A stretch of 64,000 nucleotides of DNA from Clostridium sp. (GTDB lineage: Bacteria; Bacillota; Clostridia; TANB77; CAG-508), in the NCBI GenBank assembly GCA_018371855.1, contig JAHAKD010000002.1, positions 73,850 through 137,849 of the forward strand, read 5' to 3'. Below are positions 1-64,000 of the stretch, in pieces. The notes beneath the pieces were generated by a model that was given only the letters and a program-made list of their open reading frames with translations, searched no databases and was not told the origin of the DNA. The position numbers and the translations under genes are program-made. Position 1 is the first letter of the stretch. Each line of letters starts with the position of its first letter.

Positions 1-561
1 CTAACAAAAACAAAAGTGCATTTTAATAAATATCCAACATGGAGAGATTTAATTGAAGGAACCGTTTTTACTATAGGAATAAAGCCAATTCGCGTAGAAA
101 CCGAAGCACAATTTAAAGATAAAGATAATAATGTATTGTTTTATGCAAATCAAGAAACTTGTGTTATAGATTTAACAGATAGAAAAATCAGAAAAATTAA
201 TACAGTTAATTATCCGGCAGATATTCAAATAAAGGAAGGAATAAACAAAGAAAAATATTTAAGATTAAACACAGAATTTACTGAAGCTGATAAAGTATAT
301 GAACAGAAAATACATTCAACAGATATAGATTTTAGTTACCATACAAATAATGTAGCATATGTTAAATATATTTTGAATTCATTAAATTCAGATTTTATAG
401 ATAGCCATAAGATAACAGACTTTGAGATACATTATATAAATGAAAGCAAAGAGGGACAAAAGTTAATTATCTATAAAAAAATAAAAGATAATGAAATAGA
501 ATTTCTTATAAAAGAAGAAAATAGAGAAATAGCAAGAGCTAATTTAAGATATATAAAATAA
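1..561 (+). CDS. acyl-ACP thioesterase (FatA-like), C-terminal part; the ORF is open to the window edge, so it is 5'-partial
   Basis: Frame 1 is open from position 1; the translation has hotdog-fold acyl-ACP thioesterase-like segments (YHTNNVAYVKYILNSL). Family call from memory. Confidence 0.5.
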   Translation, partial: LTKTKVHFNKYPTWRDLIEGTVFTIGIKPIRVETEAQFKDKDNNVLFYANQETCVIDLTDRKIRKINTVNYPADIQIKEGINKEKYLRLNTEFTEADKVYEQKIHSTDIDFSYHTNNVAYVKYILNSLNSDFIDSHKITDFEIHYINESKEGQKLIIYKKIKDNEIEFLIKEENREIARANLRYIK

Positions 562-720
562 TAGGATAATATTAGGAAAAAAATAAGTAATAAAGAAAGA
601 AGAAATAATTCAAATAAAAAAATAAAACAATTAGGAATAGCTTGTTTAATATCCACTCAATTAGCTATAGATATATTTGAAAATAATGATTATGATAGTT
701 CTAAGATTTTTTCACTAAAT

Positions 721-957
721 ATGTTAAAACAATATGGCGTTCAAGATAATTTAATAGAAAAAGAAAAAAGAATCAATCCAGATACACCTATAGCAGATTT
801 AAATCCAGATGTAGTTATTGAACGCATAAAAGGACTTGAATGGATAATTGATAGTGAAGAAGATTTTAGATACATAGGAATAATTAATTTGATTAATATC
901 AAGTGTGTGGTAAGCTGTACTATGGGTTTTAAAATTATAAAAGGAAGTAATTGCTAA
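721..957 (+). CDS. hypothetical 78-aa protein with Cys-rich C-terminus (CVVSCTMGFKIIKGSNC)
   Basis: ORF followed by a hairpin plus T-run at 941-972; no recognisable family. Confidence 0.25.
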   Translation: MLKQYGVQDNLIEKEKRINPDTPIADLNPDVVIERIKGLEWIIDSEEDFRYIGIINLINIKCVVSCTMGFKIIKGSNC

Positions 958-976
958 TTACTTCCTTTTATGGTAT
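941..976 (+). terminator. rho-independent terminator (GGAAGTAATT-gcta-AATTACTTCC then TTTTAT)
   Basis: Perfect 10-bp inverted repeat followed by a T-run, seen directly. Confidence 0.6.
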
Positions 977-1009
977 TATTTTGAAAATTTATTAAAAAGG
1001 GGAAATATT

Positions 1010-1706
1010 ATGAAATTAATAATAAAAGGATTAAAAAAGAAGTTTGATAAAAAAGAAGTGTTAAAAAACATAAATTTTGAATTTGAAAAAGGAAAAATAT
1101 ATGGATTATTAGGAAGAAATCGGAGCTGGTAAGACAACATTTTTTAATTGCTTAAATGAAGATTTAGAAATAGATTCAGGTGAATTTTTTATAGAAGATG
1201 GAAAGATAAGAAAAATAGAACCAGAAGATATTGGATATGTGTTGTCAACCCCAAATGTGCCAGAGTTTTTAACGGGAAGAGAATTTTTGAAATTTTTTAT
1301 AGATATAAATAAAGAAAAAATAAAGAATCTGAAAACAATAGATGAATATTTTGAATTTATGAAAATAGCAAAAGAAGATAGAGATAAACTTCTAAAAGAC
1401 TATTCACATGGAATGAAAAATAAAATGCAAATGTTAGTAAACATTATTGCAAATCCTAATATCTTACTATTAGACGAGCCATTAACATCTTTTGATGTTG
1501 TAGTGGCAGAAGAAATGAAGCAAATGCTAAAAAGTATAAAAAGTGAGCATATTATAATATTTTCAACACATATTATGGAGCTTGCCCTAGATTTATGCGA
1601 TGAAATTGTCATATTAAATAAAGGTATTTTAGAAAAAATAGATAAAAATAATTTAGATAATGAAGAGTTTAAAAATAAGATTATAGAAAGTTTAAAGGAG
1701 GAATAA
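1010..1706 (+). pseudogene. ABC transporter ATP-binding protein disrupted by a +1 frameshift inside the Walker A motif (extra C at about 1121)
   Basis: From the ATG at 1010 the frame reads ...GLLGRNRSW* ; deleting c1121 restores LLGRNGAGKTTFFNCL (Walker A) continuous with ORF 1239..1706, which carries the LLLDEPLTSFD Walker B region. Confidence 0.7.
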
Positions 1707-1707
1707 T

Positions 1708-3285
1708 ATGTTTAAATCATTTGTAATATCCTTTAAATTAAAAAATACTTATAGAGTAAACAGTATAATTTATTCTATTAAACAATTACCAATTATAAAA
1801 AAACTTCTACCAAATAGTTTATATAAAAATAGGGGACTTAAAGTATTTGCCAATATAATTAGTATCATAATGGAAATAATAGGCATTTTTATAGGTAAGT
1901 TACTATATATTTTGATAATGATAGTTGCAGTACTACAATTGTATAAAACGAATAGTGCAAATACATTTTTACATATTTTTATATTTTTAACATTATGTGG
2001 TGCATTATTAAATACATATATGTATAATCCAACTAAAGATAAATATTATGCAATGATATTAATGAATATGGATGCTAAAAAATATACATTATCGAATTAT
2101 TATTATTTAATGTTAAAAGTAATTATAGGATTTATACCATTTACAACGATATTTGGAACAGTGGCAGGGATTCCTTTATGGATATGTTTAATTCTTCCTA
2201 TATTTGTTGTGTTTTCTAAAATGATTGTAAGCTATTATGCTATATATAAATTTAAGAAAACTAAAAAAGCAACAAATGAAAACTTACCAACAAAAATAAC
2301 ATGGGGAGCAGTAGGAATATTATTGGTTGCAAGCTATGGACTACCATTTTTAGGAATTACTATAAATATACCTTTATTTTTATTAATATTTACTATAATT
2401 GCCATATTAGGAGTAATTAGTTTTATAAAAATAAATGGGTTTATGCAATACAAAAGAATGTATAAACAAATACTTACAAATGAAAATGTATATGCTGTGC
2501 AAAATCAAACTAGTACGCAAGTAATTAAAGATAATGTTTCTAAACAAATAGATTATGACGAAAGATATATAAGTAACAAAAATGGCTTTGCATTTTTCCA
2601 TGAATTATTTGTAAAGAGACATAGAAAGATTTTAACAGAAGCTGTCAAAAAACAATTTGTCATAATATTGGTTATACTAATTGCTATAATTATTGGAATA
2701 CAAATAAATGAAAACTTTAAGGAAAAAATAAATGGAATATTAATGGAATATTTACCATATTTCGTATTTATAATGTATATTTTAAACAGAGGAACAACTG
2801 TTACACAGGCAATGTTTATGAATTGCGATCACAGTATGTTAAGCTTTAGAATATATAGAACACCAAAAGTTTTATTAGGAGTTTTTAAAGAAAGACTAAA
2901 AACATTAATAACAATTAATTTGTTTCCAGCAATAGAAATTGGAGTAGGATTAGCAATTATGCTATTTTTAACAGGAGGAACAGATAATTATTTAAATTAT
3001 GGAATACTATTTATATCAATTATAGCAATGAGTATATTTTTTTCGGTGCATTATTTGGTAATGTATTATTTATTACAGCCGTATAATGTAAATACAGAAA
3101 TGAAGAGTAGTACTTATAAGGTAGTACAAGCAATAACATATTTTGTATGTTATTATATGATACAAGTTAAATTGCCGACATTATATTTTGGAATTTTTAC
3201 AATTATATTTAGTATACTATATTGTATAATTTCATTAGTATTAGTGTATAGGCTAGCGCCACAAACATTTAAACTTAGAGTTTAG
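1708..3285 (+). CDS. polytopic membrane protein, putative permease partner of the upstream ABC ATPase
   Basis: 525 aa, many hydrophobic helices; start is adjacent to the ATPase stop (operon arrangement). Confidence 0.45.
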   Translation: MFKSFVISFKLKNTYRVNSIIYSIKQLPIIKKLLPNSLYKNRGLKVFANIISIIMEIIGIFIGKLLYILIMIVAVLQLYKTNSANTFLHIFIFLTLCGALLNTYMYNPTKDKYYAMILMNMDAKKYTLSNYYYLMLKVIIGFIPFTTIFGTVAGIPLWICLILPIFVVFSKMIVSYYAIYKFKKTKKATNENLPTKITWGAVGILLVASYGLPFLGITINIPLFLLIFTIIAILGVISFIKINGFMQYKRMYKQILTNENVYAVQNQTSTQVIKDNVSKQIDYDERYISNKNGFAFFHELFVKRHRKILTEAVKKQFVIILVILIAIIIGIQINENFKEKINGILMEYLPYFVFIMYILNRGTTVTQAMFMNCDHSMLSFRIYRTPKVLLGVFKERLKTLITINLFPAIEIGVGLAIMLFLTGGTDNYLNYGILFISIIAMSIFFSVHYLVMYYLLQPYNVNTEMKSSTYKVVQAITYFVCYYMIQVKLPTLYFGIFTIIFSILYCIISLVLVYRLAPQTFKLRV

Positions 3286-3304
3286 TTTAGAAAGGAAAAT
3301 TATT

Positions 3305-3787
3305 ATGATTAAAGCAATAATATATAATAGTAGTACAGGACATACTTTTAGATATGCAAAAATGCTAAGCGAAAAATTAGATATTCCATGTTATGCAATA
3401 AAAGATGCAAATAGAAAATTTAATTCAAATGATGAAATAATTTATTTATCATGGGTATGTGCTAATATGATAACTGGAATTAAAAAAATTAGAAATAAAT
3501 ATAATGTTAAATGTTATGGTGTGGTAGGATTGTATCCTAAAAGGGAAGAAAATACCAATAATTTAATTAAAACAAATAATATAGATAAACCTGTTTTTTA
3601 TTTACAAGGAGGGCTAGACTATAATAAACTAAATTGGTTAAAAACTAAAATTTTACATATGGTGGGAAAATATTTAGAAAAAGAAAATAATAAGCAAAGT
3701 ACTCAACTTGCCAAAATACTTGAAAATGGAGCAGATTTTGTAACAGAAGAAAATTTAAAAGAAATTTTAGAATTTTTAGAAAACTAG
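3305..3787 (+). CDS. flavodoxin-like fold protein
   Basis: N-terminus MIKAIIYNSSTGHTFRYAKML resembles the flavodoxin T/S-x-T-G-x-T phosphate-binding loop. Confidence 0.4.
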   Translation: MIKAIIYNSSTGHTFRYAKMLSEKLDIPCYAIKDANRKFNSNDEIIYLSWVCANMITGIKKIRNKYNVKCYGVVGLYPKREENTNNLIKTNNIDKPVFYLQGGLDYNKLNWLKTKILHMVGKYLEKENNKQSTQLAKILENGADFVTEENLKEILEFLEN

Positions 3788-3845
3788 AAACTTTTATAAA
3801 AATACATGTTATAATATTACCATCAAAAAACAGGAGGTTGAAGTA

Positions 3846-4049
3846 ATGAACGAATACAAATTTATTCCAACGCCAGTATTCCGGGAACCAATTTTTAGAT
3901 ATTGGATTTTTTTAAAGGGTAAGACTTTACCTATTGGTTATCTGGTAGAAGATATTGGCGGAGTTGAAGTAATAGTTTTCAAAAAAGAAAACTTAGCTTT
4001 AGCAGGTGATATTTTCAAAAAATATCTTGAAAGAAGTAGCACAGTTTAG
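3846..4049 (+). CDS. hypothetical 67-aa protein
   Basis: ORF with RBS (caggaggttgaagta ATG); hairpin GTAGCACAG/CTGTGCTAC overlaps the stop. Confidence 0.3.
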   Translation: MNEYKFIPTPVFREPIFRYWIFLKGKTLPIGYLVEDIGGVEVIVFKKENLALAGDIFKKYLERSSTV

Positions 4050-4131
4050 GCTGTGCTACAGTCATTTATAAAAATATTTAAAAAATAAAACAAATATGGT
4101 ATAATGTACAAAAAACATGAAAAGGTGAATT

Positions 4132-4989
4132 ATGCAAGGAAAAATAATAAGTAATATTTCAAATTTATATTATATCGAAGCAAATGAAAAAATATATACT
4201 TGTAATGCAAGAGGCAAATTAAAAGATGAAGGAATAGTTGTTGGAGATATAGTAAATTTTAATGAGAATGAGAATATAATAGAAAAAATAGAAAAAAGAG
4301 ATAATTATATTAAAAGACCTAAGATTTCAAATATAACCCAAATAGTGTGTGTATTATCTGCCAAAAATCCAAAGCCGGATTTATTAATGCTAGATAAACA
4401 ATTAGCATATGCCGAATATGTTGGTATAAAGGCTGCAATTGTAATTAATAAAATAGACTTAGACAAGAAAATGGTAGAAGAGATAAAAGAAATTTATAAA
4501 AATATAGGTTATCCGATAGTAGATACAAATGCAAAAGAAAAAGAGGGAATAGATATCCTAAATAAGCTTTTAGAAAACAATATAAGTGTATTTGCTGGAA
4601 ATTCAGGGGTCGGAAAATCTACTTTATTAAATAGTATTTTTGGAAAAGAATTAACTAAATCTGGATTAATAAGTAATAAAAATAAAAAAGGTAAAAATAC
4701 TACAACAAATATTGCGTTATATAAAATTAAAGAAAATGAATATATTGCAGATACACCAGGGTTTTCAACTTTTGATATTTCTGAAATTGAATCTGATAAA
4801 TTAGCAGAATATTTTAAAGAATTTAAACAATATATAAAAGATTGTGAGTATATAGGGTGTAGACATATTAAAGAAGAAAATTGTGGTATAAAAAATGCAT
4901 TGCAACAAGGGAAAATATCAGAAAGTAGATATCAAAATTTTATAAAAATATATGAGAATTTAAAAGATAAGGAGGAACACAAATGGTAG
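4132..4989 (+). CDS. rsgA: ribosome small-subunit-dependent GTPase A
   Basis: G-motifs GNSGVGKSTLLN and DTPGF in permuted order plus C-terminal zinc-finger Cys cluster (CRHIKEENC); adjacent to rpe as in many Firmicutes. Confidence 0.85.
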   Translation: MQGKIISNISNLYYIEANEKIYTCNARGKLKDEGIVVGDIVNFNENENIIEKIEKRDNYIKRPKISNITQIVCVLSAKNPKPDLLMLDKQLAYAEYVGIKAAIVINKIDLDKKMVEEIKEIYKNIGYPIVDTNAKEKEGIDILNKLLENNISVFAGNSGVGKSTLLNSIFGKELTKSGLISNKNKKGKNTTTNIALYKIKENEYIADTPGFSTFDISEIESDKLAEYFKEFKQYIKDCEYIGCRHIKEENCGIKNALQQGKISESRYQNFIKIYENLKDKEEHKW

Positions 4990-5642
4990 AAATTTCAGCA
5001 TCAGTATTAGATGCAAAGGAAGATGAAGCAGCAAAAATATTTTATAATTTAGAGGTAGCAAAAATAGATTACTTCCATATAGATGTTATGGATGGAAAAT
5101 TTGTAGAAAAAAATACCGTAGACAAAATGAATAAATATTCAAATATATTAAAGCAAATTACTACATTACCATTGGATGTTCATTTAATGGTAGAAGATGT
5201 AGAAACATATGTAAAATTATATAGTGCAATTGAGCCAAATATGATAACTTTTCATTTAGAAGCATTTAAAGATAAAGAGAAAATTTATGAAATGATTAAA
5301 CTAGTAAAAGATAATAATTGCAAAGTTGGTATTGCCATAAAACCTTCTACAGAAGTAAAAGAAATATATGAATTTTTACCATATATAAACACAGTATTAG
5401 TGATGACAGTAGAACCTGGTAAGGGAGGACAAGCTTTAATATCAGAGACGTTAAGAAAAGTTAGAATATTAAAAGAATACTTAAACCAACATAATTTAGA
5501 TACGTATATTGAAGCTGATGGTGGAATAAATCTTGATACAATAGATGAAGTAAAAGAGTCAGGAGTAGATATAGCTGTTGTTGGAAATGGAATATTAAAG
5601 ACTGAAAATTACAAAGTAACTGTAAGTAAATTACATGTATAA
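4983..5642 (+). CDS. rpe: ribulose-phosphate 3-epimerase
   Basis: MVEISASVLDA...FHIDVMDGKFV, typical RPE N-terminus; 219 aa. Confidence 0.85.
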   Translation: MVEISASVLDAKEDEAAKIFYNLEVAKIDYFHIDVMDGKFVEKNTVDKMNKYSNILKQITTLPLDVHLMVEDVETYVKLYSAIEPNMITFHLEAFKDKEKIYEMIKLVKDNNCKVGIAIKPSTEVKEIYEFLPYINTVLVMTVEPGKGGQALISETLRKVRILKEYLNQHNLDTYIEADGGINLDTIDEVKESGVDIAVVGNGILKTENYKVTVSKLHV

Positions 5643-5644
5643 AT

Positions 5645-5681
5645 AAAGAAAACGTAGCAACTAATTTGCTACGTTTTCTTT
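5645..5681. terminator. bidirectional terminator palindrome between convergent rpe (+) and a membrane protein gene (-)
   Basis: AAAGAAAACGTAGCAA-ctaa-TTGCTACGTTTTCTTT, a 16-bp inverted repeat flanked by A/T runs. Confidence 0.6.
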
Positions 5682-6812
5682 ACTTTTAACTTCTTTTTGT
5701 TTATGTCCATTAAAAAATAAATTATAAATAATAATTCCAAATCCTAAAATAGAAATAAATATTGTTACTACAATTCCTACAAAAGGTATCATTTTTAAAG
5801 CACCAATTACAACTGCAATTAATATTGCTAGTAAATATTCTAATGGCATTTTAGAGAATTTTTTGTTATTATAAATTCTTCTAGCCAAAATTGATGCAAA
5901 TATGTATGGAGAAATTCCAATCATAAATATGTATAACATTAATAATAATAATCCAGCACTAAATCCTATTTGTGCAGCAATAAGTATAATAGATAAAATA
6001 GGAATAGCAATTAAAGCAATTAGCCCAGCTAAAAATACTTTTCCAAATTTATGAGATAAACAAGAAGAAGATTTTTCTAAACTACTTTCTAAGAAAAATC
6101 TATAAAGCAAATATACTAAACTTGCTGCAAATATACTATTTACAATATTTATGATTATGCTCCAAATTGTAGTTCCTGTATTTGATGAGTTATTTGTAGT
6201 AAAATGTGTTATTTCTCCACCGATGGTACCACTTGGAAATTCTATTTCATTTTCAGAAACATATGTTAGTTTACCAGTAATAGAACCTTGTATTGAATCT
6301 GTAGATATGATAAATTCCGGTGCATATATATATGCATTTCTTCCTACACTACCCTGTAAAGTTAATTTTTTACTCATGGCATATAAATCTCTAAAAGGAC
6401 CATAGCCTTCAGGTATGTTAAGTTCATTACAAACAGCATATAGTGAAGTTGCTGAAGTATGGAAGTCTATTTTATCCGCTACTATATAAGCATTTGAATT
6501 TATGTAAGATTGTTCGCCAAAAGTAACATTACTTGCACAAACAAATAAATCTCCATCAACTTCGCCATTTATTGTAACATTCTTTCCAAAAATATAAACA
6601 TTTCCATCTACGATTTGATTCATATTAATATCATTTCCATATAAATATAAATCATCATCTACTACAGTAGTTGTATTTTCAGAAGAGTCTGCTACATATG
6701 GTGTTGCTGTTACATCTTCTTGCGTTTCATTTGTATCTGCAAAACATGTTGTAGTAATAGATAATATAATAACTAGAAACAAAGTTATTATAAAGTTTTT
6801 TAATTTTTTCAT
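5661..6812 (-). CDS. membrane protein: N-terminal signal/TM, a beta-helix-like repeat region (possibly bactofilin/polymer-forming family), and a C-terminal multi-TM domain
   Basis: Start chosen at MKKLKNF (6812) with a GGAGG RBS 7 nt upstream; repeats of the type DGNVYIFGKNVTINGEVDGDLFV; domain family uncertain. Confidence 0.45.
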   Translation of the reverse strand: MKKLKNFIITLFLVIILSITTTCFADTNETQEDVTATPYVADSSENTTTVVDDDLYLYGNDINMNQIVDGNVYIFGKNVTINGEVDGDLFVCASNVTFGEQSYINSNAYIVADKIDFHTSATSLYAVCNELNIPEGYGPFRDLYAMSKKLTLQGSVGRNAYIYAPEFIISTDSIQGSITGKLTYVSENEIEFPSGTIGGEITHFTTNNSSNTGTTIWSIIINIVNSIFAASLVYLLYRFFLESSLEKSSSCLSHKFGKVFLAGLIALIAIPILSIILIAAQIGFSAGLLLLMLYIFMIGISPYIFASILARRIYNNKKFSKMPLEYLLAILIAVVIGALKMIPFVGIVVTIFISILGFGIIIYNLFFNGHKQKEVKSKENVAN

Positions 6813-6877
6813 TGGTATACCTCCTAAAATTACTTTAATCAAAATATATATTATGAGTTTTGGTTTGTCAATACAAA

Positions 6878-7519
6878 TTAAACTTTGTGTTCTGCTTTAT
6901 ATTTTTTGCAAAATTGTTTAATTGTACAATTATCACAATTTGGCTTTCTTGCCATACAAGTATTTCTACCATGCCATACAAAAAGATGATTAATATCTTT
7001 TAAGTATTCTTTAGGAAAGATTTTTAATAAATCTTGTTCTATTTTTGTTGGTTCTTTTTCACTTGAAAGGCCTATCCTATTGGAAATTCTTTTTGCGTGT
7101 GTATCAACAGCGATACCGTTTGCGATACCGAAAACTTCTAATAAAATTACATTTGCACTCTTTCTACCAACACCTGGAAGAGTTATAAGTTCATCCATAG
7201 TATTTGGAACGATTCCATTAAAATCATTCAGAATTTTATTAGCGCAAGCACGTGCATTTTTTGCTTTATTTTTATAAAATCCACAAGGATGAATTATTTC
7301 TTCTAATTCATGTATATCACAATTTGCAAAATCTTCAATTGTTGGATATTTTTTAAATAATGCGGGTGTAGTTAAATTAACTCTTTCGTCTGTACATTGT
7401 GCTGATAACATTACAGCAATTACTAATTGAAAAGGTGTTTTAAAATCTAAACTACAAGTTGCATCAGGATAGGTATCTTTTAATATTTGAACTAATTCTA
7501 TAGCATCTTTTTTTCTCAT
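6878..7519 (-). CDS. nth: endonuclease III (DNA glycosylase/AP lyase)
   Basis: HhH-GPD region and C-terminal 4Fe-4S Cys cluster CMARKPNCDNCTIKQFC; start moved to MRKKDAIELV with a GGAGG RBS. Confidence 0.85.
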   Translation of the reverse strand: MRKKDAIELVQILKDTYPDATCSLDFKTPFQLVIAVMLSAQCTDERVNLTTPALFKKYPTIEDFANCDIHELEEIIHPCGFYKNKAKNARACANKILNDFNGIVPNTMDELITLPGVGRKSANVILLEVFGIANGIAVDTHAKRISNRIGLSSEKEPTKIEQDLLKIFPKEYLKDINHLFVWHGRNTCMARKPNCDNCTIKQFCKKYKAEHKV

Positions 7520-7626
7520 AATTAGCCTCCTTTTACGACAAATTATATCATAATAATTTATCAACATAAAGTAATCACATGAATAATTATTTTTTCATAT
7601 TATATAAAAAAAGGAGGTAATACTTT

Positions 7627-7776
7627 ATGTGTAAAATATTAAAAAAGACTTTGGCTGTAATATTAATAGGCTTAGGAATTGGAATATTATTGGTGTTATT
7701 ACTTCCTTTTGCTGGGTGGCTTTTCGTAATAGGTGTTGCAATTATTATAGTTGGAATTATATGGCTTTCAAATTGA
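7627..7776 (+). CDS. small hydrophobic membrane protein (49 aa)
   Basis: Strong RBS AAAGGAGGT 8 nt before the ATG; two predicted TM helices. Below the ORF-track length cutoff. Confidence 0.3.
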   Translation: MCKILKKTLAVILIGLGIGILLVLLLPFAGWLFVIGVAIIIVGIIWLSN

Positions 7777-7818
7777 CAACTATAAATATAGAAAACAATT
7801 GAAAAGGAGGAGATAGGA

Positions 7819-7893
7819 ATGACAATTGTTGTAAAAAAAGTTCCAAAATTTTTAAGAGGATTTGTTAAATTAATATTTAGGATTAAAGATTAA
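7819..7893 (+). CDS. very small ORF (24 aa, MTIVVKKVPKFLRGFVKLIFRIKD) with a strong RBS
   Basis: AAAGGAGGAGATAGGA ATG; speculative. Confidence 0.15.
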   Translation: MTIVVKKVPKFLRGFVKLIFRIKD

Positions 7894-7996
7894 TACATAA
7901 AAATATCGCCAGAGTAATTTCTGACGATATTTTTAATGGTAATATATATCATGAAAAAAAGGGTTATTCTATAATAACCCACAAATAGTATATAAA

Positions 7997-8194
7997 CTAA
8001 GCTCTTTTAACTTTTCCAGAACGTAAACATTTTGCACATACTTTAATTTTCTTTGGTTGACCATCTACTATAGTTTTTACAGTTCTTAAATTTGGTTTCC
8101 AAGTTCTTGAAGCTCTATTACTAACGTGAGAACGTGTTATGCTAAGTTTGTTTCCATGAGATAATGTTTTTTCACAAATTGCACATTTTGCCAT
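7997..8194 (-). CDS. rpmB: 50S ribosomal protein L28
   Basis: MAKCAICEKT...SNRASRTWKPNL...CAKCLRSGKVKRA, a typical L28 sequence. Confidence 0.9.
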   Translation of the reverse strand: MAKCAICEKTLSHGNKLSITRSHVSNRASRTWKPNLRTVKTIVDGQPKKIKVCAKCLRSGKVKRA

Positions 8195-8326
8195 GATTTA
8201 TTGCACCTCCTATTAAGATAATAAATTGACTGTTTATAATCTTACCATATAATAACAAAAAAAACAAGACTTTTTATAAAAAATAGTATATAATATACAA
8301 AATTATACTTCAATTAGGAGGTAAAA

Positions 8327-10378
8327 ATGGCTGATTTAAGTAAAGAAGTACAATATATAAAAGGCGTTGGTCCTAATAGGGTAAAGCTCCTAAATAATCT
8401 AAATATTTTTACTTTAAAAGATTTAATTACATATTATCCAAGAGATTATGAAGATAGAAGTAAACCTGTAAAAATAGAAGATCTAGCAGATGGTGAGGAA
8501 GCTTTAATTGCAGCCATACCAGTTGCTAGAATGAATGAAACAAGAATAAGAAATAGGAAAATGGTTATATATAAACTTATAGTAGAAGATGAAACAGGAA
8601 GATGTTTAATTACTTGGTATAACCAAAGTTATTTAAAAAATAAATTTAAAGTTGGAGAAATTTATCACTTTTTTGGTAAAGTAAAAAGAATTCAAAATAG
8701 GATCGAAATGGTATCACCTGTTTTTGACGAAGAAACTAAAAATAAAAATACAGGAAAAATAATACCTATATATCCACTAACATATAATTTATCTCAAAAT
8801 GTGTTAAGAGGAATAATAGAGAATGCAATTACATTAGTAAATAACTCATTACCAGAAACATTACCAAAATATATTTTAGATGAATATAAATTATTAGGAA
8901 TAAATGAGTCTATACATAAAATACACTTTCCAGAGAATTTCGATGAATTTGAAAAGGCAAGAAAAAGGCTAGTATTTGAAGAATTATTAGGTATGCAATT
9001 AGCTCTATTAAATTTAAAGAACAAATATGAAGCAGATACTAATGGTATTCAGTTTGATAAAAATGTAAAGATGTCAGATGTAATTAATGTTCTTCCATTT
9101 AAATTAACTAAAGCTCAATTAAGAGTTTTAGAAGAAATAGATAAAGATATGGAAAGCAATAAAAATATGAATAGGCTATTACAAGGAGATGTTGGATCTG
9201 GAAAAACAGCAGTTTCAATTATTGCTTCATATAAAGCTGTTAAATGTGGTTATCAAGTAGCAATTATGGCTCCAACAGCAATTCTTGCAAGTCAACATTT
9301 AGAAAGTTTTAAAGAAATGTTAGATCAGTTTGGAATTAGATGTGAGCTTTTAATTTCTAGTATAACTAAAAAGAAAAAAGAAGAAATTTTAGAAAAATTA
9401 AAAAATGGAGAAATAGATATATTAATAGGTACACATGCTCTACTAGAAGAAAATGTAGTATTTAAGAATTTAGGATTTGTAGTAACAGATGAGCAACACA
9501 GATTTGGTGTAAAACAACGTACTACAATAGTAGAAAAAGGGCAAAATCCAGATGTATTAGTTATGACAGCAACTCCTATTCCAAGAACGCTAGCCTTAAT
9601 TTTATATGGTGATTTGGATATTTCTATAATTGATGAATTACCGCCAAACAGGAAGAAAATTGATACTTTTGCAGTTACAAAAGGAATGGAAGAAAGAGTA
9701 AATAACTTTATAAAAAAACAAGTTGATGAAGGTAGACAAGCATATATTGTATGTCCATTAGTAGAAGAAAATGAAGAAATGAATTTAAAATCTGTAACAG
9801 CTTTGGCAGAAAAATATAAGAATGAAGTGTTTAAAGACTACAGGGTAGAATATTTACATGGAAAAATGAAAAATAAAGAAAAAGATGAAATTATGGAAAG
9901 ATTCAAAAATGGAGATATTGATATTCTGATTTCTACTACTGTAATCGAGGTTGGTGTAAATGTTCCAAATGCAAGTTTAATGGTTGTGGAAAATGCAGAA
10001 AGATTTGGGCTTGCACAATTGCATCAGCTAAGAGGAAGAGTCGGAAGAGGAGAATACCAATCTTATTGTATTTTAAAATACCAAGGAAATTCAGATGTTA
10101 TTAGAAAAAGAATGAAGGTAATGACAGATACAAATGATGGGTTTATAATTTCAGAAAAAGATTTGGAACTTCGTGGTAGTGGTGAGTTTTTTGGAACAAG
10201 ACAACATGGACTTCCAGAATTTAAAATTGCAAATCTTTTTGAAGATATGCCAGTATTAAAACAAGTTCAAGCATTAGCAATAAACATAACAGAAGAAGAC
10301 CCTAAATTAGATTTAGAAAAAAATAAAGAATTACGATTGTTAATTGAAGAGAAATTTAAAAATAGAGTAGAGATATAA
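8327..10378 (+). CDS. recG: ATP-dependent DNA helicase RecG
   Basis: 683 aa; Walker A GDVGSGKT, DEQHRFG, TATPIPRTLA, QLHQLRGRVGRG helicase motifs. Confidence 0.95.
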   Translation: MADLSKEVQYIKGVGPNRVKLLNNLNIFTLKDLITYYPRDYEDRSKPVKIEDLADGEEALIAAIPVARMNETRIRNRKMVIYKLIVEDETGRCLITWYNQSYLKNKFKVGEIYHFFGKVKRIQNRIEMVSPVFDEETKNKNTGKIIPIYPLTYNLSQNVLRGIIENAITLVNNSLPETLPKYILDEYKLLGINESIHKIHFPENFDEFEKARKRLVFEELLGMQLALLNLKNKYEADTNGIQFDKNVKMSDVINVLPFKLTKAQLRVLEEIDKDMESNKNMNRLLQGDVGSGKTAVSIIASYKAVKCGYQVAIMAPTAILASQHLESFKEMLDQFGIRCELLISSITKKKKEEILEKLKNGEIDILIGTHALLEENVVFKNLGFVVTDEQHRFGVKQRTTIVEKGQNPDVLVMTATPIPRTLALILYGDLDISIIDELPPNRKKIDTFAVTKGMEERVNNFIKKQVDEGRQAYIVCPLVEENEEMNLKSVTALAEKYKNEVFKDYRVEYLHGKMKNKEKDEIMERFKNGDIDILISTTVIEVGVNVPNASLMVVENAERFGLAQLHQLRGRVGRGEYQSYCILKYQGNSDVIRKRMKVMTDTNDGFIISEKDLELRGSGEFFGTRQHGLPEFKIANLFEDMPVLKQVQALAINITEEDPKLDLEKNKELRLLIEEKFKNRVEI

Positions 10379-10422
10379 TTAATTTGACTAGTCCGTATCG
10401 AATTGATATAGGGCTAGTTTTG

Positions 10423-10463
10423 TGGTATAATGAAATTTATATACTATAAAATCTTATAGTATA
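10423..10463 (+). promoter_or_regulatory. extended -10 (TGGTATAAT, 10423-10431) followed by a perfect 10-bp palindrome (TATACTATAA-aatc-TTATAGTATA, 10440-10463) in operator position upstream of the island gene
   Basis: Seen directly; the palindrome lies at the predicted TSS/5'UTR, 25 nt upstream of the RBS. Confidence 0.4.
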
Positions 10464-10544
10464 GTAACTATAAGAAAGGAGGCTTTTTATTCAAGATAAT
10501 TGCTTTGTAACTCGTTAATACAGATTCAAAAGGAGAAAAACGTT

Positions 10545-12317
10545 ATGAAAAAAATTGCACCGTGGTTAACTTTATTAATTCCACCCATTATATGGGCAAT
10601 AATCGCATATTGGTTCGGAACCAATATTTCGCTTGGCTTTTTCGAAGGATCACTTTTTTGGTCTTCATTAGTCATAGTAGAACTAGTCATAAGTGGGATA
10701 ATTCTGTACTGTCAAGAGATTAAAATTGTGCCAGTAGTAGTAATTGGAGTAATTGTAATATTATTAAACATTATTGGCTTGGCTGGAGGAACAATGCTCT
10801 TTCAGTCTAATAATGCATATAAGCAACTGGGAGAGGTAGAAGAGAGTTCTTTTACAGATAGTATTATACCTATCGACAACACCCAAATCCCTACTGTTGA
10901 CGCTGATTTAGCATTAAAACAAGCAGAGAAAAAGTTGGGTGAGGAACCAGGACTTGGCTCTATTGTGGATGTTGGAAAATTCACTTTGCAACAGATAGAT
11001 GGTAAACTTACCTTTGTAGCTCCTTTAGAGCATAGCGGAATGTGGAAATATTTCGACAATAAAACCACACCCGGCTATATTACTGTGAGTGCAACTAATC
11101 CTGATGATGTGCAGTTGTTTCAGGAGCTTGATGGAAAAGAAATTAAGCTTCGGTATTTAGAAAGTGCATGCTTTGGAGATAAGCTTTTAAGACATATTAG
11201 AAATTCTGGCTATAGGACAACTGGTCTTACTGATATGTCATTTGAGCTTGATGAATCAGGTCGTCCATATTGGACAGTGACGACCTACGAAAACACAGCT
11301 TTCTGGGGATTGCCAGAAGCCAATGGAGTACTAGTTTGTGATGCGCAAACTGGTGAATGCAAATTATACTCTATAGACGAAGCACCGGAATGGATTGATA
11401 AGGTTCAGCCAGAGGACTTTATTAATGAACAAATCGATAATTACGGTAATTATGAAAAAGGATTCTGGAACTCCATTTTTGGAAAGAATGGTGTTATAAA
11501 CAAAACACCTGGACTTCTTACCGTTTATAATAACGGTGAGTGTTACTATTATACTGGTATGACATCTGTAGGAAATGATGACGCAACAACTGGATTTATG
11601 ATGGTAAACACAAGAACTAAAGAAGCTAAATCTTTCCAGATGGCAGGAGCAACAGAAGAGTCTGCACAGGCAAGTGCAGAGGGTAAAATCCAGGAGAAAG
11701 GTTATAATGCTACTCTTCCTGTACCAATTAATGTGCAGGGAATACCGACATATTTTATGACATTAAAAGATAAGTCCGGTTTGATTAAAGCCTATGCAAT
11801 GGTAAATATCGAGAATTATTCGATAGTTGCTACTGGTGAAAGTATCGACCAAGTTCAGCAAGCATATATAGATGCAATGTTGGCGAATGGCAATGATACT
11901 GTAATAGGCAGTGATGAGTCTTACAGTTACAATGTGGAAGGAACTGTAACTAGAATTTCCGCAAACATTTCTGAAGGAAATACCGTTTATTATATGATAA
12001 TAAACGGAGATACAACAAAACTGTATGTGGCTGTAAGTAAACTTTCTGAAGAACTTCCAATTACAAGAGAGGGAGATCATATAAAGATTTCCTATATTGA
12101 CGACAGTAATGGAACTGTGAATGTATCTAAATTTGACAATTTGGATTTTAAACAAGAAAAATCGAAAGACCAGCAAAAGAAGGATGAGCAGACAACTGAA
12201 GAAGGAGTATTAGAAGATGATGCGAATAAGGTTTACGAAGTAGACCCTGAAAAAGCTCAGAAAGAGTGGAATTCATTGACTGACGAAGAAAAAGCAAAGC
12301 TTCTTGAAGAACAATAG
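10545..12317 (+). CDS. membrane-anchored protein with a large extracytoplasmic domain (hypothetical), inside a GC-rich island
   Basis: Start MKKIAPWLTLL at 10545 with RBS AAAAGGAG; 3 N-terminal TM helices; local GC about 40% against a genome background near 27%. Confidence 0.5.
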   Translation: MKKIAPWLTLLIPPIIWAIIAYWFGTNISLGFFEGSLFWSSLVIVELVISGIILYCQEIKIVPVVVIGVIVILLNIIGLAGGTMLFQSNNAYKQLGEVEESSFTDSIIPIDNTQIPTVDADLALKQAEKKLGEEPGLGSIVDVGKFTLQQIDGKLTFVAPLEHSGMWKYFDNKTTPGYITVSATNPDDVQLFQELDGKEIKLRYLESACFGDKLLRHIRNSGYRTTGLTDMSFELDESGRPYWTVTTYENTAFWGLPEANGVLVCDAQTGECKLYSIDEAPEWIDKVQPEDFINEQIDNYGNYEKGFWNSIFGKNGVINKTPGLLTVYNNGECYYYTGMTSVGNDDATTGFMMVNTRTKEAKSFQMAGATEESAQASAEGKIQEKGYNATLPVPINVQGIPTYFMTLKDKSGLIKAYAMVNIENYSIVATGESIDQVQQAYIDAMLANGNDTVIGSDESYSYNVEGTVTRISANISEGNTVYYMIINGDTTKLYVAVSKLSEELPITREGDHIKISYIDDSNGTVNVSKFDNLDFKQEKSKDQQKKDEQTTEEGVLEDDANKVYEVDPEKAQKEWNSLTDEEKAKLLEEQ

Positions 12318-12330
12318 GAAGCTGTAAACA

Positions 12331-12363
12331 GTAGAGCGCGGTATACCGTGCTCTACACATTTT
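12331..12363 (+). terminator. rho-independent terminator
   Basis: GTAGAGCGCGG-tata-CCGTGCTCTAC followed by ACATTTT. Confidence 0.6.
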
Positions 12364-12478
12364 AGGATAATAATAGCCATATTTACAATATTATGTAAAT
12401 ATGGTATAATATAAGTTGTAACTAATAAAAAATACAACTCTGAACAATACAGAGGACACAAAAGAAAGGAGCTATAAA

Positions 12479-13096
12479 ATGGCTAAAGAAACAAAAGAAA
12501 AAATATTAGAAGAAAAGAGAAGTCGGTATTCAGCTGTAAGCATAATATTGCGTCAGATGTATGGGACAAGAATGGCAGGGATGCCAGGGTATATATTGCT
12601 TCAGGATGTAGTGTATAAGCATCTTGAAGATAAAACCCTAACAATGGATGAGCTTGTCGAATGGGCTTGTAAGCACTTTTCATTTCAAATTAGTGTAGAT
12701 GATGCGTATGATGAAATACTTCAGGTGGTTACACAAAATTTACCTGAAGCAGAGAATGGTGAGGATAATATAATGTTAATTTTACCAGATGTCTTGGCAG
12801 AGGCTACAAACTTGTACGAGAAAAAAATCATCTTCGAAAAGGTAGCGAAAGCAGTCCGCTCCTTGAAAATTCCTGCAATGATTGAGCAGGATGTTATTTC
12901 AATCCTATTTGAAATAAAGAGAGGAAAAACAATCGAAGAAGCATTAGAAAAGCTGGCGGACGAGGATGTTTTAGAGTTTGCAGAAGCGCTAAAAATGAAG
13001 GAAAAGCGGAGAAAAATAAAAGAGCTAAAGAATACAATTCTTCTAGCATTTCCATCAGAAATGGAAATGCTAGAATTCGCAGAGAATATCGATTAA
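12479..13096 (+). CDS. hypothetical cytoplasmic protein (205 aa), GC-rich island
   Basis: Own promoter TTTACA-17-TATAAT at 12381-12409; no family recognised. Confidence 0.4.
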   Translation: MAKETKEKILEEKRSRYSAVSIILRQMYGTRMAGMPGYILLQDVVYKHLEDKTLTMDELVEWACKHFSFQISVDDAYDEILQVVTQNLPEAENGEDNIMLILPDVLAEATNLYEKKIIFEKVAKAVRSLKIPAMIEQDVISILFEIKRGKTIEEALEKLADEDVLEFAEALKMKEKRRKIKELKNTILLAFPSEMEMLEFAENID

Positions 13097-13244
13097 TGCT
13101 AGGAGCCTACAGGATATGTTAAATATCTTGTAGGCTTTTGGCATTTATGCAAAATATAAAGAATTAAGTATTAATTTATTGACTTTTATAAATAAAATAA
13201 ATAAAATAAAGATATAGTTAAAAATATAAAAAAGGATGTAGAAA

Positions 13245-13442
13245 ATGGATGTAAAAATAATATTATCAATTGTAGGAGCATTAATATCACTAGCAGCAGT
13301 AGTTTTAATATATAATGCTCGAAAAATTGTAAGAGAAAGATTTAGTTTTGGAGACCAAAACAGCGGAGCGTTAGCTGTAAAAACTATTGGAATGGTCTTA
13401 TTTTGTGTAGGAATGTTAATAATATTTTTTAATTTAACATAA
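13245..13442 (+). CDS. small membrane protein (65 aa)
   Basis: Two hydrophobic helices; RBS present. Confidence 0.3.
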   Translation: MDVKIILSIVGALISLAAVVLIYNARKIVRERFSFGDQNSGALAVKTIGMVLFCVGMLIIFFNLT

Positions 13443-13463
13443 GAAACGAGGGGGAATTTACAA

Positions 13464-13943
13464 ATGAAACAATTAAGTTCAATTCTATCATTACTTTTTG
13501 CAGGATTATTCTGGGTTTTTAGGGTAGTACTTGCATATACAACTGCAACAGGAAAAGATTTAGGATTTCCAGTGCAAAATTTTACAACAGAAGTAATTTT
13601 ATTATTTGTTGTATTAATATTACTTGTATTTATTTATAAAAGAAATTTAATAGCCGGAATAATTTATTTATTAGTATATGCTGGTTATTTTGGACCACAA
13701 TTATTTAATGCGATTATGACCGTTGCAACATCTGATGGCTTAGCAGATATTTATACTTATGATACAATAATAGCTTCTACAATAGGTATTGCAGTGGCAT
13801 TATTTGCATTCCTAAATATATTAGTAGATAAAAATAGAGCAGCACATCCAACAGATAAGAAAACAGATTGGTTTTATAAAGGCGAAAAATATGATAGAAA
13901 AATGGATGAAAGAGCAGATAAAAACAATTACAGAACTTTATAA
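13464..13943 (+). CDS. membrane protein (159 aa, 4 predicted TM)
   Basis: RBS GAGGGGG; terminator follows. Confidence 0.35.
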   Translation: MKQLSSILSLLFAGLFWVFRVVLAYTTATGKDLGFPVQNFTTEVILLFVVLILLVFIYKRNLIAGIIYLLVYAGYFGPQLFNAIMTVATSDGLADIYTYDTIIASTIGIAVALFAFLNILVDKNRAAHPTDKKTDWFYKGEKYDRKMDERADKNNYRTL

Positions 13944-13952
13944 TAATATGTC

Positions 13953-13984
13953 AAGCAAGCTAAATATGATAGCTTGCTTTTTTA
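13953..13984 (+). terminator. rho-independent terminator
   Basis: AAGCAAGCT-aaatatgat-AGCTTGCTT followed by TTTTTAT. Confidence 0.6.
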
Positions 13985-14066
13985 TGTAAAATAGCATATA
14001 ATATTGTCGTGTAAAATAGCAGAATACAAGAAGAATTATTAAGAAATTAATTAGAGGTTATAATAA

Positions 14067-14810
14067 ATGTTTAATAAATATGCTATGGAAATTAAAAAAT
14101 TAAAAAGCTTTAATAAAAATGATATATTAAATGAAAAATTTTTACTAGAAAGTAAAGATAAGATGAAAATTTATTATGCTCCACATAACGAAATTATAAA
14201 TAAAAAAGCAAAAATATTTATTGTAGGGATTACTCCTGGATGGACGCAAACAGATATTGCATATAAAACAGCAAATAAAGGTTTAATTAATAACCTAGAA
14301 TATGAAAAAATAAAAATGGAATGCAAGAAAAATTCAAGATTTGCCGGAAGTATGAGAAAAAATTTAGTAGAAATGCTAGATGAGTTGAAATTAAATAAGA
14401 AGTTATATATTAATTCTTGTGTAGAACTATTTGAAAATAGAGATGATCTTTTACATACAACTTCTATAATTCCATATCCAGTCTTTATAGACAATAAAAA
14501 TTATACAGGTTCTAATCCTAAAATATTAGATGATGAATTATTATATTCTTATACAAAAGAATATTTTTATAAAGAAGTAGAGGAGATGAAAGATACATTA
14601 ATTATACCATTAGGTAAATCTGTGGAGGAAGTCTTAAAGTTTATGATAGAAGAAAATTTAATAAAAAAAGAACAATGTTTATTAGGTTTTCCTCATCCTT
14701 CAGGTGCGAATGGACATAGAAAAAGACAGTTTGCAGAAAATAAAGAACAATTATTAGAGAAAATTGATAAATATTTTAATAGCAAAGGAAGTGATAAATT
14801 TGAACATTAA
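14067..14810 (+). CDS. hypothetical protein, possibly of the uracil-DNA glycosylase superfamily
   Basis: Weak resemblance only (C-terminal GFPHPSGANGH resembles the UDG HPS motif). Confidence 0.3.
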   Translation: MFNKYAMEIKKLKSFNKNDILNEKFLLESKDKMKIYYAPHNEIINKKAKIFIVGITPGWTQTDIAYKTANKGLINNLEYEKIKMECKKNSRFAGSMRKNLVEMLDELKLNKKLYINSCVELFENRDDLLHTTSIIPYPVFIDNKNYTGSNPKILDDELLYSYTKEYFYKEVEEMKDTLIIPLGKSVEEVLKFMIEENLIKKEQCLLGFPHPSGANGHRKRQFAENKEQLLEKIDKYFNSKGSDKFEH

Positions 14811-15681
14811 CTGGTACCCAGGCCATATGGCAAAAACAAAAAGACAAATACAAGAAGACTTAAAATTAATAGATGTAGTAGTAGAACTATTAGATAGCAG
14901 AATACCAATATCTAGCAGAAATCCAGATATAAATACAATAGTAAAAGGAAAAAAGAAAATAATCGTATTAAACAAAAGTGATTTAGCTGATGAAAAAGAA
15001 ACAATAAAATGGGTAGAGTATTTTAAGACACAAAAAATTCCAGCAGTAATAACAGATTCGAATAGTGGAAAAGGAATAAAAGAAGTTATAAAACAAGCAG
15101 AGTTAATTATGAAAGAGGAGTTAGATAAAAGAGAAGAAAAAGGAAGAACTGGTAGAAAAATTAGAATAATGATACTAGGAATACCAAATGTAGGAAAATC
15201 ATCTTTTATAAATAGATTAGCTAATAAAAATTCTTTAGAGGTAGGTAATAAACCAGGTGTTACCAGAAAAAAACAATGGATAAAAATTAGTAATAGCATA
15301 GAACTTTTAGATACACCAGGGGTTCTATGGCCAAAATTTGAAAGTGATGAAGTAGCACTTAATTTAGCATATACAGGAACAATAAAAGATGATGTATTAG
15401 AAAAGACAGATGTAGCATTCTATTTTCTAAAATATATGCTAGAAAACGAAATAGATAAATTAGTAGCAAGATATAATTTAAGCAAACAAGAATTATTAAA
15501 TTCATTAGAAAATCAAACGAGACCAGAAAATGAAATAATATATGATATAATGTTAAAAATAGGAAAATTGCGTGGAGCAGTTGTTTCTGGTGGAAATGTA
15601 GATGATGTAAAAACTGCTAATATAATATTAGAAGATTTTAGAAGTGGTAAACTAGGAAGAATAACATTGGAGAAGGCTTAA
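14800..15681 (+). CDS. rbgA: ribosome biogenesis GTPase A (YlqF/RbgA)
   Basis: NINWYPGHMAK N-terminus; circularly permuted GTPase motifs (DARIP-like LDSRIP, GIPNVGKSS); TTG start at 14800 with RBS AAGGAAG overlaps the upstream stop. Confidence 0.8.
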   Translation: MNINWYPGHMAKTKRQIQEDLKLIDVVVELLDSRIPISSRNPDINTIVKGKKKIIVLNKSDLADEKETIKWVEYFKTQKIPAVITDSNSGKGIKEVIKQAELIMKEELDKREEKGRTGRKIRIMILGIPNVGKSSFINRLANKNSLEVGNKPGVTRKKQWIKISNSIELLDTPGVLWPKFESDEVALNLAYTGTIKDDVLEKTDVAFYFLKYMLENEIDKLVARYNLSKQELLNSLENQTRPENEIIYDIMLKIGKLRGAVVSGGNVDDVKTANIILEDFRSGKLGRITLEKA

Positions 15682-15706
15682 GTCAAATGAGAAAGGTAGG
15701 AAAACA

Positions 15707-16117
15707 ATGAGTAATATAGCAGAACCCAAAAGAACTCCAGATGAAGTCAACTTTTTAAATCCTTTAGTTTGGGCATATGTAGGAGATAGTGTTTATGAAT
15801 TATTTATAAGAACAAATTTAGTAAATAATTCGAATGAAAAAGTACATAAATTACATGTTAGTGCAATTAAATTTGTTAAAGCAGCAGGACAGGCTAAAAT
15901 TTTAAAAGCAATAGAAGAGGAATTAACAGAGGAAGAGAAAAATATAGTTCGAAGAGCAAGAAACACACAAAACCATCATATAGCAAAAAATGCTACACCA
16001 GCAGAATATGCATATGCAACAGCATTCGAAGGACTAATTGGGTATTTATACTTAACAAAGCAAGACGAGAGATTAAAATATATATTAAATAGAGCTTTAA
16101 AGGAAGGGAATAAATAA
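15707..16117 (+). CDS. mrnC: mini-ribonuclease 3
   Basis: 136 aa with an RNase III signature-like AYVGDSVYEL; size and motif fit Mini-III. Confidence 0.65.
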   Translation: MSNIAEPKRTPDEVNFLNPLVWAYVGDSVYELFIRTNLVNNSNEKVHKLHVSAIKFVKAAGQAKILKAIEEELTEEEKNIVRRARNTQNHHIAKNATPAEYAYATAFEGLIGYLYLTKQDERLKYILNRALKEGNK

Positions 16118-16118
16118 T

Positions 16119-17219
16119 ATGAATGAAGAGAAAAAAAAATATTATTCTAGGATATTGTTTAAAACAGTAGTTTTAATTTTTACTTTAGTACTATTATTTC
16201 TTGCATATAAACTTGCAATGTTTTATGTGCCATTTTTAATTGCATTTTTAATAGCTACAATGATAGAACCATTAATAAAATTTTTTATGAATAAGTGTAA
16301 ACTAAAAAGAAAGCCTTCGGCAACTATTTCATTAATATTCGTTGTTTTAATAATAGGCTCTTTGTTAGCAGTTTTAATTTCTGCAATTATATCTGAATCA
16401 AAAGTGTTATTAAATAATTTAAACTCATCAATGGATGGAGTATATAATTGGGGAATGGGGCTTATAAACAATTTGGCAAATGGAGAAATTGTTATACCAC
16501 AAGATTGGATTTCAGCAATACAAGATTCATTAGGAAGTATAGTTGAAGTTGTAAAAAATGTGTTATATAGTTTTGCTACTGGAATAATTAATTTTGCAGG
16601 AAGTATACCAGGAATAATTACATCTACAATTATAACAATTCTTGCAATAATTTTTATGTGCTTTGATAGGGAATATGTAAAAAAATTATTAAAAAATCAA
16701 ATTCCAAAAAAATGGCTAGAAAAAGCAAATGAGATAGTAGTAAAATCATTAAAGATAATTTGGAATTACATAAAAGCAGAAGCAAAATTATCTTTATTAT
16801 GTTTTGTTTTAGTCTCAATAGGATTGTGTATATTTAATTTATGTGGATTAAACATAGAATATGTTGCTATCATGGCAATATTAATAGGATTTGTAGATTT
16901 ATTACCACTATTTGGTGCAGGTTTTATAATGGTACCTTGGAGTATTATATTAATAATACAAGGTAATAGTGTTGCCGGAATTGCGGTATTTGTATTATGG
17001 CTTGCTTGGTCTGTTATAAAACAATTCTTAGAACCAAAATTTGTAAGCAAACAAATGGGAATGCATCCAATATTCACTTTATTAGGAATGTATACAGGAT
17101 TTAAACTATTTGGTGTAATTGGATTATTATTAGGACCAATTATATTCTTAGTTATAAGAGAGGTATTTTCTAATAATGTTAATAAGGGAATATTAAAAGA
17201 CTTTTTTGAATTGGAGTAA
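16119..17219 (+). CDS. AI-2E family transporter / sporulation integral membrane protein YtvI-like
   Basis: 366 aa, 8 TM topology typical of UPF0118/AI-2E permeases. Confidence 0.6.
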   Translation: MNEEKKKYYSRILFKTVVLIFTLVLLFLAYKLAMFYVPFLIAFLIATMIEPLIKFFMNKCKLKRKPSATISLIFVVLIIGSLLAVLISAIISESKVLLNNLNSSMDGVYNWGMGLINNLANGEIVIPQDWISAIQDSLGSIVEVVKNVLYSFATGIINFAGSIPGIITSTIITILAIIFMCFDREYVKKLLKNQIPKKWLEKANEIVVKSLKIIWNYIKAEAKLSLLCFVLVSIGLCIFNLCGLNIEYVAIMAILIGFVDLLPLFGAGFIMVPWSIILIIQGNSVAGIAVFVLWLAWSVIKQFLEPKFVSKQMGMHPIFTLLGMYTGFKLFGVIGLLLGPIIFLVIREVFSNNVNKGILKDFFELE

Positions 17220-17222
17220 AAA

Positions 17223-17912
17223 ATGGATAATAAAGAAATACGAGCTAAATTAATAGAACTAAGTGATGCAAAATATAAGGAATTTCATTCTGGTCTATGC
17301 CCAGGAATGGATACAGAAATGTTGGGAGTAAGTATTCCAAAAATAAGAAAATTGGCAAAAGAAATTGTAAAAGATAATCCGGAGGAATACTTAAAAAATC
17401 CCGAAGAAGACTATTACGAAGAACTAATGCTACAAGCATTAGTAATTGCAAATTTAAAAATAGATTTAGAAAAAAAGAAAGAATATATAATTAATTTTGT
17501 ACCAAAAATAAATTGTTGGGCAGTATGTGACAGTTTTTGTGCAGGATTAAAAGATGCAGACAAAAATCCAGAATTTTTTTGGAAAATTATAAGTAAGTAT
17601 TTTAAATCTAAAAAAGAATATGAAATAAGATTTGCAGTAGTTATGTTATTAGACCATTATGTAAAAGAAGAATATGTAAATGAAATTTTTAAAGTAATAG
17701 ATAATATAAAAAATGAAGAGTATTATGTAGAAATGGGAATTGCATGGCTTGTGGCAGAATTGTATATTAAATTTCCAAAACAGACAATGAAATATTTAAA
17801 AAATTGTAATTTAAATAAATTTACATATAATAAAGCTTTACAAAAAGCAAGAGAATCATATAGAGTAAGTAAAGAAGAAAAAGAAATTTTAAATAAAATG
17901 AAGAAAAAATAA
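17223..17912 (+). CDS. DNA alkylation repair protein (AlkD-like HEAT-repeat fold)
   Basis: 229 aa all-alpha repeat protein resembling the DNA_alkylation family. Confidence 0.5.
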   Translation: MDNKEIRAKLIELSDAKYKEFHSGLCPGMDTEMLGVSIPKIRKLAKEIVKDNPEEYLKNPEEDYYEELMLQALVIANLKIDLEKKKEYIINFVPKINCWAVCDSFCAGLKDADKNPEFFWKIISKYFKSKKEYEIRFAVVMLLDHYVKEEYVNEIFKVIDNIKNEEYYVEMGIAWLVAELYIKFPKQTMKYLKNCNLNKFTYNKALQKARESYRVSKEEKEILNKMKKK

Positions 17913-17927
17913 TAGGAGGAATATATA

Positions 17928-19157
17928 ATGAAAAAGCCAGAATTATTAGCACCAGCAGGGTCATACGAAAAGGCAAAAACAGCATTTAGATATGGAGCAG
18001 ATGCTGTATATTGTGGTACATCATCTTTATCTTTAAGAACAAGAGCAGAAATGAATGATGAAGCACTTGCGAAGACAATTGAATATGCACACAGCATAGG
18101 AAAAAGAGTACATGTTGCACTTAATATATTTGCTTGGGATAATAACTATGAAGAGATAAAAAAACAAGCAAAAATGTTACAAGATATGAAAGCAGATGGA
18201 ATAATTGTTGCAGATGGTGGCGTTGTAGAAACAGTAAAGGAATATGCACCAAATGTAGATATACATATAAGTACACAAGCAAACGTAGTAAGTTTAGAAT
18301 CAGCTAAATTTTGGTACAAAAATGGAGCAAAAAGAGTAATCTTAGCAAGAGAATTAAATAAAGAACAAATAAAATATATGATGCAAAATAAACCAGAAGA
18401 TTTAGAAGTAGAAATGTTTGCACATGGTGCAATATGCTTTGGATATTCAGGAAGATGTTTCTTAAGTGATTTCTTAGCTTGCAGAAGTGCAAATTTAGGA
18501 GATTGTGCACAAAGTTGTAGATGGGCATATAACTTATATGTAGAAGAGGCTAATAAGCCAGGAAATTTAATGCCAGTAGAAACAGACGAAAAAGGAACAT
18601 ATATATTTTCATCTAAAGATTTATGCTTAATACATGAAATACCAGAAATCGTAGACATGGGACTTGATAGCTTAAAGATAGAAGGAAGATTAAAAACAGA
18701 ATATTATTTAGCTACAATAGTAAATACATATAGAACTGCAATAGACGACTATGTTAAAGATCCTAAAAATTATAATGCAGATAAGTATATGCAAGAACTT
18801 GAAAAAACTAAAACAAGAGGATTAACAACTTTCTATTTTAATGATAGAAATAATAAAGATTTCCAAGAATATGAAGGAAAACAATATAATCCAAATTTTG
18901 AATTTGGTGGAAAAGTAGTAGAGACAAGTAATGGAAAAACTTCTGTAGAAATAAAGAATAAATTATCTGTTGGTGATGAAATGGAAATTATAATTCCAGG
19001 AAAAATAGAAGTAGTAAAATTTACTATAGAAAAATTATGGGATTATGAAACAGATGAGAAGATAGAAACAATAAACCCAGGAGTAAAAGATCAAAAAGTA
19101 AAAATGGAATTACCAATAGAAGTAGAAGAAGGTTGGATTATAAGAAGAAAAAAATAG
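17928..19157 (+). CDS. peptidase U32 family protein (collagenase-like)
   Basis: MKKPELLAPAGSYEKAKTAFRYGADAVYCG N-terminus and E-x-F-x-H-G-A-x-C motif (EMFAHGAICFGYSGRC) are U32 signatures. Confidence 0.8.
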   Translation: MKKPELLAPAGSYEKAKTAFRYGADAVYCGTSSLSLRTRAEMNDEALAKTIEYAHSIGKRVHVALNIFAWDNNYEEIKKQAKMLQDMKADGIIVADGGVVETVKEYAPNVDIHISTQANVVSLESAKFWYKNGAKRVILARELNKEQIKYMMQNKPEDLEVEMFAHGAICFGYSGRCFLSDFLACRSANLGDCAQSCRWAYNLYVEEANKPGNLMPVETDEKGTYIFSSKDLCLIHEIPEIVDMGLDSLKIEGRLKTEYYLATIVNTYRTAIDDYVKDPKNYNADKYMQELEKTKTRGLTTFYFNDRNNKDFQEYEGKQYNPNFEFGGKVVETSNGKTSVEIKNKLSVGDEMEIIIPGKIEVVKFTIEKLWDYETDEKIETINPGVKDQKVKMELPIEVEEGWIIRRKK

Positions 19158-19164
19158 GGAGTTA

Positions 19165-19192
19165 GGGAAATTGGGACGTTCCTTAAATCCCG
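19165..19192 (+). repeat. copy 1 of GGGA-TTT...GGGACGTTCC...AAATCCCG hairpin element (gggaaattgggacgttccttaaatcccg)
   Basis: 8 nt after the U32 peptidase stop and 34 nt before the next start. Confidence 0.8.
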
Positions 19193-19225
19193 CTAGAAGA
19201 AAAAAACTAAAGATAAGGTGATAAT

Positions 19226-20233
19226 ATGGTTAGTCTGGATAAAGAAAAAATATTAGCGGAAGTAAAAAAAATAAAAGAAGGAAAAGAAGATCGAAGCAAA
19301 TTAAAAGAATTAATAGGTGGAGAAGAACTAGAAGAGATTTTCGATGAACAAACAATAAGTAAATTGCAAGATATGTTAATACGAACAAATAAAGTTCATG
19401 ATTTGTTGGAAGAACAAGAAGGTTTTGATATCCTGGAAGGTTTGTTAAATAAAAGAATAACGGGAAATTTAGGAAAGTTTTATAATATTAAACCGGAATA
19501 TATATTAAGTTTAAAACCAGAAGAGCAAGCTAAACTTGCGCATAATTTTTCTGAAGGAGAACCGGTCTTAGAAGAACTTTTAAAAAAATTATGGTCACAA
19601 AATATAAAGACAAATGCTTGTGCAGGAGAAAAAGACAATGCATATTTATATGTAACGTTCTCAAAAAGTGATATAAATAATATTTCTAGAATGGAAGAGG
19701 TTTCTTCTAAGGATGAAACAAATGTTGATATAACTACATATGAAGATAGTATTTCTATAACCTTATATGGAAAGAAACCAGATTTATATAAAGATTTATT
19801 AGCAGAATTTAGTAAAGAAGACAAACCGAATCAGTTTATAAAAGAATTAATGGATTCTCTGGCATTCGAAAGAGAAGTTGCAGAAGCTACAGTCAGAAAT
19901 AATAGCACTGGAAAATATTCAGAAGAAGAAGTAGAGGAAATAATAGCAAATACTGCAAAAGAACTCCATGACCAACATGAAGAAGAAAAGATAATTTTAA
20001 CTGATGTAATTAATAGGGGACAAGGAGAAATTAATAGATTAGAAGAAGAAAACGAAAAATTAAAACAAAAATGTGATAAATTACATGAAACGAATGGAAG
20101 ATTAAAAAATTTTGTAGTGCATAGAATTGGTAAAATTCCGTTTTTAGGTAGAAGAGTATTAAAACTTATGAATGCAGAAGTAAAAGCTTTACCAGAAACA
20201 ACAGATAAGCTAGATCATTCTGAAAGGGATTAA
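19226..20233 (+). CDS. hypothetical coiled-coil protein (335 aa)
   Basis: Acidic and coiled-coil rich; no family recognised. Confidence 0.4.
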   Translation: MVSLDKEKILAEVKKIKEGKEDRSKLKELIGGEELEEIFDEQTISKLQDMLIRTNKVHDLLEEQEGFDILEGLLNKRITGNLGKFYNIKPEYILSLKPEEQAKLAHNFSEGEPVLEELLKKLWSQNIKTNACAGEKDNAYLYVTFSKSDINNISRMEEVSSKDETNVDITTYEDSISITLYGKKPDLYKDLLAEFSKEDKPNQFIKELMDSLAFEREVAEATVRNNSTGKYSEEEVEEIIANTAKELHDQHEEEKIILTDVINRGQGEINRLEEENEKLKQKCDKLHETNGRLKNFVVHRIGKIPFLGRRVLKLMNAEVKALPETTDKLDHSERD

Positions 20234-20343
20234 AATTATAGATATTGTTAAATAAAAAGTCTTAAAATAAATTTACTAAAAGATATTTAAGCTTTAGAAA
20301 TTTAAATTAAGACTTTTTTATGGTTCTATTTATATATGTAATC

Positions 20344-31060: not shown

Positions 31061-31476
31061 AATATATGGGTTAATATGTTATTAGTGGTTGGCAACTCGA
31101 TAACCAATTTTATATTATATAACTGATAATATAAAGATAGCTTCTAGAATTTAGGAGGATAAAAAAGGTAAAATTGACTGGAAGATGTTTATACTTGAAA
31201 TATTTATTGTAACAGCTGGTGCCTATTTCGTATTAGCTTTTGTTACAGGAATATTATTTGAAGTAAAAACTTGGGAAGATATAGTGCGAACACCAGTAAT
31301 ATTTTTTGCATGTACATATATAGAATGTCTATATAAATATAGTAAAATCAAGTAATAATTCTTAAGACGGTGTAAATTTAAGTTTGCACCGTTTTTCTTT
31401 TTGACATAAAAAGAAAAATTTTACAATTATTTTGTAAAAATATATCACAATAAAAATATTAATGGTATAATTATGG

Positions 31477-31585
31477 AAAAAGTGGATTCATCATATGGCA
31501 GGTTGCTTAACAACCGGATATACTAAGGAAAATTAACCTTGTTATATAGCAAAATCTTCAATTTTTACTATATAATAAAAATATC
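31477..31585 (-). repeat. copy C of a ~100-bp element (E), similar to copies A and B; contains a degenerate terminator hairpin on the minus strand
   Basis: aaaagtggattcatcatatggcaggttgctt...aattaaccttgttatatagcaaaatcttcaatttttactatataataaaaa aligns with 32887-32998. Confidence 0.6.
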
Positions 31586-31598
31586 AAGGAGAACTCTT

Positions 31599-32882
31599 AT
31601 GCTAAACGAAGTATTAGAAATTTCAAAGAATGAATTAATGCAAATAATCCAAAAAAGCGAAGGCTTGCAAACAAGAAAAAGAAAGTTAGAAGAAGAAATG
31701 CAAGAAACGAAAGAGGCTATATTAAGCTTAAATCGAGAAAATAGAGGGCTTTCTATATATAGAAAAAGAAATCCTATAGTAGAGTTTTTTATGAAGACTT
31801 TTTCTAAACAATATAAGCAAGAACTAAAGACTTCAGCTAACAATACTAAAAAATTAAAAGAATTAAATGAAAAAATGACAAACCTTAGGTCAGAAAAGAG
31901 AAAATTAGATTTAGATGAACAAACATTAAATCCAGAAAGAGCAAAGGGTCAACTTGAAAAAATGGAAAATACAGATGTAGCAATACATATGTTAGTTAAT
32001 GAAAAACCAGAACTAACTAAAAATCCAGAATTTATGAAGGATTTGCTTAATAGAAATATGCGATATATAGAATATGATAATTCTGATGAACCAGAATTAT
32101 ATATACAATATATAGAAAAAATGATTCAAAAATTAGAAGAAGCCAAAGAAACACCTAATGCAAACGAATTTGCAATAAATATGCCTATAAATACTGCAAA
32201 AAAAATATTAGAAGAATTAAATTCACCAAAAGAAGTAGAAAAAGGAAGATATAAGATACCTAAAAGATTTTTGTTCGAAGGGTTAAGAAAATCTAGTAAA
32301 AGGGACTTAGAATTATTAGAAAAGGGCGAAATGATAGACATTTTATCAGTTGGAAGAGATTATTTACGTGAAGATGGATGCTATAAATTAGAGTATGGCA
32401 AAAAGTTAGAAGAATTATATGAGGATAAAGATAGGTTTTTGATTATGCATTATATAAATGCGTCATGTCATTTTAGAGGAAAAGACGAAACTATTGAAAT
32501 TAAAGATAATATATATAAAGAAGGTCTACATTCTTCAATTCAGGGAATGGATTGTATTAATGCTTTAGATAGAACAGCTCATGGGAATTTTGAAGACGAT
32601 AAATCTTTTATGGAATTAATGGCACTAGAACATAAAATAATTATTATGTTGCCTAAAAGATTATTAGCTAAAAATGCAGAAGAACCAATTTGGAATTCTG
32701 ATTTTCCAGAAGCAGATATACAGCATCCGGGATATATTTTACCAGAATATGTATATGGATATATTAATCCAGATACAGAAGAAATCGAGGAAAATACAAT
32801 TCCGATATCAGATAGAAAAAAATATAAGTATCAATTCTTAAATGGCCAAACAACTTGTGTAGATGATAGAATTAAATATTAG
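31599..32882 (+). CDS. hypothetical protein (428 aa from MLNEVLEIS), flanked by direct copies of element E
   Basis: RBS AAGGAG 7 nt upstream; coiled-coil N-terminal half; no family recognised. Confidence 0.4.
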   Translation: MLNEVLEISKNELMQIIQKSEGLQTRKRKLEEEMQETKEAILSLNRENRGLSIYRKRNPIVEFFMKTFSKQYKQELKTSANNTKKLKELNEKMTNLRSEKRKLDLDEQTLNPERAKGQLEKMENTDVAIHMLVNEKPELTKNPEFMKDLLNRNMRYIEYDNSDEPELYIQYIEKMIQKLEEAKETPNANEFAINMPINTAKKILEELNSPKEVEKGRYKIPKRFLFEGLRKSSKRDLELLEKGEMIDILSVGRDYLREDGCYKLEYGKKLEELYEDKDRFLIMHYINASCHFRGKDETIEIKDNIYKEGLHSSIQGMDCINALDRTAHGNFEDDKSFMELMALEHKIIIMLPKRLLAKNAEEPIWNSDFPEADIQHPGYILPEYVYGYINPDTEEIEENTIPISDRKKYKYQFLNGQTTCVDDRIKY

Positions 32883-32886
32883 ATAT

Positions 32887-32998
32887 ATAAGAAAAGTGGC
32901 TTCGCCACATGTGCAGATTGCTTTGTAAGCGCAAGGACATAGATAACTTAACCTTGTTGTATAAGTAAAAATCTTAGATTTTTCCTATATAATAAAAA
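32887..32998 (-). repeat. copy A of element E, immediately downstream of sigK; ends on the minus strand with the terminator GTGGCGAAGCCAC + TTTTCTT
   Basis: Matches the reverse complement of 34192-34278 at about 85% over about 85 bp. Confidence 0.65.
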
Positions 32999-33014
32999 AG
33001 GACTCTTTAGTCCT
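32990..33014 (-). terminator. sigK terminator (AGGACT-cttt-AGTCCT flanked by A/T runs, bidirectional)
   Basis: Overlaps the sigK stop codon; T-run follows on the minus strand. Confidence 0.6.
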
Positions 33015-33711
33015 TTTTTAGCTTTGCTTCTAACTTTTTTATAGCTTTAGTTTCTATTCTGGAAACATATGACCTGGAAATTCCTAAATCTTTTGCAATT
33101 TCATTTTGAGTTTCTGGCTTATGACCATTAAGCCCGAATCTCCTAATAAGTATTTCTTTTTCTCTTTCTTTTAATATTTTATCAATATTGGTATAAAGTT
33201 TTTCCTTTTTTAATCCTAAATCTACTTCATCTTCTATGCTCTTAATATCAGCTTCTAAGACCTCTTGCAATGTTACAACATTATCATCTTTATCTTTACC
33301 AATTGGATCACTTAGTTTTACTTCTGCTTGAAGTTTTTTAGAAGAACGTAAGAACATTAGTATTTCATTATCTATGCATTTGGCAATGTATGTAGAAAGT
33401 TTTACACCTTTATCGTGTTTAAAACTATTTATCCCTTTTATAAGACCAATAGTACCTATAGAAATTAAATCGTCTTGCTCTATATTAGAGGTGGAATATT
33501 TTTTAGCTACATGAGCTACTAAACGCAGGTTTTTTTCTATTAAAATATTTCTGGCTTCATTATCACCAGCTTTAAATTTATCTAAATAATATATTTCTTC
33601 TGATGGTGAAAGAGGTTCTGGAAACAAACTAGAACTTTGAATATATCCAACAACAAAAACGGCGGAACTTAAAAAAGAAATAAATCCAGCCAACGAAATA
33701 GTAGAGAACAT
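33007..33711 (-). CDS. sigK: sporulation sigma factor SigK (pro-sigma-K), apparently intact and uninterrupted
   Basis: Pro-sequence ...SSSLFPEPLSPSEE, then NLRLVAHVAKKY, DLISIGTIGLIKGINSF, YIAKCIDNEILMFLR, DPIGKDKDDN, GISRSYVSRIE; start MFSTIS with a GGAGG RBS. Confidence 0.8.
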   Translation of the reverse strand: MFSTISLAGFISFLSSAVFVVGYIQSSSLFPEPLSPSEEIYYLDKFKAGDNEARNILIEKNLRLVAHVAKKYSTSNIEQDDLISIGTIGLIKGINSFKHDKGVKLSTYIAKCIDNEILMFLRSSKKLQAEVKLSDPIGKDKDDNVVTLQEVLEADIKSIEDEVDLGLKKEKLYTNIDKILKEREKEILIRRFGLNGHKPETQNEIAKDLGISRSYVSRIETKAIKKLEAKLKKD

Positions 33712-33971
33712 ACATATACCTCCATAAAAATCACTATATGAAAAGTATATGTCTAAAAACAATTTTTGTGCCTGGACCATTGAAATTTAAATATTTACAC
33801 ATAATTATAATAATTTTATCATAAAATTTAAAAAAGTACAAATTCTAGAATTATATAAACAAATTAAAATTAATAACTTTAACAAAGCATTCATAAGATA
33901 AAACAGAAAAAACACAAAAATTGCACAAAAAAGATATTGAAAACAAATTAATAATATGTTAAGATACTATT

Positions 33972-34197
33972 AAATTAAATAAACGACAAACAAAAACTTC
34001 CCTGCATAGTGCGTGTAGACTGGAATTTTAGAACCAACAAATTTTATAAGGGAGTCCGCCTTTAAATGTGGCGTGCAAGCTTACACTTTTATTTAGTAGT
34101 AAGAAGCCCACAAACATTTAACAAGACACCCACCTACGCGAGTAGGCTCTTAAAATTTCTAAACTTCTTACGGCTAAGGCGGGGTAAGTTTTTTTAT
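33972..34197 (+). ncRNA. candidate small RNA: promoter TTGAAA-17-TAAGAT (33937-33965), GC-richer body, terminator CTTAC..GTAAG + TTTTTTT
   Basis: No ORF in the region; it is compositionally distinct (about 45% GC), contains hairpins (CCTACGCGAGTAGG) and CCGCC...GGCGG long-range complementarity, and is divergent from sigK. Confidence 0.25.
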
Positions 34198-34278
34198 GTA
34201 TATAACAAGGTTAAGTTACCTATGTCCGTGCAATTGCAAAGCAATCTGTACATGTGGTGAAGCCACTTTTCTTATTAT
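34192..34278 (+). repeat. copy B of element E (inverted relative to A and C), ending with the terminator GTGGTGAAGCCAC + TTTTCTTATTATTT just before prmC
   Basis: Reverse complement aligns with 32887-32965. Confidence 0.65.
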
Positions 34279-34287
34279 TTAGAAAAA

Positions 34288-35139
34288 ATGGAAGGGTTAT
34301 TTATGACAATAAATGAAATAGTAAAAAATGGAATAATTAATTTAAAAGAAAAAAATATAGAAGAACCAATATTAAAGATAAGAATGTTGGTAGCTTCAGT
34401 TTTAAATAAACCGAAAGAATATGTGATAGCTCATAGTGAAGATGAATTAGACGAAATTCATGAAAAAAAGATATTAGATGGGATTGAACAGCTAAGAAAT
34501 TATATTCCAATACAATATATAACTAATAATCAAGAATTTATGAAATTAAACTTTTTTGTCAATCAAAATGTACTAATTCCAAGAAGCGATACAGAAATTT
34601 TAGTAGAGGAAGTTATAAATATATATAAAAATGAACATGTAAAAATATTAGATATGTGTACAGGGAGTGGCTGTATTGCAATTTCTTTAAAAAAATATAT
34701 ACAAAACTCAGAAGTTTATGGTATAGATATAAGTATGGAAGCATTAAAAGTTGCACAAATAAATGCAAAGAATAATAATGTTGATGTAAAATTCAAATGT
34801 TCAGATATGTTTGCAGATATAAAAAATAAAGATTTTGATGTAATTGTATCAAATCCACCATACATAAAAACACAAGTTATTAACACACTAGATAAAGAGG
34901 TAAAAAATGAGCCAATTATTGCGTTAGATGGTGGAGATGATGGCTTATATTTTTATAAAAAAATTATCAATGAAGCATTTAATTTTTTATCTGATAATGG
35001 TATGATCTTTTTAGAAATTGGATATGACCAAAAAGAAGAATTGGAAAAATTAATAAAAGCAGATAAAAGATATGAACTTGTAAAAACTAAAAAAGATTTA
35101 GGAGATAATGATAGAATAGTAGTTGTAAAGAAGGTGTAA
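34288..35139 (+). CDS. prmC: release factor glutamine methyltransferase
   Basis: SAM-binding LDMCTGSGCIA and catalytic VSNPPYI motifs. Confidence 0.85.
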   Translation: MEGLFMTINEIVKNGIINLKEKNIEEPILKIRMLVASVLNKPKEYVIAHSEDELDEIHEKKILDGIEQLRNYIPIQYITNNQEFMKLNFFVNQNVLIPRSDTEILVEEVINIYKNEHVKILDMCTGSGCIAISLKKYIQNSEVYGIDISMEALKVAQINAKNNNVDVKFKCSDMFADIKNKDFDVIVSNPPYIKTQVINTLDKEVKNEPIIALDGGDDGLYFYKKIINEAFNFLSDNGMIFLEIGYDQKEELEKLIKADKRYELVKTKKDLGDNDRIVVVKKV

Positions 35140-35141
35140 AA

Positions 35142-36011
35142 ATGTCTTTTTCATCTGAAATAAAAGAAGAATTGAGTAAACTGAATAATTTAAAGGATAA
35201 GCAAGCTGTTTATTATGAACTAGTTGGTTATTTAATAACTAAAAATACAAAAGTAGAAAAAAAGGTAAAGTTTTCTACAGAAAACGAATTTAATATTAAT
35301 AGATTTAATAAACTACTAAATAATATGGGGATAAAATATAAAATAGAAATGCAAGGGAATTTTTATGTAATTACATTTAGCAAACCAGAAAATTTAAGCA
35401 ATTGTTCTTTTAATTCAAATTACGTCGAATTTAATAAGTCAAAAGAAATGGAAGACAAAGATATAAAAGCTTTACTTAGAGGAGCTTTTATGGGAGCTGG
35501 ATTAGTAAGTGAGCCAAGTAATACATATCATTTGGAAATTAATTTTAGTAATTTAGAAAATTTATTAATTATAAAAGATTTTATGAAACAATATAATATA
35601 ACAGCTAAAACACTTAATAAAAATGGAAGTATTGCATTGTATATAAAAGAGGGAGAAGATATATCCAATTTTTTAGCTTGTATTGGTGCAAGTAGTGCTA
35701 TGCTTAAATTTGAAGAGATAAGAGTAATAAAAGAAGCTAGAAATAATGTAAACAGAATGGTAAATTGTGAAGTTGCTAATTTAAATAAGACAGTTAATGC
35801 AGCTACTAAACAGATAGAAGCAATCAAAAAATTAAAAGCTAGTAAAAAATTTACAAATTTATCCGATGAATTAAAGGAAATTGCAGAGCTTAGATTAAAA
35901 AATCCAGATGCTAGCTTAATAGAATTAGGGAATATGCTAAAAATACCAGTAGGAAAATCTGGAGTAAATTATAGATTGAACAAATTAATAAAAATAGCAG
36001 AGGAAATATGA
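35142..36011 (+). CDS. whiA: sporulation/cell-division regulator WhiA
   Basis: LAGLIDADG-like LRGAFMGAG and C-terminal HTH (ELRLKNPDASLIELGNML...KSGVNYRLNKL). Confidence 0.85.
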   Translation: MSFSSEIKEELSKLNNLKDKQAVYYELVGYLITKNTKVEKKVKFSTENEFNINRFNKLLNNMGIKYKIEMQGNFYVITFSKPENLSNCSFNSNYVEFNKSKEMEDKDIKALLRGAFMGAGLVSEPSNTYHLEINFSNLENLLIIKDFMKQYNITAKTLNKNGSIALYIKEGEDISNFLACIGASSAMLKFEEIRVIKEARNNVNRMVNCEVANLNKTVNAATKQIEAIKKLKASKKFTNLSDELKEIAELRLKNPDASLIELGNMLKIPVGKSGVNYRLNKLIKIAEEI

Positions 36012-36012
36012 A

Positions 36013-37131
36013 ATGGAAAATATAGGTATATATGTGCATATACCTTTTTGTATGCGCAAATGTTATTATTGTGACTTTTGCTCATATCCAGGACAATTGG
36101 AAAAACAAGAAGATTATGTACAAGCACTAAAAGAAGAAATAAAAGAAAGAAGTAAAAGAGTAAAAAATTATATAGATACAATATATATTGGTGGTGGAAC
36201 CCCATCAATTATAGATGCGACATATATAGCAGAAATTTTAAATTGCATAAGGGATAATTATAAGGTAAAAAAGAATGCAGAAATAACAATCGAGGTAAAT
36301 CCAGGTACTGTAACAGAAAACAAGTTATTACTATATAAGGAAACAGGAATAAATAGATTAAGTATAGGATTGCAATCTACTAAAGATAAGTTGTTAGAAG
36401 AAATAGGAAGAATACATAAATATGAAGATTTTTTAAATACATATAAACTAGCCAAAGATATTGGATTTAAAAATATAAATGTAGATTTAATGATTGGACT
36501 TCCTGAGCAAACTTTGCAAGATGTCGAAGATAGCCTTATAGACATTATTACTTTAAATCCAAAACATATTTCTGTATATTCATTAATTTTAGAAGAAAAT
36601 ACAAAGCTAGAAGTTTTAGTTAATTTAGGAAAACTTGATTTACCAACTGATGAAATAGAAAGAGAAATGTATTGGAAAGTTAAAGAAGTTTTGGAAGCTA
36701 ATGGTTATGAACATTATGAAATCTCTAATTTTGCCAAAAAAGGATATAAATCTAAACATAACTATAATTGTTGGAAACAGCATAGTTACCTTGGTTTTGG
36801 TGTGGCAGCACATTCTTATTATAATAACACAAGATATTCTAACACAAATAGTTTAGAAGAATATTTGCAAAATCCGGATAATAAGAAAATAGAAGAGACA
36901 CAAACAATAGAAGATGCAAAAAAAGAATATATGTTGTTAGGCTTAAGAACATTAGAAGGTGTAAGTATCTCGGAATTTAAACAAAAATATCTGGACAACC
37001 CATTGTATCTTTTTAAAGAAGAACTTAATAAACTTACAGAAGAAGGTTTAGTGGAAATAGATTTAGATAATATAAAACTTACAAACAAGGGGTTAGATTT
37101 AGCAAATTTAGTGTGGGAAGAATTTGTATAA
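36013..37131 (+). CDS. hemW: radical SAM heme chaperone HemW (HemN-like)
   Basis: CxxxCxxC radical SAM motif (CMRKCYYCDFC) and the conserved position upstream of hrcA. Confidence 0.85.
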   Translation: MENIGIYVHIPFCMRKCYYCDFCSYPGQLEKQEDYVQALKEEIKERSKRVKNYIDTIYIGGGTPSIIDATYIAEILNCIRDNYKVKKNAEITIEVNPGTVTENKLLLYKETGINRLSIGLQSTKDKLLEEIGRIHKYEDFLNTYKLAKDIGFKNINVDLMIGLPEQTLQDVEDSLIDIITLNPKHISVYSLILEENTKLEVLVNLGKLDLPTDEIEREMYWKVKEVLEANGYEHYEISNFAKKGYKSKHNYNCWKQHSYLGFGVAAHSYYNNTRYSNTNSLEEYLQNPDNKKIEETQTIEDAKKEYMLLGLRTLEGVSISEFKQKYLDNPLYLFKEELNKLTEEGLVEIDLDNIKLTNKGLDLANLVWEEFV

Positions 37132-37270
37132 GGAATTTATATAGGTAACTTTACATAATTGAAAAAAGACGAAAAAAGTGGTAAAATATACTAAAATTAG
37201 TTTGTTTAGCTAGAACAATTAATCTGGCAGATAAATTAATTAGTCAAATGGCAATAGGAGGATAAACAGA

Positions 37271-38215
37271 ATGAAAAGATTTGAATTTTTTTATCAATCA
37301 GCAGACAACAAGACAAAGATTCATGCGGTAAAATGGATGCCCGAAAGAGAGCCTGTTGGAATTATTCAGATTGCACATGGTGTAACTGAATATATTTTAC
37401 GATATGAAGAGTTCGCAAGATATCTAACAGACAGTGGTTTCATTGTGGTTGGAAATGACCATTTAGGTCATGGAAAATCCATTGCCGATGGAGCAAAAAC
37501 AATGTACTTTGGGCCAAAAGGCTCATGGAAGTGGGTAGTTGAGGATATTAAGATGCTTAAAAACATTACGGTGGAAAGGTATCCTGACTTACCTTATGTT
37601 ATGCTCGGTTTCTCATTAGGTTCATTTGTAGTAAGAACCTATTTAATCGATAATCCGGGTGATTTAGATGCTGCTATACTAATGGGAACCGGCCAGATGC
37701 CTTCGTTAGCAATCAAGATTGCAAAACTTGTAGCAAATATGGAGGCAAAAAAGGCAGGAGAAGAAAACTCAACTCCGACAATCCATAATTTGACTTTCGG
37801 GACATACAACAAAATATTTGCTCCGAACAGAACGGAGTATGACTGGTTATGTAGCGATGAAGAGGCTTTGGATAAGTACATTGCGGATCCGCAAAAGGGT
37901 GGCGATTTTTCTGCTGGTCTTTTCAGGGAACTGCTTGATGGTATGCTTTATGTATCACATGAAAAACATGTGTGGTACATGGATAAAAACATGCCTATCC
38001 TACTTATCTCAGGTGAAAAAGATCCTGTAGGGGATTGTGGAAAAGGTGTGTTGGCAACAGAGAAAGTAATGAGAAAAGCAGGAGTCAAGGATATCACCGT
38101 AAAGATGTATCCTGGCTTAAGACACGATATTTTGCATGAAAAAAGCAAATACCAGGTATATGCTGATATATATACTTGGTTAACGGAGAAACTATTTAAC
38201 AAAAAAGCCATTTGA
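37271..38215 (+). CDS. alpha/beta hydrolase (lysophospholipase/monoacylglycerol-lipase-like), GC-rich insertion between hemW and hrcA
   Basis: HG oxyanion IAHGVTEY, GFSLGS nucleophile elbow, C-terminal D/H; about 40% GC. Confidence 0.7.
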   Translation: MKRFEFFYQSADNKTKIHAVKWMPEREPVGIIQIAHGVTEYILRYEEFARYLTDSGFIVVGNDHLGHGKSIADGAKTMYFGPKGSWKWVVEDIKMLKNITVERYPDLPYVMLGFSLGSFVVRTYLIDNPGDLDAAILMGTGQMPSLAIKIAKLVANMEAKKAGEENSTPTIHNLTFGTYNKIFAPNRTEYDWLCSDEEALDKYIADPQKGGDFSAGLFRELLDGMLYVSHEKHVWYMDKNMPILLISGEKDPVGDCGKGVLATEKVMRKAGVKDITVKMYPGLRHDILHEKSKYQVYADIYTWLTEKLFNKKAI

Positions 38216-38223
38216 CAATGCAA

Positions 38224-38247
38224 GGGGGCAATGCCCCCGTTTTTTTA
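38224..38247 (+). terminator. GC-rich rho-independent terminator (GGGGGC-aat-GCCCCC + TTTTTTT)
   Basis: Seen directly; composition atypical for this genome. Confidence 0.7.
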
Positions 38248-38386
38248 TGCAAAAATATATTTTTAACTATAATTTAACAAAAGAAGAGTTTAGTACATTG
38301 TACTAGGCTCTTTTTGCGTATAAATTAACAAAATAACAAAAACTTAATTCACAAAAAATTCACAAAGAAATTTTAGCAAAAGGTAT

Positions 38387-38452
38387 TGACATTTGCTAAA
38401 AATGAATATAATATATGTAAAGAATTTAGCAATCACACATAAAGAGTGCTAA
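38387..38452 (+). promoter_or_regulatory. hrcA promoter (TTGACA-17-TAATAT) and CIRCE operator (TTAGCAATC-n9-GAGTGCTAA, 38426-38452)
   Basis: One mismatch to the CIRCE consensus TTAGCACTC-N9-GAGTGCTAA; directly upstream of hrcA. Confidence 0.8.
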
Positions 38453-38456
38453 AGAG

Positions 38457-39506
38457 GTGAAAATATTGAAAAAGAAGGATTTAGACGAAAGAAAAAAGAA
38501 AGTATTACAAGCAATAGTAGAAGAATATATTAATACAGCAGAACCTGTAAGCTCAGGAAGTATAACAAAAGGTCATGGACTAGACTATAGTAGTGCGACA
38601 ATTAGAAATGACATGGCACAATTAGAGAATATAGGATTTTTGGACAAACCACATACTTCAGCAGGAAGAGTACCATCGGCAGAAGGTTATAGGTATTATG
38701 TTAATGAATTATTAAAAGAAGATAATTTAACATTAGAAGAAATTAAATATATTCAAAACAAATTAAAAATTAAAGTTAACGAAATAGAAGATTTAACTAA
38801 AGTTGCAACAACTACTTTATCAGAAATAACACATTATACAACTGTTGCAGTTGGTCCAAAAGCGGATAAACAAATTATAGAGGAAATAAAATTTGTATCT
38901 TTAGGACAAAGAATGCTAATGGTTGTAATAGTAACAGATACGGGGTTGGTAAAAGAAACAATTATAAAATTTGATGAAGATATAACAGAAAGCCAAGTAG
39001 ATACTTTAAATAATTTATTTAATACAAGATTAAGAGGAAAACCATTATCAAAAATAGATAAGCCAATGGCAGAATATATTTTTTCTGAAGTTCATTATAG
39101 TATAGGAATTATGAATGCAATAATAAATCAAATAAATAAAATTATAGAAGAAGAGAATAATAATATATTCCTAGAAGGAGCTAAAAGATCATTTGATTTA
39201 CCTGAATTTAAAAGCATGAAAGTTGCTAAAAACTTTATCAATTTGCTAGATGCAAAAGATGAGATGTTAGAAATTTTTAATTCTGGTGAAGCAGAAGATA
39301 TTAATGTATTTATTGGTAATGATGATGAAAATAGTAATCTTAAAGATTTTAGCATAATAACATTTAAACATACTTTAGGAGATAAAGATTTGGGAACAAT
39401 AGGAATCATAGGACCAAAAAGAATGGATTATGCGAAAGTTATATCTGTAATGAAATATATAAGTAAAAAATTAAATGAAGATAATAATAAGAAAGAGGGT
39501 ATGTAA
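38457..39506 (+). CDS. hrcA: heat-inducible transcription repressor HrcA
   Basis: 349 aa; N-terminal winged HTH LQAIVEEY; operon context. The start could alternatively be the TTG at 38466. Confidence 0.9.
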   Translation: MKILKKKDLDERKKKVLQAIVEEYINTAEPVSSGSITKGHGLDYSSATIRNDMAQLENIGFLDKPHTSAGRVPSAEGYRYYVNELLKEDNLTLEEIKYIQNKLKIKVNEIEDLTKVATTTLSEITHYTTVAVGPKADKQIIEEIKFVSLGQRMLMVVIVTDTGLVKETIIKFDEDITESQVDTLNNLFNTRLRGKPLSKIDKPMAEYIFSEVHYSIGIMNAIINQINKIIEEENNNIFLEGAKRSFDLPEFKSMKVAKNFINLLDAKDEMLEIFNSGEAEDINVFIGNDDENSNLKDFSIITFKHTLGDKDLGTIGIIGPKRMDYAKVISVMKYISKKLNEDNNKKEGM

Positions 39507-39507
39507 A

Positions 39508-40011
39508 TTGGCAGAGAAAAAAGAAAATACAAAGGAACCAGAAGTAATAAAATCAGACGAAATGGTAAAAAAAGAAGAGCTAGTTAAAAAAGAACAAGAA
39601 TATGATGAATTAATGGACAGATATAAAAGAGTACTAGCAGAATTTGAAAATTATAAAAAGAGAAGTGCAAAAGAAAGAGACCAATTATATAACTCTATTA
39701 TGGGAGATATAATGACAGGAATTTTACCAGTATTAGATAATCTTGAAAAAGCAGTACAAGTAGAAACAAAGGATACTGGATATAAACAAGGTGTTGAACT
39801 TGTATATAAACAATTACAAGATTTACTAAAAGCAAATGGAGTAGAAGAAATAGAAGCAGTAGGAAAAACTTTTGATCCAGAATTACACGAAGCAGTAAGC
39901 TCTGTAGTAGATGAAAACTTAGGAGAAAAAGAAATAAAAGAAGATTACAGAAAAGGATACAAAATTGGAGATAGAGTTATAAGACATTCTATGGTTGTAG
40001 TAGCAAACTAA
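39508..40011 (+). CDS. grpE: nucleotide exchange factor GrpE
   Basis: FENYKKR and the C-terminal beta domain; TTG start with RBS AGAGGG preferred over the upstream ATG at 39475, which overlaps hrcA. Confidence 0.85.
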   Translation: MAEKKENTKEPEVIKSDEMVKKEELVKKEQEYDELMDRYKRVLAEFENYKKRSAKERDQLYNSIMGDIMTGILPVLDNLEKAVQVETKDTGYKQGVELVYKQLQDLLKANGVEEIEAVGKTFDPELHEAVSSVVDENLGEKEIKEDYRKGYKIGDRVIRHSMVVVAN

Positions 40012-40097
40012 GTTAGTTGTACGAACGAAGAGAGTTACAGATAAATTATGCAACCGAACAAAGTGAGGTTGTTAACCTATAAAAAAGGAAAATAAAT

Positions 40098-40688
40098 ATG
40101 AATAAAGAAATAGAAAGAAAATTTGCTGTAAAGTATTTACCAGAAAATTTAAATATAGAAAGCATTGTACATATAAAACAAGCTTTTATATATAGGGATA
40201 AATTAACACTTATAAGAATAAGAGAAATAAAGGAAAGTTATCCCGCAGATAAGCAAGTATATATTTATACACTAAAAACTAAAGGTGATATTGAATATAA
40301 TAATAATTATGATGTTGCTAAAAAATATGAATTAGAAAATGAAATTAGTAAAGAACTATTTGAAAAATTAATGAATAATAAAATTAGTAACATAATAGAA
40401 AAGACAAGAATCAAAATACCAATAGAAAATAATCTAAAAGTTGAAATAGATATATATTATGATTATTTAGAAGGATTGCTTACAGCAGAAGTAGAATTTC
40501 CAAACGAAGAATTAGCTACTAAATTCCAAAAGCCAGCTTGGCTTGGTGAGGAATTAGGATATAAAAAATTATCAAATAGAAAATTAGCAGAAATGACAAA
40601 AGATGAATGGCAAAAAGAAGTTACAAAAGAAATGATAGAGAATAATAGTATTATAATTAAACAATTAAAGGATAATTATAATATATAG
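40098..40688 (+). CDS. CYTH-domain (triphosphate tunnel metalloenzyme) protein
   Basis: N-terminal EIERKF matches the CYTH ExExK signature; 196 aa. Confidence 0.55.
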   Translation: MNKEIERKFAVKYLPENLNIESIVHIKQAFIYRDKLTLIRIREIKESYPADKQVYIYTLKTKGDIEYNNNYDVAKKYELENEISKELFEKLMNNKISNIIEKTRIKIPIENNLKVEIDIYYDYLEGLLTAEVEFPNEELATKFQKPAWLGEELGYKKLSNRKLAEMTKDEWQKEVTKEMIENNSIIIKQLKDNYNI

Positions 40689-40724
40689 TAAGTTATTAAG
40701 TTTTAAAATTTATATATTTTTTAG

Positions 40725-42605
<1,881 letters not shown>

Positions 42606-42667
42606 TGTTTAATATTGGAGGTTTAAAAGCCTCCAATAATTAAGCTTGTTATAAATTGGAGGATATA

Positions 42668-43822
42668 ATGGCAGAAAAAAGAGATTATTATGAGGTTTTA
42701 GGAGTTAATAAAAATGCAACAGATGATGAACTAAAAAAAGCTTTTAGGAAAATGGCTAAAAAATATCATCCAGATGCAAATCCAAATAATAAAAAAGAAG
42801 CAGAGGAAAAGTTTAAAGAAGTAAATGAAGCTTATGAAACACTTTCTGATCCTCAAAAAAGAAAGATGTATGACCAATTTGGGTTTAATGGTCCACAAGG
42901 ATTTGGTGGTCAAGGAGCTGGACAAGGTGGATATTATTCATATACTTCTAATGGCTTTGATGGATTTAGTGGCTTCGGAGATTTTGGTGATATATTTAGT
43001 TCATTCTTTTCTGGATTTGGTGGTTCTTCTGGAAGAAGTAATAGAAACGGTCCAAAAAGAGGTAGAGATTTAAGACATAATCTAGAAATTACTTTTGAAG
43101 AAGCATATTCAGGAATAAAAAAGGAATTTGTTATAAATAGAGATGAAAAATGTACAACTTGTAACGGAAGTGGTGCAAAACCTGGAACAAATCCTGTAAC
43201 ATGTCCAAATTGCCATGGAACTGGTCAAGTAACACAAGTTCAAAATACAATATTAGGACAAATGCAAACAACTAGAACTTGTTCTGAATGTCATGGAACT
43301 GGTAAAATTATAAAAGAGCCATGTACAACTTGTAGAGGCAAAGGTACAGTAAGAAAACAAGCAAAAGTTACTATAAATATTCCAGCAGGAATTGATGACA
43401 ATCAAACATTAATCTTAAAAAAAGAAGGAGAGCCAGGTGAAAGAGGCGGAGAAAATGGTGATATTTATGTAACAGTACATCTAAAAAGACATAGTATTTT
43501 TACTAGAAAAGATAATAATGTATTGTGTGACATTCCGATTACTATAACTCAAGCTACACTTGGTGCGGAATTAGAGATACCAATGGTAGATGGCGAAAAA
43601 GTAAAATATAAAATACCAGAAGCAACACAAACTGGAACAAGATTTACAATACGAAATAAAGGATTTAAAGCTATTAATGGAAATTGGCAGGGTGATTTTA
43701 TATTTACTGTTAATGTACAAACTCCAAAAAAACTAACAAAAGAACAAAGAGATTTATTAACACAACTTGCTAAAACTATGAATGAACAACCTCCAGTAAA
43801 GAAAAGAGGATTATTTGGATAA
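42668..43822 (+). CDS. dnaJ: molecular chaperone DnaJ
   Basis: J domain with HPD, G/F-rich region, four CxxCxGxG zinc-finger repeats. Confidence 0.95.
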
Positions 43823-43884
43823 AAAGAAAAAGGTCAAGAAGAATTTAGATATTCTTTCTTGACCTTTTTGGACTTTTTTGAAAA

Positions 43885-44592
43885 TTAAGGCTTAGGAATG
43901 TACAGCGATTTTTCGTGGCTGTATCCAGAAGCCTTTAGACAAGCTATTAATTCAGACAGAGGCATACTTAATTTTTTTGTGTTAATTAAGTACGTATTTC
44001 CATTACCGGCATAAATAATAATTATGCCAGAATCGTCTGAATTGTCGAAACTTTCAGAATTGAATTTCCCAAGCTTCCAAAAGTCTATGTATGGAAATTT
44101 CATACTTGCCATTGGATAAAAGGAAGTACTAGCTTCTGAGTCATATATTCCACTAAATGGGATAATGGTGGCAGAATCGAAAAAGTCTAATATTTTAAAC
44201 TTATCCTTTCCTGCATTTGCCAATAGCTCATGTGCAATGCTTGCATTATACTTTCCAATTACAGCAAGCATATGATACCATTTAGCCTGATTTCTTGTGC
44301 CAAATGGTACATAATTCGAGTCAAGCTCAATTGGCAGAATTTCATTTGTGACTTTTTTAAAGCCACACTCTTCTAGAGTATGTTCCACTCCCAATATCAT
44401 TGGAAGTATAAAAGTTCCGAAAGGTGTTGCAAGAATATAAAAAGAACCGTTTTGTGTGTAATTAAATATTCTATCATTCGTTTTTACGGGTTCAAATTTA
44501 ATATTCTTATTATTTGCCTTGAAAACAATTCCTTCATCGGGAATTCTAAAACTCCGTCCAATAATTTCCATTGCATCCATTTCTTCTGTCAT
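43885..44592 (-). CDS. hypothetical protein (235 aa), divergent neighbour of the amidoligase
   Basis: No family recognised. Confidence 0.35.
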   Translation of the reverse strand: MTEEMDAMEIIGRSFRIPDEGIVFKANNKNIKFEPVKTNDRIFNYTQNGSFYILATPFGTFILPMILGVEHTLEECGFKKVTNEILPIELDSNYVPFGTRNQAKWYHMLAVIGKYNASIAHELLANAGKDKFKILDFFDSATIIPFSGIYDSEASTSFYPMASMKFPYIDFWKLGKFNSESFDNSDDSGIIIIYAGNGNTYLINTKKLSMPLSELIACLKASGYSHEKSLYIPKP

Positions 44593-44826
44593 CTTTTTTC
44601 CTCCATTTTTTAATTAATTACTGGAAACTAAACAATTTGCGTCACGAAAAATTATAACATAATTTACATAAAAAGACAATATGATGAAGGAATTATAGAT
44701 GCTAAAAAATGTATATAAATAAATTAAAAAAAGAAAAATTTTTTGCTTTTTGATATGATAAAAATATATATTGGCAACAAAATAATCTAGTGATATAATT
44801 TAGAAAAAAGATTTAACGAGGGAAAA

Positions 44827-45936
44827 ATGAAATACAAAGGACAATATGAAAGACTAAGTTTGCCAGCTTATATGAAATTTGGAATAGAAATAGAAGCTAA
44901 TAATGTTCAAACGAAAAATGGGTTATATGCTGGTGAAAGTGCGAAGTTTATAAGTGACAAAAACTGGCATATGGCAACAAAATGGGAAGAAAGTTTAGTT
45001 GGAGCAAATGGAGCAGAACTTGTTTCACCAATTTTAACAGATATAGAAAGCACATGGAAAAATATAGCAGAAATTTGTAGTAAGATTAAAGAATTTCCAA
45101 AAGATAAAAGTAAAGATGTTAAGGCAGACGATAAATGTGGATTACATGTGCATTTTGATGCAAAATGTTTAGCCAGTGATCCTAAAAAAATGAAAAAGTT
45201 TCTTCATATATATGCAGAAGCAGAAGAACTTATATATAAAATGTGTAATGATAAAGATGACCCAATACGACCTAAAGCTATAAACAAAAATTTTCACGGA
45301 TTATCAAATATTATTTCTGCCATTTGGAGAAATGGTATGGCAGCACCTATTAGCAAAAAAATATTGGAAAAGATTAATAATGGAACGTTAAAGGTATCAC
45401 ATAAAAAATTTGGAAAATTAAGAATGATTGCTAGTAAATTTAAGCTAGACGAAAGAAGATATGCAGGACTTAATCTAACTAATATAGGAAATAGCAAGAA
45501 GAATACAATAGAATTTAGGATGGCTAATGGAACACTTGATCCAGAAGTAATAAAACAAAATGTATTTTTATATGCTTCAATTATCGATACAGCTGTGAAG
45601 ATGACAGAGGAGCCAGGAAAATATGAACCAAAAATGCAAAAATTTTTAAAGCATGATGTTACAGAGCAAGAAAAAGCACAAAGCTTTTTAGATTTAATTA
45701 TGGATTCAGATGAGGATAAAAAGATATATTTAGATAGATGGAAATCTGTAAAAGATGCAAAAGTTTTTTCTAAAAATAATAAAAAGGGATTTGCAACAAC
45801 ATTTAAAAGAGAAGAATTTAAAGATATAGCAATAAGAACTAAAGGAAGTAAGATACGAGCAACATTTAGTAAAATAAAAGATTTTGTATATACAAGAGAT
45901 GAAAGAGGAGATAGAGAAGATAATGTTAGAACTTAA
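44827..45936 (+). CDS. glutamine-synthetase-like amidoligase (Amidoligase_2-type)
   Basis: Motifs in family order: FGIEIEAN (E-x-E), GAELVSPIL (E-x-x-S-P), CGLHVHFD (H-x-H), IEFRMANGT (E-F-R). Assignment from remembered motif patterns. Confidence 0.55.
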   Translation: MKYKGQYERLSLPAYMKFGIEIEANNVQTKNGLYAGESAKFISDKNWHMATKWEESLVGANGAELVSPILTDIESTWKNIAEICSKIKEFPKDKSKDVKADDKCGLHVHFDAKCLASDPKKMKKFLHIYAEAEELIYKMCNDKDDPIRPKAINKNFHGLSNIISAIWRNGMAAPISKKILEKINNGTLKVSHKKFGKLRMIASKFKLDERRYAGLNLTNIGNSKKNTIEFRMANGTLDPEVIKQNVFLYASIIDTAVKMTEEPGKYEPKMQKFLKHDVTEQEKAQSFLDLIMDSDEDKKIYLDRWKSVKDAKVFSKNNKKGFATTFKREEFKDIAIRTKGSKIRATFSKIKDFVYTRDERGDREDNVRT

Positions 45937-46351
45937 ATATAGAAATGCTTTTAAAGAAGTATATGAAATATTAAAGTATACAGATATAGATTTAGTAAAC
46001 AAGATTCCTAAGAAGTTTATTAATTTTTTGAGAGCGAATATGAATAATGACTACGAATTTAATGTACAAGAAGGAATCTGTTTAAATAAACAAATCCTAT
46101 CTGAAGAAACTAATAACATCTTTGCTTTAATATATAGAGATTATTGGGCAACAGAGGAAGAAAAAGAAGAATTCAGAAAAAAAGATGAAGAAGAAAGAAA
46201 ATTAAATGAAGAAAAATTAGAGCATATATTTGACAGAAAAGATAAAGAGATAATAGGAGAAGAAGAGAATAATCAACTTATTAAAATAGAACGTGAAAGT
46301 TTTATAAAAAGATTATTTTCGAAGTTAAAAAGATTTTTTTTTAAGAATTAA
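45923..46351 (+). CDS. small partner protein translationally coupled to the amidoligase; paralog of 55214..55624
   Basis: ATG at 45923 overlaps the amidoligase 3' end by 14 nt; shares EVYEILKY...NKIPK and the C-terminal ESFIxRxxxKLKxFF with the 136-aa protein at 55214. Confidence 0.4.
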   Translation: MLELKYRNAFKEVYEILKYTDIDLVNKIPKKFINFLRANMNNDYEFNVQEGICLNKQILSEETNNIFALIYRDYWATEEEKEEFRKKDEEERKLNEEKLEHIFDRKDKEIIGEEENNQLIKIERESFIKRLFSKLKRFFFKN

Positions 46352-46535
46352 AAGTTTTGAAGGCGTAATTATTTTTACGTCTTTTTTTATTATGTCAAAT
46401 GAAATTATTGTAATTAGCAAAAGCGTGATTTTCTACTAAAAATATTACAAAGTTATGTCAAATTATTTTACAGAATTAGAGTTTATATGATATAATGCAA
46501 ACTATAAGAGCATAAAATAAAATAGGAGATATTAT

Positions 46536-47378
46536 ATGGAAATAATATTAGGAAAAACAGCAGGTTTTTGCAATGGAATTACACGAGCAGTAGAGACTGC
46601 TAAAGAAGAATTAAAAAATACAGAGAATATAGAATGCTTAGGAGATTTATTACATAATGAGCAAGTTTTATCTAAGCTAAAAGAAAATGGACTTACTATA
46701 ATAAACGATATAAAAGAAGCAAAAAAAAGAGTATTAATAAGAGCACATGGTGTAAAAAAAGGAGTTTATGAATATGCAAAGCAAAACAATATAGAAATAG
46801 TAGATTGTACGTGTCCAAAGGTACTAAAAATTCATAACCTAGCAGAAGAATTATCAAATAAAGATTATTATATAATAGTAGTGGGAGAAAAAACTCATGC
46901 AGAAGTTATTGGAACATTTAGTTTTTGCAAAAATGGCGAAATAATAGAAAACATAGAACAATTACAAGCACGAATCGACGATTTAAATAAAAAAGAAAAA
47001 TTGGCAGTACTAACACAAACAACATATAACTTACAAAAGTTTTTAGAAATAGAAAAATATTTAAAAGAACATATAAAAACACAATTAGAAATAAATAATG
47101 GAATATGTAATGCAACAGAAACTAGACAAAAAGAAACAGAAGAAATTTCGAAAAATGTAGAGTTTATGGTTATAATAGGAGGCAAGAAAAGTTCAAATAC
47201 AAACAAATTATACGAAATTTCACAAAAAAATTGTAAAAAAGCTATTAAAATAGAAGAGGTATCAGAACTATATAACGAAGATTTAGATAATATTAGTAAA
47301 ATAGGTGTGATGGCAGGGGCTTCAACACCAAAGGAAAGTATAGAAGAAGTTATAAAATATTTAAAGGAGAGGAATTAA
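46536..47378 (+). CDS. ispH: 4-hydroxy-3-methylbut-2-enyl diphosphate reductase
   Basis: GFCNGITRAVE N-terminal Cys motif; 280 aa. Confidence 0.75.
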   Translation: MEIILGKTAGFCNGITRAVETAKEELKNTENIECLGDLLHNEQVLSKLKENGLTIINDIKEAKKRVLIRAHGVKKGVYEYAKQNNIEIVDCTCPKVLKIHNLAEELSNKDYYIIVVGEKTHAEVIGTFSFCKNGEIIENIEQLQARIDDLNKKEKLAVLTQTTYNLQKFLEIEKYLKEHIKTQLEINNGICNATETRQKETEEISKNVEFMVIIGGKKSSNTNKLYEISQKNCKKAIKIEEVSELYNEDLDNISKIGVMAGASTPKESIEEVIKYLKERN

Positions 47379-47379
47379 C

Positions 47380-48303
47380 TTGAATATAGAAAAAGCTTCA
47401 AGCGAATTAGAAAAATGTATATCAGAAGAGTCAAAAATATATAAAAATGAATTAATGTCAAAACATACTTCATTTAAAGTTGGAGGTATGGCAGACATAT
47501 TTATAAATGCTAGAACAGAGCAAGATATAAAAAGTATATTAGAATATGCAAATAAAAATGAAATTCCTATAACCGTTATTGGAAATGGTAGTAATCTACT
47601 AGTAAAAGATGGTGGTATAAGAGGAATTGTTTTAAGAATAGATATACAAGATTTTAATATAGATCAAATTAATGATGAATATATAATAACAGTAGGTGCT
47701 GGTGTAAAAAACGGTTTTGTAGCACAGAAATTGCTAATAGAGGAAATAGAAGGGTTCGAATTTGCAGCTGGAATTCCAGGATCTATTGGCGGTGCGATTA
47801 GAATGAATGCAGGTGCACATGGTGGAGAAATGAAAGATATCGTTTCAGAAACGAAATGTATGGATATGAATGGTAATATAAAAATATTATCTAATGAGGA
47901 GCAAAAATTCGAATACCGAAATAGTATTTTTAGTAGTAATCAATATATAATTTTAAGTACAAAATTAAAACTAAAAAAAGGAATATATAAAGAAATAAAA
48001 GCAAAGATGGATGAATATGGAGAGTGGCGTAAAGAACATCAACCACTAGAATATCCATCAGCAGGAAGTACATTCAAAAGAGGAACAGATTTTATTACTG
48101 CAAAATTAATAGATGAATGTGGTTTAAAAGGATATAATATAGGTAATGCAGAAGTATCAACAAAACATGCTGGTTTTGTTGTAAATAAAGGAAATGCAAA
48201 AGCAAAAGATATATTAAATTTAGTAAAATACATTAGTGAAAAAGTCTATGAAAAATCTGGCAAAAAAATTGAGCTGGAAGTACAAGTAATAGGAGAAGAT
48301 TAA
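47380..48303 (+). CDS. murB: UDP-N-acetylenolpyruvoylglucosamine reductase
   Basis: FAD-binding FKVGGMADIF, GNGSNLL; C-terminal MurB domain. Confidence 0.85.
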   Translation: MNIEKASSELEKCISEESKIYKNELMSKHTSFKVGGMADIFINARTEQDIKSILEYANKNEIPITVIGNGSNLLVKDGGIRGIVLRIDIQDFNIDQINDEYIITVGAGVKNGFVAQKLLIEEIEGFEFAAGIPGSIGGAIRMNAGAHGGEMKDIVSETKCMDMNGNIKILSNEEQKFEYRNSIFSSNQYIILSTKLKLKKGIYKEIKAKMDEYGEWRKEHQPLEYPSAGSTFKRGTDFITAKLIDECGLKGYNIGNAEVSTKHAGFVVNKGNAKAKDILNLVKYISEKVYEKSGKKIELEVQVIGED

Positions 48304-48337
48304 GAAAACTGAACTTGAAAGGATGTATTAATAAAAA

Positions 48338-49894
48338 ATGAAAGGTTTTATAGAATGGTTTAGACCAAATGCAAGAATAAAAAGATGGATATTTCTTATT
48401 CTTGTAGGAATAATACTGGCATGTTATGGAATATCTAAAATTATTGTAAGCGAAGAACTTGAAATAGCACAATTATTATTAATTATTTTATCATTTATTG
48501 TAGGTTTTACTTGCATAGTTTTGGGTATTGTATTTATGCAAAAAAGAACTATGGAAATGTTAATAGAATCTACAGATTCAAGAGTAAAAAATAATAGAAA
48601 ACATATAAATATAAACTCATTAATATTTAACAAAAAAATCTATTCAGAAGGACCTAAAATTGTAGTAATAGGTTCTGGCAATGGGATTGAAACAGTTGTA
48701 AGAGGATTAAAGCAATATACAGATAATATAACAGCAGTTGTTACGGTATCTTCATATGGTAATATGAAGAAAGAAAACATAAATTCTATGCCTATAGAAG
48801 ATATAAAAAATACAGTAATTGCATTAGCTAGGGATGAAGAACTAGCAAGTAAATTAATGTCTTATAAATATAAAAGTGGGGATTTAAAAGATGTTAGTTT
48901 TAGCGATTTGTATTTTGCTACAATGCAAGATTTATCTAAAGACTTTACAGAAGCTATAGCAAATTCCAATGAAATTTTTAATATTATAGGAAGAGTTTTA
49001 CCTATTACAAATGATGAAATGAGAATATGTGCAGAACTAGAAAATGGAATGATAATAGAAGAAAAAGATGAAATAAAAAAAGTAGTTTATGACAAAATTA
49101 CAAAAATTAATAGAGTATTTATATCACCACCAAATTGTAGGGCAACTCCAGAAGTTGTACAAGCAATAAAAGAAGCAGACTGTATTGTAATTGGTCCAGG
49201 AAGTTTGTATACAAATGTAATACCAAACTTGCTAGTTAATGGTGTATATAAAGCAATGAAAGATAGTAAAGCAATAAAAATATATGTAAGCAATATTATG
49301 ACAGAACCAGGACAAACAGACTATTACACATTATCTGATCACATAAAAGCAATAATAGAACATACAGGTAAAAATGTTATAGATTATTGTATTTATGATA
49401 CAGGAGAAATAATTCCGGAATATATTAAAAGATATAATTTAAAAGGTTCAGAATTAGTAGCACAGGACGTGCCAAAGGCAAGAACTTTAGGAGTACGTTT
49501 GTTACAAAGAGATTTAGCATGTATAGAGAATGGATATATAAGACATAATCCAGATTTAGTTGCTAAAGCAATTTCAGAATTAATTTGTGACGATTTAAAA
49601 TATAGGGATAAACAATCAGACCCACAATACATGTTATTAAAATCTAAATTAGAATATGAAAAACAATTTAATAAAATAAAAAATAAACCTAAGAAAAAAA
49701 GAAAGACAAACGAAAATAAAAAAGGAAGAAAAAGTAAATTCTTATCTAAGTATGGTAAACGTATAGAGGCTATGCGTAATACAGAGGAAGTTAAACTAAA
49801 GAATAGAGAGATTTTACAAAATGAAAATAAAGATAAGGAAGAGGAATTTATAGAAAAGTTTATAGAAAAAGTTGAACAAAATAAGAAAAAATAA
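48338..49894 (+). CDS. YvcK/CofD-like (UPF0052, gluconeogenesis factor family) protein with an N-terminal 2-TM extension and a Lys-rich C-terminal tail
   Basis: KIVVIGSGNG and the overall family pattern. Confidence 0.55.
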   Translation: MKGFIEWFRPNARIKRWIFLILVGIILACYGISKIIVSEELEIAQLLLIILSFIVGFTCIVLGIVFMQKRTMEMLIESTDSRVKNNRKHININSLIFNKKIYSEGPKIVVIGSGNGIETVVRGLKQYTDNITAVVTVSSYGNMKKENINSMPIEDIKNTVIALARDEELASKLMSYKYKSGDLKDVSFSDLYFATMQDLSKDFTEAIANSNEIFNIIGRVLPITNDEMRICAELENGMIIEEKDEIKKVVYDKITKINRVFISPPNCRATPEVVQAIKEADCIVIGPGSLYTNVIPNLLVNGVYKAMKDSKAIKIYVSNIMTEPGQTDYYTLSDHIKAIIEHTGKNVIDYCIYDTGEIIPEYIKRYNLKGSELVAQDVPKARTLGVRLLQRDLACIENGYIRHNPDLVAKAISELICDDLKYRDKQSDPQYMLLKSKLEYEKQFNKIKNKPKKKRKTNENKKGRKSKFLSKYGKRIEAMRNTEEVKLKNREILQNENKDKEEEFIEKFIEKVEQNKKK

Positions 49895-49911
49895 TAATTG
49901 GAGGCTTACAA

Positions 49912-51948
49912 ATGAAAATAATGGTAAATAAAGGAGATTTTAAGAATTTAATTCAAAGAGAATGGTTAATATCTAATGGAATAGGAGGATTTGCAGCATC
50001 TACAGTTACAGGTGCCAATACAAGAAAATATCATGGACTGCTAGTTGCAGCACTAACACCTCCAGCAAGAAGATTTTTGGTATTATCTAAAGTAGATGAA
50101 TCAATAGAATTTAATGGATGCAAATATCCTTTATATACTAATATTTGCGATAATTATATTTCAGATGGATATAAAAGAATAGAATTATTTGAGAAAAAAT
50201 ATGTACCAACATATGCATATAAAATAGACGATATTTCTATTAAAAAGACTATAAGTATGCAATATGGTAGGAATACTGTTGTTGTATTATATAATATTAA
50301 AAATGGAAATTATAATTCAAAGTTAACATTGGCTCCAATAATAAATTATAGAGATTTTCATCAAGTTAATAAAGATACAGAGTTTAAGCTAAAGGAAAAT
50401 ATAACTGGAACAAAAGTAAGAATAGTTATAAAGAATGAAAGCCAGACACCATTTTACATGAAATGTTCAGAGGGAACATATATAGAACATCATAATGATA
50501 TATTTTATAGAATGTTTTATATGGAAGAAGAAAAAAGAGGTTTTGACCCAATAGAAAACCATGCAATTCCAGGTAGATATGAAATAGAATTAAAACCAAA
50601 TGAAGAGAAAAATATATCATTTGTATTTTCATTAGAAGAAAACATAGATGAAATAAAAGCAGAAGATATTATTAAGCAAGAAGAGGATAGATTAAAGAAA
50701 ATAGTAACAGATACAGGCTTAATAAATGAAAATACAGAGGATAAAGAATTAATAGAAGATTTTATAATTACTGCTGATAGCTTTATTGCCTACAGACCAT
50801 CATTTGGGATTCACACTATAATTGCAGGTTATCCATGGTTTTTAGACTGGGGAAGAGATAGCTTAATAGCATTTGAAGGGTTACTACTTAAAACAAAAAG
50901 ATTTGATATAGCAAAAGAAGTTTTATTAACATTTATTAGAGATATAAAATATGGTCTTGTTCCAAATGGATACTCAGGATATGATAATAGACCTTTATAT
51001 AATAGCGCAGATGCTTCATTATTGCTTTTTGAAGATATAAAAAAATATATTAATTATACAAATGACTATAAATTTATAAAGGACAATTTATATATTTGCT
51101 TAAAGAAGATAATAGAGGCATATATTACAGGAATAGATGTTGATGATAATAATATTTATATGGAAAGAGATGGATTAATTCATTCCGGCACTATAAATAC
51201 TCAAAATACATGGATGGATGTAAAAATTGGAGATTTTGCAGTAACTCCTAGAAATGGAAAAGCAGTAGAAATAAATAGTTTATGGTATAATGCTTTAAAA
51301 ATAATGGAAGAATTAGCAAAAAAATTCGAAACTAAAAAAGTTGCAGAAATGTATGCAGAATTAGCAGATAAAACACAAAAATCATTTAATAGAAAATTTT
51401 ATAATTCAGATAAGAGATCATTGTATGATGTATTAGGTGATGATAGAATAAGACCAAATCAGTTATTTAGTTTATCACTTAGTTACCAAGTTTTAAATCC
51501 AGCAGGAAAAAATGCTAGAGAAATTTTAAAAACTGTAACTAATGAATTATATACAAGACATGGGTTACGTACTTTAAATAGAAAAGACAAGCAATATATT
51601 GCTACATATGAAGGAGATTCATACAGAAGAGATATAAGTTACCACCAAGGGATAACTTGGCCATGGTTATTTGGACTATATAATGATGCATACAAAAATG
51701 TAATAAATAATACAAAAGAAGGTAAAGTTAAAACAGAACTACAAAAACAATATGATCAATTTATAAAAAATCTAAAAGCAACTACAAAAACAATGATGTA
51801 TAAAGAAGGTTGTGTATTAAGTATTTCAGAATTATATGATTCTAAACCTCCATATTTACCTAAAGGTGCTTTTTCACAAGCTTGGAGTGTTGCAGAGATA
51901 TTTAGAATAATATTAGATTCAAAAACAGAAGAAGAGGAAGAACGATGA
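49912..51948 (+). CDS. glycogen debranching enzyme (amylo-alpha-1,6-glucosidase, GDE_C family)
   Basis: 678 aa; GYPWFLDWGRDS characteristic of bacterial GDE. Confidence 0.8.
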   Translation: MKIMVNKGDFKNLIQREWLISNGIGGFAASTVTGANTRKYHGLLVAALTPPARRFLVLSKVDESIEFNGCKYPLYTNICDNYISDGYKRIELFEKKYVPTYAYKIDDISIKKTISMQYGRNTVVVLYNIKNGNYNSKLTLAPIINYRDFHQVNKDTEFKLKENITGTKVRIVIKNESQTPFYMKCSEGTYIEHHNDIFYRMFYMEEEKRGFDPIENHAIPGRYEIELKPNEEKNISFVFSLEENIDEIKAEDIIKQEEDRLKKIVTDTGLINENTEDKELIEDFIITADSFIAYRPSFGIHTIIAGYPWFLDWGRDSLIAFEGLLLKTKRFDIAKEVLLTFIRDIKYGLVPNGYSGYDNRPLYNSADASLLLFEDIKKYINYTNDYKFIKDNLYICLKKIIEAYITGIDVDDNNIYMERDGLIHSGTINTQNTWMDVKIGDFAVTPRNGKAVEINSLWYNALKIMEELAKKFETKKVAEMYAELADKTQKSFNRKFYNSDKRSLYDVLGDDRIRPNQLFSLSLSYQVLNPAGKNAREILKTVTNELYTRHGLRTLNRKDKQYIATYEGDSYRRDISYHQGITWPWLFGLYNDAYKNVINNTKEGKVKTELQKQYDQFIKNLKATTKTMMYKEGCVLSISELYDSKPPYLPKGAFSQAWSVAEIFRIILDSKTEEEEER

Positions 51949-52437
51949 GAATATTAGGAATTGACCCTGGGTTTGCAATAACACGGGTATAGCATAATAG
52001 ATTATATAGGAAATAAATTTAAATTAGAGACATCTGGTGCAATTTTGACAGAAGCTGGTGAATCTTTTCCATTAAGGTTGGAAAAGATTTACACAGATTT
52101 AAATAATATAATAAATACTTATAAACCAGATGCGATGTCTATAGAAGAACTATTTTTTAATAATAATGCAAAAACAGCTATTAATGTTGCCCAGGCAAGG
52201 GGAGTAATATTAATAACAGCAAGAATAAATAAACTAGATATATTCGAATATACACCATTACAAATAAAGCAAGCAGTTACAGGATATGGTAGAGCAGATA
52301 AAATACAAGTACAGAGAATGGTAAAAATGATATTAAATACTGAAAAATTACCAAAATTGGATGATATAACAGATAGTATGGCGATAGCGATTTGCCATGC
52401 ACATTCATCTAAATTTTCATCTCAATTTAAATTATAA
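51945..52437 (+). pseudogene. ruvC: Holliday junction resolvase RuvC, disrupted by a +1 frameshift (extra C at about 51984)
   Basis: MRILGIDPGFAITRV* in frame 1; removing the C gives ...AITGYSIIDYIGNKFKLETSGAILTEAGESF... continuous with ORF 52045..52437 (EELFFNNNAKTA, TPLQIKQAVTGYGRADK). Confidence 0.75.
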
Positions 52438-52445
52438 TAGGAATA

Positions 52446-52475
52446 GGGATTTTGGGGACGTTCCTTAAATCCCGA
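52446..52475 (+). repeat. copy 3 of the hairpin element (gggattttggggacgttccttaaatcccga, consensus copy)
   Basis: Between the ruvC stop and the holA RBS. Confidence 0.85.
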
Positions 52476-52489
52476 AAAGGAAGATGAAT

Positions 52490-53513
52490 ATGTTAATAGA
52501 AGAGTTAGAAAAAGAACTTCGGACAAGGAATTTTAAAAAGTATATATGTTTTATATGGCGAAGAAAAATTTTTACTAGAGTCAATAGTAAAGAAAATAAG
52601 AAAAAATTTTGGAGAATGTATAAATGGGATTAATTATATTAGTATAGATGAAACGAATATTTCAGAACTAATAGCAGATATACAAACTCCAGCTTTTGGC
52701 TATCCAAAAAAATTAATTCTTGTACGAAATTCGGAAATCTTAAAAAAAGAAGGAAAAAGAAAGAATCCAGAGCTTGCTAAAATTAAAACTAGCGTTGCAG
52801 AATACATAGAAAATAATATAGCCGAAATTAACGAAAGTGTAATTTTAGTATTTGTAGAAGAAAATGTAGAAAAACAAAAACTATATAAAGTATTAGAAAA
52901 AAATGGAGAGGTATGTGAATTTACATATCAGAAGCCAAATCAAATTATAAGAAGGTTAAAGTCAATAACAAATGCGTATAAAGTTAATGTAGCAGAAAAT
53001 ACATTGCAATATTTAATAGAACAATGTGGACAAAATATGCAGGACTTAATTAATGAGATAAGAAAATTAATAGAATATGCTGGCGAAGGTGGAACGATAA
53101 ATAAAGTAGATATAGATTTACTGTGTACTAAACAAACACAAGCCATTATATTTAACTTAACTGATTATTTAGGAAAGAAGCAAATAAAACTAGCATTGGA
53201 AGAACTAAATAATTTGCTTTATAATAAAGAACCAATTCAAAAAATTTTAATAACATTATATAACCATTTTAAAAAATTGTATTTTACAAAAATAGCAGAA
53301 AGATATAAACTAGATATAGCAAAATCTTTAAATTTAAAACCTAATCAGATGTTTTTAGTAAATAAATATAAAATGCAAGCAAAAAGCTTTACAGATTTAG
53401 AGATTTCTAATATTATAAAAGAACTAATTGATTTAGACTATAATTATAAGGTTGGTAAAATTGATTTAAATATAGGATTAGAAACAATTTTATGTAATAA
53501 TTGCTCAAAGTAA
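52490..53513 (+). pseudogene. holA: DNA polymerase III delta subunit HolA, with a frameshift near 52535-52545
   Basis: MLIEELEKELRTRNFKK in one frame, then SIYVLYGEEKFLLE...(delta motifs) to 53513 in the next; no alternative start in the second frame. Confidence 0.7.
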
Positions 53514-53527
53514 AAGAGGGATGATAA

Positions 53528-53710
53528 ATGGAGTCAAATGATGAATTAATAGAAAATTTAAAAAAAGAAGTAAAAGATGAACTTAAAGATAAGTTTAACG
53601 AAACAGCAGTTGGATATATACATGTTTTTAACAAAAGATTAGAAGAAAAATTAAGAGAACAAGGTATAGAATATAACAAAGAAGAATTTAAAGGTAAACA
53701 AATAGACTAA
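53528..53710 (+). CDS. hypothetical acidic 60-aa protein, first gene of a 3-gene insert between holA and gpr
   Basis: RBS AGAGGGA; tightly followed by 53729. Confidence 0.3.
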   Translation: MESNDELIENLKKEVKDELKDKFNETAVGYIHVFNKRLEEKLREQGIEYNKEEFKGKQID

Positions 53711-53728
53711 ACATAGGAGAAGATTATT

Positions 53729-64000: not shown

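Follow-up and report, generated by a model that had tools for sequence, protein, structure and literature searches.

This work describes a two-gene unit in a 64,000-nucleotide (nt) stretch of DNA from Clostridium sp. (contig JAHAKD010000002.1), referred to here as the window. The unit lies between dnaJ (positions 42656 to 43822) and ispH (46536 to 47378). Its first gene (44827 to 45936, plus strand) begins with ATG and encodes a 369-aa amidoligase, a carboxylate-amine ligase of predicted glutamine synthetase (GS) fold that falls in the Pfam family Amidoligase_2. The second gene (45923 to 46351, plus strand) encodes a small protein of 142 aa and starts, with ATG, 14 nt before the ligase gene ends. 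A sigma-70-type promoter-like site (44771 to 44799, plus strand), which comprises TTGGCA, a 17-nt spacer, and TATAAT with a TG before the second hexamer, lies 28 nt upstream of the ligase ATG. It is identified by consensus matching only, with 11 of 12 matches, and is the joint best site in the 3-kb region; promoter-like sites there are no more numerous overall than expected from shuffling. Past the second gene, a hairpin resembling an intrinsic terminator and followed by a T run (46359 to 46384, plus strand) would close the operon and is the sole terminator-like site in the region, and ispH has a separate promoter-like site at 46467 to 46496. No Rfam family matched in or around the operon at E values up to 0.1. 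Judged from these signals, the locus is a self-contained two-gene operon, made up of a promoter-like site, the ligase gene, the overlapping small gene, and a terminator-like hairpin.

Translational coupling of the ligase to an uncharacterized small protein had been proposed in an earlier, sequence-only reading of this DNA, and the coupling is found well beyond the window: a gene of the small family overlaps the ligase stop codon in 58 of 62 ligase-anchored metagenome loci. The same reading combined the 14-nt overlap with a length of 155 aa. The overlap is correct as given, whereas the length belongs to the open reading frame (ORF) that starts at TTG 45884 and would overlap the ligase gene by 53 nt. 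The form that starts at ATG 45923 lines up with the N terminus of a 136-aa paralog encoded elsewhere in the window, and most homologues in the databases likewise have 142 aa.

The identity of the 369-aa protein as a GS-like amidoligase is likewise borne out. Its residues 40 to 251 match Amidoligase_2 (PF12224) with 63.6 bits against a cutoff of 22 (E = 3.4e-17), and two PHROG amidoligase families match it at 4e-18 and 4.6e-8. The predicted model has a GS/GCL/PafA-type fold, with a catalytic core at approximately residues 17 to 260, then a helical extension, and finally a low-confidence tail (pLDDT below 50 over residues 319 to 369). A search of the PDB with the ligase profile, which covered chains of PafA and Dop, found no sequence at E values up to 1. 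All four motifs originally claimed for the protein are in the sequence and in the claimed order: E21-x-E23, E64-L-V-S-P68, H107-V-H109, and E229-F-R231. Across 116 ligase homologues with 58 to 91% identity, E21, E23, E64, S67, P68, H107, H109, E229, and R231 are invariant. By its family, predicted fold, and motifs, the first gene product would be an ATP-dependent carboxylate-amine ligase with its catalytic residues intact. Conservation also extends into the low-confidence C-terminal tail, where the segment R328-x-x-F331-x-x-I334-A335-x-x-T338 (45808 to 45840, plus strand) is a candidate docking motif for the small protein; I334 is invariant, and R328, F331, A335, and T338 are each conserved in at least 90% of homologues.

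The two genes are found together in four or more distinct genomic contexts. Clustering of neighboring genes returned synteny blocks only, and no gene besides the pair is common to these contexts; the two genes can therefore be regarded as a unit. Across genera the pair is well conserved and keeps its synteny, in a slot of the core genome, and its function is dispensable, since a 1.2-kb deletion has removed it in one close relative. Neither integrase or other mobile-element genes nor secretion genes were found near the pairs. The small family had no match in 50,697 phage records and a single locus in 2.9 million viral contigs, and the ligase gave only weak matches in phage records, to Porphyromonas phages, with 24 to 34% similarity to phage amidoligases. 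On these grounds—phages nearly devoid of the small family, weak ligase matches, and no nearby integrases—a phage or mobile-element origin of the pair was rejected. PADLOC-DB 2.0 contained no match for the ligase, for either small protein of the window, or for the 235-aa and 491-aa proteins described below.

A divergently transcribed gene (43885 to 44592, minus strand) encodes a 235-aa protein that the sequence-only reading had mentioned along with the pair. No family matched this protein. It is fast evolving: its ortholog at a second locus (L012) is 36% identical, and it is ∼47% identical between genomes in which dnaJ is 98% and the ligase 90% identical. The gene is also variably present, being absent from some syntenic relatives (L010-type loci), and its product is unrelated to the divergent neighbors of the pair in other contexts. 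It was consequently rejected as a conserved third component and probably lies outside the ligase-small protein module.

The small-protein family

In the AlphaFold2 (AF2) model, the 142-aa protein has three parts: a helical N-domain (residues 1 to 103; 45923 to 46231) with pLDDT above 90, a charged linker (residues 104 to 125; 46232 to 46297) that is predicted to be disordered at pLDDT below 50, and a cationic amphipathic C-terminal helix (approximately residues 126 to 139; 46298 to 46339), which the model itself places at residues 127 to 139. Conservation sits in the N-domain, which holds the invariant residues of the family (E12, I16, L17, P29, Y44, Q57, Y74, W75, and E80), and not in the sequence of the helix; it is lowest in the charged linker. 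What persists in the helix is its physical character. The tail helix has a hydrophobic moment of 0.82 and a charge of +6, and the means over 84 family members are 0.78 and +4.4. The trait of a short cationic amphipathic terminal helix after a flexible linker, as seen in membrane tethers, is thus present in the AF2 model and conserved as a property in those 84 members. Family members with tandem domains retain one terminal helix only.

The family comprises 4,530 cluster representatives (clusters at 50% identity). It has no match in Pfam, NCBIfam, PHROG, PADLOC, or the PDB, and no similar solved fold was found. It is a large, undescribed family that is absent from the domain databases searched, and it is confined to poorly studied gut Clostridia that are known mainly from metagenomes.

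Linkage between the two families runs in one direction. The ligase is usually followed by a member of the small family, but the small family is not ligase specific. Its paralogs follow more than 20 upstream proteins that are unrelated to each other by BLAST, and most of those other than the ligase have no Pfam identity. Some, for example, those for a radical SAM protein and a SpoU methylase and carB, are ordinary housekeeping genes and may be mere neighbors. Small proteins whose upstream proteins are of one class group together, and a single genome may hold several: UMGS1570 has paralogs with different upstream proteins at loci L015 and L067 and two more in L053, and L060 has three consecutive cassettes, each of an upstream gene and a small gene. 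Natural fusions join the small family to an ADP-ribosylglycohydrolase (23 members), a VWA protein, and a STAND NTPase-TPR protein. As some fusions (L073 and P0320) lack the cationic helix, the N-domain can work without it. The genome scan used alignment A1, the wider alignment A2 being too diverse, so the 80 genome loci retrieved are biased to ligase-linked members.

The window itself contains a second unit of this kind. A 491-aa protein (53729 to 55204, plus strand), for which family searches gave no match, is encoded directly upstream of the 136-aa paralog (55214 to 55624, plus strand). The diverged copy of the small gene that had been noted at this position is a true paralog, with 31% identity to the 142-aa protein (E = 5e-21) and a family profile match at E = 1.9e-41. 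Its architecture matches that of the 142-aa protein, including the type of C-terminal helix (SFIERIWNKLKNFFKRS), and it belongs to a separate small-protein clade that tracks the 491-aa protein. The arrangement of a 491-like gene and a small gene is kept in 11 loci, in most of which a gpr-sized ORF follows. A comparison of the ligase with the 491-aa protein, the large upstream proteins of the two units, showed no similarity.

Several upstream proteins share a C-terminal feature. A module of ∼65 aa with an IGK.T motif is common to at least six unrelated ones, and its profile next retrieves another upstream protein and then two mini-ORFs directly upstream of small genes. The motif I-[GA]-x-x-T, for which the motif statistic is post hoc, occurs ∼35 residues from the C terminus in several unrelated upstream proteins. 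In the ligase, I334, A335, and T338 lie at the same distance from the C terminus, within the low-confidence region. Homology of the ligase tail to the shared module was considered and set aside, the resemblance of IA.RT to IGK.T being suggestive and not significant (hhalign E = 0.09 over 8 columns). The motif is not present in the 491-aa family or in many other upstream proteins.

Possible roles of the small protein

The sequence-only reading had offered the small protein as a substrate, as a carrier of a peptide tag, or as a regulatory or immunity partner. The architecture of the protein points to a role outside these options, that of a targeting adaptor. In the reading that we prefer, with a probability of about 0.4, the 142-aa protein would act as an adaptor, docking onto the ligase and keeping it membrane bound. 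We infer the following steps of binding, membrane association, and catalysis. The N-domain would bind the protein encoded just upstream, which in this operon would probably mean the conserved disordered C-terminal tail of the ligase. The flexible charged linker would separate the N-domain from the terminal helix, and this helix may rest against the membrane from the cytoplasmic side, in the way of the targeting helices of FtsA and MinD. Because the protein has an N-domain, a linker, and an amphipathic helix in the manner of an adaptor, it would recruit the ligase or hold it at the membrane, where the ligase may modify a substrate close to the membrane by amide-bond formation. The neighborhood of the pair contains nothing that identifies such a membrane substrate.

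The adaptor reading draws on the conserved coupling of the two genes, the three-part architecture of the small protein, the variety of upstream and fused proteins, the grouping of small proteins by upstream class, and, as indirect hints of docking, the tail module of unrelated upstream proteins and the conserved motif of the ligase tail. Against it stand the nonsignificant similarity of that tail to the module, the post hoc motif statistic, the upstream proteins without the motif, the housekeeping genes that may be mere neighbors, the fusions without a cationic helix, the absence of any pointer to a membrane substrate, and the loss of the pair in one relative. The helix might, moreover, be a pore former or bind protein or nucleic acid.

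The adaptor reading can be widened to the whole family, at which point it becomes more tentative. The small protein would then represent a new promiscuous adaptor domain of gut Clostridia, which may recognize a short docking segment at the C terminus of each of more than 20 unrelated enzymes and use its amphipathic helix to bring them to one shared destination, the membrane or some other place. If this is true, the site of action of the Amidoligase_2 enzyme is the membrane, where it may, for example, use an envelope precursor. In this form of the proposal, expression of some ligase orthologues would also depend on a programmed +1 ribosomal frameshift; the frameshifted orthologues are those of L001, L155, L021, and L031, whose full-length product would span an AAA-CGG/AAA-TAA site.

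Among the alternatives, the one that survives best, although we regard it as rather unlikely, is that the small protein is a neutralizer or regulator resembling an antitoxin or immunity protein. It would be a promiscuous inhibitor of unrelated, potentially harmful enzymes, and the ligase would count as a conflict enzyme or as one resembling a toxin. A domain recruited in this way to many unrelated enzymes is the Panacea (PanA) antitoxin domain. The operon has the form of a type II toxin-antitoxin locus, that is, a small bicistronic operon with overlapping genes (here, the 14-nt overlap, the promoter-like site, and the terminator-like hairpin), and the small gene is always downstream. The multiple paralogs of UMGS1570 and the consecutive cassettes of L060 would suit such a role, as would the fast evolution of the divergent 235-aa neighbor. 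The upstream proteins include a DEAD-box helicase, a weakly SprT-like protein, and a kinase-like protein with a match to PDC-M03A, a PADLOC candidate (E = 3e-9), and the STAND NTPase and VWA fusions resemble conflict systems. However, the ligase is strongly conserved (60 to 90% identity), with intact motifs, in a core syntenic slot across genera, and the proteins of the window lack PADLOC matches. The distribution of the pair points both ways: it is found in several contexts and deleted in one relative, yet its synteny crosses genera without adjoining integrases or mobile elements, and phage collections contain almost no member of the small family. Within the small protein, no DNA-binding domain was detected, and it is not obvious what an antitoxin would do with a membrane-type amphipathic tail.

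It is improbable that the small protein serves as a cotranslational assembly or folding chaperone for the upstream protein, with no targeting role and with the helix in the interface. Translational coupling, the combination of one constant small protein with variable large ones, and the tracking of upstream class by small-protein clades are all compatible with a chaperone. A cationic amphipathic helix that is conserved across sequence-unrelated upstream proteins is nevertheless hard to explain as a protein-specific interface, and a spacer as long and disordered as this one is more in keeping with a tether.

Quite improbable, too, is a membrane-active effector, in which the upstream enzyme would sense or process a signal and the helix would perturb the membrane, as in a two-component module of the abortive-infection or stress-response type. 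The strongly amphipathic and cationic character of the terminal helix is family wide, the small domain is fused to the C terminus of a STAND NTPase (a frequent site of effector domains), and the upstream protein of L004 matches a PADLOC candidate. The STAND fusion itself, however, is without the cationic helix, and it is the N-domain rather than the helix sequence that is conserved. Furthermore, a single helix of 14 residues is too short to span a bilayer, and the family resides in the core genome, is nearly absent from phages, and is absent from known defense models.

Finally, a ligase substrate or peptide-tag carrier, like Pup with PafA or a Glu-rich RimK-type acceptor, to which the ligase would add amino acids or which it would attach to targets, is very unlikely and the least likely of the earlier options: the coupling is tight and conserved and the small protein carries a Glu/Lys-rich disordered segment, but this charged linker is its least conserved part, the conserved residues lie in the folded helical domain rather than the tail, and the family pairs with non-ligases and is fused to unrelated enzymes. 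The C-terminal residue of 38 ligase-linked small proteins is K, R, N, Y, F, S, L, G, Q, V, or P, with no GG motif. Since this residue varies, there is no conserved terminal carboxylate of the Pup or ubiquitin kind, and a Pup-like tag is unlikely.

Relation to known systems

We know of no report that demonstrates a substrate or role for an Amidoligase_2 enzyme. The ligase clade described here forms a clean, conserved two-gene unit with its small protein and as such provides a concrete handle on the function of these enzymes. Characterizing the small family would annotate thousands of hypothetical proteins and could reveal a general way of localizing or controlling enzymes in gut Clostridia.

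According to the Pfam description, the usual neighbors of Amidoligase_2 genes are a GAT-like thiol peptidase in proteobacteria and an AIG2/gamma-glutamyl cyclotransferase (GGCT) in firmicutes. The ligase of the window is a typical member in its profile match, its predicted GS-type fold, and its intact acidic, His, and Arg motifs, but it has neither of these neighbors, being flanked instead by dnaJ, the 235-aa gene, the small gene, and ispH. Its steady neighbor is a small helical protein with an amphipathic tail. Amidoligase_2 enzymes were predicted to be GS-like COOH-NH2 ligases by Iyer, Abhiman, Burroughs, and Aravind in 2009, as cited in PMC11318856 and PMC4431377, and PMC11318856 lists an amidoligase and GGCT pair in a Clostridium prophage. 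The ligase clade described here is chromosomal and belongs to gut Clostridia, and its similarity to phage amidoligases is weak.

PafA and Dop, with their protein Pup, belong to the same ligase superfamily, and there too a ligase is encoded with a small, partly disordered protein. They differ in having no sequence match to the ligase described here, with similarity confined to the fold. The small protein differs from Pup in being mostly folded, in lacking a conserved C-terminal Gln or Glu or a GGQ or GGE ending, and in belonging to a family that also pairs with non-ligases.

PanA, the adaptors of secretion systems, and effector-associated conflict domains resemble the small family in that one small domain is found beside or fused to many unrelated proteins. 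No homology to them was detected, however; no secretion or mobile genes lie nearby, and the small gene is fixed downstream.

Membrane tethers such as FtsA, SepF, and MinD have a domain that binds peptides and, in addition, an amphipathic helix for membrane targeting. The small protein has no sequence or fold relationship to them, and its clients would be diverse enzymes encoded upstream rather than FtsZ. The likeness is one of analogy and consists of a globular interaction domain, a flexible linker, and a short terminal amphipathic helix. In pattern and charge, the tail of the 142-aa protein (SFIKRLFSKLKRFF) resembles the tails of Escherichia coli FtsA (GSWIKRLNSWLRKEF) and MinD (KKGFLKRLFGG); the targeting helix of E. 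coli FtsA has a hydrophobic moment of 0.57, compared to 0.82 for the small protein.

Organization and conservation of the ligase-partner pair

The ligase, a 369-aa protein encoded at 44827-45936 (+ strand), lies between dnaJ (42656-43822) and ispH (46536-47378), and the ORF table bears out this position, which had been proposed from the sequence alone. Its gene overlaps that of a small protein, the partner. The 14-nt ATG overlap described in the sequence-only reading stands, but the size of 155 aa does not: that figure corresponds to the longest ORF, from a TTG at 45884, whereas the ATG at 45923 (stop end 46351, + strand) gives 142 aa. The 142-aa form can be aligned from its N terminus onward with the product of 55214-55624, borne out as a diverged paralog (31% identity, E=5e-21), and most homologues in the protein collection are likewise 142 aa long. 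Because the pair has its own strong promoter-like site (TTGGCA-17-TG-TATAAT, 44771-44799, ahead of the ligase) and the sole terminator-like hairpin of the region (46359-46384), and a separate promoter-like site is present for ispH, the two genes look like an autonomous bicistronic operon. Rfam gave no family matches in the operon region.

Contigs 98-99% identical to the window derive from human-gut metagenomes, the closest named genomes being "Clostridium sp. CAG:354"-like MAGs, and hundreds of full-length ligase homologues were found at 60-90% identity. The dnaJ-ispH slot likewise holds the pair in the closest genera. In more distant relatives (45-65% identity), the pair has other surroundings, among them sites adjoining polysaccharide deacetylase and SSB; FtsH, GIY-YIG, and HU; or recA, scpA, and a putative sporulation gene. 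Neighbor comparison across these contexts found no further genes traveling with the pair. The ispH, murB, and yvcK-like neighbors are envelope related; since the location of the pair varies independently of theirs, we draw no functional inference from these genes. The genes for the ligase and the small protein form a genuine and conserved module of two. The module is dispensable, since it has been lost in one close relative (Clostridia bacterium HGM13682, locus L056, about 5900-6250; dnaJ 98% identical), where a 1.2-kb deletion leaves the promoter and ligase codons 1 to 27 fused to the small gene at about its codon 62.

The divergent 235-aa orphan gene (43885-44592, - strand), previously grouped with the pair, evolves much faster than the flanking genes. 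It is missing from some syntenic loci and is only ~47% identical between genomes whose dnaJ and ligase are 98% and 90% identical, respectively; on this comparison it appears to be a fast-evolving neighbor rather than a component of the module.

In several diverged species (loci L001-L003, L023, L154-L158, L021, and L031, outside the window; e.g., L001:5150-5260), a single additional base, always at one position, breaks the reading frame of the ligase orthologue at codon ~96; three lineages have AAT AAA C GGA at this site, and L031 has AAA T AAA GGA. Purifying selection acts on both halves (dN/dS 0.06-0.25 at dS of about 1-2.5), and the HVH motif is encoded after the shift site but ahead of the next ATG. 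These features, together with the shared position, make the split genes candidates for programmed +1 frameshifting at a rare CGG codon or stop codon. In L030, the orthologue is broken elsewhere, near residue 178.

Three other ORFs in the window were noted. A RuvC-like ORF (51949-52437) lacks an intact N terminus, with in-frame stops at about 51955 and 51979 and a degenerate-looking region where the catalytic GIDPG motif is expected; either a pseudogene or an error in the sequence could account for this. A frame resembling holA (DNA polymerase III delta; 52500-53513) is open from about 52506 yet contains no ATG, GTG, or TTG upstream of 53004, pointing to translation from a non-canonical start codon or to a sequence error. 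Between grpE and dnaK, a 196-aa ORF (40098-40688) without Pfam or NCBIfam model matches has an EIERKF (ExExK, CYTH-like) motif at its start and is conserved in relatives, where it occupies the equivalent site (L010 and L012).

The small-protein family and its upstream partners

Viewed from the ligase, the linkage anticipated by the sequence-only reading is consistent: a small-family gene overlaps the ligase stop codon in 58 of 62 loci retrieved through the ligase with at least 450 nt downstream, a sample in whose selection the partner played no part. Two distant amidoligases (26% identity) are among the exceptions. The converse fails, as the family is far wider than its ligase-linked members; with an E cutoff of 0.001, its profile retrieved 4530 cluster representatives (clustering at 50% identity), and with a cutoff of 1e-10 it retrieved 2873. 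No significant match was found in Pfam, NCBIfam, or PHROG, and database names offer nothing functional beyond "hypothetical protein." A DUF2267 label on one member, from one source, was not reproduced by a Pfam scan. The partner is a member of none of the families testable here and, judging from these profile searches, belongs to a large undescribed family.

Among 80 species-level genome loci, the ligase precedes about 36 of the small genes, and the remainder follow >20 BLAST-unrelated proteins. These include the 491-aa family of the window (11 loci, most then with a gpr-sized ORF), a family of about 650 aa, 139-aa families, a DEAD-box helicase, a kinase-like protein matching PADLOC candidate PDC-M03A, a weakly SprT-like protein, a Sel1-repeat protein, and many proteins without annotation. 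Some of the upstream genes, such as those for radical SAM and SpoU methylase proteins and carB, may be mere neighbors. Within the window, the 491-aa orphan, which has no matches in Pfam, NCBIfam, PHROG, PADLOC, or PDB, forms a second unit with the 136-aa paralog (53729-55624), followed by gpr (55669-56652). Elsewhere, three successive cassettes of a large protein (179, 719, and 425 aa) plus a small-family protein lie within 6.5 kb (L060:240-6459).

Fusions also occur (locus L073 and proteins P0320 and P0373). An ADP-ribosylglycohydrolase-DUF6508 protein (23 sequences, including NCBI MBP3831932.1) carries one small-protein N-domain copy with its amphipathic helix in front, a VWA protein contains two copies internally, and a 1402-aa Zn-ribbon/STAND-NTPase/TPR protein from a Lachnospiraceae MAG (L073:2428-6636) has two at its C terminus. 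Tandem two-domain forms of the small protein are found as well. In a neighbor-joining tree, small proteins group by partner class, with all ligase-linked members in one block and all 491-linked members in another. A single genome can carry at least four paralogs with differing partners (UMGS1570: L015, L067, and two in L053).

A C-terminal module of about 65 residues, hinting at a docking site, recurs in at least six partner proteins that show no other relatedness. Its IGK.T motif lies 31-41 residues before the C terminus, and the module is present in proteins encoded upstream of small genes in L049, L063, L065, L076, L078, L082, L085, L086, and L091. When the 3931 ORFs of the loci were all scanned with the module profile, the next three non-seed matches were the L004 kinase-like partner and two mini-ORFs (L084:5779-5958 and L048:5751-5957) that comprise little beyond the module and immediately precede small-family genes. 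In the ligase tail, IA.RT stands equally far from the C terminus, and profile-profile alignment selects exactly this segment at a nonsignificant E of 0.09. A regex test designed after seeing the data placed the motif in 6/24 partner clusters versus 16/513 controls. The 491-aa family lacks IGK.T.

Possible roles of the small protein

Our tentative reading, at a probability of roughly 0.4, is that the small protein is an adaptor that would bind its upstream-encoded client and take it to a common place, most simply the inner face of the membrane. We infer this mechanism because one constant small protein accompanies many variable large partners, gene order is fixed with translational coupling, small-protein clades track the partner, and a folded domain is followed by a spacer and a cationic amphipathic terminal helix. 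Within the partner, the hydrophobic moment peaks in that helix, SFIKRLFSKLKRFF (0.82), which has a charge of +6; means across 84 family members are 0.78 and +4.4, and the helix sequence itself is variable. FtsA and MinD possess membrane-targeting helices, to which the partner's helix is similar in pattern.

A promiscuous antitoxin-like neutralizer, favored by the cassette arrays and by conflict-type partners and fusions, is unlikely given the core-genome conservation, the near absence from phage collections, and the absence from mobile elements and defense models. That the small protein instead serves as an assembly chaperone seems improbable, and that it is a membrane-active effector more doubtful again. 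The earlier proposal of a substrate of the ligase, or carrier of a peptide tag, is very improbable, opposed by a C-terminal residue that is not conserved among small proteins and by the existence of non-ligase partners.

Comparison with known systems

By score, fold, and motifs, the ligase is a GS-like amidoligase of the Amidoligase_2 family, as initially recognized. The usual neighborhood of this family includes a GAT-like peptidase or AIG2/GGCT, neither of which accompanies the locus described here. An amidoligase with GGCT is listed for a Clostridium prophage (PMC11318856). The ligase has a fold in common with PafA/Dop, but the ligase-partner pair does not fit the Pup system. To amphipathic-helix tethers and to promiscuous adaptor or antitoxin domains, the partner would be alike in its way of working only, not by membership. 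The ligase-partner module is a new variant on the amidoligase gene-neighborhood theme.
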